This document shows, one piece after another, positions 1 to 64,000 of a stretch of DNA of 64,000 bases; the first letter of the stretch is position 1, and every line of letters begins with the position of its first letter. Below the pieces are notes generated by a model. That model was not told where the DNA came from, did not search any database, and worked only from the letters and a program-made list of their open reading frames with translations. This stretch comes from Candidatus Sulfomarinibacteraceae bacterium. Lineage in GTDB: Bacteria; Acidobacteriota; Thermoanaerobaculia; Thermoanaerobaculales; Sulfomarinibacteraceae. The stretch is from the NCBI GenBank assembly GCA_963796455.1, contig CAWCLO010000010.1, positions 512,001 through 576,000 of the forward strand, read 5' to 3'. Position numbers and translations under genes: made by a program.

Positions 1-161
1 TCGCGCAACTCCATATCATCCCTTGTGACCGCCAGCGTCTCGGTGACCGCAATCAGCAAGCCTCCACCGACCGCGAAGTGGGAAACAATCACATGCGGAA
101 TGGCAACGATCGCCATCAACCAGCTTCCGCCTATCGCCAGATCCCAGATCGGATAGTCCAC
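1..161 (-). CDS. Cytochrome bd-type oxidase subunit I-like membrane protein, 5' part (runs off window start)
   Basis: Not in the ORF track. Manual translation from GTG at 161 (AAAGGAGG SD upstream) gives MDYPIWDLAIGGSWLMAIVAIPHVIVSHFAVGGGLLIAVTE, resembling the N-terminus of CydA-like/cytochrome c fusion membrane proteins. Confidence 0.6.
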   Translation of the reverse strand, partial: MDYPIWDLAIGGSWLMAIVAIPHVIVSHFAVGGGLLIAVTETLAVTRDDMELR

Positions 162-395
162 CCCGACCTCCTTTATTCAACCGCTTGACCGCTTCGAAGG
201 GACCGCCGATCGAAGCATCAAGCGACAAGGTATCATCCTCGGTTCTTGCGGACAAGTTCCTTGTTTTCAACAGTGTACACTTGTTCAACTGTCACCATGC
301 GCGGCGGGTGACCAGACCAGAAGCCCGGTGACCCGGTCTCAAAAACGGACACGGCGAGACAGGGAGTTCTTCAAAAAAGGCCAACAAAGAGCCTC

Positions 396-424
396 TTGAC
401 ACGAGGTCGCATCAACGTTACCTT
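396..424 (+). promoter_or_regulatory. Sigma70-type promoter of fur
   Basis: TTGACA (396-401), 17-nt spacer, TACCTT (419-424). Confidence 0.6.
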
Positions 425-437
425 GGACTGAGACACT

Positions 438-456
438 GATAATGAGACTGGATTAA
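438..456. promoter_or_regulatory. Putative Fur-family operator (autoregulation)
   Basis: GATAATGAGACTGGATTAA, an AT-rich partial match to the Fur box GATAATGATAATCATTATC, between the promoter and the fur ATG. Confidence 0.45.
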
Positions 457-460
457 ATGT

Positions 461-928
461 ATGAGCAGTAAACTTGCACAACGGGCACAGAAGCTGTTTA
501 TCCAATATCTGAGGGAAAACAACCTCAAAGTGACCCAGGAGCGACTCGCCCTGCTGGACGAGATCTTCGCGACGGACGAGCACCTCGATGCCGATGATTT
601 GCTCGCCCGGATGAAGACCAAGCAACGCAAGGTGTCGCGGGCAACGGTCTATCGGACCCTTGACCTCCTGGTGCAGTGCGGGCTGGTTCGTAAGAGCCGC
701 CTCGGCCGCGAGCACTACTTCTACGAGAAGATGGAGCCCGGCGGTGGCCACCACCACATGGTCTGCACCGCAACCGGGAAAATCATCGAATTCTGGGACT
801 CCGATCTCGATGAGCGTCTCCGCCGTTTGTGCCAGGAGCACAAATTCAGACCGACCTTTATCTCGATTCAGATTCAGGGCTTGAGCGCTGAAGGTCAAAA
901 GGTCGAACAGGACACCTCCTTCTTCTGA
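461..928 (+). CDS. fur: Fur family transcriptional regulator
   Basis: KVTQERLALL, HLDADDL, SRATVYRTLDLL and HHHMVC motifs. Confidence 0.92.
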   Translation: MSSKLAQRAQKLFIQYLRENNLKVTQERLALLDEIFATDEHLDADDLLARMKTKQRKVSRATVYRTLDLLVQCGLVRKSRLGREHYFYEKMEPGGGHHHMVCTATGKIIEFWDSDLDERLRRLCQEHKFRPTFISIQIQGLSAEGQKVEQDTSFF

Positions 929-951
929 GTTTTTGACGATCGACCACCCTG

Positions 952-981
952 CGCCCCACTGGAAACGGTGGGGCGTTTTTT
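952..981 (+). terminator. Intrinsic terminator after fur
   Basis: CGCCCCACT-GGAAAC-GGTGGGGCG stem-loop followed by TTTTTT. Confidence 0.8.
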
Positions 982-982
982 A

Positions 983-1152
983 GGCTTGGGGCTTGGGGCT
1001 TGGGGCTTGGGGCTTGGGGCTTGGGGCTTGGCTGGGGCTTGGGGCTTGGGGCTTGGGGCTTGGGGCTTGGGGCTTGGGGCTTGGGGCTTGGGGCTTCAAA
1101 TGATCGATCTCGCTTCTGAGCACGTCAAGCCCCAGGCCTCAGGTCTCAAGCC
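983..1152. repeat. GGCTTGG heptamer array (~16 units) plus 4 degenerate inverted units
   Basis: (GGCTTGG)n at 983-1096; TCAAGCC CCAGGCC TCAGGTC TCAAGCC at 1125-1152, the last unit overlapping the tyrS stop. Confidence 0.9.
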
Positions 1153-2396
1153 TTCTTGAAGCTCACCTTGGCAAAACGACGTTTCCCGACCTGGAGGAGA
1201 ATCGGCTCCGAACCCGTGGTATCGAGCTCAGATTTGATGTCCTTGATCTGTACACCATCGACCCGGACCCCACCCTGTTGAACCAGACGGCGGGCTTCGG
1301 AGTTGGAGCTTGCCAGATCGCCTTCAACCAGAATTTTTGCGAGCAACATGGTCGGCCCAGCGGCTGCAATCTCGAGTTCGGGAATCTCGGCCGGGAGATG
1401 GCCTGATGAAAAAACCCGCTCGAATTCCTGTCGCGCGGCGGCGGCATCTTCGGCCGAGTGGAACTCGGTCACGATGGTGGATGCGAGGTCCTTCTTTGCT
1501 TCCATCGGATGCCTGGCGCCGGCGGCAACCCGCTGTCGCTCGGCATCGATCTCCCGCTCGCCAAGGTCGGTGAGAAGCAACCAGTACTTCCACATCAAAT
1601 CATCGGATACGGACATCACCTTGCCGAACATTTCAACGGCATCATCTTCCACGGCCACGTAGTTGCCGAGAGACTTCGACATCTTCTCGACTCCGTCCAA
1701 GCCCTCGAGAAGCGGCAAGGTCATCACCACCTGGGGCTCCATATCGTGTTCGCGCATCAGATGACGCCCGACCAGGAGATTGAAGAGCTGATCGGTGCCG
1801 CCGAGCTCCACATCCACTTCGAGCGCAACCGAATCATAGGCCTGGGCGAGGGGATAAAGAAATTCGTGCAGCGCGATGGGCTGCTGCTTTTCGTAGCGGT
1901 TTCGAAAATCGTCTCGCTCGAGCATCTGCGCCACGGTGACCTTGGCCGCAAGCCGGATCCAATCCGCCGAACTGAGGGCGCCGAGCCAACGCGAATTGAA
2001 GTCGATGACCGTTGTATCCGGGTCGAGAAGCTTGAAAATCTGCCGCCGGTAGGTGGCCGCATTGGCCTGGATCTCCGCCTCGGTCAATTGAGGACGCGTC
2101 GTCTTTTTTCCAGTGGGATCGCCGATCAATCCCGTAAAATCACCAATCAGAAAAACAACCTTGTGTCCCAGTTGTTGAAAGTGGCGCATCTTGCGGATGA
2201 CCACCGTGTGGCCGAGGTGAAGATCCGGTGCGGAGGGGTCGAATCCGACCTTGATGACCAACGGTTTTCCGGTTTTCTGCGATCGCCGGACCTTTTCCGC
2301 CAGTTGCTCCGCGGGAACGACATCAACGCAGCCCTTGGTGAGATAGCCTATTTGTTCATCGATGTCGCGCGGCACTTGCTTTCCCTTCACGTTCAC
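1146..2396 (-). CDS. tyrS: Tyrosine--tRNA ligase
   Basis: HLGH and KMSKS class I motifs, GGTDQ, C-terminal S4 domain. Confidence 0.97.
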   Translation of the reverse strand: MNVKGKQVPRDIDEQIGYLTKGCVDVVPAEQLAEKVRRSQKTGKPLVIKVGFDPSAPDLHLGHTVVIRKMRHFQQLGHKVVFLIGDFTGLIGDPTGKKTTRPQLTEAEIQANAATYRRQIFKLLDPDTTVIDFNSRWLGALSSADWIRLAAKVTVAQMLERDDFRNRYEKQQPIALHEFLYPLAQAYDSVALEVDVELGGTDQLFNLLVGRHLMREHDMEPQVVMTLPLLEGLDGVEKMSKSLGNYVAVEDDAVEMFGKVMSVSDDLMWKYWLLLTDLGEREIDAERQRVAAGARHPMEAKKDLASTIVTEFHSAEDAAAARQEFERVFSSGHLPAEIPELEIAAAGPTMLLAKILVEGDLASSNSEARRLVQQGGVRVDGVQIKDIKSELDTTGSEPILLQVGKRRFAKVSFKKA

Positions 2397-4391
2397 CTAC
2401 TTTTTTTCAATCTCGACGATTGGAAGGAGCCCCGCACCGGTATTGTCCAGCGCTCGCCAGTCGCCAAGATACTGCAGAATATTATTCACGATCTCGCTTG
2501 AAACCGACAGCGTTGCCATTTCGAGTTCGGAGGCCGTCCGCCACGGCACCACTCCGGCCGCAACCGCCGCACCTCGGCGCGCTCGACCGGTCGAACCACT
2601 CCACTCGGCGGCGCTCCTGGCTGCAACCAACCGGCGGACACCACCAAGCTCGTCATCCGTAGCCGGTCGGATAAGAGACTTCCAACTGTCGTCCAGCTGA
2701 CCCTCCAGATCGTCCAGCATCGTGTCCGCTGTCGCCACCAACAACAGGACCTTGTGTCCGGGAACAAAGGGGTGCAGGACCTCGATCGAGCCTTCCGGAA
2801 GGAGGTCTTCGGCACGTTGTCGGAGGAGTTCGCCGAAAACCGCCTCGACAACTTCGTCGTGTGCAATGGCCAGATTCAGCGCAACAACCAGAACCGAGCC
2901 CCTGCCCGGCGCAGCTTCTCGCGTCTTTGGCACCGGGTCGACGGATCGAACCGTCGCCCCTGAACCGGAGGATGTGCTGAATGCCCAGAACTTCCGCAAC
3001 GCCTCGGCTGCGGATTCGCCATCAGTCGCGACGATCCCGAGCGCGATATTCGGGCCCTCGAGCAACGAGGCTGGTGACAGCGCCGTCCCTTCCGCGACAC
3101 CGAGCAAACCCGCCATCATACGAATCGCACGCCGCCGTGCATCGCCACCTTCGGACAGAACCGGGGTCGTATCTCGAGCGACGGTCGCCAGGGTCGACTG
3201 GAGGACTTCGCCGAGTTCGGCGAATCCGTCCGCGGGCAACGCAAGCTCGAGCTGCGGCGGGTTGGCGCCGACCCGCACCCAACCCGGTCTGTTGTCGGCA
3301 TCCCGGAGCTCCCGGGCGATTCGCGACAGAACCGCAGCAGCCATTTCGTTATCGAGGTCCGGCACGACCACCGGCCGCATGCACATCGTCGCCAATTGGG
3401 TTCCTGGTCTCTCGAGCACCGCGGCCGTCAACCCGTTCTCGAGTTGCATGATCTGTGGCGGGGAGGCAAAACGAGGGTTGAAGGTCCGAGGGGGCAGGGT
3501 GAGGACAACATTTCCCGGGTGCCGGGGAAGCCAGGTCATCGCCGCGTTGCGAACCGCTGCCAGGGTGACGCCTTCGGCGGCAAAGAGGAACTCACGTAAG
3601 GCGGCATCTCCCCCCGAGAGCCAAAGATCGAGAACCCGGTGAGCTGCCTCAGGGTGGCTTTCCAGCAACGCCGCCCGACGCACCTCCAACCTTCTCACCG
3701 AGGCATGGACAGCGTCGGCACGAATGTTCGGCGACTCGGCGATCCGGGCCAGACCGAGGCGCAACCCGCTGACTGCCATTTCTGCCACCTCAGCATTGGA
3801 ACGGGCTTCCAACAAGGCGCGATCATCATCGATCCTGCTTCGAAGACCCTCGAGATCACCGCCCAGGAGGTCCGGAACGAGATCCCAAAGCACCTCCGCA
3901 GCACTTCTCTCGAGATCATCAGGCGCCGGTAACGCGATCTCGAGACGGATTGTGGCATCGCTGCCGGGCGAGCCAAGACGTCGCTCGAGCCGGCCCTCCA
4001 CAGCGGGAGGTTTGTTGGTGGATCGGACGGGGGCCGGGGCCCGTTGATCAAAGAGGCGATCCAACGCCGCCTTCAGATCCGAGACCGCCGCGCCGCCGAC
4101 GGCCACGACAATCGCTGGAGCGGACTCATCAGCCTCACCGCCGAGCGCCGCATCGAGATCCGCCACCAGAGTGAGGCTGCCACTGGTGATCGAGCCGAAA
4201 TCGTCACCTCCGTCGGTGGCAGGCCACGCCACCGTCGTGGCGTCGGCGAGGGGTTGCGCGACGAGGATGAACTCGGAGCCGTTGGCGAGCGTCGCGATAT
4301 GAAGCCCCTGCGCGGAAACAGAAGAAAGAAATGTGAAACCGGTCATCAACAGACCGAGAAGATACTGGATACAAGTGTTTTGCAGCTTCAT
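2397..4391 (-). CDS. Secreted M16 (insulinase)-fold-like protein, probably non-catalytic
   Basis: Signal-peptide-like N-terminus; two M16-like starts (HIATLANGSEFILV, MQLENGLTAAVLERP); no HxxEH; start codon uncertain. Confidence 0.5.
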   Translation of the reverse strand: MKLQNTCIQYLLGLLMTGFTFLSSVSAQGLHIATLANGSEFILVAQPLADATTVAWPATDGGDDFGSITSGSLTLVADLDAALGGEADESAPAIVVAVGGAAVSDLKAALDRLFDQRAPAPVRSTNKPPAVEGRLERRLGSPGSDATIRLEIALPAPDDLERSAAEVLWDLVPDLLGGDLEGLRSRIDDDRALLEARSNAEVAEMAVSGLRLGLARIAESPNIRADAVHASVRRLEVRRAALLESHPEAAHRVLDLWLSGGDAALREFLFAAEGVTLAAVRNAAMTWLPRHPGNVVLTLPPRTFNPRFASPPQIMQLENGLTAAVLERPGTQLATMCMRPVVVPDLDNEMAAAVLSRIARELRDADNRPGWVRVGANPPQLELALPADGFAELGEVLQSTLATVARDTTPVLSEGGDARRRAIRMMAGLLGVAEGTALSPASLLEGPNIALGIVATDGESAAEALRKFWAFSTSSGSGATVRSVDPVPKTREAAPGRGSVLVVALNLAIAHDEVVEAVFGELLRQRAEDLLPEGSIEVLHPFVPGHKVLLLVATADTMLDDLEGQLDDSWKSLIRPATDDELGGVRRLVAARSAAEWSGSTGRARRGAAVAAGVVPWRTASELEMATLSVSSEIVNNILQYLGDWRALDNTGAGLLPIVEIEKK

Positions 4392-4419
4392 GGCGGCCGT
4401 CATGGTAGCATGAAGGGCT

Positions 4420-5358
4420 ATGCGCACTGAAGCAAGGGTCACGGCCCCGTCGATCCTCGGCCTGTCTTGGCTGGCGGCAATCGGGGCCTTCCCCTTCGCC
4501 CTGATCACGGCCGCGACCGGCCAGGGGCTCGGAGCACTGCTCGGCGGCTGCCATTGGATCGGCTTGAGTCTGCCAATCGACCGCCAGGTCTGGGCGCTGG
4601 TCAACCAACCGGCGCTCAATTTCTCCTCCTTGCCGAGTGCGGGCGGTTATTGGCTGGGTTCGCTGGTGCTTCCGTTGTTGATCGCGGTGGCGGCCATTCC
4701 GCTCCTCCCTCGTGGACATTCGATGGTCATCGAATTGCTCATGATCCAGTGGGCGTGGGGCAGCGCCGTCATCGCTGTCGCCTGGCTGCCTCTGCTCGAA
4801 CCCGGGGACGGCCATCTCAGTCGCTGGCTCGCCCTCCATCACATGTCCACACATCTTTTGTGGATTGCTCCCGGAATGGCCGCCGCGGCCGGCGTTGTGC
4901 CAACGATCCGGCTGCTGCAACTCGCGCGCCGGAGACCAGGGGAGATCTCACGAGTTTATCGGTTGGCGGTCGTCGTCCTCCACCTCGGTGCTCCGGCAGT
5001 CGTCTGGGCAGCAATGACGTCGTTAATCAGTGGCCAGGTGCCGGTTGCCGCCGCCGTCGGTCTCCTGGTCCCGGTTGCCGCATCGATAGTGCTCGGGTGG
5101 TTTCGTTACCCCGACGCCGACGTGCGGCCACTGGGAAAGCCCACCGTCTCCGCTTCGATCGGGCTCGCCGTGGCAGCAATCATCGCCGTATCTGTGCTGT
5201 GGTATTCCGGCATGCCCGTCGCGGACGAAAAGCGGGCTGGACGCCTGTGGTCACAACCCCAGGCCTTCAACAACATCAGATCGTGGATCGCGGTGCTTCC
5301 CGCTCTTCCGACATCAATCGACCCACTTTCTCCGGTCAACGGCGCGGAAGTTGAATAG
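4420..5358 (+). CDS. Hypothetical multi-pass membrane protein
   Basis: 312-aa ORF with many hydrophobic segments, divergent from the previous gene. Confidence 0.65.
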   Translation: MRTEARVTAPSILGLSWLAAIGAFPFALITAATGQGLGALLGGCHWIGLSLPIDRQVWALVNQPALNFSSLPSAGGYWLGSLVLPLLIAVAAIPLLPRGHSMVIELLMIQWAWGSAVIAVAWLPLLEPGDGHLSRWLALHHMSTHLLWIAPGMAAAAGVVPTIRLLQLARRRPGEISRVYRLAVVVLHLGAPAVVWAAMTSLISGQVPVAAAVGLLVPVAASIVLGWFRYPDADVRPLGKPTVSASIGLAVAAIIAVSVLWYSGMPVADEKRAGRLWSQPQAFNNIRSWIAVLPALPTSIDPLSPVNGAEVE

Positions 5359-5442
5359 TCTCACCAAGGCTCGCGTTATACTAACCAACGGTTCCGCGAA
5401 AACAGCGGTCAACCCCTAGATTCATCACACGGAGGCACGATC

Positions 5443-5961
5443 ATGAAACCGAAGGTCGAGCAGGCGCTCAACGAGCAGATTCACGCAGAGTTTTTCTCTT
5501 TTTATCTCTATTTGTCAGTTTCTTCCTATTTTACGGCCCAGCATCTTGATGGCTTTGCACATTGGATGCGGATCCAAGCGCAGGAGGAACTCAGTCACGC
5601 CATGAAGCTCTTCGATTATGTCAACGAACGCGGCGGGAAAGTGCAGTTGTTGGCCATGGACGCACCCCAGGTCGAGTGGGCGTCGCCGTCGACGGCGGTC
5701 GAAGCCGTGCTTGAGCACGAAAAGCACATCAGTGCACGTATCAACAAGATCGTCGATCTCTCCTCCACCGAAAACGACCATGCGACAACCGTCATAATGC
5801 ACTGGTTCGTCAACGAGCAGGTCGAGGAAGAAGCAACGGCCGACACACTTTTCCACCAGGTCAAAATGGTGGAATCAAACCCGCACGGATTGCTGATGAT
5901 CGATCGCGAGCTCGCCGGCCGGCCGGCGCCGGCTCCGGTCGGCGCCTCGAGCGAAGCCTGA
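5443..5961 (+). CDS. ftnA: Non-heme ferritin
   Basis: NEQIHAE, QAQEELSHAMK, WFVNEQVEEE ferroxidase motifs; GGAGG SD. Confidence 0.93.
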   Translation: MKPKVEQALNEQIHAEFFSFYLYLSVSSYFTAQHLDGFAHWMRIQAQEELSHAMKLFDYVNERGGKVQLLAMDAPQVEWASPSTAVEAVLEHEKHISARINKIVDLSSTENDHATTVIMHWFVNEQVEEEATADTLFHQVKMVESNPHGLLMIDRELAGRPAPAPVGASSEA

Positions 5962-6007
5962 CCCTCGGAACACGGGGCGCCAAGATACGTGGGCGGGTCC
6001 ACGAATC

Positions 6008-6868
6008 TCAGCGGGGTCTGATCGCGTCCTTGATCAGCGCGCTGGCCACATCGACCCCGGTCGCTTCCTCGAGACGGAGAAAGCCCGGGGTCGGGTTGAC
6101 CTCGATCACCACTGCTCCACCATCGGTGGGGACGATATCGACACCACACTGACCGAGACCCAGCGCCGCGGCCGCTTCGAGGGCGAGCCCTGTCTCTGAA
6201 ACATCCGGTTCGAAAGCATCGAAGGATCCGCCGCGCGCGGCATTCGAGCGCCACTCACCTTCCGCTGCGTGGAACCGTGCAGCCGCCACCAGACGGCCTC
6301 CGGCCACGAGCAGCCGGTGGCTCGTCGCGCCACGTTCGAGCCATCGCTGGACGATGACCTCGTCGCCTATTCTCCACAGGGAGTCCAGAACCGCCTCGAG
6401 ATGGTCTCGGCTGCGGCAGAGAATCACCCCGACGCCCATCCGCGACCGGCGTTGTTTGACCACCACGGGCAAGCCCAACTCTCGGATAGCGGCGTCGGCC
6501 ATCACCTCGGGTTCCAAACCGGCGATCGTCTCGGGAACCGGAAGCCCGGCGGCAGCCAGGACCCGTACGGTCTGCCAGTGGTCTCTGCCACACCGAATGG
6601 CGGCCGGAGGATTTGGAGTTGCCACACCACTGCTCAGCAGCGACTCCAGGATCGCCAACATACTCTCGGGGCGCCAGTTTCCGATTCTGGCCAGGACCAC
6701 GTCGGCACCGTCCGCGACTCCCCCGGGTCGGCACCGATCTGTATCGAGGATTGCGGTACAGGAGGTCGCATCAACGAGCTCGGCGTCAACATCGAGGGCA
6801 GAAGCCGCCTCGACGAGGCGCTTGTTGGCGGCCACGGACGGACGGGCGGTCAAAATCAGCACACGCAT
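6008..6868 (-). CDS. RimK-family ATP-grasp ligase
   Basis: LPVPET, PVVVK, GVGV, WRSNAARGG, GVDI, EVNPTPGF motifs. Confidence 0.85.
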   Translation of the reverse strand: MRVLILTARPSVAANKRLVEAASALDVDAELVDATSCTAILDTDRCRPGGVADGADVVLARIGNWRPESMLAILESLLSSGVATPNPPAAIRCGRDHWQTVRVLAAAGLPVPETIAGLEPEVMADAAIRELGLPVVVKQRRSRMGVGVILCRSRDHLEAVLDSLWRIGDEVIVQRWLERGATSHRLLVAGGRLVAAARFHAAEGEWRSNAARGGSFDAFEPDVSETGLALEAAAALGLGQCGVDIVPTDGGAVVIEVNPTPGFLRLEEATGVDVASALIKDAIRPR

Positions 6869-6904
6869 CACGTTATGGTACCGCAAAGAGCGCGGGGTGA
6901 TCCC

Positions 6905-9088
6905 TCAGCTCGCCTCTTGCGGCAAGGACAGGACAACTTCCGTGCCCTCCCCGAGGGTGCTGTCGATGGCGATCGAACCGCCATGGTTCTCGACCACACG
7001 CTGGGCGATTGCGAGACCGAGGCCGATGCCGTAGCGCTTGCCGGCATCCGTGTCGTCCCCCTGCCAGAACGCCTGAAAGACGTTCTCGAGATCAGCCTCT
7101 GCGATGCCCGATCCGGTGTCGCTGACCCGCAGCTGCAACCAGGGCTCTTTTCCGCGCACCACCCGCCGCACCTCGAGTTTCACCTCGCCGTCCTGACGGT
7201 TGAATTCGATGCCGTTTTTTATCACCGCCCGAAGGGCGGCCTCGGTGCTCTCGGGTTCGCAGAAGACCGAATCGAGCCCGCTCGGGATGAGAATTTGAAG
7301 CCGGACCTTCCGGGAATTCGCCAGATCACGGATCGGGGCCAGGGTCTTGCGGATGAGGTCCTGGATCGGAACCTGCTGCCGTTCGATCTTCCCCGCTTCT
7401 GCGGTGAGCACTTTGGCCTGAAATACGCTCTGAATCATTTCGAGGAGCTTTTCGGCCTCATCGTGCATTACCGTGACAAGCCGGGTCTTTTTGTCATCGG
7501 GTGCGTCCTTCTCACGATCGAGAATCTTGGCCGCCGTGAACAAAGAGGTGACCGGCGTGCGAAATTCCAAAGAGAGTCGATTGATGAGCTCGTTTTTTAC
7601 TTTGTCGAGCGCTTCGAGACCGCGATAGGCATTCTCCAGCAGTTCCTTTTTCTCGGCCAGGTCCTTGGCCAACCCGCGGCTCTCGGCAAGTGTCCTGCGA
7701 AGCTCGTTCGTGCGTTCTTCGACCTGCGCCTCGAGGCCGCGGCTGAAGTCCTCCATCTGGCGCCAGGCAATGGCGTTGGCATAACCCATGGCGGCTGTGG
7801 ATCCGAGGACCGTCGCAAGTTGGAGATCGTCCTCATCCAAACTCGCGCGATCGGCATCACCATAGGCACTCAAGAGCCCAACCACTTTTTCCTGGGTCAT
7901 GAGCGGGATCACGAGCGCCGAGCTGTATCCGGCACCCTCCACCGCCGCCAGAAGCTCGGAATCGCGCTCTTCGCCGATCTCTCTGGCAAGAAGCCGCGGC
8001 TGCCGGCCATCCAGAAGGGTCCCGGCCAGGGTCCCCTCCTCACCATCCGCCGTCTCCAGGAATGGGTCCTTTTTGAAACCGTGAACCACCGCCTCGCGCA
8101 GCTCGCCCGAACCCGGAATGATGAGCACCGAGGCACCCTGAACCTGGAGCAGACGAATAGCATCGGTGATCAAACGGCGCAGGACCTTCGCCGGGTCGCG
8201 TTCGTTGCTGACTGCTCGACCGAACTCCGAGATGCTGTCCATGATCCGGACCTTGCGGTCGAGTTGCCGGCTGAGGTTATCGAGCCGGGTATTGAGGTCG
8301 GTCATCGCCATGTTGGCCCGAACCGCCTCAGAGACCAGGGTCTCCTCGCTCAAGGCCTTGTCAGCGGCAATTGTCTGCTCGGAAACCGTCACCTCGACAT
8401 CGTCGGGTTCGCGCCGGTTTTCGTCATCCCCCATAAAGGGCCGCATCGCATGACGCATCTGTTGTTGCAGGCGCTCGATGGCCTGCGGATTGGTACCGAC
8501 TCCCAGCTTGTCGGCCACCGACGCCAGGGTCCGTTCGCCAATCTTGGCAAAGGCATCAAGGACCCCCTCGCCGGTGATCGCCACGGTCGGAAAGGAGGGG
8601 TACTTTTCGATATTGAGGGCGGATTCCATATCGACTATGGGCATGATCGGGTCGAGATCGCGTTTGTTGTACTGCAGCACCAGCGGCACCGCGCGTCGGT
8701 CAAGACCGTTGGCCGACATGTTCTCCCACAGATTCGCCAGGGCGTCCCTGTTTGCCTGCTCCTGGTCGGTCTGTGAGTCCGCAACAAAAACGATACCGTC
8801 CGCACCCGCGAGAACGGTTCGTCGGGTGGCGTTGTACTGAACCTGACCGGGCACCGTATACAACTGGAGCGCCAGGCGATAACCCCGAATCCGACCGAGA
8901 TTGAGCGACAGGAGATCGAAAAAGAGGGTGCGATCGGCGGCGGTGTTCAACGAATAGAGCTTTGTCCGCCGTTGCGGGTCGGTCACCTTGTGGATATGTT
9001 GCAGACAGGTGGTCTTACCGCCGACGGCGGGACCATAATAGACAACTTTGATTTTTATCTGTCGATACTGATTGTCAAACTGGACCAT
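6905..9088 (-). CDS. MglA-like small GTPase - GAF - coiled coil - histidine kinase-like fusion protein
   Basis: GPAVGGKTT, DRTLFFD, YTVPGQ, NKRD (MglA type); GAF region; HATPase DTGSGI and GIGLGL; GGGGAGG SD before ATG 9088. Confidence 0.85.
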   Translation of the reverse strand: MVQFDNQYRQIKIKVVYYGPAVGGKTTCLQHIHKVTDPQRRTKLYSLNTAADRTLFFDLLSLNLGRIRGYRLALQLYTVPGQVQYNATRRTVLAGADGIVFVADSQTDQEQANRDALANLWENMSANGLDRRAVPLVLQYNKRDLDPIMPIVDMESALNIEKYPSFPTVAITGEGVLDAFAKIGERTLASVADKLGVGTNPQAIERLQQQMRHAMRPFMGDDENRREPDDVEVTVSEQTIAADKALSEETLVSEAVRANMAMTDLNTRLDNLSRQLDRKVRIMDSISEFGRAVSNERDPAKVLRRLITDAIRLLQVQGASVLIIPGSGELREAVVHGFKKDPFLETADGEEGTLAGTLLDGRQPRLLAREIGEERDSELLAAVEGAGYSSALVIPLMTQEKVVGLLSAYGDADRASLDEDDLQLATVLGSTAAMGYANAIAWRQMEDFSRGLEAQVEERTNELRRTLAESRGLAKDLAEKKELLENAYRGLEALDKVKNELINRLSLEFRTPVTSLFTAAKILDREKDAPDDKKTRLVTVMHDEAEKLLEMIQSVFQAKVLTAEAGKIERQQVPIQDLIRKTLAPIRDLANSRKVRLQILIPSGLDSVFCEPESTEAALRAVIKNGIEFNRQDGEVKLEVRRVVRGKEPWLQLRVSDTGSGIAEADLENVFQAFWQGDDTDAGKRYGIGLGLAIAQRVVENHGGSIAIDSTLGEGTEVVLSLPQEAS

Positions 9089-9209
9089 GGGCCTCCCCAG
9101 CCTGGACAACCATTATGAATCGACTGCTGGTTTAAAACCAGTGGGAAAAAGAAACCGCCTCAAGAGCCGGTTGACGAAGCCTGCCGGCTCCGCCGCGAAT
9201 TCCGGCCCG

Positions 9210-10124
9210 TCAGCGGGGGAGCCCCGCTCCGGGTGGCACCCGCGGCGCGAACTTGACCGGCGAACCCCTTTTGGGGGTCGAGGGTCGATCAGCAGACGAC
9301 GGGCCCTCCTTCTTGGTCGCAGCGCCTACAGTCGATGCCTCGGCAAAGAAAAAGCTCGCGTCGCCGGTCGCCTCATCAATCACCGTTGCATAGGGGAAGA
9401 TGAGAACATCATCCGGGCCATCCTCAACATAAAACACCAGGCTCCCTCCGGTCATCTCGGGATCAAGGCTTCGCTGGGTGTGACCAAAGGGCGGCACATC
9501 AAAGGTCTCGGAAGCGATGATGGAGCCATCGCTGTCTTGGATGTCGAGGTGAACGACGGTCCAATCGACCGTCCACGAGGCGACACCGACGTTGCAGCGA
9601 AAAAATTGGCCATCGTTGAGGATTCCAGCGGCATAACTGAGTGTCGACCAGTCACCGGCGCGCTCGACCACCGTACCCGGCACCGCGAGACCGAACTCTC
9701 CCCCACCTTCGCCCGGCGCCAGGGTATAGGTCCGGGAAGTGACCAGAAAGTGACACTCCTCGATGGGGTCGCAACGCAGCGACGGGTCCGCATAGGCGAG
9801 GATGGCGGCGGTTTCCTCGAGATCGAATCCATCTGGGCCGAGGACGTCCCACAGATTGAAGGTTTCCCAGGCTGCGAGGGTGATCGTCATGGTTGGGACT
9901 TCGTGGTTGACAGCATCGGATGGGAGCGCCTGAACCACGACCGGGAGTTCAAAATCGTGGGGGTTGTGGAGCGACAGGTCCGTCCGCCAAAACGTGCCCC
10001 GCTGACCGGCATTGTGAGCGGCTGCAGGAATCATCCAGTCGGTGGTCAGCTGGGCCCAAAGCGAAACCGGCGTCAGTGCGGCCGCCATAACCACCAGACC
10101 ACCAAGTATGCTCGAACACTTCAT
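9210..10124 (-). CDS. Secreted hypothetical protein
   Basis: Signal peptide then IPAAAHNAGQRGTFWRTDLSLHNP; GGAGG SD. Confidence 0.7.
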   Translation of the reverse strand: MKCSSILGGLVVMAAALTPVSLWAQLTTDWMIPAAAHNAGQRGTFWRTDLSLHNPHDFELPVVVQALPSDAVNHEVPTMTITLAAWETFNLWDVLGPDGFDLEETAAILAYADPSLRCDPIEECHFLVTSRTYTLAPGEGGGEFGLAVPGTVVERAGDWSTLSYAAGILNDGQFFRCNVGVASWTVDWTVVHLDIQDSDGSIIASETFDVPPFGHTQRSLDPEMTGGSLVFYVEDGPDDVLIFPYATVIDEATGDASFFFAEASTVGAATKKEGPSSADRPSTPKRGSPVKFAPRVPPGAGLPR

Positions 10125-10301
10125 CGAAACCTCCACAGTCATTGATTCCGCAACATCCGTGCCACGATTACCGCCGTGTCCGACGCTCAGGACGATCCGT
10201 CGACCCCGAAAGCGTCCCCTGGAGAGGACACAGACAGTTGGTAAGGACGCGCTGGAGTCTCGAGACGACGGGAAGCCCTCTATACTCGAAAATGGGGTTT
10301 T

Positions 10302-10865
10302 GTGAGGCTTTCGGGCGGTTTCCTTCTGTTGTCGCTGATCGCGGTGGGTTTCGTGCTCTATCTCGTCAAGCTCGACATCGACTCGAGCTTGAACGCGGTG
10401 ACCGTGGTTGCCTCAGATCTCCGCGAGGAAGGTGTGACCGGCGCTGTTTTCGAAGTGGACACGGCCCGCCAGATGATCTTTGCGATGGAGGGGCTGGTGG
10501 ATGATCCCGCCGGAATAACCGACCACACCGAAGATCTCCAGACATTTTCGGCCACAGCCGCCTCGTGGGCTTCGATCGCACCGGTTGCGAGCCCCGAGTT
10601 GCACGCCGCAGTCATGCTTCGCCGTGCCGCCGGCGCCCTTCGATCCTACGCAATGGCTCCCTCGGAGCGGCATCTCGTGACAGCAAATCGTTGCCTCGCG
10701 GCCGCCACCACGACCCTCAACGGCCAAGCTTCGTCATCAGCGGGGGGTTCTGCTTCGGGCCCCGGTCTCGCAGTCGGGGCGATCCGGGACCAGATCGAAA
10801 ACCTCGAACAGGCCCATCAGGAACGCATCCAAGAGGTTGACGAGGAACTCAAAGAGAAAGATTGA
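10302..10865 (+). CDS. Hypothetical protein with N-terminal membrane anchor
   Basis: 187-aa ORF with N-terminal TM helix and helical C-terminus. Confidence 0.6.
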   Translation: MRLSGGFLLLSLIAVGFVLYLVKLDIDSSLNAVTVVASDLREEGVTGAVFEVDTARQMIFAMEGLVDDPAGITDHTEDLQTFSATAASWASIAPVASPELHAAVMLRRAAGALRSYAMAPSERHLVTANRCLAAATTTLNGQASSSAGGSASGPGLAVGAIRDQIENLEQAHQERIQEVDEELKEKD

Positions 10866-11220
10866 CACCATCGATCACATCGGCAGCGAGGTTGGTCCTG
10901 GTGACACGGCCACAACCAGCCGACTGGGCGGCTCTCGCCAGGATCGCGAGCCACCGCTGCACCGCAGGCGTGCGCTCCGTCGGTGCCAGCCGCCACAGTC
11001 TCAGGGTGGTTTCCTCGCGGCTTTTGGAGATGACAGCGACCGGGTGAAGTGGTCGAGAGTGCTCCACGACCACCCCCTCTGCAAGAAGCGCCAATCCGTC
11101 CGAGCGGAACCACATTTCTTCGGTTTTAAGCACCGCCACACCCCAACGATGGGCGTCCCTCGGTACGGTTGCCACCAGTACTTCGAAGTCGGCCTCCCCC
11201 TCGAGAATCAGATGCGGCAT
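10849..11220 (-). CDS. Hypothetical protein
   Basis: MPHLILEG start overlaps the yjbQ stop (TGATG coupling). Confidence 0.6.
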   Translation of the reverse strand: MPHLILEGEADFEVLVATVPRDAHRWGVAVLKTEEMWFRSDGLALLAEGVVVEHSRPLHPVAVISKSREETTLRLWRLAPTERTPAVQRWLAILARAAQSAGCGRVTRTNLAADVIDGVNLSL

Positions 11221-11654
11221 CAGGCTTCGCCTCCCGTGCTGCCAACAAAGGAGAACACCACCCTTCGTTGTCGTGCATTGAGGTCGCATTCCACCAGGAC
11301 GATTTGTTGCCAGGTTCCCAGAACACACGATCCCGCCGCTACCGGCACCGTCAAGGATGGTCCCATCAAGGCCGCACGGAGGTGTGAGAAGCCGTTGCCG
11401 TCTCCCCATCGCAGATCGTGGTGATACTCGCGATCGCTTGGGGCGATTCGTTCCAGCGCCAAACCGAGGTCACGAACAGCCCCCGGCTCGAACTCGATCG
11501 TGGTGACAGCTGCGGTCGAACCAGGAACAAACACCGTCAGTTGACCGTCTTCAGCACCAATGGACTGCAACCATTGGATCGAAAGGGGGCTGAGATCGAT
11601 GACATGGCCATGGCCATCACTGTGAATCACTGTTTCGTGCCGAAGCGCCCTCAT
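11220..11654 (-). CDS. yjbQ: YjbQ/UPF0047 family protein
   Basis: GSTAAVTTIE, NGFSHLRAAL, LGTWQQI motifs. Confidence 0.88.
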   Translation of the reverse strand: MRALRHETVIHSDGHGHVIDLSPLSIQWLQSIGAEDGQLTVFVPGSTAAVTTIEFEPGAVRDLGLALERIAPSDREYHHDLRWGDGNGFSHLRAALMGPSLTVPVAAGSCVLGTWQQIVLVECDLNARQRRVVFSFVGSTGGEA

Positions 11655-11733
11655 GCCTGCAGTATAGCTCGCACGGAAGTCCGAATTCGGTTCCATATTC
11701 CCCCCCGGCTCATCCTCTGCTACCATACCCGCC

Positions 11734-12456
11734 GTGCGAACGGAGGGCGTGTTAGCCGCTGCGATTGAAGCGCTGGTGCCGAGCCTTTGTCCACATTGCG
11801 ATCAACCACTGCAAGGCGGAGATCGCGGTCTGTGCGGAGGCTGCTGGTCGGTGGTCATTCCCCGTGCCGGCGATGCTTGCCCCCGCTGCGGTCTCGAGGC
11901 CGCGGATCCTGGAGAGGGCTGCGTGGACTGCCTGAGAAAAAGCCCACCGCAATGCGCAACCGTGATCTGGGGCGAACACGACGGGGTCCTGCGAACCGCC
12001 GTTCTCGCCCTCAAACACGGGGCAAGAGACGAATTGGCGGAGCCTCTGGGCGCCCGTCTGGCTGCCGTCGTGGCGGCTGAAGAGTGGGCCTCGGAAATCG
12101 ACGTGGTCTGCCACGTGCCGTCGCACCCCTTGCGGCGTTTTCGACGACCCTGGCCGGCGGCAGAGCTCATCGCTTCGAGCGTGGCTCGGCGACTCGATCG
12201 CCCCAGGCGACCGATAATGCGGCGCCATGGTCTCAACCGCCAAACCGGAAAGACGAGCGCCCTCCGCAGAAAGCTGGACCGCGGCAGCTTTTCAGCCCGA
12301 GCCGCCGCCGGTAACCATCGGATCCTGGTGATCGACGACGTCACCACGACCGGAACCACCATCCGGCTTGCAGCCGAGGCGCTGACCCGCGCCGGAGCCA
12401 AAGCCGTCTTTTGCGCCGTGCTCGCCCAGACACCCGATGCGAGGAGAATGCCATGA
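11734..12456 (+). CDS. comF: ComF family phosphoribosyltransferase with double zinc ribbon
   Basis: Four CxxC pairs; LVIDDVTTTGTT PRPP-binding loop. Confidence 0.85.
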   Translation: MRTEGVLAAAIEALVPSLCPHCDQPLQGGDRGLCGGCWSVVIPRAGDACPRCGLEAADPGEGCVDCLRKSPPQCATVIWGEHDGVLRTAVLALKHGARDELAEPLGARLAAVVAAEEWASEIDVVCHVPSHPLRRFRRPWPAAELIASSVARRLDRPRRPIMRRHGLNRQTGKTSALRRKLDRGSFSARAAAGNHRILVIDDVTTTGTTIRLAAEALTRAGAKAVFCAVLAQTPDARRMP

Positions 12457-13358
12457 GCCTTTTTGATGCTCTCGTGAAGTACGGGATGCCATTTGTACCG
12501 AAGCCGATCGTCGGCAAAGTGGCCAGCCGTTATGTGGCTGGGGAAACGATCGATTCTGCGATCGACACGCTTCGCAGCATGAATGCCGAGGGTGCGATGG
12601 GCACGGTGGACGTTTTGGGCGAGGAAGTCCACGAAAAAGCGAAAACTGAAAAGGCGGTTACTCAGTATCTCGATTTGCTCGAACGAATCGAGGCCGAAAA
12701 GATCGACGCCAACGTGTCGATCAAACCGACCATGTTGGGTCTCAAAATTGATCCGGATCTTGCCGCCGACAACGTCTCGAGGATCGTAGAGCGTGCCAGC
12801 AGCTTTTCCAATTTCGTCCGTATCGACATGGAGGACCACACCTGCACCGATGAAACCCTCGCGCTGTACCGGCGAGTGGTCGCAGATTTTCCTTCCTCGG
12901 TCGGGGTCGTCCTCCAGGCATATCTCCACCGGACCACTTCCGATATCGAGAGCCTCCTGGAACTCAAACCGAATATTCGCATCTGCAAGGGCATCTACCG
13001 CGAGCCTCGAGCGATCGCGTGGAAGCAGTACGAGACGGTGCGTGAAAACTTCATCGACCACCTGGAGAAACTGCTCGCTGGAGGGGCCTACGTCGGAATT
13101 GCCACCCATGATCCTTATCTGGTGCGGGCCGGCATGAACGCTGTCGACCGGCTCGGCCTCAAACCCGAAGAGTACGAATTTCAGATGCTGCTCGGGGTCG
13201 ATCCCGAACTTCGGAAGATCATTCTTTCAAATGGACACCGGCTCCGGGTCTACGTGCCCTACGGACAGGACTGGTATCCATATTCGATTCGACGCCTGCG
13301 CGAAAACCCCTCGGTCGCACACCATGTCATTCGAGCCATGTTGACCCGGGGACGTTGA
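12453..13358 (+). CDS. Monofunctional proline dehydrogenase
   Basis: RYVAGE, RIDMED, VLQAYL, RICKGIY, IATHD, FQMLLG, YVPYG, RRLRENP. Confidence 0.92.
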   Translation: MSLFDALVKYGMPFVPKPIVGKVASRYVAGETIDSAIDTLRSMNAEGAMGTVDVLGEEVHEKAKTEKAVTQYLDLLERIEAEKIDANVSIKPTMLGLKIDPDLAADNVSRIVERASSFSNFVRIDMEDHTCTDETLALYRRVVADFPSSVGVVLQAYLHRTTSDIESLLELKPNIRICKGIYREPRAIAWKQYETVRENFIDHLEKLLAGGAYVGIATHDPYLVRAGMNAVDRLGLKPEEYEFQMLLGVDPELRKIILSNGHRLRVYVPYGQDWYPYSIRRLRENPSVAHHVIRAMLTRGR

Positions 13359-13505
13359 CCTTTCGTGACCGAGGGACGGAATACACCGCGTTCTCATCCG
13401 TAGTGTCTGATGGATGGAGCGTGCCTTGGATGACGCTCAAGCGTTGAGGACGCATCAAAAACCGGGTATGCTCTGAGCGCGTGCAACTGCACAACGGAGG
13501 CAAAC

Positions 13506-14441
13506 ATGAAGAATCCGTACTTGAAGAAAGCCCTCATCCTATTCACCGTATTGACGATTTCCGGTCTTGCCCAGGCCGGTATGCAGGCGAGAATCGGCGG
13601 CCAGGTCAGGGACATGCAGGGCAACCCGATTCCCGACGCCGTGATCACGATCACGACCGGTGACATGGCCTACGAGAAGGTGATCAACACCGACAAAAAA
13701 GGCAAATGGAAAGCGGCCATCATCGATGCGACCAAGAACTACAAGCTGCTGGTCGAAGCCAATGGTTACCAGCCCCAGCAGCGGCCGTTCAAGGTCATGG
13801 TGGGCTCGTCGGACAATGTCTTCGATTTTGAACTCATGACCGCAGCCGAGGCCGAGGCGGCGACCCAGAAAGACTATCTCCAGCAACCGGGATACAAAGA
13901 ATTTGCAGAAGCCCGGGAGGCCTATAAAAAGGGTGACATGGACGGGGCCAAGGCGTTGCTCGAAAAAGCCTTGGATGAAATACCAGATCTGGTCCAGGCT
14001 GCCGCGATGCTCGGAGAGCTCCACTACAAAGACGGCGATATGGAGAAGGCGCTCGAAGTGGCCGAGGAATGCCTCGAGGAAGACGAAGAGTACATTGAGT
14101 GTGTTGCCATCGCAGCAAATGCCAGCCGTGCGCTCGGTGACGATGCGGGCCATGCAGAATACATGGCGCTTTACCAGGATCTGAACCCCGACGACCCGTC
14201 GATTCTCTACAACGAAGCAGCAGTCCACCTCAACAAGCTCGATGACGACGGAGCTCGCCCGTTGCTCGAAAAGTGCCTCGAGGTCGACCCCGATTATTCT
14301 GCGTGCCACTTTGAATACGGCATGCTGCTGTTGCGCACGGGCGATATGGAAGGGGCCAAGAGCCACCTCGAAAAGTATCTCGAGGTTTCCCCCGACGGTC
14401 GCGATGCAAGCACCGCACAGGAGACCCTCAAATACCTCTGA
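13506..14441 (+). CDS. Secreted carboxypeptidase-regulatory-like domain + TPR protein
   Basis: Signal peptide, GQVRDMQGNPIPDA beta-sandwich, C-terminal TPRs. Confidence 0.8.
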   Translation: MKNPYLKKALILFTVLTISGLAQAGMQARIGGQVRDMQGNPIPDAVITITTGDMAYEKVINTDKKGKWKAAIIDATKNYKLLVEANGYQPQQRPFKVMVGSSDNVFDFELMTAAEAEAATQKDYLQQPGYKEFAEAREAYKKGDMDGAKALLEKALDEIPDLVQAAAMLGELHYKDGDMEKALEVAEECLEEDEEYIECVAIAANASRALGDDAGHAEYMALYQDLNPDDPSILYNEAAVHLNKLDDDGARPLLEKCLEVDPDYSACHFEYGMLLLRTGDMEGAKSHLEKYLEVSPDGRDASTAQETLKYL

Positions 14442-14475
14442 CAAGCTCCCTATACGGAGTCAGTCGAGGGCCGGT

Positions 14476-15099
14476 ATGAAAACCCTGTGTATTGGCGTGG
14501 CCGGCGGAACCGGGTCGGGCAAAACGACGGTTGCGGATGAGATCGTCCGAAGAGTCGGGCGCGAACGTATCGTCACCGTCAACCAGGACCGCTACTACCA
14601 CAATCTCGCCCACCTCGATGAGCCGCAACGGATCCATCACAACTTCGATCACCCTGCAGCCATTGAGGAAGGACTTCTGGTTGACCACGTGCGCTCACTC
14701 AAGGCGGGCCAACAGGCGCGGCTCCCAGTCTATGATTTTGCGCGTCACGTGCGGTGCGAAGAAACGGAAGACCTCGAAGCCCGACCGGTGATTCTCATCG
14801 AGGGAATCCTGATACTCGCGATTCCGGCGCTCCGCGATCTGCTCGACGTCAAAATCTTTGTCGACACCGACGCCGATATCCGCTTTATCCGGCGTCTCGA
14901 ACGCGACATGCGCGAACGTGCTCGCACGGTCGAGAGCGTGGTCACCCAATATGTCGCCACGGTGCGGCCGATGCACCTCGAATTTGTCGAGCCGTCGAAG
15001 AGGTGGGCGGATGTGATCATTCCGGAGGGCGGTTTCAATACCGTCGCACTGGATCTCGTCATCAGCCGGGTGCTTCAGATGCTGCGCGACGACGACTGA
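14476..15099 (+). CDS. udk: Uridine kinase
   Basis: GGTGSGKTT, NFDHP, EGIL, FVEPSKRWADVIIP. Confidence 0.95.
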   Translation: MKTLCIGVAGGTGSGKTTVADEIVRRVGRERIVTVNQDRYYHNLAHLDEPQRIHHNFDHPAAIEEGLLVDHVRSLKAGQQARLPVYDFARHVRCEETEDLEARPVILIEGILILAIPALRDLLDVKIFVDTDADIRFIRRLERDMRERARTVESVVTQYVATVRPMHLEFVEPSKRWADVIIPEGGFNTVALDLVISRVLQMLRDDD

Positions 15100-15175
15100 G
15101 CAGCGGACTACGACCACGACGCTCCATCCCCACCGGGGGGGGGTCCACGGCCGGAGGCAGGTCAAAGCTTCGAAA

Positions 15176-15511
15176 TCAGCGCGCCGGCGGTGGCCGACGG
15201 CGGCGACGGGACCGAAGCTCCTCCTCTTTGAACATGAATTTGACAGAATGTTTGAAAAGCAGCAGATTCGGAGCATCAACCCGATTCAACTTGATGCAGG
15301 TCTTGTCGTACCACTCGATCCAGCCCTTGAGCTCCGTACCATCGGTCAGCACCACCACCATGGCGGTACGGTTTTGCATCTGTTTGAGATAATAAAAGCC
15401 CTCTGCGTTTGTCTGTTCGGCGGGCACCTGTTTGCGGCGGCCGGTGGTTCGGGTAGGGAATTTTTCCATCATTTCATTCATCGAGGGTCGGATCAGTTTA
15501 CGATCGGACAT
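15176..15511 (-). CDS. hfq: Hfq/Sm-like RNA chaperone
   Basis: Sm1/Sm2-like VVLTDGTELKGWIEWYD...LLFKHSVK; GAGGAG SD. Confidence 0.75.
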   Translation of the reverse strand: MSDRKLIRPSMNEMMEKFPTRTTGRRKQVPAEQTNAEGFYYLKQMQNRTAMVVVLTDGTELKGWIEWYDKTCIKLNRVDAPNLLLFKHSVKFMFKEEELRSRRRRRPPPAR

Positions 15512-15687
15512 GAAGATCTCCTCACGCCCCATGCTGTGCGGCCGCAAAATTCCGGAAGCATGAAGTCGGCTGGTTCTCGCTAAAGGTTATCAGATCCACA
15601 GTGGAGTGTCTTGCCGTGGAAATAGGCGCGAAACCGGGTTTTCTCGCTGCCAAGAGCGGCGTGCCGCCTGGCTGCTATCTTCACCGG

Positions 15688-16389
15688 CTAGTTGCGCCTT
15701 CGCCCCTTGTCGGGATAGAAATCGACTTCGTGAGCGAGGCAGCACATGAGGCGGCCGCACAGACCCGAGATCTTGGCAGGATTCAGGCTGAGGTTTTGCC
15801 GTTTGGCCATGCGGACGGTCACCGAGTGGAAACGATCCATGAAGGTCGTACAACACAGGCTGCGGCCGCAGGGCCCGAGACCGCCACACAGGCGGGCGCC
15901 GTCACGCACTCCGAGGGAACGCATCTCGATTTTTCGCCGGTAGCGGCGACCCAGATCCCGCTGAAGGGGGCGATAGTCGACTCGTTTTTCGGCCGAGAAG
16001 AAGATCACCGCGGTGCGGCCCGAGAGCGGGAGACGGACCTTGAATGGGTGGAGGTCGAGTTCGAGTTCGCGCGTCTTGCGCCGCACGTATGTTTCGATCT
16101 CGCGTTCGAGATGGGCGGTGTCCTCGTGCCGCTTCTCATCATCCGGGGTCGACCGGCGAAGTACCCGGGCGGCCGACCGGCGGGGCTTTTTGAAGCTCGG
16201 AGGAGAGTAGGCCGTAACCCTGCCGACAAACTTGCCATCCGGGGTCTCGACGACAATCGACTCGCCGTGGACAAGCTCGAATCGACCGGCGCGGCAAGGC
16301 AAGGGGGGGAGATCGGGATCAACCGACACCTTCACCCAATCTTCAACAACCGGCAACATCTTACACTCGATGAGATCAGGCATGCTCAT
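15688..16389 (-). CDS. ricT: PSP1/RicT (YaaT) family protein
   Basis: FSAEKRVDYR, GGLGPCGRSLCC, MAKRQNLSLNPAKISGLCGRLMCCL. Confidence 0.88.
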   Translation of the reverse strand: MSMPDLIECKMLPVVEDWVKVSVDPDLPPLPCRAGRFELVHGESIVVETPDGKFVGRVTAYSPPSFKKPRRSAARVLRRSTPDDEKRHEDTAHLEREIETYVRRKTRELELDLHPFKVRLPLSGRTAVIFFSAEKRVDYRPLQRDLGRRYRRKIEMRSLGVRDGARLCGGLGPCGRSLCCTTFMDRFHSVTVRMAKRQNLSLNPAKISGLCGRLMCCLAHEVDFYPDKGRRRN

Positions 16390-16894
16390 CACCTGTCGAG
16401 GCGAGCTCTGCCGCGATTTCTTCGTCGCCCGCCGCAACTTTCTCGGCACCTTCCCGCCGCAACTTTTCGAGAGCAGTGCGGACCTCTGGTTTCGCGCCCG
16501 CAACAATCTGCGCCGCAAAAAACGCTGCGTTTTTGGCGCCCGCGGGTCCGACGGCAAAGGTCGCGACCGGGATGCCCGACGGCATCTGAACCGTTGACAA
16601 CAGGGCATCGACGCCATCGAGAACTCCACCGGGGAGAGGCACTCCCAACACCGGCCTGTTGGTGTGAGCCGCAACCACGCCGGCGAGATGAGCGGCCATG
16701 CCGGCCGCGCAGATAAAGGCCTGACACCCTTCAGCATCCGCCCGACGCACCAATTCGACGGTCCGTTCAGGCGTTCGATGGGCTGAGGACACATGGACGT
16801 CAAAGGAGACCCCGAGCTGCGTCAGCACATCGGTCGCTCCCCGGAGGTGCTTCCAGTCACTGGTTGAACCCATCAGAATGAGAACCTCAGCCAC
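16376..16894 (-). CDS. purE: N5-CAIR mutase
   Basis: MGSTSD, SAHRTPE, AGMAAHLAG, STVQMPSGIPVAT. Confidence 0.95.
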   Translation of the reverse strand: MAEVLILMGSTSDWKHLRGATDVLTQLGVSFDVHVSSAHRTPERTVELVRRADAEGCQAFICAAGMAAHLAGVVAAHTNRPVLGVPLPGGVLDGVDALLSTVQMPSGIPVATFAVGPAGAKNAAFFAAQIVAGAKPEVRTALEKLRREGAEKVAAGDEEIAAELASTGDEHA

Positions 16895-18176
16895 CGGCTG
16901 TCCCCAGCGTACGGAGGGTGTCCTGCCCGATATCCGAGCGATACCACATCCCCTCAAAGGAGATCTTTTCAACCCCGCCGTAGGCGACCGTCAGCGCCTC
17001 ATCAAGGGTCGGACCGCGGCCGCATACCGAGAGCACCCGGCCTCCCGAGGTCACGAGGTGCCCACGGTCGCGCTTGGTGCCGGCGTGGTAGACCGTCACA
17101 CCGGGCAGGGCCATCGCCTCGTTGGTACCGGTGATCTCGCTGCCCTTGAGCGGATTGCCGGGATAACCGTCGGCAGCCACCACGACGCACGCAACCGCTT
17201 CCTTGCGCCACCGCATCGTCGGCACTCCGAGAACACCACCGGCGGCATCGAGAGCCACGCGCGCAAAGTTGTCGTCGAGGCGGAGAAAGATCGCCTGGGT
17301 CTCGGGATCACCAAAACGGCAATTGAATTCCAGGACTCTCGGCCCGTCTTTGGTCAGCATCAGACCGGCGTACAGCACGCCTCGATATTCTCGTCCCTCG
17401 GCAGCCATGCCGGCGACGACCGGCCGCACTACCGTATCGAGGATCAAGCGGCTGGTTCCCGGCGGAATCACGAGCGCCGGTGAGTGCGCCCCCATGCCGC
17501 CGGTGTTGGGGCCTTCGTCGTTGTCATGTGCCCGTTTGTAGTCGTGTGAGGTGGCGATGGGCACGACGCGAGTGCCGTCGCAGATCGCCATGTATGAAAC
17601 CTCTTCTCCGACCAGACACTCTTCGACCAACACTTTGTCGCCAGCGTCGCCAAATCGACGCTGTTCGTAGAAAATATCGAGCGCTTCTGCCAATTCATCT
17701 TTGTTGTTGATGATGAGCACGCCCTTGCCGGCGGCGAGGCCGTCGGCCTTGAAAACGACCGGAAACCCGAATTCGCGGGCCGCGGCCCGCGCTTCATCGC
17801 GACTGCGCACGACCTTGGCCGCGGCGGTGGGAATATCGTGCCGCCAACAAAACTCTTTGGCGAAAACTTTGCTCGACTCGAGTTCGGCCGCCGCCTGCCG
17901 TGGTCCGAAGAGGCGGAGATTCCGGCGCTCGAACTCATCGGCGATACCCATCGCCAAAGGTACTTCCGGGCCGACTATGGTCAGATCAACCCGAAGATCC
18001 GCCGCGGCTTCAGCAAGAGTCAGCAAATCGTTGGGGGAAACCGGCAAGAGATCTGCGGCTTGCGCGATTCCCGGATTGCCTGGGGCCGCAAAGATCTCCG
18101 TCACCCCCTGGGAGCGCCGCAGAGCGTGGACAATGGCATGTTCGCGAGCTCCCGAGCCGATAACGAGAACGCGCAT
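16887..18176 (-). CDS. purD: Phosphoribosylamine--glycine ligase
   Basis: GSGAREHA, KADGLAAGKGV, GPNTGGMGA, EFNCRFGDPE. Confidence 0.97.
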   Translation of the reverse strand: MRVLVIGSGAREHAIVHALRRSQGVTEIFAAPGNPGIAQAADLLPVSPNDLLTLAEAAADLRVDLTIVGPEVPLAMGIADEFERRNLRLFGPRQAAAELESSKVFAKEFCWRHDIPTAAAKVVRSRDEARAAAREFGFPVVFKADGLAAGKGVLIINNKDELAEALDIFYEQRRFGDAGDKVLVEECLVGEEVSYMAICDGTRVVPIATSHDYKRAHDNDEGPNTGGMGAHSPALVIPPGTSRLILDTVVRPVVAGMAAEGREYRGVLYAGLMLTKDGPRVLEFNCRFGDPETQAIFLRLDDNFARVALDAAGGVLGVPTMRWRKEAVACVVVAADGYPGNPLKGSEITGTNEAMALPGVTVYHAGTKRDRGHLVTSGGRVLSVCGRGPTLDEALTVAYGGVEKISFEGMWYRSDIGQDTLRTLGTAGG

Positions 18177-18182
18177 ATCGAT

Positions 18183-19193
18183 CTACCCCTTTGCCTGGAG
18201 GAGGCTCAATAAACTGGTTTGAACGATATCGGCGGCCGAGCAACCGCGAGAAAGATCATTCGCGGGTTTGGCCAGACCCTGCATCAGGGGACCGAGCGCG
18301 CGGGCACCACCGAGCCGTTCGGCTGCTTTGTACGTGATGTTGCCGGAATTGAGATCCGGAAAGACCAGCACGTTGGCTTTTCCTGCCACCTCCGACCCCG
18401 GCGCTTTGCTGGCGCCGATTCTGGGAACCAGAGCCGCATCGAACTGCATCTCACCATCAAATCTGAAGTCGAGTTCCCGCCCCTCGAGATCGGCCCGCGC
18501 ATCGGCGACCTTGGTCACCAGCGGATGCGTGGCGGAGCCTTTGGTCGAGAAGGAGAGCAGCGCAACCCGGGGTTCGCCACCGACGATCGAGCGGAAGGTC
18601 GCAGCCGCCGAAATCGCGATTTCCGCCAGCTGTTTCGAATCCGGGTCCGGCAGCACGGCGCAGTCGGAGAACACCATGACGCCTTCATCACCAAAGGCCG
18701 GGTCGGGATGGACCATGACAAATGCCGAGGACACCGTTTTCAGCCCTTCTCCAGGTCCGATACAGTGCAGGGCGGCGCGGACCGTGTCCGCAGTCGTTCG
18801 GACGGCACCACCCACCGACGCATCGGCCGCCCCGGTGGCAACCAACAGGGAGGTGAAGTACAGCGGGTCCTCGACGGCGGTCATGGCATCCGTTTCCGTG
18901 AGTCCCTTGTGCGCTCGGCGTTGGAGAAGGTAAGCAGCCAGCTCCTCCCGCCGGGGATCTTTTCCTGGATCAGCAATATCGACGCCGAGTTTTTCGAGTT
19001 TTTCGTGCTCCGGACCACGGTCAGCGCCCGGACATACCATCGTCACCGAAAATGGGCCCCGTGCAGCAAGATCGGCTGCTGCCTCGATGACTCTCGCATC
19101 GTGTCCTTCAGCGAGCGCCACCCGGCCACCGGCTTTGGCCGCACGGGCCTCCAGCTTGTCGAGGAAATCCACAACCGCCTCCCGAAAAGACAT
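18183..19193 (-). CDS. pta: Phosphate acetyltransferase
   Basis: [37 protein letters not shown]. Confidence 0.93.
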
Positions 19194-19273
19194 TGTACCG
19201 CAGCGATCTCGGTGACCGGAACACTCTGCGGAACAAAGCTGTTGTAGCTGAGAAGGAAGCTCAAGGAGAACCC

Positions 19274-20203
19274 ATGCGAATCGCATCGGACATGACCCGC
19301 CTGATGGGCAATACGCCCCTGGTGCGCCTGAATCGTATGGCGGCCGCGGTCGATGCCACCGTGGTTGCCAAACTCGAGTTCTTCAACCCTGCCCACTCCG
19401 TCAAAGATCGCCTTGGAGTGGCCATGATTGAAACACTGGAGCGCGACGGCGTACTTGAGCCCGGGGTCTCGACAATCATCGAGGCGACTTCGGGCAATAC
19501 CGGCATCGCGCTCGCAATGGTGGCCGCCGCCCGCGGTTACCGGTGCGTGCTCACGATGCCTGAGTCCATGTCTCTGGAACGGCGAAAAATCCTCAATCTC
19601 CTGGGTGCAGAGATTGTTCTGACACCTGCCGCGGAGGGCATGAAGGGCGCGGCCGCCAAGGCCGAGGCCCTGCTCGAGGATATCTCCAACGCGGTGATCC
19701 CGGACCAGTTCTCGAACCCGGCCAACCCCGAGATCCACGCCACGACCACTGCGCTGGAATTGTGGCGCGATTGCGACGGGCAGATGGATGCCTTTGTCGC
19801 CGGCGTCGGCACCGGCGGTACCATTTCCGGAGTCGGGCGGGTGTGGAAGAAGCGCCGACCGCAAACCCGGATCATCGCCGTTGAGCCTGCCGACTCACCG
19901 GTGCTTTCAGGCGGCGAAGCAGGACCTCACAAGATCCAAGGCATCGGCGCGGGCTTCATCCCACCAAACGTTGATATTTCGGTGATCGACGAGACTGTGA
20001 CTGTGACAAACGACGAGGCGTTCTCAGCCGCCCGACGACTCGCCCGGGAAGAAGGGATTCTGGCCGGGATCTCCTCCGGCGCGGCCTGCGCTGCCGCCCT
20101 CAAAGTGGCGGAGAGAAAAGAAATGGCGGGCAAGTTGATCGTATTCGTCGTGCCCTCGACGGCGGAGCGGTATATCTCCACCGATCTCTTTGCCTCCGAC
20201 TGA
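19274..20203 (+). CDS. cysK: Cysteine synthase A
   Basis: SVKDR PLP lysine, ATSGNTG, GVGTGGT, HKIQGIG. Confidence 0.95.
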
Positions 20204-20240
20204 AAGGGGGGCACCCGTCGGGGACCTTCGGGATCGGCCT

Positions 20241-21134
20241 TCAACGGCGCACGGGGAGACGCACCATCAACGACAGGGGATCGATCCCGATCTCCACCGG
20301 CAGCACACCCACGACATCGCCGTCGATCTGGTAGGGGACCTGTTCACCCTCCGAGGCCGGTTCAAGCCGGACCGACTGAACGATTTCTCGAGAAACGTCA
20401 TCCCTCGAAACGTGGCGGCCGCTTGGAATGCCGAAAAGAAACGAGGCCGCGGCCCGCCGGCCCGCCGTCTTCTGCGCTACCACCTCGAGGTCGGCACGAA
20501 AGGGGTCCGCTCCCGGCGTCGCGCAGTGATTCCCCGCATAACATTGCGAGTTCCCGATGATGACCCAACCGGCTTCATCGACCTGCCCATTGCTCACGAT
20601 CCGCATCACCGGCAGCGCGTTGGCTGAAAAGACTTCGACCACCGCCTGCAAGGCCACGCCAACCCTTCCACCAAGTCTTTTAAACGATGGCCGCAGCCGT
20701 TCCAGGACGAAGGAATCCGGACCCGCCGAGAGCATCAACAATACGAGGTCCCCGCGATCGGTTCGTCCGACCCGCATGACCCGGTCCTCGCCCTCGAGCA
20801 GATCCAGGACTGCCCTGTGGGCCGGTCTGGGAACACCGAATTCATAGGCCAGAACCGAGGTCGTGCCACCCGGCAGAACCCCCATGGCCGTCGTGCTTCC
20901 AAGCAAACCGCGCGCCACTGCGTTATAGGTGCCATCGCCACCAAAAACCAGCACCAGCGGCACTTTCTTCGATGCCGCCTCGGCCGCCAGATCCGTTGTG
21001 TGTTCGCCGCTGCGGGTAAGAAGAAATTCGATTTCGGCTCCGGCGGCAGCAGCCACGTCTTGCAGCCTTTTCTGGTGCCGGAGCAGCCGCCCACCACCGG
21101 CGGTCGGGTTGAGGATCACCGGAACCTGATTCAC
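20241..21134 (-). CDS. Diacylglycerol/lipid kinase family protein
   Basis: [23 protein letters not shown]. Confidence 0.85.
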
Positions 21135-22165
21135 CGATGATTCCCCTGGTCGAAGAGATCCTTCGCGCCGGGCGGTCGGTCGAGTCCGAGATGTTTGAAG
21201 GCCGCCGCGGTCACCGTCCGGCCGCGGGGGGTCCGCTGGAGGAGACCGATCTGCAGAAGGTAGGGCTCGTGAATGTCCTCGAGGGTGCCGCGGTCTTCAC
21301 CGATCGATGCCGCCAAGGCCTTGAGTCCCACCGGACCGCCGTTGTAGACATCGATGATGGTGGTCAAAAGTTGTCGATCGAGATGATCGAGGCCGAAGCC
21401 ATCTACCTCCATCTGTTCCAGCCCCCAGCGGGTTGCTTCCAGAGTCACCACCTCCGAACCGAGGTGGTGCGCAAAGTCGCGAACCCGACGCAGCAAACGA
21501 TTGGCGATCCGCGGGGTGCCGCGAGCACGACGGGCAATCTCGTCAGCGGCATCGGAATCCACCTCGATGCCGAGGATTCCCGCCGATCGACCGACGATCA
21601 CTGCAAGATCATCCGCGGGGTAGAACTCGAGGCGATGGACGATTCCGAAGCGGTCACGCAACGGTGCCGTCAACAACCCGGTCCGGGTGGTCGCGCCAAC
21701 CAGGGTGAAGCGCGGCAACGACAATCGCACGCTGCGTGCCGCCGGGCCCTGGCCGATCACCAGATCGAGTTCGAAGTCCTCCATCGCGGGGTAGAGAACT
21801 TCTTCCACCGCCGGCGGCATGCGATGGATTTCGTCGATGAAGAGCACATCGCCGGTCTCGAGATTGGTGAGCATGGCCGCCAGATCTCCGGCTCGCTCCA
21901 ATACCGGACCCGAGGTGAAGTGGATCTGGGCACCCATTTCGTGGCCGATGATGCATGCGAGTGTGGTTTTGCCAAGTCCCGGGGGGCCAAAGAACAGCGC
22001 GTGATCGAGGGCCTCGCCTCGGTGCCTCGCGGCATCGATAAAAACCCGGAGATTGGTGACCAAACGCTCCTGGCCGACAAACTCCTCGAGCCGACGCGGC
22101 CGCAGCGTTTCTTCGTACGGGCCTTCATCTTTTTGCGGCTCGGTGTTGAGAATTTCGTCGCTCAT
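21131..22165 (-). CDS. ruvB: Holliday junction helicase RuvB
   Basis: [31 protein letters not shown]. Confidence 0.97.
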
Positions 22166-22367
22166 ACCCCGACTCTACCCTATCGACAAATCAGAGGGAA
22201 CGGCGGAGTGGATGCTGGATGCTAGATCACTCTTGTCCAAGACAGAGTCTCGGCTGGCGTTCAGGGACGGCGACAGCGATCAGCGTCAGGGACAGGGAAC
22301 AGCAATCAGTGTTCAGCGTCAGCGAACAGGAGTCAGCGTCACGTTTGACTGGCATGGGGCCCTGAAA

Positions 22368-22721
22368 TCAAGACTTCGGGTTGAGCAATCTCCAAGTCAT
22401 TGCACGCACCTGATCGAAGGCCATCATCGCTTTACTGGCTCCATTTCGACTGATCGCCCCGGCGTGGGCGAGGAGCTCCAAGTGGCTGTCGACCTCTTTC
22501 GCGGAAGCGTAGGCGATTCTCCAATGGTTCGACCGGTCTCTACCGACTCGGCCGTGCCCTTCTGCCAGATTCGCAGGGACCGAACTCGCCGACCGGATCA
22601 CCTGATCGGCTATGGACTTCAGCGGAGCTGGAACCCTCATCACGATCTTGATCGCGATTCCTGCTGCTTCGAGGGCTTTCGAGTGGGCGACGAGGTTGGT
22701 GTTCGTGGCGGCTGAGGACAT
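22368..22721 (-). CDS. Four helix bundle protein (23S rRNA IVP/Avd-like family)
   Basis: DQVIRSASSVPANLAEGHGR...IAYASAKE family motif; start chosen by homology with copy 2, which has a GGAGG SD. Confidence 0.85.
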   Translation of the reverse strand: MSSAATNTNLVAHSKALEAAGIAIKIVMRVPAPLKSIADQVIRSASSVPANLAEGHGRVGRDRSNHWRIAYASAKEVDSHLELLAHAGAISRNGASKAMMAFDQVRAMTWRLLNPKS

Positions 22722-22858
22722 GGTCACGTCCGGGTCGTTCATGCCCATTCCCACAAGCCGGTGTGGTGGCCGATGTCAAGGATGCCCTGCACCCTGCCTG
22801 TCCTTGACATCGGCCGCCCACCGGCTACCCCTTCTGTTGAACGACCCGGTGGTGACCA
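22721..22858 (-). ncRNA. 138-nt leader hairpin of cassette copy 1
   Basis: Long inverted repeat: TGGTCAC..CCGGGTCGTTCA/TGAACGACCCGG..GTGACCA plus inner GGCCGATGTCAAGGA/TCCTTGACATCGGCC. Confidence 0.65.
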
Positions 22859-23083
22859 CTTCGTCGCCTGTACTCCTGACCGCTGCTGCTGCTCTCGGCG
22901 CTCGCTGACGGTGTCCCTGTTCGCTGTTGCCTGTCGCTGACGCTGGACACTGTCGCTGCCGCTGCAATTCGGGATCGGGAACGGGTACGTGCCAACCGCG
23001 AACCGGATATGCCAAAAACCAACCCGTAAACCACGTGTTGTCAGGTGGGTAACTTCAGGTGACGATCTGTTTTGGACAGCAGT

Positions 23084-23144
23084 GATGCTAGATGCTAGAT
23101 GCTAGATGCTAGATGCTAGATGCTAGATGCTAGATGCTAGATGC
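23084..23144. repeat. GATGCTA heptamer tandem array (8 full units + partial)
   Basis: Read directly from the sequence. Confidence 0.95.
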
Positions 23145-23295
23145 GACAAGATCGTCGATTCACCCCAAAGCATTGTGAAGGGCTACACCGGAACTGATGG
23201 TGATTTGCGCTTGAGGGGACTTTTCAGGAGACAGATTCAATCGAGGATCGAGCATCCTGCGTCCAGCATCCAGTATCGAGCCTGGGTTGGTGGGC

Positions 23296-23862
23296 TCAGC
23301 GCGTGAGCTTCTTCAGCGCCAGGCGGAGGACCTCGCCGAGATCCTCGCCACCGGCATCGGGCCACACCGCGTCGATGGTCTTGGCCGCATCCCGTTCCGA
23401 GTAGCCGAGATTCACCAGCGCGGACACCGCATCCGGTCGTCGGTGGTCGAGAGCTTTGGAGGTGGCCGTCAAGCGGTCCTTGAGTTCGAGGATGATCCGT
23501 TCGGCCGTTTTGCGGCCGACCCCGGGACTGCGCTGCAGACGTGCGCGATCGCCCGCCTCGATGGTCTGCGCGAGCTCATCGGCGGAGAGGGCCGAAAGCA
23601 CCCCGAGTGCCGTCCGCGGCCCGACACCCGCAACTCCGATGAGCTGCTGAAAGGCTTCGAGATCCTCGCGCTCGGGGAATCCATACAACACGATGGCGTC
23701 GGCGCGAACCTGGGTGGAAATCCAGAGCACAGCCTGCTCCCGGCCGGCAAGCTCGGAATAGGCCCGCAAGGTGGTCGACACCAGATAGCCGACGCCTCCG
23801 ACGTCGATCAGAACCGTCCCGGGGTCGACGCCGTGAAGGCGACCCTCGAGGCGCCCGATCAT
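23296..23862 (-). CDS. ruvA: Holliday junction branch migration protein RuvA
   Basis: MIGRLEG, DVGGVGY, LYGF, GVGPRTAL, PGVGRKTAERIILELK. Confidence 0.96.
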   Translation of the reverse strand: MIGRLEGRLHGVDPGTVLIDVGGVGYLVSTTLRAYSELAGREQAVLWISTQVRADAIVLYGFPEREDLEAFQQLIGVAGVGPRTALGVLSALSADELAQTIEAGDRARLQRSPGVGRKTAERIILELKDRLTATSKALDHRRPDAVSALVNLGYSERDAAKTIDAVWPDAGGEDLGEVLRLALKKLTR

Positions 23863-25814
23863 GAACGGGAGGGGCTGAATCGCTGCATGATGTCGTTGTC
23901 GATCGTCACCTGGGTGTCACGCCGTCGTTCGTTGAGGATCGAGCGCAAGAACATGTTGGCGCGCTCCGCGGTCAACCTGGCACGAACCCCTTCGAGTTGG
24001 CCCTCGAGCTCAAAGGTCTCCACCAACTGGAGCTCGCGCACCCGTACGACAAACACACCATCATCACCGGCGTTCACCGGGTCCAGGATTTCGCCCGCAG
24101 CCGCGCGGAAAACCCCGGCGTCGACAGCTGCCACTGCTCCGACACCCGCGATCACCGCCCCGCGGCGGTGTCCCGGCACATCGGTGAGGGTCGAGCCGGC
24201 ACCCTCGGCAAGCTCCGCCCCGTCGCTTCCCTGGCGCCATTGTTCTGCCAACTCCCGGCCTTCTACCATGGCCAGTTCGAGTGCCCTTTCCTGCCGCAAC
24301 GCCTGCTCCACGGCGACGCGAACATCCTCGAAGGGTGGAACGCCCGCGGGCCGGATCTCCGCCAACTGCCAGACGATGTAGCCCCGTCGCGCGGGAATCG
24401 GACCTACGATATCGCCAACTTCGCCGACAAACACCTCGTTGGCCAGGGTTCCATCTTCAGAGGCTCCGGGAATCGTTTCTCCAAGCGAAAACGGCAGGCT
24501 CACGTTGACGGCCACCGCATCATCCTCGGCTGCAATCACTTCCCACGCCTCAACGGTGTCGGGTCGCTCCGACTGCAATCGCCGGGCCAGCGCCGTCGCT
24601 CGTGATTCGGCCTCGGCAGAGGCGCGGCCTTCAACGACTCGCGAACGGACGGTCTCGATAACCTCTTCAAGAGGCTGTTGGTGTTCCGGCCGAAACGCCT
24701 CGACCTTGATGATATGGAAGCCGAATTCACTCCGGACGGGGCCGATGATCTCACCCGGTTTGGCCGAGAACACCGCATTGTCGAACTCAGCAACCATCCG
24801 GCCGCGTCCAAACCAGCCGAGATCACCACCGTTGTCCTTGGATCCGGGGTCTTCAGAGTGTTTCGCTGCGATCTCGCCAAAATCGGCCCCGGATCGTGCG
24901 ATGGCAGCCACGCCACCGGCAAGGGCCTCGGCGTCAGTTCGTTTTTCTGGTGTTGCGTCAGGGGTGAGACGGATCAAAATGTGGCGGGCATTCGCCTGTT
25001 CGCCTTGCAGAAAATCTTCCTGGTGTTCCTGGTAGTAGGCCTCGAGTTCGGAATCCTCCACGGGCAGAGATCGACGCAGTTTGTCGGTCTCGACCACGAG
25101 GTATCGAATCACTCGCTGTTCTTCACGGATGTAGTCGTCCGCCGTTGCCGCAAAGGCCGCGCGGGCGTCCTCTTCAGAAATCGAAACACCTGTGAGGTAG
25201 TCCGCATAGTTCAAGCGAATCACATCGAGGTCCGCGGTCTCACGGGTGCGGCGGAACTCCGATTCGGCCTCGTCATCGCTCACCCAGACGGATCTGTGCG
25301 CCAGCGTGTTGAGTTTACCGATCATGAGATCTTCGCGGAGGCGCGCTTCGAACTCCGACGGCACCATCCTGAAGTTTGCGGTGACGATCCGCTCGTAGGT
25401 TTCCGTGCCGACAAAAGCCCCATTGGCATCCTGGAAGCTGGGAATCTCGAGAATCGCTTCCTGGAGTTCGTCAGGAGTCACCGTGATGCCGATATCACGT
25501 GCCTCGGCGAGCTGGAGCTCGCGATCGACAAAATACTGTGTTGTTTGCCCGGCGAGATCGATCTGGTCCCGGATCTGGTTCCACTGCTCACCATAGATTC
25601 TCGAAAACTGTTGGTCGATCCGGCGCATTTCAACCATGAATTCCGCCTCGGAAATCGAGCGGTTTCCGATCGTCATCGCAGCTCCGCCGCCGCCGGGCCC
25701 GCCCGGACGTCCTGCTCCCCAGTCGACAAAGACCAGGAGCACGAAGACGATGACGACGCCCCAGAGAATAAACTTCAGATGCCGCAGGTTGTCTCGCAAC
25801 CATTTGAGTGCCAT
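23859..25814 (-). CDS. ppiD: PpiD/SurA-type peptidyl-prolyl isomerase chaperone
   Basis: N-terminal TM, SurA-N, ARHILI, HSEDPGSKDNGGDLGWF, FGFHIIK parvulin motifs. Confidence 0.88.
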   Translation of the reverse strand: MALKWLRDNLRHLKFILWGVVIVFVLLVFVDWGAGRPGGPGGGGAAMTIGNRSISEAEFMVEMRRIDQQFSRIYGEQWNQIRDQIDLAGQTTQYFVDRELQLAEARDIGITVTPDELQEAILEIPSFQDANGAFVGTETYERIVTANFRMVPSEFEARLREDLMIGKLNTLAHRSVWVSDDEAESEFRRTRETADLDVIRLNYADYLTGVSISEEDARAAFAATADDYIREEQRVIRYLVVETDKLRRSLPVEDSELEAYYQEHQEDFLQGEQANARHILIRLTPDATPEKRTDAEALAGGVAAIARSGADFGEIAAKHSEDPGSKDNGGDLGWFGRGRMVAEFDNAVFSAKPGEIIGPVRSEFGFHIIKVEAFRPEHQQPLEEVIETVRSRVVEGRASAEAESRATALARRLQSERPDTVEAWEVIAAEDDAVAVNVSLPFSLGETIPGASEDGTLANEVFVGEVGDIVGPIPARRGYIVWQLAEIRPAGVPPFEDVRVAVEQALRQERALELAMVEGRELAEQWRQGSDGAELAEGAGSTLTDVPGHRRGAVIAGVGAVAAVDAGVFRAAAGEILDPVNAGDDGVFVVRVRELQLVETFELEGQLEGVRARLTAERANMFLRSILNERRRDTQVTIDNDIMQRFSPSRS

Positions 25815-26132
25815 GGGTTCCTCCGCCCGAGGAAAATCGGGACAGCGAAGTGTACCGAAACGATTGGGGCTTCGCAAGAGATCCCGCTCGGATTGCGCCG
25901 GCGAAAGCGGCCCACATGCACCCTGTTTACACCCGTTCATCTCGGCTCTCCCGGGCTCGATCTGACATTTTTCGGTACAATTAACCGGCACCGAAGGGCG
26001 CCACCAACCATCGCAATTCGCGGACCTCGCACAACGAAGGTCATCGATAGCTTGCCGCTTGATAACGCGCATGTTACGGTGTTTTTTGGAGGTTTATCGA
26101 CTGTGTCCAGGGGTCTGGAGCTTGATTGGGTT

Positions 26133-27524
26133 GTGATCCGAGTGCAGCCGCTGCGGAAGATCGTGGCCGTTGCTGTCGTCGGATTGGTCGCAGCCGCATT
26201 GGTATTTTTTGCCTACAAGAGCCTCAACCTCTCTCCGGAGGCCCGCGCTCGGCAGTCGATCGAACGGGCCACCGCCGCCCAGAGTTACGCCGAAACCCAG
26301 CCCATCCCGGATCGTTGGCGGCCGGAACTCGAGGAAGCCTCCGACCAGCTCAACATGGCCCGCTCCGCCTACGCAGAGAGTAAATGGGACGAAGCCGATT
26401 CAATGGCAGACAGTGCACGCCGGAGATTCGAGGCCCTTGCCGGCGCCGGGGGCGAGGAGATGGTCGGAGTCGGCCAGTTCTTCAGCCTCGAAGGGAGGGT
26501 CGAACTGCAAAGGGCGGGGCAGACACAGTGGCAAAACGCCCACCAGGAACTCCCCGTATTCAACGGTGACTTCGTTCGCACCGGCCGGGACGGCAACGCC
26601 GAAATCATGTTCGCCGACGGCAGCCTGTATCGCATCTCCCCGAACTCGCTCCTCGAAATCCACCATGAGACATCCCAGGAGAGCCCTGGAGCCGTCAAGA
26701 TGGTCGTCGGCCGAATCAACGTCTACACCTCCGGAGCGCCGTCCACGGTCACCACCGACACCGTAAAAACCGAGATCGATCGTGATAGTCGGGTCGCTGT
26801 CAATGTGGGGGCCGACGACAAGAAAACAACCGTCTCCGCCTTCCAGGGAACTGCGCGGGTTCAGAACAATCGTGGGCAGGAAGTCGTCTTGACGAATCGA
26901 GAGGCGATCGCCACCTCCGCGCAAGGAGTCCTCTCCGAAAAACAGGAGATCCCGCCGCCACCATACCCCTTCGATCCTCAGAACAACGCCGGTTTTGACG
27001 TCGGTCGGCAAGGGGTGATCGAACTGGCATGGCGCGGTCGGCCGCAAAAGGGCACGGTGCACCTGCAGGTCAGCCGGACAAAGAGCTTCGATGCTTCGCA
27101 GCTCGATGTCGATGCGGCAAACCTGGCCAAGGACACCGCACGCCTCAAACTCGTGGCCCCGGGAACCTATTTTTGGCGGGTCGCATCATCAATCGGCGGT
27201 GACAGCCAATCGGAGTGGAGCGCGGTTCGCCGCTTCCGGGTCGTGTCCTCTTCGACCGAAAGGCTTCTCAAAGACACGACGCCACCGCCGTTGGCGGTCG
27301 ACACGCCGCAACAACTCGGCCATATGTTCATTATCGAAGGATCGACGGAAGCCAGCGCCACGATCACTATCAACGGTGAAAAGGTCGAACTCGACGCCGA
27401 CGGGCGCTTCCGTAAAACGGTCGAAATCTACAAAGAGGGATGGAACAGTATTTTGATCATCGCCGTTGATCCCTCGGGCAACACTACAGAACATCGCGAA
27501 CCTGTTTTCGTGGAGGATTTTTGA
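26133..27524 (+). CDS. Membrane-anchored FecR-domain protein with Ig/FN3-like C-terminus
   Basis: TM helix, GDFVRTGRDGNAEIMFADGS FecR motif, YFWRV; start approximate. Confidence 0.75.
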   Translation: MIRVQPLRKIVAVAVVGLVAAALVFFAYKSLNLSPEARARQSIERATAAQSYAETQPIPDRWRPELEEASDQLNMARSAYAESKWDEADSMADSARRRFEALAGAGGEEMVGVGQFFSLEGRVELQRAGQTQWQNAHQELPVFNGDFVRTGRDGNAEIMFADGSLYRISPNSLLEIHHETSQESPGAVKMVVGRINVYTSGAPSTVTTDTVKTEIDRDSRVAVNVGADDKKTTVSAFQGTARVQNNRGQEVVLTNREAIATSAQGVLSEKQEIPPPPYPFDPQNNAGFDVGRQGVIELAWRGRPQKGTVHLQVSRTKSFDASQLDVDAANLAKDTARLKLVAPGTYFWRVASSIGGDSQSEWSAVRRFRVVSSSTERLLKDTTPPPLAVDTPQQLGHMFIIEGSTEASATITINGEKVELDADGRFRKTVEIYKEGWNSILIIAVDPSGNTTEHREPVFVEDF

Positions 27525-28549
27525 TGCATCTCTCCAGCCTCCTGGGGCTGTTCTCTTCTGATCTCGCTATCGACCTCGGTACAGCCAACACTTTGGTCTA
27601 TGTCCGCGGTCGCGGCATCGCAGTCGTTGAACCCTCGATCGTCGCCGTCAATAGAATCACCAACAGAGTCGAAGCCGTCGGCGCCAAAGCAAAAGAGATG
27701 CTCGGTAAAACCCCGAGCAATATCCAGGCGATCCGACCGATGAAAGATGGCGTCATCGCGGACTTCGAGGTCACCGAAAAGATGCTCGAACACTTTATTC
27801 GCAAGGCTCACGGGCGATCTTTCCTGGTGCGGCCGCGGATCATCATTTCTGTTCCGTCAGAAATCACCCAGGTGGAGAAACGAGCGGTCAAGGACACAGC
27901 GCTCAAGGCCGGCGCAAGCGAGGTCTACCTGATCGAACAGGCAACCGCGGCGGCGATCGGCGCCGGACTTCCGATCACCGAACCATCCGGCAATATGATC
28001 GTCGACATCGGTGGCGGCACATCCGATGTGGCCGTGATCTCGCTCGCCGGAGTCGTCTATTCGCGATCGGTCCGGGTTGCCGGCAACGAAATGGATGAGG
28101 CGATCATTCACTATCTGAAAAAGAAGTACAACCTGCTCCTCGGTGAGCGAACAGCCGAGCAGATCAAGATCGAAATCGGATCCGCCTATCCCCTCGATGA
28201 ACCTTTGACGATGGATGTCAAGGGCCGCGATCTCGTCGAGGGGGTTCCCAAGAATCTCAACGTGACGGATGAAGAGATCCGCGAGGCCCTGACCGAGATT
28301 GTGTCGACGATCGTCGACGCTGTTCGCAATGCATTGGAACAGACCCCACCGGAGCTTTCGGCAGATATCATCGACAAGGGGATCATCCTCGCTGGTGGAG
28401 GATCGCTGCTGAAGAATCTCGACAAGCGGCTCCGCGAAGAAACCGGTCTCCCGGTTGCCCATTGCGAGGAGCCGGGGTCTGCGGTCGTTCGGGGTACGGG
28501 CATGATGCTGACCAATATCGATCTACTCCGCAAGATCGCCATCGCTTGA
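27524..28549 (+). CDS. mreB: Rod shape-determining protein MreB
   Basis: IDLGTANT, RPMKDGVIADF, DIGGGT, GGGSLL. Confidence 0.97.
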   Translation: MHLSSLLGLFSSDLAIDLGTANTLVYVRGRGIAVVEPSIVAVNRITNRVEAVGAKAKEMLGKTPSNIQAIRPMKDGVIADFEVTEKMLEHFIRKAHGRSFLVRPRIIISVPSEITQVEKRAVKDTALKAGASEVYLIEQATAAAIGAGLPITEPSGNMIVDIGGGTSDVAVISLAGVVYSRSVRVAGNEMDEAIIHYLKKKYNLLLGERTAEQIKIEIGSAYPLDEPLTMDVKGRDLVEGVPKNLNVTDEEIREALTEIVSTIVDAVRNALEQTPPELSADIIDKGIILAGGGSLLKNLDKRLREETGLPVAHCEEPGSAVVRGTGMMLTNIDLLRKIAIA

Positions 28550-28715
28550 CGGTTCCTGCTGCGAGCCCGGATCTCTTTGTGCTGTGGTTGACAACCTCGA
28601 GGGGGCCCCGTGGTGATATGGCCTTTCGGCGTTCTGGACCAATCGGGTTGGAGAACCCGGCGGGGTGCGCCGGTCAAATGAATCACGGGATTCTTTCGCG
28701 CCGCTGGGATCGAGT

Positions 28716-29540
28716 GTGATCTCCTCGCGCCCACTTCTGCTCCGTACGATCCTGTTGTGGTCAGCCCTCGAATTACTCGCCGCTTGGCAGGTGCGTGCCG
28801 ATGACGGGTCCCGCGTGCTCATCAGCTGGTTTCGTACCGCCGCCCATCCCGTGTCCGCTGCCGGCAACGGTCTGGTGAATCTTGTTTCGGCCTTTGGGCT
28901 CGGTATGCAGGACCTCGAGAAGACCATCAGCGATAACCAACGAATGCGCCTGGAACTCGAAGAACTGCACGCACGGGATGTCCTCGTCGAGGAGGATCTT
29001 CGCGCCCTCCGTGACGCAACCCTGTTGGCCGGGCCGAGCGCTGAATACGCAGCAGGTGCCGTCGTCGCTCGATGCACCTTTCGCGACCTTGCGGCCGGTA
29101 CGATGGAGGTCCGCACCGCCGAGCTTGTCACCGTCGCCAAGGATTCACCAGCATTGACCCGAGATGGCCTGGTCGGTCGCGTCATTCGCTCGGACGGGCG
29201 CCGCCACTGGCTGCAGCTTCTCACCCATTCCGCCGCCGCCGTTGCAGTCCGCACCGATGACGGTGGGGTTGAAGGACTGGCCCTTGGCAGCGGCAGCGAC
29301 ACGATGGCTGTTGCCTATATTCCACGCCAGGCAACTCTCGAACGCGGGACCGTGCTCATTACCTCGGGTGCTGACGGTATCTTTCCACCAGGAATTCCCA
29401 CCGCCTGGATCATCCGGGTTCGTGAAACCGAGGACCCATTCCTCGAGGTCGTCGCCGCGGCCAGCGCAAACCTCCGGACGACCCGCGTCGTACTGCTCCT
29501 CCCAGAGTGGTCGGGCAATACCCCTCGAGGAATCCGATGA
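28716..29540 (+). CDS. mreC: Rod shape-determining protein MreC
   Basis: TM + coiled coil, GLVGRV, ITSGADGIFPPGIP; operon position. Confidence 0.88.
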   Translation: MISSRPLLLRTILLWSALELLAAWQVRADDGSRVLISWFRTAAHPVSAAGNGLVNLVSAFGLGMQDLEKTISDNQRMRLELEELHARDVLVEEDLRALRDATLLAGPSAEYAAGAVVARCTFRDLAAGTMEVRTAELVTVAKDSPALTRDGLVGRVIRSDGRRHWLQLLTHSAAAVAVRTDDGGVEGLALGSGSDTMAVAYIPRQATLERGTVLITSGADGIFPPGIPTAWIIRVRETEDPFLEVVAAASANLRTTRVVLLLPEWSGNTPRGIR

Positions 29541-29601
29541 GCGAAAACCACCCCCTGTCGCGCCGCGCCGGGCCGCCGAGAGCTGCACGGAGGGCGTGGG
29601 C

Positions 29602-30105
29602 GTGAAAGTGTGGGTAGCCGTTCTCGTCGTCTTGACGCTGATGGGTCAACGAATCCTCGGTTCGCCGGGCCTCCCCGCCTGGGTGTCCGAGATCAATCTG
29701 GTTTCGGTGTGGATCGTTGCTCTGTCCCTGCTCTCGGATCACCGGCGGTGGCCTTATGAGGCCGTCATTCTGGGGCTGCTCTGGGATCTCGTTCTCGATC
29801 AACCAGTCATCGGACCGGGCGGCATCGCCTGGAGTGCGGCAGCTCTTGCCCTGTTTGCCCTCGCGGGAGTAGTTGCCGATCGCTCACCGACGGCATGGGC
29901 CGGTTTTGGGGCATTGGTCGCTCCGGCCGTCGCGTTGGTGCACTACCTCACCCTGCTTCCCCTCGGTATCGAGCCCTCCATGACCCCTCTGCATCTCCTC
30001 CGCACGGCGATCTTTTCCGGTCTATGGTGTGGAATCATAGGGTTTGTTCTCGCGATCGACCTTCCAAAACACCTCCGGACCATACGGGTCCGGAAACTCC
30101 GGTGA
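29602..30105 (+). CDS. mreD: Rod shape-determining protein MreD
   Basis: Hydrophobic, GLLWD motif; lies between mreC and mrdA. Confidence 0.75.
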   Translation: MKVWVAVLVVLTLMGQRILGSPGLPAWVSEINLVSVWIVALSLLSDHRRWPYEAVILGLLWDLVLDQPVIGPGGIAWSAAALALFALAGVVADRSPTAWAGFGALVAPAVALVHYLTLLPLGIEPSMTPLHLLRTAIFSGLWCGIIGFVLAIDLPKHLRTIRVRKLR

Positions 30106-30109
30106 TCAG

Positions 30110-31927
30110 ATGGAATTACGCGAAGACATCGGCCCCCTCCGCAGCCGCGCGATCGTGCTCTTCGTGTTGTTCTTTGGCGCACTCGGAGTCCTTCATCTCC
30201 GGCTTGTCGATCTCCAACTCGTGCACGGTGCCGAGTGGAGGAATCTTGCCGAAAACAATCGAATGCGCAGGGTCCCGCTGCCCGGCCCGCGCGGTTGGAT
30301 CTATGACCGCCGGGGGCGGGTGGTCGCGGAGAATCGACCTTCATGGGAACTTCTTCTCTTCCCCGACGAGGCTCGTGATGTGGATCGGACCGGCGTCTTC
30401 CTTGCTCAAAAGGGGGTCACGGATGTCCAGACCTTTCATCAGTTGCTGGAAGAGCGCCGGATCGGGCGCATGGCGCCGCTGCTGGTTGGTGAAGACCTCA
30501 GCTGGAATCAGGTGGCGGCAATCCGCGCTCACCAGAGCGACTACCCGGAGCTTTCCGTGGTGTCGCGCTTTCGCCGGCACTATCCTTTTGCCGAACTGAC
30601 ATCCCATGTGGTCGGTCATTTGAAACCTGTGTCGCAGGCTGCGGTTGATTCGGATCCGTCCATCCAACCCGACTCGATGGTCGGGGCGACCGGCATCGAA
30701 GCCGCAGAAGATGGTTTTCTATCCGGAAGCAACGGCGAACGTTGGGTCATGGTTTCGGCGGTCGGCCTGCAAATCGGTGTTGTCGGAGAGGAACAACCGA
30801 CTCAGGGCCGGGATCTCGGAATCACTCTCGACATCGAGCTCCAGGGAGTCGCCGCTGAAGCGCTCGGAGAAGAAACCGGTGCGGTCGTGGCACTCGATCC
30901 CCGAAGCGGGGCGGTCCGGGTTCTCTACTCCTCGCCGAGTTTTGATCCAAAAGCCTTCGGCGGCCGCCTCAGCCGCTCGGACTGGCAGGATCTTCGCGAC
31001 GATCCGCTCCACCCGCTGCAAAACCGGCCCCTTCAGGGCGTGTACCCCCCGGGTTCGACGATCAAACCCTTCCTCGCGCTGGCCGGCCTCGCGGAGGGGC
31101 TCATCGACCCCTCGCTGACGGTCTACTGCAATGGGTCGGTGGTGCTCTACGGCCACCCCTATCGTTGTTGGCGCCGCGGCGGGCACGGCTTTGTCAACCT
31201 CAGCCGTTCCATCGCCGAGTCCTGCGATGTGTACTACTACACACTCGGTCAGAGGCTCGGGATTTCTGGCATGGCGGCGTGGCTGCACCGCTTCGGTTTT
31301 GGCGAACGCACCGGCCTCGACCGAAAATTCGAGGCGGCCGGTCTGGTCGGAACCCCGGAGTGGAGCCGGTCGGTCCGAAAGACTCCCTGGTATCCCGGCG
31401 AGGCGGTATCGGTTTCGATCGGCCAGGGACCGGTTCTGGCGACCGTCGTGCAACTCGCGCGAAGCTTCGCGATCCTGGCCAACGGCGGCCACGACCTCAG
31501 CCCGCACCTGATCTCGGGGCGCTCGACGGCGAGCGATGACGTCCTCGTCGATAGCAATCACCTGGCTATCGTGCAACGGGCGCTGGCCGAGGTCGTCCAC
31601 GGACCTGCCGGGACCGCCCGGCGACAGGGGGCGCTTCCGATGGCCGGTAAGACCGGCACGGCGCAGGTCGTGCGACTGCAGGAAGGGGTCGATTCCAAGG
31701 ATCTGCCGCGCGAGTTTCGCCATCATGCCTGGTTTGTCGGGTGGGCCCCGCTCGACGAACCGGCCCTGGTTGTATCGGTCGTCGTCGAACATGGCGGCGA
31801 CGGGTCTGCGGCCGCCGCGCCCGTGGCGAGCAAGGTGATCGAGGCCTTTCTGAATCAATCGAATTTGCCCAACGACCGCATTGCGCCCCGCCTGGTCGAG
31901 GCGAGCATCCGGCCCGAGGCCGGGTGA
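30110..31927 (+). CDS. mrdA: Penicillin-binding protein 2
   Basis: PGSTIK (SxxK), SCD at the SxN position, KTGTAQ. Confidence 0.94.
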   Translation: MELREDIGPLRSRAIVLFVLFFGALGVLHLRLVDLQLVHGAEWRNLAENNRMRRVPLPGPRGWIYDRRGRVVAENRPSWELLLFPDEARDVDRTGVFLAQKGVTDVQTFHQLLEERRIGRMAPLLVGEDLSWNQVAAIRAHQSDYPELSVVSRFRRHYPFAELTSHVVGHLKPVSQAAVDSDPSIQPDSMVGATGIEAAEDGFLSGSNGERWVMVSAVGLQIGVVGEEQPTQGRDLGITLDIELQGVAAEALGEETGAVVALDPRSGAVRVLYSSPSFDPKAFGGRLSRSDWQDLRDDPLHPLQNRPLQGVYPPGSTIKPFLALAGLAEGLIDPSLTVYCNGSVVLYGHPYRCWRRGGHGFVNLSRSIAESCDVYYYTLGQRLGISGMAAWLHRFGFGERTGLDRKFEAAGLVGTPEWSRSVRKTPWYPGEAVSVSIGQGPVLATVVQLARSFAILANGGHDLSPHLISGRSTASDDVLVDSNHLAIVQRALAEVVHGPAGTARRQGALPMAGKTGTAQVVRLQEGVDSKDLPREFRHHAWFVGWAPLDEPALVVSVVVEHGGDGSAAAAPVASKVIEAFLNQSNLPNDRIAPRLVEASIRPEAG

Positions 31928-31940
31928 TAGGCTGGGGCTC

Positions 31941-33017
31941 GTGGAACACCGCCTCGATCCTTGGATTCTCCTCGCCGTTGTCGGCATTCTGGGAGCTTCC
32001 TTGTCCACCCTCCACACCGTCTCCCGGTTGGTCGGTTCGAATCTGCTCCTTCGCCAGACCATCTGGGGTGCGGCCGGCCTGCTGGTTCTTCTTCTCATCT
32101 CGCGTATCCGTCTGGATCATCTGCAACGCTTGGCTCCCGCGCTTTATGTCATCGGCCTCCTGAGTCTGATCGCCGTCCTGGTTTTTGGTGTGGCGCGAGG
32201 CGGCAACCGTGCTTGGATAGCCATCGGCCCACTGACCATCCAACCGAGCGAGTTCGCTCGTCTGTCCACCATTCTGATGGCCGCTGCCTGGTTGGCCCGG
32301 CGCGGCGGACGTCAGCTCAAGGTCGGTGAGCTCCTCGCGGCGGTCGCGATCGTCGCCATACCAATGGTCTTGATCGCCGTCGAACCCGATCTCGGTGTTG
32401 TGTTCACCTACCTGCCGATTCTCGCCGGCCTCCTCTGGCTGGGAGGGTTGCCACGTCTGGCTTGGATAATGATCATCGTGCTTTTGGTTTTTGGAGCTCA
32501 TGCGACGTGGCGCTATGTCCTGAAGCCCTATCAACGAGAACGGATTCTGACCGTCGTGCAACCCGAGCGTGATCCTTTCGGTGCCGGTTACCAGGTCAGA
32601 CAATCGAAGATTGCCGTCGGATCGGGCCGCATCGTTGGCCAGGGCCTCGGCCAGGGCAGTCAATCACAACTCCGTTTCCTGCCGGCACAGCACACCGATT
32701 TCGCCTTTGCGGTCTGGGCCGAGGCGACCGGTTTTCTCGGCACCACGATCCTGCTGCTGGCATACGCGCTTCTCATCGTTCGAGTCGGCGTCATCGCGCT
32801 AACTTCCGACAGTCGGCACGGGCTGGCGTTGGCCGCGCTCATCGGCTTTTGGTTGGTGTTTCAGGTCGTGGTCAATCTCGGAATGGTGCTTGGTTGGCTG
32901 CCAACCACCGGAGTCACCTTGCCTCTCTTTTCATATGGCGGATCGTCTCTGATCACCACCTGTGCCGCGCTCGGCGTGGTCCAGTCGGTGTGGCGGCACC
33001 GATTGGTGAATCAGTAA
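31941..33017 (+). CDS. rodA: Rod shape-determining protein RodA
   Basis: IQPSEF, EPDLG, GYQVRQSKIAVGSG, HTDFAF, SYGGSS; start approximate. Confidence 0.92.
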   Translation: MEHRLDPWILLAVVGILGASLSTLHTVSRLVGSNLLLRQTIWGAAGLLVLLLISRIRLDHLQRLAPALYVIGLLSLIAVLVFGVARGGNRAWIAIGPLTIQPSEFARLSTILMAAAWLARRGGRQLKVGELLAAVAIVAIPMVLIAVEPDLGVVFTYLPILAGLLWLGGLPRLAWIMIIVLLVFGAHATWRYVLKPYQRERILTVVQPERDPFGAGYQVRQSKIAVGSGRIVGQGLGQGSQSQLRFLPAQHTDFAFAVWAEATGFLGTTILLLAYALLIVRVGVIALTSDSRHGLALAALIGFWLVFQVVVNLGMVLGWLPTTGVTLPLFSYGGSSLITTCAALGVVQSVWRHRLVNQ

Positions 33018-34504
33018 TGAGCTCGGTGCTCTTTCTCTCCGTCAACCCGTTCGAGACCCGAGTCGCTCTCACGGAGAACTCCCGCCTGGTGTCATTTCGC
33101 GCCGAACGACACCGCGCATCTTCGGTGGTGGGAAACATTTACAAGGGGCGCGTCAATCGTGTGCTGCCCGGTATGCAGGCCGCCTTTGTCGATGTCGGCC
33201 TCCACCGCAACGCCTTCTTGTATGTTCGCGAGGCGGGTGGGATTCTCGACGACTTCACCGACATGTTCATGGGCGACGAGGCGGACGCGCTGCAACCCGA
33301 TGCCGCCAACTCGGACATCTCTGACCTTTTGAGCCAGGGGCAGGAGATCCTGGTCCAGGTCGTCAAAGATCCCATCGGCACCAAAGGCGCCCGGCTGACG
33401 ACCCACGTCAGCCTGCCCGGGCGGTTTCTGGTCTATCTCCCAAATGTGCGGCAGCTCGGTGTCTCGAGGCGAATCACCGATGAGACGGAGCGGACCCGCC
33501 TCAAAGAGATCGTCGAGCAATTTGACGATCCGGGTGGTTGGATCGTGCGTACTGCCGGTGAGGAACAACACGCTGCCGAACTCGAAGCGGATCGGCAATA
33601 CCTGTTGCAGTTGTCGCAACGAATTCAATCCGTCGGCGACCGCTCTCGCGCTCCCGCCCTGGTCCACAGCGAGCTGAGCGCGGTCTTGAGGACCGTACGA
33701 GACCACTTCACTCAGGCCATTTCCGAGGTCTGGATCGATGACGACGAGAGCTTTCAGGAGGTTCTCGACTTTCTCGAGCAATCCGACCCGCAACTCGTAC
33801 CGAGGGTCCAGCTGTACCGGCAGACGAACGATATGCTGAGTTCATTCGGCATCGATCACGAGCTCGAGAAGGCCCTCCGGGCCAAGGTGTGGCTCAAGTC
33901 GGGTGGTTCTCTGGTCGTCAACCAGACCGAGGCCCTGGTGACGATCGATGTCAATACCGGTAAATTCGTGGGTTCGCAGTCTCTCGAAGAGACGGTCTTT
34001 GCCCTCAATCTCGAGGCCACAGTGGAGATCGTGCGCCAGCTCCGCCTCCGGGACCTCGGTGGCATCATCGTCATCGACTTCATCGACATGGAGGAGCCCG
34101 ACCACCGTCAGTCGGTCTACGACACCCTCGCCACCGAATTGGCCGGCGACCCGGCCCGAACGCAGCTCCTTCCGATGAGCGACATCGGTCTCGTGCAGTT
34201 GACCAGAAAACGGACCCGACCGAGCCTCGAACGCACCTTGAGCCGAGAGTGCCCCTATTGCCACGGTTCCGGTCGAATCAAGGCTCTGACCACCGTCTGC
34301 CTCGAAATTCGGCGTGATCTCCTGGCCCTGGCATCCAGCGACCTTGGCCAGCAGGTTTCTGTGACAGTTCACCCGGCGGTCTCGCACTACCTCCAGGGCC
34401 CCTTCCGAGAACTCATGCGTGAGCTTGAAGAGATCCATGGGCTGCAGGTCATCCTCTCGGAAAACCCGCTACTGCACGAAGAACAGTTCGAGATCTCCGA
34501 GTAA
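33017..34504 (+). CDS. rng: Ribonuclease G (Rne/Rng family)
   Basis: GNIYKGRV, PGMQAAFVD, IDVNTG, LRDLGGIIVIDFIDM. Confidence 0.92.
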   Translation: MSSVLFLSVNPFETRVALTENSRLVSFRAERHRASSVVGNIYKGRVNRVLPGMQAAFVDVGLHRNAFLYVREAGGILDDFTDMFMGDEADALQPDAANSDISDLLSQGQEILVQVVKDPIGTKGARLTTHVSLPGRFLVYLPNVRQLGVSRRITDETERTRLKEIVEQFDDPGGWIVRTAGEEQHAAELEADRQYLLQLSQRIQSVGDRSRAPALVHSELSAVLRTVRDHFTQAISEVWIDDDESFQEVLDFLEQSDPQLVPRVQLYRQTNDMLSSFGIDHELEKALRAKVWLKSGGSLVVNQTEALVTIDVNTGKFVGSQSLEETVFALNLEATVEIVRQLRLRDLGGIIVIDFIDMEEPDHRQSVYDTLATELAGDPARTQLLPMSDIGLVQLTRKRTRPSLERTLSRECPYCHGSGRIKALTTVCLEIRRDLLALASSDLGQQVSVTVHPAVSHYLQGPFRELMRELEEIHGLQVILSENPLLHEEQFEISE

Positions 34505-34517
34505 TTCGCTTCGCGAA

Positions 34518-35591
34518 TTACAGCGCTTCGTACAAGGTGCGGCGTTGCCGGGGTTCGTAACCCGCGCCCCGAATCGTGCGCTCCATATCACCCTGGGACA
34601 TCCGGAATTGTGCACCCGCCGCGGCGACGACATTTTCCTCGAGCATGATCGACCCGAGGTCGTCGGCCCCGAAAAACAGCGACAGCTGGCCCACCTTGGC
34701 GCCCTGTGTCACCCACGATCCCTGGACGTGATCGATGTTGTCGAAGACCAGACGTGAAATGGCGAGGGTTCGCAGATAGTCGAATCCTCCGGAGGTCTCG
34801 ACCTCACCCTCGAGGTCGGTGCTCTGGTCCTGGAAGGTCCACGGAATGAAGGCCGTGAAACCACCCGTCTCGTCCTGCAAATCGCGGACACCGAGGAAGT
34901 GGTCGATCCGCGCGGAGATCTCCTCGCCGACCCCGAACATCATGGTCGCGGTGGTTCGTAGTCCCAGCCCGTGGGCCTCTCGGTGGACCCCGAGCCATTG
35001 CTCGGTGGATGCCTTGGCGCGCGACAGGATGCGACGCCGGGTTTCGTCTTCGAGGATCTCGGCTCCGCCCCCGGGTATGGAGTCGAGCCCGGCCCCCATC
35101 AGGCGCTCGATGATTTCGCGAACGGGGCGCTTTTCCAACTTTGCCAGATACCATATCTCGGGCACCGAAAAGGCGTGCAGGTGGACCTGTGGAAAGTTCT
35201 GTTTGAGATCGCGCAAAAGGTTTTCGTAGTAATCGATCCGGAGCTTTGGATGCACGCCTCCCTGGAGCAGAATACCGGTGCCGCCGGAAGCCACCGTCTC
35301 GGCAACCTTGGCGGCGATTTCATCAAAGGGGAGGACATAGGCGTCATCATCGTTGACGGTTCGATAAAAGGCGCAGAAACGACAGCGATAGACACAGACG
35401 TTGGTGTAGTTGATGTTGCGGTCGATGATGTAGGTGGCAATCCGATCGGGGTTGATTCGCCGGCGCACCTGATCGGCCGCTTGGCCGATTTCGAGAAGAC
35501 CCGCGTCGTCGAAGAGATTCTGAATGTCGCCGCGGTCGAGGCGCTCGCCCGCAACGGCCTTGTCAAGGATAGAATCAACGGAAACAGACAT
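34518..35591 (-). CDS. mqnC: Cyclic dehypoxanthinyl futalosine synthase (radical SAM)
   Basis: NINYTNVCVYRCRFCAF, PGGGAEIL, FIPWTFQ, GADDLGSIMLEENV. Confidence 0.88.
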   Translation of the reverse strand: MSVSVDSILDKAVAGERLDRGDIQNLFDDAGLLEIGQAADQVRRRINPDRIATYIIDRNINYTNVCVYRCRFCAFYRTVNDDDAYVLPFDEIAAKVAETVASGGTGILLQGGVHPKLRIDYYENLLRDLKQNFPQVHLHAFSVPEIWYLAKLEKRPVREIIERLMGAGLDSIPGGGAEILEDETRRRILSRAKASTEQWLGVHREAHGLGLRTTATMMFGVGEEISARIDHFLGVRDLQDETGGFTAFIPWTFQDQSTDLEGEVETSGGFDYLRTLAISRLVFDNIDHVQGSWVTQGAKVGQLSLFFGADDLGSIMLEENVVAAAGAQFRMSQGDMERTIRGAGYEPRQRRTLYEAL

Positions 35592-35634
35592 CAATTTACC
35601 TAACAGCCCTCACGGCGACGTTCTTCCCGGAGGT

Positions 35635-35737
35635 GGCTATGGGGCTATGGGGCCATGGGGCGATGGCATGAACCGAGCGACCTCCTCACAGCCTCATAAC
35701 CAGGCCGGGTCAACGGCCGATCATCGCCTCATAGCCC
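35635..35737. repeat. GGCTATGG octamer array with inverted degenerate copies
   Basis: 4 units at 35635-35666; TCACAGCC TCATAACC and TCATCGCC TCATAGCC on the other side. Confidence 0.7.
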
Positions 35738-35743
35738 ATCTCG

Positions 35744-37105
35744 TCAGCCCTGCGACATGGCTTCCAAGAATTCGGCATTGCTTTCGCTCTTCGACAGCCG
35801 CTCCAACAAAAGCTCCATTGCTTCGACGCTCGACAGCGAAGACAGGACCTTGCGCAACACCCAGATGCGCCGGAGTTCCCATTCGTCAATCAAGAGCTCT
35901 TCCTTGCGGGTGCCGGATTTGTGGATATCGATCGACGGGAAGACCCGACGCTCGACCAACTTGCGGTCGAGGTGGACCTCCATGTTGCCGGTGCCCTTGA
36001 ACTCCTCGAAGATCACGTCATCCATCCGCGAGCCGGTGTCGATCAGGGCGGTGCCGACGATGGTCAGACTGCCCCCCTCTTCGATATTGCGCGCCGCACC
36101 AAAGAAGCGCTTGGGTTTCTGCAGCGCGTTGGAGTCGACACCACCGGACAGAACCTTGCCCGACGGGGGCACAACAGTGTTGTAGGCGCGCGCCAGACGA
36201 GTGATGGAGTCGAGCAGGATGACAACGTCACGTTTGTGTTCGACCAGGCGCTTTGCCTTTTCGATCACCATTTCCGCCACCTGCACATGCCGGGTTGCGG
36301 GCTCGTCGAAGGTCGAAGAAATCACCTCGCCCGCCACCGATCGTTCCATGTCGGTGACTTCCTCCGGACGCTCGTCGATGAGCAGCACGATCAGGGTCAC
36401 TTCGGGATCGTTGGTGGTGATCGAGTTGGCGATCGCCTGCAGCATCATGGTCTTACCGGTTCGGGGCGGTGCCACGAGCAGCCCTCGTTGCCCTTTTCCG
36501 AGGGGGGTCACCAGATCCATAACCCGCGCGGTCATGCTTTCGGGCACCTCGAGCTTGAGCCATTCCTCTGGATAGAGCGGCGTCAGATTGTCGAAATGGA
36601 CCTTCTCCATCGCCACCTCGGGTGGCTCGAAGTTGATCGCCTCCACCTTGATCAGCGCAAAGTATCGTTCTCCCTCTTTTGGCGGTCTGATCTGACCGGA
36701 CACCGTGTCACCCGTATGGAGATTGAATCGTCTGATCTGCGACGGCGACACATAGATGTCGTCCGGACCCGGAAGATAGTTGTACTCCGGGGCACGCAGG
36801 AATCCAAAGCCCTCCGGCAGCACCTCGAGCACGCCTTCGCCGAAAATCAGGCCCTCGGCCTCGGTCTGGTGCTGCAGAATCGAGAAGATGAGGTCCTGGC
36901 GACGCATCCCGGCGGGGCTCTCCACCCCGAGGCCCTTGGCCGCCGAACTCAACTGATTGATGCTCATTTCTTTGAGCTGGTTGAGATCCAGGCGACCGTC
37001 GGGAATCGCTTCCTCCGCCGGTGGCTCGAGACCTTCAACATCTTCTTCGAGGTCGAGCGGAATCACCACCGCCTCGTCGCTATCCTTCTTTTTCTTGGTA
37101 ACCAT
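35744..37105 (-). CDS. rho: Transcription termination factor Rho
   Basis: [34 protein letters not shown]. Confidence 0.98.
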
Positions 37106-37709
37106 CTTCCTCACTCCGTTGCTGTTCTCTCCAGCGACCCACGAGGTCGTCGATGTTATTCAATAGATCGCGCCGTCCCTCGCCCGTTCGGACACTCACC
37201 GCCATCGGCGGCACGTGCAACCCGAGCTCACGCTGAACCCGTTGTTGCATCTGAGCGCGATGTCCTCGACCGACCTTGTCGGCCTTTGTCAGCACCACAA
37301 GCTGTCGCAGGCCCGTACCCGCCAACAACTCCTGCAGATCACGATCGCGGGCGGTCAGTCCGTGGCGAATATCAACCAGCGCCACGACCCCGGCGAGACG
37401 CTCTTCCGAGACGAGGTAGCGGCCGAGTTCCCGACCCCACTCGTCACGCAGCTCGCGTCCGACTTTGGCATAACCGTAACCGGGCAGATCCACCAGATAA
37501 AACGACGAGTTGATCAGAAAAAAATTCAGCGTCCGCGTCTTACCCGGAGCCTTCGCGACCTTGGCCATGGACTGGCGAAAGAGCCAATTCAGGAGGCTGG
37601 ATTTACCGACGTTCGACCGTCCGGCGACGGCCACGTGAGGAAACCACTCTTTTGGCCGGTCCTGTTGCCGAAGAGCCGATCCGCGAAAACTTACCTCCGC
37701 GATTTCCAA
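37080..37709 (-). CDS. yihA: Ribosome biogenesis GTPase YihA/EngB
   Basis: [19 protein letters not shown]. Confidence 0.92.
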
Positions 37710-37710
37710 A

Positions 37711-40110
37711 TCAATGAGCCACCGGTGACGAGTCCGCGCCCGTCCCAGCGTCGCCTGTGGCGGCGGCGACATCCGGATCCACACTCGCGACCAGCGTCTT
37801 GGCCAACACCTCGTCCATGTGTTTGACGAAGTGAAAGGTCATTTCCTCACGAACATCCTCGAGGATGTCTTCGAGATCCTTCTCGTTCTCATCCGGCATC
37901 ACAATCTCGCGGATACCCGCGCGATAGGCTGCCAGGACTTTTTCTTTCAGACCGCCGATCGGCAGAACGTGTCCGCGCAAGGTGATCTCGCCGGTCATGG
38001 CCACATCGACCCGCACCGGCGTTTTGGTGAAGGCCGACACCAGGGCCGTTGCAATGGTGATGCCCGCCGACGGCCCGTCCTTGGGGATCGCGCCCTCGGG
38101 AACGTGGACATGGACATCTGTCTTTTCGAAGACCTCGGTATCAATGCCGAGGATCTCCGCCCTCGAGCGAACAAAGGACAGGGCGGCGCGGGCTGACTCC
38201 TGCATCACATCGCCGAGCTGGCCGGTGAGAGTGAGCTGACCCTTGCCCCGCATCAAAGTCGTTTCGGTGAGCATGATCTCACCACCGACCTGGGTCCACG
38301 CCAGCCCCGCCGCAGCGCCGATCTCGGGTTGTTGCTCACGTCGCTGGGTACGGTACCTGGGTTTGCCGAGAAGCTCACCGAGTTTGTCCGTGTCGATCAC
38401 GATCTCGGTGGCCTTCTTGATCTTGTCCTTGAGGATAGTCCGCGCCACCTTACGACAAACCGAAGCGATTTCCCGCTCGAGATTCCGAACCCCGGCCTCC
38501 CGCGTGTAGCGCTCGATCAAAAGCATCAAGGCTTCGTCACCAAAATCGATCGAGTACTTCTTGAGGCCGTGTTTTTCGATCTGTCGTGGCAACAGAAAAT
38601 GCCGCCCGATCTCTTTTTTCTCCTGGTGGGTGTAGCCCGAAAGTTGGATGACCTCCATCCGGTCGAGAAGCGCCGGCGGAATCGAGTGAGTGACATTTGC
38701 GGTGCAGATGAAGAAGACCTTCGAAAGATCGTATTCGACATCGAGATAATGATCGTGGAAGGTGTGGTTCTGCTCGGGGTCGAGGACTTCGAGCAGGGCG
38801 CCCGCGGGATCACCACGGAAGTCGGCGGCCATCTTGTCGACCTCGTCGAGCAACAGCACCGGATTGACCGTCTCACCCTTGCGCATCATCTGGATGATCT
38901 GGCCGGGGAAGGCCCCGATATAGGTGCGCCGATGGCCGCGGATTTCAGCCTCGTCTCGGACGCCGCCGAGAGAGAGTCGAACGAAGTTGCGACCGGTGGC
39001 TCGTGCGATCGATCGGGCAAGCGAGGTCTTGCCGGTGCCCGGGGGCCCGACAAAACACAGGATCGTGCCCGTGGTCTTGCGGACGAGTTGGCGGACCGCC
39101 AGAAACTCGACGATCCGATCCTTGATCTTTTCCAGACCATAGTGGTCATCGTTGAGGACCTTCTCGGCTCGGGTGATATCTCGAATTTCGCGCGAGGCCT
39201 TGGACCACGGGACCGCCAACAGCCAGTCGACGTAATTCCGTGAAACGCCGGCTTCGGCCGATACCGGCGGCATGCCCTCGAGGCGACGGATCTCGATCTC
39301 GGCCTTTTCCTTCGCTTCCTCGGTCATACCGGATTCTTCGATTTTCGCCTTGAGCTCCTCGAGCTCCTCGGTGTTGTCGTTTCGTCCAAGTTCTTCGTTG
39401 ATCGCCTTGATCTTTTCGGAAAGGTAGTACTCGCGCTGAGCCTTCTCCATCTGCTTTTTGACCCTCGAAGAGATCCGGCGGTCGATATTGAGCTTTTCGA
39501 TCTCCATGTCGAGGAGATCGTTGAGCCGCTGCAGCCTTTCGACCGGGTTGAAAATCTCGAGCAGTCGCTGTTTCTCGGCGGTCGGCTGCGACAGGTGGGC
39601 GGCCAGAATATCGGCAAACTGGTCCGGGTCGTCGGTCTGCAGTGACGCCAGGACGCCCTCGGCCGAGAGGTGGTGGGAAAGTTTGGCGTACTCCTTGAAG
39701 AGCTCCACAAGTTGCTGCATATAGTCATCGATCGTCTCGTCGACGGGCGCCTCGACCCGAATCTTTTCGACGTGGGCGATCAGGCATCCGTCGGCATCTT
39801 CCATCTCGACGAGACGCGCTCTGCTGAGGCCCTCCACCATGACCTTGATGTTGCCCGAGGCCAACTGAAGATGCTGCACGACCCGGGCGATGACACCGAG
39901 GGTGTGGATGTCTTCGGCGCCGGGCTCGTCGACCTTGGGGTCCTTCTGGGTGGCGAGAAAGATCTGCTTGTCAGCGCGATCGAGCGCCCGCTCCAGGGCA
40001 ACCACCGATGGCTGACGGCCCACCACAAACGGTGCCATCATATGGGGATAGACCACCATGTCCCGCAAGGGAACGGCAGGCAGCTGAACGAGTTTGTCTT
40101 GTGTCGTCAT
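37711..40110 (-). CDS. lon: Lon protease
   Basis: [23 protein letters not shown]. Confidence 0.97.
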
Positions 40111-40221
40111 GTGTGGGCTCTTTATCGGTGTGAGGGTGTTCTTTCGATTGGAGACCGATCGGATCGATCGACCTTATTATTCTAACCCGAAATCTTCATG
40201 TCGCGAATCACGAAAACCGGG

Positions 40222-41457
40222 TCAACTGACCTTTCGGACGACGGGCAGGGCCGGAACACGGCGCTCCACGATCTCCCGCGATATGACGAGTTCCTTGAGA
40301 TCCGGCAGGGAGGGAATCTGATACATGATTTCGAGCATCAGCTCCTCGAGGATGATACGGAGCCCGCGCGCCCCGACCTTGCGGCTGATCGCCTCAGTGG
40401 CCACCGCATCCAGGGCGCCGGCGGTGAATTTCAGATCCACCCCCTCGAAACCGAGGACTGTCTGGTACTGACGCACGAGGCAATTGCGGGGCTCGGTGAG
40501 AATCCTGACCAGAGCCTCGTGGTCCAGTTCATGGAGGTTCGCGACCACCGGTATGCGGCCGACGAATTCCGGAATCATCCCGTATCTGATGAGATCTTCG
40601 GGGTGGACCTGCTCCAGCAGCTCCGCCGAACCCGGTTCATTGCCACCGAGATCAACTCCAAAACCGAGGCGCTTCTGATTCAGGCGGTCGGCAATGACCT
40701 CGTCGAGACCGACAAAGGCACCGCCGCAGATAAACAGGATATTGGTGGTGTCGATCTGCAGGAATTCCTGATGGGGGTGTTTTCGCCCACCCTGCGGCGG
40801 CACATTGGCGACCGTGCCCTCGAGAATCTTGAGCAGCGCCTGTTGCACACCCTCTCCGGAAACGTCGCGGGTGATCGAGGGATTCTCCGCCTTGCGGGCC
40901 ACTTTGTCGATTTCGTCGACATAGACGATGCCTCGTTCCGCGGCTTCGCGATCGCCGCCGGCCGCCTGGTACAGCCGGAGCAGGATATTTTCGACATCCT
41001 CACCCACATAACCGGCTTCGGTCAGTGTCGTGGCATCGACGATAGTGAACGGCACCTGGAGTTGCCGGGCAAGAGTCTGCGCGAGCAGGGTCTTTCCGGT
41101 TCCGGTGGGACCGATCAGCAGAATGTTGGATTTGGCGAGCTCCACCTCGTTGTGACCGCGCGCCGATTGGTACTCGATGCGGCGGTAATGGTTGTAGACG
41201 GCAACCGAGAGTTTCTTCTTCGCCGCCTCCTGGCCGATCACATACTCTTCGAGGTGGTTCTTGATTTCGTGCGGTTTTGGAAGGATTTGGTCGCGCGTTT
41301 TGGCTTCGTGAACGCGGTCCTCGGCAATGATGTCGAGGCAGACCTCAACGCACTCGTTACAGATGTACACCGTCGGTCCGGCGATCAGCTTGCGCACCTC
41401 ATGCTGGCTTTTGCCACAGAAACTGCACCGCAGCATGTCACCATCGCGTTGGGACAT
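40222..41457 (-). CDS. clpX: ATP-dependent Clp protease ATP-binding subunit ClpX
   Basis: CSFCGK zinc finger, [18 protein letters not shown]. Confidence 0.97.
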
Positions 41458-41517
41458 CAGATCCTCCAAGGAGCATTGTATAACAAATGACTTCGATGCA
41501 ACACGTTGCTCTGGGTC

Positions 41518-42105
41518 CTATTCTCTGGAAACAATGATTTTGTCGATCAAACCGTAGTCGAGCGCTGCATCGGCTTCGAGGATGAAGTCGCGCTCCGTAT
41601 CATCGTTGATCTTGCTGATTTCCTGACCGGTGTGCGCCGCGAAGATCTCATTGATCCGTTCGCGGAGTCGCATGATGTCTCTGGCGTGGATGTCGATATC
41701 GGAGGCCTGACCCTGGAGACCGTGCATCAATGGTTGGTGCAGGAGCACCCGGCTGTGAGGAAGCGAGAAGCGTTTGTTTTTTGCACCCCCCGCCAACAAA
41801 ACGGCCCCCATCGAAGCGGCCTGGCCCAACGCGATGGTGCAGACATCGGGTTTGACGTACTGCATCGTGTCGTAGATGGCCAGTCCGGCTGTGATGGACC
41901 CGCCGGGAGAGTTGATGTAAAGGAAGATGTCCTTTTCGGGCTTTTCCGCCTCGAGAAAGAGCATCTGGGCAATCACCAGGGATGCGACCTGGTCATCGAT
42001 CGCCGAACCCAGGAAAATCACATTGTCCTTGAGGAGCCGGGAATAGATGTCGTAGGCGCGCTCACCGCGACTGGTTTGCTCCACCACCATCGGGACCAAC
42101 ATCAC
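41518..42105 (-). CDS. clpP: Clp protease proteolytic subunit
   Basis: [23 protein letters not shown]. Confidence 0.97.
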
Positions 42106-43385
42106 CCAACCTCCCCACCGGCGCGGCGGATCATCTCGTCAACCGTTGCTGCGATCCGCGCACCATGACGAATGCGTTCGAGTTTGTGTTCGGCTGCCAG
42201 ATTCGCTTTGTGTTCCGAGGGAGGCAGTCCCTCCCGCGCCGCCTCGGCCGCGATGTAGGTGTCCACATCCGCTTCGGGCACCGCAACCTCCCACGCCTTG
42301 GCGAGTTGCTCGAGAACGAGGGTGTCGAGGACCTCCTGCCGCGCCGCCGGCTCGGCCTTGGCCGCCAACTCCTGCCAGTCGATCTTTTCGGGGTCGACCT
42401 GGATCCCCTGCATTGCCATCGTATAGGCATATCTATCAAGCTGCTCATGCAGCGTCTGTTGAACGAGGGTGGGTGGGAGCTCGCCCTGATCGATTCCGTT
42501 CTGGAGGTGTTCGAGGATGAACTTTCGCCACGCGGTGCGACGGTCGGAGCGTTTCTTTTGCGTGAGCATCTCGCTCACCCGCTGCCGCAACTCCTCGAGG
42601 TTTTCCAGACCGACAGTGGTCGCGAGGTCATCGTCGATCTCAGGCAGGGCTTTGCGCTTGATGGCCTTCACAGCGATCGTGTAGGTGACCGTTTTGCCGG
42701 CTTTATCCTTGTCCTCGAGGTCATCGGGCAGGCTTTTGGTGGCATTTCGTGTGTCGCCGACCTTGGCTCCCTGAAGGGCCTCACTGATCTCGGGCGGAAC
42801 CGATTCCGAGCCGATGATGATCTGCGCCCCCTCTTCCTTGTAGGGCTCATCCTCGCTGTCTTCGACCGCCCCTTCGAGATCGACCTCGGCCAGGAGACCA
42901 TCGGCGGCCTCATCATCCTCGGCCGGCTCCCACACGGCGTGTTCTTCCTGGAGTTTGGCCAGCTCGGCATCGATTTCGTTGTCACCGACCTCCAGGGAGG
43001 CCTCGGGAAGGTCGAGCTCTCCGAGTTCGGAGAGTTCGTAGTTTGGCCGCACCTCGAGCTCGGCGGTCATCTGAAAACCGCCGTCTTCGCCAAACTCCAG
43101 ACTGTTGACCTGCGGATTGGTCAGCGGCTGAATCTCGTCTTCACCATCGAAGACCTCGCGCCACAGAACACCCGTCAGGTGTTCCTGAAGCTCCTCCTGT
43201 ATCTCATCAGCAAAGCGCGCCCGGATCGCTGCCGCCGGCGCCTTGCCGGCGCGAAACCCAGGGACGCTGGCTTTCGAACGAATCGTCCGTACGATCCCGT
43301 CACGTTCGCGGGCAACCGCGTCGGGTTCCAGCGTGGCGGAAATCTCAAGTGTGTGGTTGGCTTTGTGGGTCACGTTGTAGGGCAT
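42102..43385 (-). CDS. tig: Trigger factor
   Basis: PGFRAGKAP ribosome-binding loop; precedes clpP; true start ATG 43385. Confidence 0.92.
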
Positions 43386-43416
43386 CTGAACTCCGGTGGT
43401 CCGGTGGGATTCGACG

Positions 43417-43503
43417 TGGTGCGAAAGGGGGGATTCGAACCCCCACGGGGGGGACCCCACGAGATCCTAAGTCTCGCGCGTCTGCCAGTTCCGCCACTTT
43501 CGC
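43417..43503 (-). tRNA. tRNA-Leu(TAG)
   Basis: Cloverleaf, CGAGA-CT-TAG-GA-TCTCG anticodon arm, long variable arm, CCA end. Confidence 0.95.
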
Positions 43504-43515
43504 TTACTGAAGAAC

Positions 43516-43591
43516 TGGTGAGCCGTGGAGGAATCGAACCTCCAACCTAGTGATTAAGAGTCACTTGCTCTGCCAATTGAGCTAACGGCCC
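43516..43591 (-). tRNA. tRNA-Lys(CTT)
   Basis: AGTGA-CT-CTT-AA-TCACT anticodon arm, GTTCGATTC T-loop, CCA end. Confidence 0.95.
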
Positions 43592-43604
43592 ATAACCGAC
43601 GGTC

Positions 43605-43633
43605 ACTATACGGAAAAACCCGCTGATGAGCAA
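43605..43633 (-). promoter_or_regulatory. Promoter of tRNA-Lys/tRNA-Leu/tig
   Basis: TTGCTC-N17-TATAGT on the minus strand. Confidence 0.6.
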
Positions 43634-43808
43634 GCTATTTCCCGCGTCAGCGTCCCCGTGGATACAGGATGCAGGATGCAGGATCACTCTTGTCCAAGAC
43701 CGGGTCTCGGATAGCGTGCAGGAACAGCGACAGGGAACAGCGGACGGCGGCAGCGTTCAGTAGCCAGCGGCAGCGACCAGCGGCCGGGGCAGCGTCAGCG
43801 AACAACCC

Positions 43809-44162
43809 TTACTTGGTCGGGTTCAAGAGCCGCCACGTCATCGCGCGGACTTGATCGAAGGCGTTCATCGTTTCACGGGCTCCGTTCGGGCTGATCGCCC
43901 CGGCGTCGGCGAGGATCTGCAAGTGGCTGTCGACCTCTTTGGCCGAGGCGTAGGCGATTCTCCAGTGGTTCAAACGGTCTCTACCGAAACGGCCGTGGCC
44001 TTCTGCCGGGTTCGCAGGGACTGAACTCGCCGATCGGACTACCTGATCGGCTATGGATTTCAGCGGAGCTGGAACCCTCATCACGAGTTTGATCGCGATG
44101 CCTGCTGATTCGAGGGCTTTCGAGTGGGCAACGAGGTTGGTGGTCGTGGCGGCGTTGGACAT
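43809..44162 (-). CDS. Four helix bundle protein (23S rRNA IVP/Avd-like family)
   Basis: DQVVRSASSVPANPAEGHGR motif; GGAGG-TGACC-ATG; 18 of 117 aa differ from copy 1. Confidence 0.85.
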   Translation of the reverse strand: MSNAATTTNLVAHSKALESAGIAIKLVMRVPAPLKSIADQVVRSASSVPANPAEGHGRFGRDRLNHWRIAYASAKEVDSHLQILADAGAISPNGARETMNAFDQVRAMTWRLLNPTK

Positions 44163-44299
44163 GGTCACCTCCGGGTCGTTCATGCCCATTCCCACAAGCC
44201 GGTGTGGTGGCCGATGTCAAGGATGCCCTGCACCCTGCCTGTCCTTGACATCGGCCGCCCACCGGCTACGCCTTTCGTTGAACGACCCGGAGGTGACCA
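44162..44299 (-). ncRNA. 138-nt leader hairpin of cassette copy 2
   Basis: Perfect 21-bp outer stem TGGTCACCTCCGGGTCGTTCA/TGAACGACCCGGAGGTGACCA plus long inner stem. Confidence 0.7.
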
Positions 44300-44594
44300 C
44301 GCCGTCGCTGCACCTGATCGCTGTTCACTGTCCCTGCCGCTGATCGCTGACGCTGTTCCCTGTCGCTGCCGCTGACTACTGTTCGCTGACGCTGTCCCTG
44401 ATCACTGTCGCTGCCGCTGTAATTCGGGATCGGGATCGGGATCGGACACGGGCAACCGCGAACCGGAAATGCCACAAACCAACCCGTAAACCACGTGTTG
44501 TCAGGTGGGTAACCTCACCTGACGGCTTTTCAAGGGTGGTGTGTGATGAATCCTGAATCCTGCGCCCTGAATCTTGTACCTGGGTTGGCGGGCG

Positions 44595-45293
44595 CTACTT
44601 GTGCACCAGATGCTTCATCTCCGACTGGCCGAGGTCGGATTCGGCACTGATGACGACCGCGGAGGTGCCACCGGAGAACCCGGGCATCGTGATTTCCGAT
44701 GAGAAGCCCCCGGAGGAATCGGTTTCACCCTCGGCCAGGACGAGGCGGCGCGGTTCGGCGGTCGATTTGAAGAGCACCGACACCCGGACTCCCGCCTGTG
44801 GTTGATGGCCGAGCGAGTCGACGGCAACCACATTGATCTTGGCCTCCTGGCCGTAAACAAATTCGTGCTCGCCGGCTGCGCGCAAAATCAGGTGGGCCTT
44901 GCCGCGCTGGGACTCCAGATAATCCAATATCACCTGGTCGAGGGACTGTTCCTCTCCATCGGTTTCGATGGGCGCTTCGATCTGACCGCTGGTGATGGTC
45001 GTGTCATCTTCATTTGGCACCTGTTCGATGGTGCCCGTGAGTCGTCCCAGCCCACCGGTTTGAACAGCGTCCACGATGGCCCGGTGTTGCCGTTCCATCA
45101 TGGTGGCAATGGCTTCGTTCTCCACGTGCTGCTCCACCAGATCGTGGTACGGCGTTCGCCGGGTGTAGAGGATTTCTCCGCTGGTGTAGACGAGGGATTC
45201 GACGAGGGGATTGGACCGCCCTTTGTCCTCGGTCTGCACATGGTACGTGGTGCCCGAGTAATCGATATCCGTGTTATACCCAGTCAGAACCAC
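44595..45293 (-). CDS. Conserved hypothetical protein
   Basis: TGYNTDIDYSGTTYHVQTED N-terminal domain and beta-rich C-terminal domain; GGAGGGG SD. Confidence 0.7.
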   Translation of the reverse strand: MVLTGYNTDIDYSGTTYHVQTEDKGRSNPLVESLVYTSGEILYTRRTPYHDLVEQHVENEAIATMMERQHRAIVDAVQTGGLGRLTGTIEQVPNEDDTTITSGQIEAPIETDGEEQSLDQVILDYLESQRGKAHLILRAAGEHEFVYGQEAKINVVAVDSLGHQPQAGVRVSVLFKSTAEPRRLVLAEGETDSSGGFSSEITMPGFSGGTSAVVISAESDLGQSEMKHLVHK

Positions 45294-45511
45294 GTTGACT
45301 CAATCCCCTCCAAATAAAAGACTAGCGCGGAGTGCGCTGATGGTCAATCCGGGGTCTCGTCACCCTTGGAGCGATCACACCCCGGCTTGGTCAACACCGC
45401 CCGCGGCATTCGCTCGCGATGTGGCGGTTTCTGGCGGGAAATCGGACCCCGCCCGCGGTTCATCGGTCGCCCCGTTTCTTCGAAAGCCTCGGGTGGCCTT
45501 ACAATCAGGCC

Positions 45512-45931
45512 ATGGCGGAGCTCTGTGTGCTTTTCATATGTATCGGCAATAGTTGCCGCTCACCGATGGCCGAGGCCATGACGCGGCAATTGGGCGGCCC
45601 CGGGGTCGATGCGCGCTCCGCCGGGTTGGCTCCTGCCGGGTGGGTCGCCGAGCGGACCATCCAGACACTCGATCGCCTCGGCTACGATTCGGAAGATCTT
45701 CATTCAAAGGGCATCGATGACGTCGACACGGACGACGTGGACATCGTGGTTTCCCTGCTTGGCGACGAAATGCCCGACCTCCTGCCACGCTGCGGCGGTG
45801 CCCGGCGGGAACAATGGCCGGTCTACGACCCCTTTGGCGAGGATGAAGCCACCTACCTCGAGGTCGCGCGGCAGATCGAGAGTCGAGTCCGCCGGCTTCT
45901 CGACGAAGAGCTCGAGGCGGAACTTCTCTGA
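45512..45931 (+). CDS. LMW protein-tyrosine phosphatase/arsenate reductase family
   Basis: CIGNSCRS P-loop, SAG, DPFG. Confidence 0.85.
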   Translation: MAELCVLFICIGNSCRSPMAEAMTRQLGGPGVDARSAGLAPAGWVAERTIQTLDRLGYDSEDLHSKGIDDVDTDDVDIVVSLLGDEMPDLLPRCGGARREQWPVYDPFGEDEATYLEVARQIESRVRRLLDEELEAELL

Positions 45932-45960
45932 CGCTGATATCTCTCACTGATCAGGACGGC

Positions 45961-46485
45961 GTGTGGCAAACTGGGCTCGTGGAATTCAACGAAGTGTACG
46001 AGCGCTTTCGCACGCCGGTGTGGCGGCTCGCTCTGCGACTCACACGATCCGAGGAGGAGGCGCTCGACACGACGCAGGAGATATTCCTGCGGGTATGGCG
46101 CGGCCTGCCGGGTTTTCGAGGAGAGGCAAAGATCTCGACATGGGTGTTTCAAATTGCCTGGAACTATCTCCGGGCATATCGGCGGAAGAAGGGACGGCAG
46201 TTGCAGGTGTTCAGTGAACCCCGCGAGGATCCGCGTCTGGCTGCGGTTGAGGTCCGCGACCCTGCACCCGATCCCGAGCGCCGGGCGGCTTCGGTTGAAA
46301 TGCTCGATGCCGTGGAGGCCGCTCTTCGTCGTCTTCCCGAGCACTATCGGGTCATCATCTGGTTGCGCGATGGTGAAGACCTCAGTTATCAAGAAATCGC
46401 CGAAGTTCTCGATGTGCCGATCGGCACCGTTCGCTCAAGGCTCGCGCGGGCCCGGGACTCTCTGCGGCGGCTGGTGGAGGCGTGA
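45961..46485 (+). CDS. ECF RNA polymerase sigma factor
   Basis: DTTQEIFLRVW, STWVFQIAWN, SYQEIAEVLDVPIGTVRSRL. Confidence 0.92.
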   Translation: MWQTGLVEFNEVYERFRTPVWRLALRLTRSEEEALDTTQEIFLRVWRGLPGFRGEAKISTWVFQIAWNYLRAYRRKKGRQLQVFSEPREDPRLAAVEVRDPAPDPERRAASVEMLDAVEAALRRLPEHYRVIIWLRDGEDLSYQEIAEVLDVPIGTVRSRLARARDSLRRLVEA

Positions 46486-47552
46486 TGGACGACCCTACAA
46501 ACGAACGCCTCAGCCGCTATCTCGATGGTGATCTCGGTCCGGATGAAGCGCGCGAGTTCGCGGCCCAGGTGGCGTCCGATCCGCGCCTCAGAAACAGATT
46601 GCGCGAGATCGAGGAGACCCGGTCCGCTCTCGGCGCCATGGCCGCCCGTGATCAGCCACCCCTCGAGCTCGACCGGGTCATCGAGCCGCTGCTGCGGAGC
46701 GCCCCGGTCAGGGTGGGGGCTCGACCGTGGGTGCGGTGGTTGGCCACCGCGGCAGCCGTCGTGCTTGGTGTGACGGTGATCACGCAGGTCAACCGGCAGG
46801 GAATCGGTCCGACGATGCCCTTGGAGCGATCCACCAGATCCCAGGGAGCGCCGGCCGAGCCGACCGAGAGGTTCGCGCTCGCTCCCCTCCCCACAAGCTC
46901 GCTTCCGATCGACGAGCAACCGGTTGGTGCCGGCGATCGTTTGATCGCGAGCCCCGTCCCGGAAATGGTGTTCGAGGAATCCCCCGCCCTCGAGGTCATC
47001 GGGCCGCTGGAGTCAGCGCCCGAAACGGAGGAAAAGACAGACCTCATGGATCATGACCAGACTTCGACCGGCTACAACATGGTTGCCGACCAGGCCGTCG
47101 CCGCCCCGGCGCCCGGCCGCAGCCATGAAACCGCCACGATGAGAATCCTTGTTCCATCGCCCCCCCCGTCGAAGGAAGAATTCGATACGGCGCAAAAATC
47201 AGCGGCAGCGGCCCCTGAATCGGCACCCGCCGGCAAGGACTCGGTTGCAGATGGCCTCGGCTCCCGCCAACCTGCAATGCAGGCTCAACTCTTCATCTTT
47301 GACGAGGACCGAACGGAGTGGCGGGATTTTGAACCCACAGACCGTTGTAAGAATGGTCGCTACGCGCTGCGGGTTCGTGTCGAGGGCGGTCGGGTTGTGG
47401 AGGTCTGGCCGGTTGGGGCAGCCACATCGAGGGCGCCGCAAGAGCGGCTGTGTGCCGCGGGCCTGGTGACGGATCTCGAGATGACTGACGTCCCGGATGG
47501 TGAATACCACGCCGAGGTCGTCATCGAGGTGGGAAGCCCCGGCGGGCGGTAG
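46482..47552 (+). CDS. Transmembrane anti-sigma factor
   Basis: LSRYLDGDL anti-sigma N-terminus, one TM helix, overlaps the sigma stop. Confidence 0.75.
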   Translation: MMDDPTNERLSRYLDGDLGPDEAREFAAQVASDPRLRNRLREIEETRSALGAMAARDQPPLELDRVIEPLLRSAPVRVGARPWVRWLATAAAVVLGVTVITQVNRQGIGPTMPLERSTRSQGAPAEPTERFALAPLPTSSLPIDEQPVGAGDRLIASPVPEMVFEESPALEVIGPLESAPETEEKTDLMDHDQTSTGYNMVADQAVAAPAPGRSHETATMRILVPSPPPSKEEFDTAQKSAAAAPESAPAGKDSVADGLGSRQPAMQAQLFIFDEDRTEWRDFEPTDRCKNGRYALRVRVEGGRVVEVWPVGAATSRAPQERLCAAGLVTDLEMTDVPDGEYHAEVVIEVGSPGGR

Positions 47553-47683
47553 GCCGGAGACGCTGGGTCCCAGAACCCTCTCTTTTCCCAGGAACGCACC
47601 GGGGTGACCGGCAACGGGCCCGACCCGAACCTACAAGATCCGAGCCAGCCCGCACCTCTTACCAGGTTTCGTCGCAGGGCAGG

Positions 47684-48019
47684 CTAAAAGCTCCCCAACG
47701 CCTCGCGTTCGTCGTCAAAAACGTCAAAAACGGTGATCAACTGAGTGACCTGAAGAATATCGGTGATCTTGGGTGAAAGATGCATCAGTTTGAGCTGTCC
47801 ACCGCGCTTGGTGACCGTTGTGTAACAGGCCACCATCTCGCCGATTCCGGATGAATCGATCGCGGTCACGCCACCGAGATCGAAGACGACCTTGGTGATG
47901 TCCTCCTCGAGGGCCTGCGCCACCAATTCACGAATTTTGACGTCACCGGTGCCGATTGTGATCTTGCCGCTGAGCTCGATGATTCGAATGTCGCCGAGGT
48001 CACGGGTGCTGCTTTTCAT
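47684..48019 (-). CDS. STAS-domain anti-sigma factor antagonist (RsbV/SpoIIAA-like)
   Basis: DLGGVTAIDSSGIG phospho-Ser motif. Confidence 0.9.
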   Translation of the reverse strand: MKSSTRDLGDIRIIELSGKITIGTGDVKIRELVAQALEEDITKVVFDLGGVTAIDSSGIGEMVACYTTVTKRGGQLKLMHLSPKITDILQVTQLITVFDVFDDEREALGSF

Positions 48020-48070
48020 TTCGTACTCCTTTGGTCGAAAGCTGATCGGTGACCTGCGCTGGAGGCCCCG

Positions 48071-48517
48071 TCACGATCCATTCTCGTCGTTTTTCTTGAG
48101 GTCGCGTACCATGACGACAGCCGTACCACCCGACGGGGCGCGGCCGATCTCGACATGGTCCATGAACTGTCGCATGTAAAAGATACCGCGTCCACTGGGG
48201 CGCAGCAAATTCTCGGGGTCGGTGGGATCCGGGACGTCTTTCGGATCGAATCCGTCGCCCTCATCCTCGATTCTGATGGTCACGGTGGAATCGTTCACCT
48301 CGTACTCGAGATGGACATTTCGTTTGGGATCCTGCCGGTTGCCGTGGCGGACCGCATTGGCAACAGCCTCCCGCAACGCCGTCGTCAACCAGTACTCGCT
48401 ATCTTCGCTACAACCGGCTCGCTGACACAGATCGACGAGAGCGCGCTCGGCGACCTCGATATTGTCGAAGCGGCTCGCGAGCACGAGGCTGGCTTTCAAA
48501 TGTATATCGGCAACCAT
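48071..48517 (-). CDS. RsbW-like anti-sigma Ser/Thr kinase (HATPase_c_2)
   Basis: EAVANAVRHG, DEGDGFD, GRGIFYM. Confidence 0.9.
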   Translation of the reverse strand: MVADIHLKASLVLASRFDNIEVAERALVDLCQRAGCSEDSEYWLTTALREAVANAVRHGNRQDPKRNVHLEYEVNDSTVTIRIEDEGDGFDPKDVPDPTDPENLLRPSGRGIFYMRQFMDHVEIGRAPSGGTAVVMVRDLKKNDENGS

Positions 48518-48559
48518 CAGACGGCACAGTATAACAACGGCAAGTACCTACCCAGGGAC

Positions 48560-48928
48560 TCAGTCGTTGTCCGTGGTTTCCTCGGCGTCGCCTTCGCTCG
48601 CCGGTTCCACCATCTGTAAAACCCATTTGTGGAAGTTTGGCTCGGCCGCCGTGATCGGCAGGGAGAGAATCTCGGGCAACTCGTAAGAGTGAAACTCCCG
48701 AATCGCCGCAGAGACGTCATCAAAGAACCTTTTGGGGGTTTTGATCAACAATAGGTACTCGGTGTCCTCGCACACCTTCCCCTTCCAACGATAAATGGAC
48801 CGCAGGCAGGGAACGATATTGACGCAGGTGGCGAGCCGTCGAGCAATGAGCTCTTCGGAGATCTCCACTGCCTGTTGCTCGGTACCGACGGAGGTCATTA
48901 TGAGCGTGATCTTCTCGAGATCGGTCAT
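48560..48928 (-). CDS. cutA: Divalent cation tolerance protein CutA
   Basis: LATCVNI, SIYRWKG, HSYELPEI. Confidence 0.92.
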   Translation of the reverse strand: MTDLEKITLIMTSVGTEQQAVEISEELIARRLATCVNIVPCLRSIYRWKGKVCEDTEYLLLIKTPKRFFDDVSAAIREFHSYELPEILSLPITAAEPNFHKWVLQMVEPASEGDAEETTDND

Positions 48929-48934
48929 GGTCGA

Positions 48935-48963
48935 ACGCTAGCTGAGATATCCGGGTGAGTCAA
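48935..48963 (-). promoter_or_regulatory. Promoter of cutA (leaderless)
   Basis: TTGACT-N17-TAGCGT-N6-ATG. Confidence 0.6.
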
Positions 48964-48971
48964 GGTCTTGC

Positions 48972-49580
48972 TCAGTAGTGGCGGAGCAGACCGACCACTA
49001 CACCCTGGACGCTGACTTCACGCGCAGGAACGATCATCGTCGGCAAATCCGGGTTGGAGGGTTGCAGGCGGATGGTCGAGTCCTTTTCGCGATAGATCCT
49101 TTTGAGGGTGACCTCATCGGCAACCCTGGCCACGACCATCTCTCCATCGGTGGCGGTTTCGGTCTGTTGCACCACGACGAGGTCGCCGTCGTGAACCCCG
49201 TCACCGATCATCGAGTCGCCACGAACACGCAACACATAGTGCGAACCACCGCGGAGAAAATCGGTCGGGACCGAAATCCGCTCGTCATCAGGGATACTCT
49301 CGATCGGCGATCCGGCCGCAACCACACCGTAAAGCGGCACCTCGGCGGCGCCGACCTGGTTGGCGGGCCCGGAGGCCAGCACGAGACCTCGCTTCTGGTG
49401 TTTTTGGCGGGCGAGAAATCCCTTGCGCTCGAGATGTGCAACGTGTTTTTGAGCACTTGCAGTGCTCCGAAAACCGAATTCGGTGGCGATTTCCTGAAGA
49501 GTCGGGGCGACGCCGTCGTTTTCGATCCGATCCTCGATGAATCGGAGAACATCACGCTGGCGCTCGGTCAGATAGGTCAT
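48972..49580 (-). CDS. lexA: LexA repressor
   Basis: LTERQ, PTLQEIA wHTH; VAAG cleavage site; GDSM Ser and TLKR Lys. Confidence 0.95.
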   Translation of the reverse strand: MTYLTERQRDVLRFIEDRIENDGVAPTLQEIATEFGFRSTASAQKHVAHLERKGFLARQKHQKRGLVLASGPANQVGAAEVPLYGVVAAGSPIESIPDDERISVPTDFLRGGSHYVLRVRGDSMIGDGVHDGDLVVVQQTETATDGEMVVARVADEVTLKRIYREKDSTIRLQPSNPDLPTMIVPAREVSVQGVVVGLLRHY

Positions 49581-49599
49581 GGATTCAACCCCCACCATG

Positions 49600-49628
49600 A
49601 CCATAGGTGATAATAAGGCGTAAGTCAA
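49600..49628 (-). promoter_or_regulatory. lexA promoter
   Basis: TTGACT-N17-TATGGT. Confidence 0.6.
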
Positions 49629-49633
49629 CGCGG

Positions 49634-49676
49634 TTTCACCGAGAGGGCACATCGGGAGTGTGCCCTCTCGGTGAAA
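49634..49676. terminator. Hairpin/terminator downstream of tRNA-Pro
   Basis: 18-bp perfect inverted repeat TTTCACCGAGAGGGCACA/TGTGCCCTCTCGGTGAAA. Confidence 0.65.
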
Positions 49677-49683
49677 TATAAAA

Positions 49684-49760
49684 TGGTCGGGGCGAGTGGA
49701 CTTGAACCACCGGCCTCACGGTCCCGAACCGTGCGCTCTACCAGACTGAGCTACGCCCCG
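49684..49760 (-). tRNA. tRNA-Pro(CGG)
   Basis: CACGG-TT-CGG-GA-CCGTG anticodon arm, CCA end. Confidence 0.95.
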
Positions 49761-49832
49761 CCGGGCGGCTACTCTAGCCAAATACCTCGCGCGATGCAAG
49801 CGACTTTTTTTTAAGCCCTTGTGGGCGAACGC

Positions 49833-51170
49833 TCAGAGACCGAAAAGCGTCGCCAGAATGAGCGCGATCGACACCGGGCAGACGAAGCGCACAAAGAACT
49901 TCCAGACCGGGGCGAGGCGTTCGAACAGGGACGACGTGGATGCGATCTCTGCCGCGGCGCGATCGAGCCGCCAGACAAAAATCCCAAACAGACAGAGCAT
50001 CAGCGAACCAAAGGCGAGGGACAGATTGCCCCAGATGAAGTCCATGACGTTCAAGAAACCGGTCTGGCCGATCCATTGCAGCGAGGAGAAAGGATCGATG
50101 CCCGCCACGTCCAGTGCCGAAGGAAGTCCGACAAAAAGGGTCGCGCCGCTGACTACCCAGACGGCCTTGGCGCGTGACCACGACAACTCGTCGACGAAAT
50201 ACGCCGTCACGACCTCCAGCAGAGAAACCGTTGAGGTCAGGGCCGCAACACTCAAAAGAAAAAAGAAGATCAATGCGACCCCGGTGCCGCCGGCCATTTC
50301 TGCGAAGACCGCGGGAAGGATCTGGAAGATCAGGGTGGGGCCGGCGGCGGGATCCTGGCCGAGGGCAAAAACCGCCGGAAAGATCATCAACCCGGCAAAG
50401 ATCGCGATCAGGGTGTCAAAGACCACGACCCAGGTTCCGCAGCGGAGAATGTCCTGTTTCTTCGAAAGATAGGAACCATAGGTGAGCATGGCGCCCATGC
50501 CGAGCGACAGAGAAAAGAACGCCTGCGCCATGGCACTGAGTACGACCCGGCCGTCGATTTTGGACAGGTCCGGCATCAGAAACCACCGCACCCCTTCCAT
50601 CGATCCCGGAAGCATGAGCCCGCGCACAATCACACCGAGCATCGTCACCAGCAGGAGCGGCATCAGGATCTTCGCCCACCGTTCGATCCCACGCTGCACA
50701 CCCCCGATCACAACCAATACCGTCAGCACGAGGAAAAATGCGAAGTACGCGACCGTGGCCGTTGCCGAACCCCCATAAACTTCGGGCGTACCCTGAACCA
50801 GGGCCTGTCCATAGGACACACAGAAGGCCACGACCTTGCCGGCGATCACTGCATAATAAGACAGGATGCCGAGCCCGGTCAGGAGCGCGAGATAACCGAG
50901 GTGGCGCCAACGGGTGCCCGGACGAATGGCGAGAAACGCACCAACCGGGTTCTTCTGGGTGGCGCGACCCAGGCTGATTTCCAACAACATGACGGGGAGC
51001 GCGATAAAGACCACACACACCAGATAGATGAGGACGAAGGCCCCGCCGCCGCTCTCTCCGGCGACATATGGAAAGCGCCAGATGTTGCCGAGGCCCACGG
51101 CCGAACCGGCAGCCGCAAGAACAAAACCGAGCTGCGAACTCCACTCTCCACGACCTGATGGTGCGCTCAC
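49833..51170 (-). CDS. Sodium-dependent transporter (NSS/SNF family)
   Basis: GSAVGLGNIWRFPY, QAFFSLSLG. Confidence 0.93.
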   Translation of the reverse strand: MSAPSGRGEWSSQLGFVLAAAGSAVGLGNIWRFPYVAGESGGGAFVLIYLVCVVFIALPVMLLEISLGRATQKNPVGAFLAIRPGTRWRHLGYLALLTGLGILSYYAVIAGKVVAFCVSYGQALVQGTPEVYGGSATATVAYFAFFLVLTVLVVIGGVQRGIERWAKILMPLLLVTMLGVIVRGLMLPGSMEGVRWFLMPDLSKIDGRVVLSAMAQAFFSLSLGMGAMLTYGSYLSKKQDILRCGTWVVVFDTLIAIFAGLMIFPAVFALGQDPAAGPTLIFQILPAVFAEMAGGTGVALIFFFLLSVAALTSTVSLLEVVTAYFVDELSWSRAKAVWVVSGATLFVGLPSALDVAGIDPFSSLQWIGQTGFLNVMDFIWGNLSLAFGSLMLCLFGIFVWRLDRAAAEIASTSSLFERLAPVWKFFVRFVCPVSIALILATLFGL

Positions 51171-51286
51171 TCAAGACCCCCCATATGCGGAAATGGCGAC
51201 ATCCCGTCCGTGAGACGGTGTCTCCATGCAAAACCTAGTTGGTCGACACCACCGTGTCAAACGGTCGGGGGCTCAGCGACACGCCC

Positions 51287-51693
51287 TCAGGCGTCGGTCC
51301 CGGAGGTTGCGTTGATCCGCGCTTCGGCCAACCGCAGCGCCGCGTCGACCTCGTCGAAATTTTCGGCGGAGGCCGTCTTGAGCTGCTCCTGCGCTTCGCT
51401 GAGCGCGGTCCGCGCCGCACCCACATCGATCTCGTCGATGGTTTCGGCGACCGTCGCGAGCACGGTGACCGCATCCGGCTGAATCTCGGCAAAGCCGCCC
51501 TGAATCACAACTCGACCGGTTGTAGCGCCATCGGAAAACTTCACTTCGCCGGTGCCGAGAGACGTCAAGAGGGGGGTGTGGCCGGGCAGGATTCCGAGCT
51601 CTCCGAGCGCACCGGGAATTCTGACCTCGGAGGCCCGGCCCTCGAGCACCCGGCGGGAAGGGGTCACAACCTCAAGTCGCAGGGTATCGGCCA

Positions 51694-51694
<1 letters not shown>
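51287..51694 (-). CDS. atpC: ATP synthase epsilon
   Basis: LEVVTP, GELGILPGH. Confidence 0.94.
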
Positions 51695-54012
<2,318 letters not shown>

Positions 54013-54020
<8 letters not shown>

Positions 54021-55545
54021 GGGCGGCCTCCGGGTGTTCCTTGAGGAAGAGATCCACTGCCGCCGTGATCAACGCCGACAACTCCTCCTCGGTCTTTTCA
54101 TCGAGGACTCCGGTGCTGGTGATTCGATCGAGTATTTCGGCGCCGTTGTCCAGGGCATAACGATGGAGACTGGGCTGGATGGCGCCGACGGCAGAAACGT
54201 TGAGCTTGTCGAAGAGACCATTGGTGCCACCGTAGATAGAAACGATCTGCAGAACCACCGGAACCGGTCGGTATTGACCCTGCTTGAGGAGCTCCATCAG
54301 GCGCTCGCCGCGGGCCAACTGGCGCTGAGTGGCCTTGTCGAGATCGGAACCGAACTGTGCAAACGCCGCCAACTCACGATATTGAGCCAGATTGAGTCGC
54401 AGCGATCCGGCAATGGATTTCATGGCCTTGATCTGAGCGTTGCCGCCGACCCGGCTCACCGAGAGACCGACGTTCACCGCCGGCCGCTGACCGGCAAAGA
54501 AGAGGTCTGACTCGAGGAAGATCTGTCCGTCGGTAATGGAAATCACGTTGGTAGGAATATAGGCCGAGAGATCGCCCATCTGGGTTTCGATCACCGGCAA
54601 CGCGGTCAGACTGCCGCCGCCGAGTTCGTTGTTGAGCTTTGCGGCGCGCTCGAGAAGCCGCGAGTGGAGATAGAAAACGTCGCCGGGATAGGCCTCGCGA
54701 CCGGGTGGGCGCCGCAGCAGGAGCGAGATTTCGCGGTAGGCCTGGGCGTGCTTGGTCAGGTCGTCGTAAAAACAGATCGCGTGGCCCTCGTTGTACATGA
54801 AGTACTCGCCGAGCGCCGCGCCGGCATAGGGCGCGAGATACTGCAGCGGCGCCGGCTCGGAAGCGGTCGCCGACACGATGATCGTGTGCTCCATGGCGCC
54901 GTTTTTCTCGAGGGTGGCGATCACCTGGGCCACGGTCGAGGCTTTCTGGCCGATGGCGACGTAGATGCAGACGTTGCCGGTGCCCTTCTGATTGATGATC
55001 GAGTCAAGGATCACCGCTGTTTTTCCGGTCTGTCGGTCACCGATGATGAGCTCGCGCTGACCGCGACCGATCGGAATCATGGCATCGATGGCCATGATGC
55101 CGGTCTGCATCGGCTCTTTCACTCCCTGGCGGGCCACGACTCCGGGCGCGGTGCGCTCGAGCGGATAGTTTTCCACCGAGACCACGGGGCCCTTACCGTC
55201 GAGGGGTCTGCCGAGTGGGTCGACCACCCTTCCGACCAGCTCCGGGCCGACCGGTATATTGAGGATGCGCTTGGTGCGCTTGGCCTGGTCGCCCTCCTGA
55301 ACGAGGTGGACTTCGCCCATCAGCACGCAACCCACATTGTCGTCCTCGAGGTTGAGGGCGAGGCCGAAGACGTCGTGCGGGAGCTCGATCAACTCACCCG
55401 CCATCGCGCCATCGAGGCCGTAGATGCGGGCGATACCATCTCCGACGGAGATGACCGTACCGACCTCGGACATGTCGATGGTGGTTTCGAATCCTTCGAT
55501 TTGGCGGCGGATGATGTCCGCGATTTCGGCGGCTTTGATTTGCAT
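54013..55545 (-). CDS. atpA: ATP synthase alpha
   Basis: [23 protein letters not shown]. Confidence 0.98.
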
Positions 55546-55548
55546 GTC

Positions 55549-56100
55549 TTACCCCTGTTCGATCTCGATCTCTTTGCTCAAGCGATTCAATTCACCAGCC
55601 AGCGAGCCATCAAAGACCCGCGACCCAACTTGCATTTTGAAGCCACCCAGGAGTTCCCGATCGGCGCCGAAATCGGCGACCACTGAAGCTCCCTCGACGG
55701 CCGAGATGGCCTCCACCAGACGACGCTGTTCACTTTCTTCGAGGTCGACGGCGGTCTCGACCCGCGCCCGGACACGGCCGAGGCTCTGATCGACGAGCTC
55801 GCGGTATGTCTCCGCGATATCTTGCATGTGTTGCATCCGGTAATGCTGTTGAACAACATGCAGGAAGCGGCGCGTCGGTTGCCCGATCTCCAAGGCGTCG
55901 ATGACCGAGTCCAGGATCTTGGACTTGGTCTCCACCGGGACCATCGGGGTGACGAGAACACGCTCGAAATCGGGCACGGCGTCAAGCGCCTCCACCACCC
56001 GATCGAGCTCCCCAGCCACCCCTTCGGCGCGCTGCGGGTCCTCTTTCTGAACAACCGTCAAAAGCGCCTTGGCGTACGGCTGCGCTCTGAAGCGGCCCAT
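55549..56100 (-). CDS. atpH: ATP synthase delta
   Basis: YAKAL, LLGG...DGS; operon position. Confidence 0.9.
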
Positions 56101-56102
56101 CT

Positions 56103-56699
56103 CTACTCCTTGCCCTCGAGGGATTTCATGGCGTCGAGGCTGCGCTCGAGCACTCTCCGGCGATCGTCGTCGGTCATCTCCCGCTCGAGAAGGTCTCGCG
56201 CCAGCTGCGCCGTGAGGTCGGTGGCGTCCTGGGCGAGCCGCGCCCGTGTCTCGGCCTCACGTCGCGAGATCTCATCCTCAACCCGGTTGAGAAAGCGCTC
56301 TTCCTCGACCTTGGTCTGGTCGGCGATTCGCTCCGCCTCGGCCGCACCATCCTGTTCGGCCCGCGCCCGGAGTTCGGCGATTTCGCTTTCGACATCGGTG
56401 AGGCGTTTGGCGGCGTCGGCCTGCAGACGGTCCGCCTCTTCCAATTGCTTGCGGGCGTTCTGCAATTCTTCGGCAATGCCGTTGCGGCGCGATTCGAGCG
56501 ATGCCATCATTGGTTTGCCCACCAGGCGGCTCAATACATAGAGGAAGAGAATCAGATTGACCGGTAACCAGATGTAGTCCGGGATACCGAGGTGGGTCTG
56601 ACCCTCGTCAACCAGATAGGCCAGAATCAGAGCGAGAATGAAGAGGACGATCCAAGCGATCGGAAACGAGCGCCCTCCCGCAGCCTTTGGACGTGTCAT
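56103..56699 (-). CDS. atpF: ATP synthase F0 subunit b
   Basis: TM segments + long coiled coil, upstream of atpH. Confidence 0.85.
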   Translation of the reverse strand: MTRPKAAGGRSFPIAWIVLFILALILAYLVDEGQTHLGIPDYIWLPVNLILFLYVLSRLVGKPMMASLESRRNGIAEELQNARKQLEEADRLQADAAKRLTDVESEIAELRARAEQDGAAEAERIADQTKVEEERFLNRVEDEISRREAETRARLAQDATDLTAQLARDLLEREMTDDDRRRVLERSLDAMKSLEGKE

Positions 56700-57127
56700 A
56701 CGCGCAGCTCCCGTCCGAGCAGTCTGCCGGCCAGCAATCTCGCCAGTTCTTCGACCCGGGTGCGGAGGTCGCCGCGAACCGCGTCGGCTTCGCGGTCGAG
56801 ATCTTCGAGAACCGCATTGAGGCGCTCGTCGGCCTTGGCGCGGGCTTCGTCAAGGGTTTTCTGCCGGGCGTCCATGGCGAGTTGGCGTGCGTCGGCGCGA
56901 ACTTTCCCCGCATCCCTGGCGGCGCTCGCGACCTCCTCCTCGACCTTGGCGACGGCGGTGAGAAATTCCTCGTTCTTTGCCGACCACTCCATTTGTGCTT
57001 CGTCAATTCGGTGATGCCGGTCGTCCATGACGGCAGCAACCGGACGAATCAAAAAACGGTTGACGATCCACAGGGTCACCCAGAAGCAGATCATCACAAA
57101 AATCAACGACATATTCGGAGGGGTCAT
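56696..57127 (-). CDS. ATP synthase F0 subunit b' (second b-type subunit)
   Basis: TM + coiled coil, FLIRPV. Confidence 0.85.
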   Translation of the reverse strand: MTPPNMSLIFVMICFWVTLWIVNRFLIRPVAAVMDDRHHRIDEAQMEWSAKNEEFLTAVAKVEEEVASAARDAGKVRADARQLAMDARQKTLDEARAKADERLNAVLEDLDREADAVRGDLRTRVEELARLLAGRLLGRELRV

Positions 57128-57187
57128 AGGCCGCTCCCAGAGCGATCCGCTCCCAAGCTCAGCCTTGTGCTCAGCAAGGGGCGGCTC

Positions 57188-57216
57188 AAGCTAACAAATT
57201 CCCCAAGCAGGGTCAA
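57188..57216 (-). promoter_or_regulatory. Promoter of atp operon
   Basis: TTGACC-N17-TAGCTT. Confidence 0.55.
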
Positions 57217-57587
57217 GACGTAGGCGCAGCTTTGTTTGTGTTTTTCTTCACAACTTTGGAGTCCATGCTCACCGAGCCTTCGAGAAAGGCTCCATCCTCC
57301 ATCACGAGGGCCGGGGTCTGGATGTCAGCCCACACCTTGGCGGTGTCGTGGAGGAAAACCTGTTCGGTGGCGCGGATGCTGCCGCGAACCTCGCCGCCGA
57401 TCACACAACGGGCGACCTCGAGCTCACCCTCCACCACGCCGCCCTCACCAACCACCAACTCGGCTTTCGAGCGGACGGTCCCCTCGACGCGCCCATCGAC
57501 GCGGAAATAGGTCGAAAACTCGAGTTCTCCTCGAATTGTGCACCCGGAATCGACAAAACCATTGAGGGAATCTCCTCCTCGAGCCAT
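57213..57587 (-). CDS. Bactofilin (polymer-forming cytoskeletal protein)
   Basis: Beta-helix repeats RVDGRVEG, VGEGGVVEG, MEDGAFLEG. Confidence 0.9.
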   Translation of the reverse strand: MARGGDSLNGFVDSGCTIRGELEFSTYFRVDGRVEGTVRSKAELVVGEGGVVEGELEVARCVIGGEVRGSIRATEQVFLHDTAKVWADIQTPALVMEDGAFLEGSVSMDSKVVKKNTNKAAPTS

Positions 57588-58444
57588 TACGCACCCCCCA
57601 TCAAGAGATCGAATATTCGCATGAGCTCTTCCTGATCAACCGCTGAAATAACCACCCGGCCGCCTCGCCCCCGATTCAGAATCTCAACCGGGGCACCCAG
57701 CTTCAACGAAAGCTTTTCCGCCGCGGCGAGCATATTCGGATCTGGCGTCGGCGGGGTTTTCCGCCGAACAGGGGCCGCCTCGGCGCGGGCTTCTTTGGCT
57801 GCGCGTTCCACGTCTCGGACGCTGAGAGCCTCTTCGACGGCCCGCCGGGCCCAGCTCAGGCGCAATGCCTCGTCAGCAAAGGCGAGGAGGGCTCGACCAT
57901 GCCCCGCCGAAAGGTCGCCGAGCTCAACAAGCTCTTGTATTTCGTTCTGTAACTTCAATAAACGCAATGAGTTAGCAACGGTGCTCCGATCCATGCCGAC
58001 GCGTGTCGCGATCTCGGCCTGGGACAGGCCGAGACTCGTTCTGAGGTGTTCGAAAGCCCGCGCCTCTTCCATCGGTGTGAGGTCCCGTCGTTGCAGATTC
58101 TCGACCAACGCCAACTCGAGTTGGTCGGCCGCCACCAACCGTTCCCGGATCACCGCCGGGACTGTCTTCAGCCCGGCCATCCTGGCCGCGCGCCATCGCC
58201 GCTCGCCGGTGACCAGGACATATCGATCGGGTCCGTCTTCCGAGACCAGCAGGGGTTGCAGCACGCCGTGGCGCTCGATGGACGCCGCCAACTCTGCAAG
58301 CCCCTCTTCGTCGAAACGGTGCCGGGGCTGGTGAGGATTCGGTCGTAGCCTGTCGATCGAAATCTCCGCCATGCCCTCCCGCGCCTGCGTTGTGTCCGGA
58401 ATCAGGGCCTTCAATCCGCGCCCGAGGGCCTGTTTAGCGGACAT
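57587..58444 (-). CDS. parB: Chromosome partitioning protein ParB
   Basis: LGRGLKAL, NPHQPR, GERRWRAA, ENLQRRDL. Confidence 0.95.
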   Translation of the reverse strand: MSAKQALGRGLKALIPDTTQAREGMAEISIDRLRPNPHQPRHRFDEEGLAELAASIERHGVLQPLLVSEDGPDRYVLVTGERRWRAARMAGLKTVPAVIRERLVAADQLELALVENLQRRDLTPMEEARAFEHLRTSLGLSQAEIATRVGMDRSTVANSLRLLKLQNEIQELVELGDLSAGHGRALLAFADEALRLSWARRAVEEALSVRDVERAAKEARAEAAPVRRKTPPTPDPNMLAAAEKLSLKLGAPVEILNRGRGGRVVISAVDQEELMRIFDLLMGGA

Positions 58445-59225
58445 GGGCTGCCTCCATCCTCTGCAGATACTCCCGCCCGAGTTCGAGATAAGCCTGCGAT
58501 CCACGGCTTCGGAGGTCATAGGCGTGGATCGGTCGCCCAAAAGAGGGCGCCTCAGCCAACCTCACGTTGCGCGGCACGACCGACTGAAAGACCAGGTCGC
58601 CAAAGACCGACCGAACCTCCTCGGCGACCTGTTGCGCGAGATTGGTTCGTTCGTCATACATGGTCAGCAGCACACCATCAATCGAGAGGTTGGGGTTGAG
58701 GTATCGCCGAACCTCCTCCACCGTCTTCATCAGCATTGAAACCCCTTCCATTGCGTAGTACTCGCACTGGATGGGAACGACAAGCCCATCTGCGGCGGCC
58801 AGGGCGTTGACCGTCAAAAGACTCAAAGAAGGGGGACAATCCACCAGCACAAAGCGAAACCGCGAGACTTCGTCTGCGGCCAGCGCGTCGCGAAGCCGGA
58901 ATTCCCGCCCGACCATGCCAACCAGTTCGACCTCCGCCCCGGCCAAGTCCGGGGTGGCGGGAACCACCGAAAGGTGGGGAAACTCCGACGGTTGAGCGAC
59001 TTCATCGACCGTCGCATCGCCCAGAAGCACATCATAGGATGTCCGTCGCCCATTCTGCGCGTCAAAGCCGAGCCCCGAACTGCAATTGGACTGGGGATCA
59101 AAGTCCACCAAAAGAGTCTTTTTCTCATAGGCCGCGAGAGCCGCACCGAGATTGATCGTGGTGGTGGTTTTTCCGACCCCGCCCTTCTGGTTGACGACGG
59201 CGACAATCCGCGCCTTTCCGCTCAT
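58434..59225 (-). CDS. parA: Chromosome partitioning ATPase ParA/Soj
   Basis: NQKGGVGKTT, DCPPSL, QCEYYA, RLAEAPS. Confidence 0.95.
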   Translation of the reverse strand: MSGKARIVAVVNQKGGVGKTTTTINLGAALAAYEKKTLLVDFDPQSNCSSGLGFDAQNGRRTSYDVLLGDATVDEVAQPSEFPHLSVVPATPDLAGAEVELVGMVGREFRLRDALAADEVSRFRFVLVDCPPSLSLLTVNALAAADGLVVPIQCEYYAMEGVSMLMKTVEEVRRYLNPNLSIDGVLLTMYDERTNLAQQVAEEVRSVFGDLVFQSVVPRNVRLAEAPSFGRPIHAYDLRSRGSQAYLELGREYLQRMEAAHVR

Positions 59226-59291
59226 AGATCCCTCCCGCACACCACCCTCCGGGGGGCACCAATGACTGATTTCAGAAGGCGTCGTAGAATT

Positions 59292-59307
59292 TGTTTCACG
59301 TGGAACA
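59292..59307. promoter_or_regulatory. parS centromere site
   Basis: TGTTTCACGTGGAACA, 1 mismatch to TGTTTCACGTGAAACA; overlaps the rsmG stop. Confidence 0.9.
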
Positions 59308-59892
59308 TTGTCGCAAACGTACAAGCCGGCCGCGATCAAGGCCGGGTAGTTGCGAGCTTAACACACGCCACCCCGACGGCTCTCCCAGGTCCCGCTCCCC
59401 ATCCTCGGTCGTCCAAACGAGGACCTCACCACACTCATCCAACCGCCCGCCCGCCCACTCCACAATCGCTTCGTGGGAACCCACCGCTCTCGCGGTCACG
59501 GCCGTGAACAGCCCATCTTCATGAAAATCCTGGTATCGGACCCGCTCGACCCGGGCGTCGAGACCGAGTTCACGGATGACCAGACGCAGAAAAGCCCAAC
59601 GCTTCTGCCGCGGTTCGAGCAGGACCCCCTGCCACCCCGGCAGCACAGCCAGAAGCGGAACCCCAGGCAGACCCGCGCCACTCCCCACATCGAGCAGGTT
59701 GCCCGCCGGGGGAAGAAGGTCTCGCGCTGCCAGCGCATCCCCAATGTGCCGCTCCACGAGCTCCTTTCGGCTGCCGAAGCGGACCAGGTTATGGCGCGCG
59801 GACCAGCGCTCGAGGAGGCGGGCATAACACACCAGGCGATCGAGCCCATCACCCGAACCATAGGGCGCCAGGAGATCAACAAAGGAGGTCAT
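59296..59892 (-). CDS. rsmG: 16S rRNA m7G527 methyltransferase
   Basis: HNLV, RHIGD, DVGSGAGLPG, TARA. Confidence 0.92.
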   Translation of the reverse strand: MTSFVDLLAPYGSGDGLDRLVCYARLLERWSARHNLVRFGSRKELVERHIGDALAARDLLPPAGNLLDVGSGAGLPGVPLLAVLPGWQGVLLEPRQKRWAFLRLVIRELGLDARVERVRYQDFHEDGLFTAVTARAVGSHEAIVEWAGGRLDECGEVLVWTTEDGERDLGEPSGWRVLSSQLPGLDRGRLVRLRQCST

Positions 59893-59949
59893 CGCGCACC
59901 AGCAACATCGTCCTGCATTATCCACCACCCCGACCCATCGCTGCGGTGC

Positions 59950-61806
59950 CTATTTTCCGCCGCCGACACGGGCGGCAAGAATGGCGAGCGCCGCCGGCGT
60001 CATGGCGGGCAGGCGCTCGGCTTCGGCAAGCGTTTTGGGTTGCTCGCGGAGGATGTTTTCGGCGATTTCCCGCGACAAGCCGGGGAGCGCCCTCGGGTCG
60101 AGATCCGGCGGAATCGCCACATGCCGTAGCCGTTTGATCCGTTCTTGCTCCCGTTCGCTGCGTTTGAGATAACCCTCATAACGCAGTTGCCCGATCACGA
60201 TCCTCCGGTCTTCGGAGGAAAGACCGCTGAAATGGGGGAGTTCGGCCGCCACCTTTTCGGCTTCAACGTCCTGTCGCCGCAGAATCTGGGCCCATGTCGC
60301 CGGGTTGGTCAACTCGATCCCCGCGAGCTCCTGCAGGATGGCCCGGGTCTCCCTGTCGGGGTTGAGGCGCTCGTTTTCAAGCTCCTCTCGCGCCCCTCTG
60401 CGCCGCTCCCACCGCGCATGTTCCACGTGAAACATCCGGTCTGCAACCAACCCGAAGCGCCGACCATCCGGCATCATGCGCTCCCGGGCCGAGTCAACAC
60501 CGAGAACCAATCGGTGTTCCGCCCTGGAAGTAAACATCCGGTAGGGCTCGCGATGTTCTCGCCCGCATACATCATCCACCAGCACGCCGAGGTACGAATT
60601 CTCGCGTCCCGGCACAAAGGGCTCCTCGCCCCTGTGCGCCAGGGCGATGTTGATCCCGGCGAGAATCCCCAGCGCCGCCGCCTCCTCGTATCCGGAGGTG
60701 CCGATCAACTGACCCGCCACATACAGACCGTCCACCGCCCGCGCCGCCAGATTGGTGGAGACCTGTTTCGGCGCGATCACGTCGTACTCGACGGCGTAGC
60801 CATACTGCAGAAAGTTCGCCTCCTCGAGACCCTCGATACTGTGGATGATCCGTTCCTGTACATCGGCAGGCAGACTTGTCGACAGACCGTTGACATAGAT
60901 GCGGTCGCTTTCCAGACCCTCCGGCTCGAGAAAGACCACGTGGTGTTCGTGGTGTGGAAATCGCACAACCTTGTCCTCGATCGATGGACAATACCGCGGC
61001 CCGACACCATCGATCTCGCCGCTGAAGAGGGGCGAGCGATGAATGTTCTCGCGGATGATCTCGCCAACCTCCAGCGGTGTTCGCGTCACCCAACACACAC
61101 AGCGATTTTCTACCGTTCTTCGGGTTCGCCACGAAAAGACTCTCGGAACCTCGTCTCCATGCTGTTCCTCGAGCATTTCGAGATCGAGACTCTTGCGAGA
61201 TAAGCGCGGCGGGGTTCCCGTCTTGAAGCGTCGCAGCTCGAGACCGAGCCGACGGAGATCCGCCCCGAGGGCCGAGCTGGGTCGTTCACCCAGGCGGCCC
61301 CCCGGTCGGCGGTCGTCGCCGGTATGGAGCAGGCCCCCGAGAAAGGTGCCCGTCGTCAGGAGCACCGCCCCCCCGAACAAGCGCCCACCAGAACTCAGAT
61401 GCACTCCCTTGACTCGGCGATCGTCCGTCAACAGCCCGGCGACCTCGTCCTCCACCAGCTCGACGCCGCGCAAACCCTCCACAACTCGGCGCATCACCGT
61501 GGCATACAGGATTTTGTCGCATTGCGCCCGCGGGCCCCACACCGCCGGCCCCCGAGAACGATTGAGCACTTTGAAGTGGATGCCCGCCCGGTCCGCCGCC
61601 CATCCCTGGAGCCCACCCAGCGCATCGAGTTCCGCCACCAGATGACCCTTGCCGATGCCACCGATCGCCGGGTTGCACGGCATCTGCGCCGCCGTTTCCC
61701 GATGCAGCGTGATCAGCGCGACCGAAAGGCCCATCCGTGACGCAGCCGCGGCAGCTTCACAGCCCGCGTGGCCGGCGCCCACAACCACCAGATCGAAGCT
61801 GTCCAT
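59950..61806 (-). CDS. mnmG: tRNA modification enzyme MnmG/GidA
   Basis: GAGHAGCEAA, CNPAIGG, GPRYCPSIEDK, GYEEAA. Confidence 0.97.
   Translation of the reverse strand: MDSFDLVVVGAGHAGCEAAAAASRMGLSVALITLHRETAAQMPCNPAIGGIGKGHLVAELDALGGLQGWAADRAGIHFKVLNRSRGPAVWGPRAQCDKILYATVMRRVVEGLRGVELVEDEVAGLLTDDRRVKGVHLSSGGRLFGGAVLLTTGTFLGGLLHTGDDRRPGGRLGERPSSALGADLRRLGLELRRFKTGTPPRLSRKSLDLEMLEEQHGDEVPRVFSWRTRRTVENRCVCWVTRTPLEVGEIIRENIHRSPLFSGEIDGVGPRYCPSIEDKVVRFPHHEHHVVFLEPEGLESDRIYVNGLSTSLPADVQERIIHSIEGLEEANFLQYGYAVEYDVIAPKQVSTNLAARAVDGLYVAGQLIGTSGYEEAAALGILAGINIALAHRGEEPFVPGRENSYLGVLVDDVCGREHREPYRMFTSRAEHRLVLGVDSARERMMPDGRRFGLVADRMFHVEHARWERRRGAREELENERLNPDRETRAILQELAGIELTNPATWAQILRRQDVEAEKVAAELPHFSGLSSEDRRIVIGQLRYEGYLKRSEREQERIKRLRHVAIPPDLDPRALPGLSREIAENILREQPKTLAEAERLPAMTPAALAILAARVGGGK
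60419..60434. promoter_or_regulatory. parS site inside mnmG
   Basis: TGTTCCACGTGAAACA, encoding MFHVEH in MnmG. Confidence 0.88.
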
Positions 61807-61809
61807 CGC

Positions 61810-63138
61810 CTATTTGCCGACACAAAAGGCGCTGTAGATCTCGTCGAGCACCTCTTCGGAATCGACCTCGCCCACCAGTTCGGAAATCGCGCTGAGGGCC
61901 CATCGGACCTGCTCGGCAGCAAGCTCTGGAGACTCCGCGGAACAACCCCGCAACTCCTGGTCGGCACGTTCAAGCGCGCGCCGGTGGCGAGCCGCTATGG
62001 CAACGGCCCCCCCGAGGTCCGGGATCTCACCGCTGGCCATATCCGCCAGCCGCCGGCGCAGGGAATCCAGGCCCTCACCCGTGCGGCACGAAACCGGAAG
62101 GCTCTCTCCTGCCATCGAGCGACCGGTGCCGAGGTCGGCCTTCGACGCGATTTTGATCGTCGCCACACCCTCGGGCAAGGCAGGCATCACCTCTTCGGGC
62201 CCGGCATCTGCAGCCCGCATCAGCAAAACGATGTCTGCGGCCGCGGCGGCGCCCATCGCGCGCCGGTGTCCTTCGGCCTCGACCGAACCTTCCGCCTGCC
62301 GCAGACCCGCCGTGTCCTGGAGGACGGAAGCCACACCACCAAGATCGATCTCGGCCTCGAGAACATCCCTCGTGGTTCCGGGGTGGGGAGAGACGATCGC
62401 CCGCTCAAAACCACACAAGGTGTTGAAAAGAGTGGATTTGCCTGAGTTTGGCGCACCCAGAATCACGATGCGCACGCCGTCTCGGATTCGTTTGCCGGCC
62501 GCCGCCGTCGCCAACTGTTCGGCGATTTTCGTGCGGCACGCCGCCAGCGGCCCCTCCATCTCCGCCGCCGCGACTTCCACACCCTGGGCCTGGTAGTCAA
62601 GGGCCGCCTCGATGGCGGCGAGAAGTGAGATCAAGCCCTGTCGCAACTCGGAGAAGGTCTGCGACAAAACACCATTCAGCTGCTGTCTCGCATTGTGGAG
62701 CTGCCAGCCGGTTTCGGCGTCCACGAGGTCGCGCACGGCCTCCGCCTGCACGAGATCCAACTTTCCATTGGCCACCGCGCGACGGGTGAACTCGCCCGGC
62801 TCGGCAAGCCGCGCGCCGGCCCCGACACAGGCCTCGATCACGGCCTCGACGAGATAGGGAGAACCGTGCACACTCAACTCGAGCATGTCCTCTCCCGTAT
62901 AGGACCGGGGAGCGAGGTAGGGCACGACCACTCCTCGCTCGATCTGCTCGCCATCGCGGCCGAATATTTCCACGAGGGCGGCCCGGCCGGCATGATCGAA
63001 ATCGGCTCGAGGGCAGACCACGCCGGCGACCCGTGCAGAATCGGGCCCGCTGAGCCGGATCACCGCCAGGGCGCCGCGGCCCGGAGCCGAGGCCCGGGCG
63101 ACGATGGTTTCAGCGCCGCCGGCGAGGGCGGATGACAA
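61810..63138 (-). CDS. mnmE: tRNA modification GTPase MnmE/TrmE
   Basis: SYTGED, GEFTRRA, GAPNSGKST, GTTRD, DTAG, FCVGK; start approximate (TTG 63138). Confidence 0.95.
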   Translation of the reverse strand: MSSALAGGAETIVARASAPGRGALAVIRLSGPDSARVAGVVCPRADFDHAGRAALVEIFGRDGEQIERGVVVPYLAPRSYTGEDMLELSVHGSPYLVEAVIEACVGAGARLAEPGEFTRRAVANGKLDLVQAEAVRDLVDAETGWQLHNARQQLNGVLSQTFSELRQGLISLLAAIEAALDYQAQGVEVAAAEMEGPLAACRTKIAEQLATAAAGKRIRDGVRIVILGAPNSGKSTLFNTLCGFERAIVSPHPGTTRDVLEAEIDLGGVASVLQDTAGLRQAEGSVEAEGHRRAMGAAAAADIVLLMRAADAGPEEVMPALPEGVATIKIASKADLGTGRSMAGESLPVSCRTGEGLDSLRRRLADMASGEIPDLGGAVAIAARHRRALERADQELRGCSAESPELAAEQVRWALSAISELVGEVDSEEVLDEIYSAFCVGK

Positions 63139-63706
63139 TCCGCTTGAGAAAGCCGTCGCCATCAGATTCGGTCTCCACTCCGGGGTCATCGGCCAGCGCG
63201 AGGTGAATCTCTCGGCGAGCCGCCGGGGTCAGCGGTCCAAGCGTGACCGGCGCGCCGCGCCGCAGCGCCTCGTCGGCTGCGGCCTCCGCCCGATCCTGAA
63301 GCTTCATCGCGCGCCGTTCTTTGAATCCGTCACAATCGAGGTGAACAGGAAGGTGTTCGGACAAGCGCCGGTTGAGAATGCGGTTGCAGAGATACTGCAG
63401 CGAATCCAGGCCACGACCGCCCGAAGCCGTCAACAACCCCAGATCGTTTCCTCGCAACTCCCCCTCGAGGGCATCCTCTCCGAGCTCGAGCTGCGCCGTG
63501 ATCTCCAGCCCACCCGAACGAAAAGATTCGGCTAGAAAAAGACCCAGAACGGCAACTGGATCGACTTCGGCGTCGACCTCGGCACCATCGCCCGAGTCAT
63601 CCACAACCTCGTAATGCAGCTCTTCCATGCGGGCTCGCAGCCCATGACTCGCCGCACTCAGTGCTTCGTCGAGGTTGGCGCCCGTGAAGCGCTTGGCCCT
63701 GGTCAT
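63110..63706 (-). CDS. jag: Jag/KhpB (EloR) RNA-binding protein
   Basis: Jag_N, KH-like LDSLQYL, R3H RREIH; lies between yidC and mnmE. Confidence 0.85.
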
Positions 63707-64000
63707 TTTTTGCCGTCCTTTCTCTTTTTCCCACCGCCGCGTTTGCGCTCACCCACGATATGGAGGGTGATCTCCTGTTGGATGATCGTAATCACGTTGT
63801 TGGCAAGCCAGTACAGCACCAACCCGGCGGGAAACTGGAGGAACATGATGCCGAAAATCAGCGGCATCATCCGCATGATCCGCTGCTGCTGCGGGTCACC
63901 AGCCTGCGGGGCGAGGCGCTGTTGCAGCCACATGGTCGCGGTCATCAAAACCGGCGTGACATAGAGCGGGTCTTTGGCCGACAGATCCGTTATCCACAGC
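63703..64000 (-). CDS. yidC: Membrane protein insertase YidC, 3' part
   Basis: [35 protein letters not shown]. Confidence 0.93.

Follow-up and report, generated by a model that had tools for sequence, protein, structure and literature searches.

A multicopy, transposase-less cassette with IS4-family ends carries a four-helix-bundle protein gene in a Sulfomarinibacteraceae genome and is likely mobilised in trans

Few bacterial proteins of unknown function are as abundant as those of the PF05635/TIGR02436 type. Genes for the latter occur in 23S rRNA intervening sequences (S23p / 23S_rRNA_IVP), such as those of Coxiella burnetii and Leptospira, which sit in helix 25 or 45 of the 23S gene and in which a long terminal stem encloses the ORF; in the parts consulted of PMC4990558, the Coxiella intervening sequence is given as 428-444 nt long, with a 28-bp stem that is cut by RNase III. 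The origin of such ORF-bearing sequences has been open since about 1990, and the same parts of that source offer conjectures only, namely transposon remnants or mobile elements. Avd of diversity-generating retroelements (BPP-1) has a four-helix-bundle fold as well. Mobile insertion cassettes and MITEs form another related group. As far as the consulted accounts go, they (for example MIC231, with IS231/IS4-family ends) have terminal inverted repeats (TIRs) that match those of an IS exactly, carry a single passenger gene in place of a transposase, and make a target duplication of family-typical length, with trans-mobilisation implied and short ORF-less derivatives. Criteria for the IS4 family, including those of Table 1, followed the consulted parts of De Palmenaer et al. 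2008 (PMC2266710).

We analysed a 64,000-nt stretch of DNA (the window) from a Candidatus Sulfomarinibacteraceae bacterium (GCA_963796455.1, contig CAWCLO010000010.1, positions 512,001 to 576,000). A sequence-only reading had described two homologous units here, copies A and B, as a duplicated cassette in nested inverted repeats. All the features that it listed were recovered in their places: 117-codon ORFs, a hairpin of 138-141 nt that reaches to the start codon, arms made of CAGCGN / NCGCTG repeats, (CCCGAT)n, a ~60-nt block that is conserved, ATCAC/GTGAT ends, outer heptamer repeats, and GCCC(A/G)CCAACCCAGG after the host stop codon. ORF inspection likewise agreed that neither unit contains a transposase, integrase or RT ORF. 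The features, as delimited in the present analysis, are as follows.

22228..23084, minus strand: copy A, whole cassette of 857 nt (CAC...GTG), delimited by family alignment, TIR pairing and target duplication; 95% identity to two further copies
23085..23093, minus strand: left copy of the 9-bp target-site duplication ATCTAGCAT of copy A; host array sequence, 9/9 identical to the right copy
22219..22227, minus strand: right copy of the same duplication ATCTAGCAT, 9/9 identical to the left copy
23067..23084, minus strand: left TIR of copy A, CACTGCTGTCCAAAACAG; 18/18 identical to one end of an IS4-family IS in congener G017 and identical to the ends of a MITE in congener G021
22228..22245, minus strand: right TIR of copy A, CTGTCTTGGACAAGAGTG, recognised by TIR pairing
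22989..23066, minus strand: conserved subterminal block of copy A (GTTACCCACCTGACAACACGTGGTTTACGGGTTGG...), columns 60-80% identical over the 59 copies; may be a promoter or regulatory site
22860..22988, minus strand: (CCCGAT)n, then the left arm of CAGCGN hexamer repeats of copy A; partner of the right arm in the predicted fold
22719..22859, minus strand: 141-nt near-perfect hairpin of copy A, ~99% column identity, predicted at -90.6 kcal/mol
22368..22721, minus strand: 117-codon ORF of copy A for a four-helix-bundle protein (PF05635 / TIGR02436); profile matches, dN/dS 0.16, pLDDT 93, fold matches
22246..22367, minus strand: right arm of NCGCTG hexamer repeats and right subterminal sequence of copy A, from alignment and predicted fold
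23094..23295, minus strand: host sequence outside copy A, namely a GCCCACCAACCCAGG clamp, a GGATGCT-type heptamer arm (23245-23280), a ~100-nt loop and an (ATCTAGC)n array; congener spacers are alike
43685..44545, minus strand: copy B, whole cassette of 861 nt; left terminus degenerate (CACACACCACCC...), flanks matching at 5/9 only
44160..44300, minus strand: hairpin of copy B, near-identical to that of copy A
43809..44162, minus strand: ORF of copy B, 117 codons, intact; profile matches

Between the ends lies a constant module, in which a hairpin of ~140 nt holding the ribosome-binding site and start codon is followed by the PF05635 gene, and complementary hexamer arms of ~100 nt enclose both. 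A Shine-Dalgarno GGAGG-like site and the ATG are located in the 3' strand of the hairpin, and the PF05635 gene is the only conserved ORF in the element. A scan of the element region for sigma-70 promoters and terminators returned 0 sites, and an Rfam search of the region (E up to 1) returned no more than two miRNA matches, both at chance level and well short of the gathering scores.

The two units are members of a family rather than a duplication. A whole-genome tblastn search detected 59 full-length ORF copies, 58 of them with an intact ORF. By blastn, 224 loci with cassette homology, made up of these and of deleted forms, covered 98.7 kb, or 1.96% of the genome, so the copies in the window are not the only two. 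Its very high copy number sets this family apart from mobile insertion cassettes as described in the accounts consulted. All 59 full-length copies were intergenic according to a codon-model gene caller that recovered both ruvA and ruvB. The upstream gene was on the same strand for 31 copies and on the opposite strand for 28, and gaps between tandem genes held the element antisense 16 times and sense 6 times. Both window copies belong to the rarer, sense-oriented class. Median whole-element identity was 85.7%; the youngest pair shares 98.4% identity across 864 nt and occupies different sites with different duplications, and the closeness of these two sequences suggests recent activity.

The TIRs are 18-20 bp long and the target duplication is 9 bp. 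Across 67 TIR-paired units, the mean match between flanks was 7.07/9, compared with 4.72 +/- 0.15 for shuffled pairings (maximum 5.22 in 1000); the duplication was perfect in 21 units and matched at 8/9 or better in 36. Flank identity reached 79% at length 9 versus 13-29% at lengths of 5, 7, 8, 10, 11, 12 and 14, and a terminus search yielded 18-39 real matches versus 0-1 for a reversed-pattern control. Chance is excluded as the origin of the duplication and terminus signals. The target is a palindromic ATSCWGSAT that recurs every 7 nt in the intergenic heptamer arrays of this lineage, which means that these arrays are insertion sites for a transposon. Copy A was inserted in such an (ATCTAGC)n host array. 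The heptamers abutting it, previously taken for complementary arms of the element, are the direct 9-bp target duplication within that array. Three further parts assigned to the element, namely the complementary array at 23245-23280, the ~100-nt stretch between and the GCCCACCAACCCAGG motif, make up a host heptamer hairpin; empty ruvA-ruvB spacers of congeners carry a similar one.

Such empty alleles in relatives had been proposed as a check and were found. In the ruvA-ruvB spacer, where copy A resides, the gene was present in 0/23 congener loci, and the spacer measured 23-606 nt there versus 1,133 nt here. The copy B site, between a 232-aa gene and tRNA-Lys, gave the same picture (0/23 congener loci; 46-457 nt versus 1,003 nt). 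Among the sequencing runs listed as containing part of the stretch, 20 entries were DNA metagenomes from sediment and none was an RNA run. Contigs from four such runs were short and repeat-collapsed and neither bridged a junction nor contained an empty site; an apparent '823-nt skip' joined both inverted ends with unknown letters between them.

A candidate parent element was identified in G017 (locus L094). It is a 1,411-bp IS, one end of which is identical at 18/18 positions to the cassette end. Its single 427-codon frame, free of frameshifts, matched PF01609 (E 1.5e-25) and DUF4372 (3.3e-24), and contains YKDRWQIELFFKALK, which reads as the Y-(2)-R-(3)-E-(6)-K (YREK) motif; together with the DDE_Tnp_1 domain, this is the IS4-family signature. 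The IS ends read CACTG... and CAGTC..., both starting with 5'-CA as in that family. The 9-bp duplication of the derived elements lies within the ~8-13 bp typical of the family, and the G017 copy itself has no visible duplication. In length, single frame, domain, motif, ends and the duplications of its derivatives, this element resembles IS4-family insertion sequences, among them those of the IS4Sa / IS50-like subgroups; the window elements differ from these in lacking a transposase.

The G017 enzyme was found in 1/25 genomes of the genus, on a contig of 3 kb in a MAG split into 740 contigs. IS copies are often missing from MAG assemblies. A genome search for a co-occurring RT or cognate transposase, also proposed earlier, found neither in the assembly (90.5% complete): tblastn with the G017 enzyme gave no match, DUF4372 gave 0 matches and RVT_1 was not found. 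Two other candidates were rejected. The only PF01609 gene of the genome is single-copy and has no cassette ends, and the DNA between terminus pairs lying 1.4-1.65 kb apart in this genome consists of ordinary host genes. Because the G017 enzyme occurs in one genome of 25 and its copy shows no duplication, what connects this enzyme with the cassette is the identity of their ends, a duplication of family-typical length and the 5'-CA termini; co-occurrence plays no part in it.

The same ends and the same cargo also occur in other combinations. In congener G021, the cassette's ends bound a plain MITE of 387 nt that is otherwise unrelated, and 20/20 of the G021 loci were MITEs of 246-388 nt with 9-bp duplications. 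Congener G014 has the same gene module between different ends, in 12 copies. Among 74 loci from named MAGs, both ends were of the type found in the window's genome (G000) in 19, both were of the G014 type in 5, and neither type was present in 27; the hairpin motif was kept in 69/74. The module therefore recurs between at least three kinds of ends in the bacterial family, which is not a feature of mobile insertion cassettes in the accounts consulted.

The encoded protein had been assigned to the PF05635/TIGR02436 four-helix bundles with an Avd fold, and both profile and structure matches agreed. For copies A and B, respectively, PF05635 scored 53.8 and 54.2 bits (cut-off 33.8; E 2.6e-14 and 1.9e-14) and TIGR02436 scored 56.3 and 59.1 bits (cut-off 24; E 3.3e-15 and 4.3e-16). 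The protein was modelled as four helices with a pLDDT of 93.1. The model matched 2gsc (TM 0.81-0.86, rmsd 1.5 A), 2rld (TM up to 0.85) and 4dwl (TM 0.77/0.84, rmsd 1.6 A), which are the structures of XCC0516, BT_0352 and, like 8ub7, Avd of Bordetella phage BPP-1. XCC0516 and BT_0352, not Avd, are the closest solved relatives. Avd shares the four-helix-bundle fold (TM 0.77-0.84), but identity to it is only ~10%, and the cassette gene has no adjacent RT ORF. The segment QVIRSASSVPANLAEG reads as RxxxSxxxNxxE and is invariant in 23/23 aligned sequences; its first position is Q, not the G of the family motif GxxRxxxSxxxNxxE given in the consulted part of PMC3936711.

The substitution pattern indicates that the PF05635 gene is under purifying selection. 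The dN/dS ratio was 0.157 over 1,653 pairs, with distances of 0.065 / 0.047 / 0.219 at the three codon positions, and eight reciprocal nearest pairs gave a pN/pS of 0.19. Selection on the passenger in nearly all copies, together with the long inverted arms and start-site hairpin that wrap it, further distinguishes this element from the mobile insertion cassettes described in the consulted accounts. In codon usage the ORF looked weakly host-like: the LLR per codon was 0.079 versus a host median of 0.157, the host set itself having been filtered on LLR score, and GC3 was 0.70 versus 0.73.

We also examined the predicted structure of the cassette RNA, which had been proposed to fold into a nested stem-loop. 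The predicted fold has this form, at -384.7 kcal/mol (z = -9.55), and 0/20 shuffles were as good. Covariation, which had been proposed as a check, was examined in the hairpin and in the arms. In the hairpin, most of the 35 pairs are invariant and two show compensatory changes across genomes (A-U/G-C 57 vs 23; G-C/A-U 61 vs 11). The arms showed no copy-specific covariation, as own and foreign arms paired at -113.2 and -113.6 kcal/mol, respectively (p = 0.51); the comparison carried no information, since every left arm can pair with every right arm. For the arms, pairing may be just as relevant in DNA, or may simply follow from the hexamer repeats. The hairpin is conserved more than synonymous sites and, since most of its pairs never vary, may be conserved for sequence rather than structure. 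The long hairpins are predicted to control the gene's message.

The module resembles the described rRNA intervening sequences in its PF05635 protein and in its layout, in which a predicted long terminal stem encloses the ORF. Unlike those, it has transposon ends and target duplications, and is multicopy, intergenic and located outside rRNA. The 23S genes of the genus are uninterrupted: all 8/8 complete ones measure 3,011-3,020 nt, and that of the window's genome measures 3,011 nt.

With good confidence, we regard the units as a transposase-less mobile insertion cassette with IS4-family ends. Since it bears the ends of an IS4-family IS, movement as DNA, in trans, by a DDE transposase of that family is likely. 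According to the sequence-only reading, the element is dispersed and self-contained, and an enzyme supplied in trans may spread it; that part of the reading, an element that is non-autonomous, is supported. In the literature consulted on PF05635/TIGR02436 proteins and mobile insertion cassettes, we found no published description of such a cassette.

What the cargo does can be proposed in more detail. Upon transcription, the two arms would pair into a long but imperfect duplex. RNase III would cleave it, much as it does in rRNA intervening sequences, and the module RNA would thereby be released from neighbouring transcripts. The start-site hairpin would keep translation low. The protein would be an oligomer, by 2gsc and 2rld expectedly a pentamer, that binds nucleic acid in the manner of XCC0516 or Avd; by attaching to the hairpin it would regulate or stabilise its own message. 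This specific RNA-level version, with duplex cutting, low translation and the protein on the hairpin, is tentative, and we would lean slightly against its holding in full. A broader idea is that the module of hairpin, arms and gene is a selfish unit, repeatedly coupled to different transposon ends and kept by the protein acting on its own hairpin, and that ORF-bearing rRNA intervening sequences are such cassettes surviving through RNase III removal; this we consider conceivable but rather doubtful. In any case, the family gives the idea of a mobile origin for intervening sequences a concrete and testable form: its ends and 9-bp target are defined, there is a transposase candidate, sites are known both filled and empty, and the cargo, which has the intervening-sequence layout, is under selection in 58 copies. 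It also provides a natural setting in which to ask what ligand the four-helix-bundle protein has.

An alternative, raised by the sequence-only reading, places the unit at the RNA level: as an 'intervening sequence' of host mRNAs, it would spread by way of an RNA intermediate, and the Avd-like protein would aid an RT supplied in trans. The Avd fold of the protein, the very stable predicted nested stem-loop (z = -9.6) and the co-orientation of both window copies with their flanking genes would fit this view. The junctions contradict it: TIRs, an exact 9-bp duplication and an IS4-type parent with an 18/18 identical end form a DDE-type signature, and neither poly-A nor variable 5' truncations were seen, the recurrent truncation being a microhomology deletion. 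The orientation counts given above do not favour an element of host mRNAs, the RVT_1 search of the genome was negative, and identity to Avd is low. We consider this explanation highly improbable. Hardly more credible is that the hairpins and inverted arms serve as substrates of a single-strand HUH/Y1 (TIRYT/RAYT-type) transposase, as in REP/BIME elements. The element is certainly hairpin-rich, and the genome has six Y1_Tnp matches, three of which are TIRYT-like genes of 336-346 codons with inverted repeats of their own; the ends of these Y1 elements (AAAGGTGCCAGGTACGGGGG...), however, are unrelated to those of the cassette. HUH transposition (IS200/IS605) leaves no target duplication, whereas a 9-bp one is present here. 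Given the TIRs, the 9-bp duplication, the IS4-family end identity, the MITE with the same ends and the module with other ends, DNA transposition in trans is favoured over spread by RNA or RT.

Two other explanations concern the present state of the family and the role of its protein. The cassette may be an immobile relic in this genome, with ends that are only historical and a domesticated protein whose many gene copies are of benefit to the host, for instance in defence or RNA metabolism. The missing cognate transposase and the modest median identity agree with this, as does the purifying selection even between nearest neighbours, for which selection for transposition would hardly account by itself; cas loci, too, have been reported to contain PF05635 genes, according to the consulted part of PMC3936711. 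On the other hand, PADLOC gave no match for the cassette protein, the youngest pair lies at different sites with different duplications, the transposase may be among the IS copies that MAG assemblies lose, and 58 redundant intact paralogues with ~160 decayed loci fit the profile of a selfish family rather than that of a host gene. Such a relic is unlikely, if not negligibly so. Alternatively, the protein might be a transposition accessory factor that binds the hairpin or ends as DNA and helps the transposase, which would explain why it travels with the ends. Purifying selection across copies and conservation of the hairpin above synonymous sites are compatible with this, and an old proposal by Ralph and McClelland for intervening-sequence ORFs, as cited in the consulted part of PMC4990558, points the same way. 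However, the same ends move a gene-less MITE in G021, and the module is not tied to one transposase because in G014 and others it is joined to ends of an unrelated kind. An accessory role is accordingly improbable in our view.

Finally, we considered how the deleted forms of the cassette arose. Of nine fragments that start with residue 68, eight have the same junction, located in a GGCCGA microhomology, as would be seen if defective copies had been propagated. This interpretation was rejected: on a 66-tip tree, the seven of these eight that were placed formed no clade, and the nearest relative of each was a full-length copy. Five different full-length copies were involved, with one case tied with another deletion copy (183 nt, weak resolution). 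With the deletion copies forming no clade and having full-length nearest relatives at this resolution, a recurrent deletion hotspot is the better reading.

We show here that the two cassette copies in the window belong to a high-copy family of IS4-derived mobile insertion cassettes, which entered host heptamer arrays as DNA, at a palindromic target of 9 bp. No published description of this family was found in the literature searched. Read in gene sense, the cassette runs from a CAC end through a left block, left hexamer arm, hairpin, four-helix-bundle ORF and right arm to a GTG end. Both units described in the sequence-only reading are present in the window as stated:

22228-23084, minus strand: copy A, between ruvA and ruvB
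43685-44545, minus strand: copy B, upstream of tRNA-Lys

In gene sense the copies are ~90% identical between the conserved left block and the right end; sequence outside these limits cannot be aligned. Each contains a 117-codon ORF scoring above the curated PF05635 and TIGR02436 cut-offs, and an ORF check within both units found no other conserved ORF.

The two copies had been taken for a duplicated cassette; both are real, but they represent a small part of a large family rather than a duplication. In the window's own genome (G000; 5.02 Mb, 10 contigs, with the window at C10:512001-576000), the best 40 of 300 candidates in a DNA search were all near-full-length at 80–100% identity, the query among them. 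Whole-genome tblastn gave 97 segments with 59 full-length copies, 58 of them open from ATG to stop; further loci were split across two frames (about 7) or were truncated fragments (about 17). Blastn with copy A detected 224 loci amounting to 98,657 bp, or 1.96% of the genome (54 of 700–1,000 nt, 4 longer, 125 of 150–700 nt and 41 below 150 nt).

Aligning the 59 copies showed conservation from ATCAC-TGCTGTCCAAAACAG to CTGTCTTGGACAAGA-GTGAT, at about 99% in the hairpin and ORF columns; the heptamer repeats outside the ends were only half-conserved, and farther out conservation was zero. The left and right ends are inverted repeats matching at 17 of 20 positions, and pairing them across G000 gave 67 distinct units of 303–887 nt. 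With the limits set at CAC...GTG, the 9 nt preceding and the 9 nt following each unit agreed on average at 7.07 of 9 positions (n = 67), compared with 4.72 ± 0.15 for shuffled pairings (maximum 5.22 in 1,000 shuffles). The 9-bp duplication was perfect in 21 units and matched at 8 or more positions in 36, while flank identity at lengths of 5, 7, 8, 10, 11, 12 and 14 was only 13–29%. It was likewise seen in the 24 units without GGAT/ATCC words in their flanks (e.g. ACGCAAAGA/ACGCAAAGA, GATAAAGAT/GATAAAGAA and TGCCCAGGT/TGCTCAGGT). The consensus of the duplicated target, A-T-S-C-W-G-S-A-T, is palindromic. Copy A has ATCTAGCAT at each side; the left end of copy B is mutated, and its flanks agree at 5/9 positions only.

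The repeats directly abutting the cassette, previously regarded as complementary arms, are thus a direct duplication. The heptamer arms and the post-stop motif GCCC(A/G)CCAACCCAGG, also assigned to the cassette, proved to be host structures into which it inserted, because arrays of the (GGATGCW)n type repeat the target 9-mer with a 7-nt period and similar inverted arrays occur in most of the empty congener ruvA–ruvB spacers. By a strict test, a period-7 array lay within 40 nt of 23/67 units, against 2.6% of 3,000 random intergenic positions. Most of the 23 empty congener spacers are made up of a 7–8-nt repeat in two inverted arrays, and the repeat differs by lineage (CAGGGTG, GATCAGT, CAAGGTT, GGATACA and others; fetched loci L050, L051, L053, L054, L056, L060 and L061). 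CCCACC.../...GGGTGG words often bracket these arrays, the comparable window region being 23094-23295. Likewise, the stop codon of the 232-aa gene is followed at once by (GAATTCG)n in the spacer leading to tRNA-Lys. Loops between inverted heptamer arrays (L064, L066, L052; window 23146-23244) carry a promoter-like TTGACA/TTGTCAA box, with GATGAAT/GATGATT about 17 nt after it, directed towards the downstream gene; given these boxes, the second array would be a 5′ leader.

RuvA is present in all 25 genomes of the genus, and the empty ruvA–ruvB alleles sought were found: the four-helix-bundle gene was absent from all 23 congener loci that also hold ruvB, where the spacer measured 23–606 nt compared with 1,133 nt in G000. 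At the copy B site, it was likewise absent from all 23 congener loci, and the distance from the 232-residue gene to tRNA-Lys was 46–457 nt compared with 1,003 nt. As the congeners compared at both sites are species representatives, the insertions are dated only to after speciation. Using a codon-model gene caller, which recovers ruvA and ruvB, all 59 full-length copies were intergenic.

Facing gene ends around the 59 full-length copies in G000
3′/3′: 25/59 copies
5′/3′: 16/59 copies
5′/5′: 12/59 copies
3′/5′: 6/59 copies

Convergent gaps make up 20% genome-wide in G000. The upstream gene lay on the cassette strand in 31 copies and on the opposite strand in 28, which argues against dependence on host read-through.

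The sequence-only reading had also proposed that an enzyme may spread the cassette in trans, and had suggested a genome search for a reverse transcriptase or transposase. G000 contains no RVT_1 match. Its one PF01609 transposase is single-copy and lacks cassette ends, and the inverted repeats of its six Y1_Tnp matches are unrelated to those of the cassette. At the end of contig C7 (L041, C7:291077-293780), a single-copy IS4-type transposase frame of 358 codons adjoins an IS110-like frame of 364 codons, neither with cassette ends. Three Y1 (HUH) transposase genes of 336–346 codons (L042, C4:1143411-1144448; L043, C4:1146388-1147413; L044, C8:150795-151802) are associated with ~30-bp inverted repeats of their own (AAAGGTGCCAGGTACGGGGGTATTGATGTT); two of them, separated by 3 kb, share 97% identity.

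Cassette ends were found on other elements. The ruvA–ruvB spacer of congener G021 (L062) holds an element with exactly both cassette ends, a perfect ATCCAACAT duplication and an unrelated interior. Allowing up to 2 mismatches, a search for the 18-nt left end (reversed-pattern control, 0–1 matches) gave 38 matches in G021, 39 in G006, 18 in G008 and one each in G017, G005 and G016, with none in G014, G001, G004 or G003. All 20 G021 loci fetched were MITEs of 246–388 nt with cassette ends, sharing the terminal 19–30 nt with the cassette and nothing more; the 9-bp duplication was perfect in 10. This G021 MITE (L062:2260-2650, L074-L093) is homogeneous and 387 nt long, with 38 termini in that genome, and its unrelated, GC-rich interior has several small hairpins.

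Across the genus, PF01609 was detected in 10/25 genomes. In G017, a 1,411-bp element has one end identical to the cassette left end (18/18), the other (CAGTCTTGTCCAAAACCG) being its imperfect inverse. Its single 427-codon frame encodes DUF4372 and DDE_Tnp_1 and contains YKDRWQIELFFKALK, the Y-(2)-R-(3)-E-(6)-K signature. Its size and 5′-CA ends, and duplications of 8–10 bp, are consistent with those listed for the IS4 family in PMC2266710. We infer that a G017-type transposase mobilised the cassette in trans. This type was found in 1/25 genomes, in a fragmented MAG on a contig of 3 kb; no target duplication is visible at the 1,411-bp copy, and neither a homologue nor a DUF4372 relic was found in the 90.5% complete G000 assembly. 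A PF01609 transposase of 498 codons, found twice in G006 and once in G004 (L099, L103 and L095), belongs to an element with one end, TACTGTTGTC(A/G)AAGACAG, identical to the cassette terminus at 14/18 positions, and may represent a sister IS within that subgroup.

The cassette cargo is a separate module. Twelve copies in G014, a genome without cassette ends, retain the arms, hairpin and ORF (protein identity 73–80%); their limits are CGGCTCATCCGGAA... and ...TTCCGGAAGAGCCG, AACGTT flanks them at each side, and they sit within (NAACGTTC)n arrays. Ends were surveyed at 74 loci of sufficient length, taken from named MAGs of Candidatus Sulfomarinibacteraceae and of further Thermoanaerobaculia/Holophagae; the hairpin stem motif was retained at 69 of these loci.

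End types at the 74 surveyed loci
Both G000-type ends: 19/74
One G000-type end: 2/74
Both G014-type ends: 5/74
One G014-type end: 21/74
Neither end type: 27/74

For the cassette RNA, folding predicts a nested panhandle, in which end pairs with end and left arm with right arm around a local hairpin (−384.7 kcal/mol, z = −9.55; equalled in 0/20 shuffles). The 5′ strand of the hairpin (−90.6 kcal/mol) is predicted to pair with a GGAGG-like site and with the sequence reaching to the ATG. Among 81 distinct hairpins from several genomes, most of the 35 predicted pairs were invariant, with compensatory changes at two pairs in many sequences and at four more in single sequences. The arms lacked copy-specific matching. 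The protein was modelled as a four-helix bundle (pLDDT 93.1), its nearest structures being XCC0516 and BT_0352, each deposited with five chains. It passes the PF05635 cut-off and shares its fold with Avd, with an identity of about 10%. By analogy with rRNA intervening sequences, as far as PMC4990558 describes them, RNase III cleavage would fall within the arms, and the hairpin would both limit translation and be bound by the encoded protein. Unlike in those systems, the 23S rRNA genes of the genus are uninterrupted (8/8, 3,011–3,020 nt).

The 58 intact ORFs gave dN 0.057 and dS 0.36 (ratio 0.157), with distances of 0.065, 0.047 and 0.219 at codon positions 1, 2 and 3. Eight reciprocal nearest-neighbour pairs gave pN/pS 0.19 (53 non-synonymous and 91 synonymous differences). 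Amino-acid variation was concentrated at residue ~82 and residues 91–101, in the helix 3–4 loop region (codons 91–101, window 22420-22450, consensus ISRNGASEAMN); the remainder was nearly invariant. Median whole-element identity was 85.7%, and the youngest pair, at different sites, was 98.4% identical over 864 nt.

The 40 units below 780 nt derive from the cassette by internal deletion, which most commonly joins ~1-260 to ~756-857 so that only the arms are left; in a second form, 275 is joined to 531. Eight of nine fragments starting at residue 68 share the junction of GTAGCCGGTGGGC with GGCCGAGTCGG, located at a 6-bp repeat, GGCCGA, found in both hairpin and ORF; four of those sharing it keep both cassette ends, in different flanks. 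Because the residue-68 copies form no clade and sit closest to full-length copies (five different ones, with one tie with another deletion copy), we read them as marking a probable recurrent deletion hotspot; on the same grounds, they were rejected as proof that dead copies jump.

A few G000 units combine cassette ends with other interiors. At C4:114699-115252 and C5:1334-2018, the ends, left block and right arm are present, and a palindrome on GTCATCCTGAGCGGAGC...GCTCCGCTCAGGATGAC replaces the left arm, hairpin and ORF. At C1:390882-391606, the hairpin–ORF segment is inverted relative to the cassette ends, the arrangement that recombination across the inverted hexamer arms would give.
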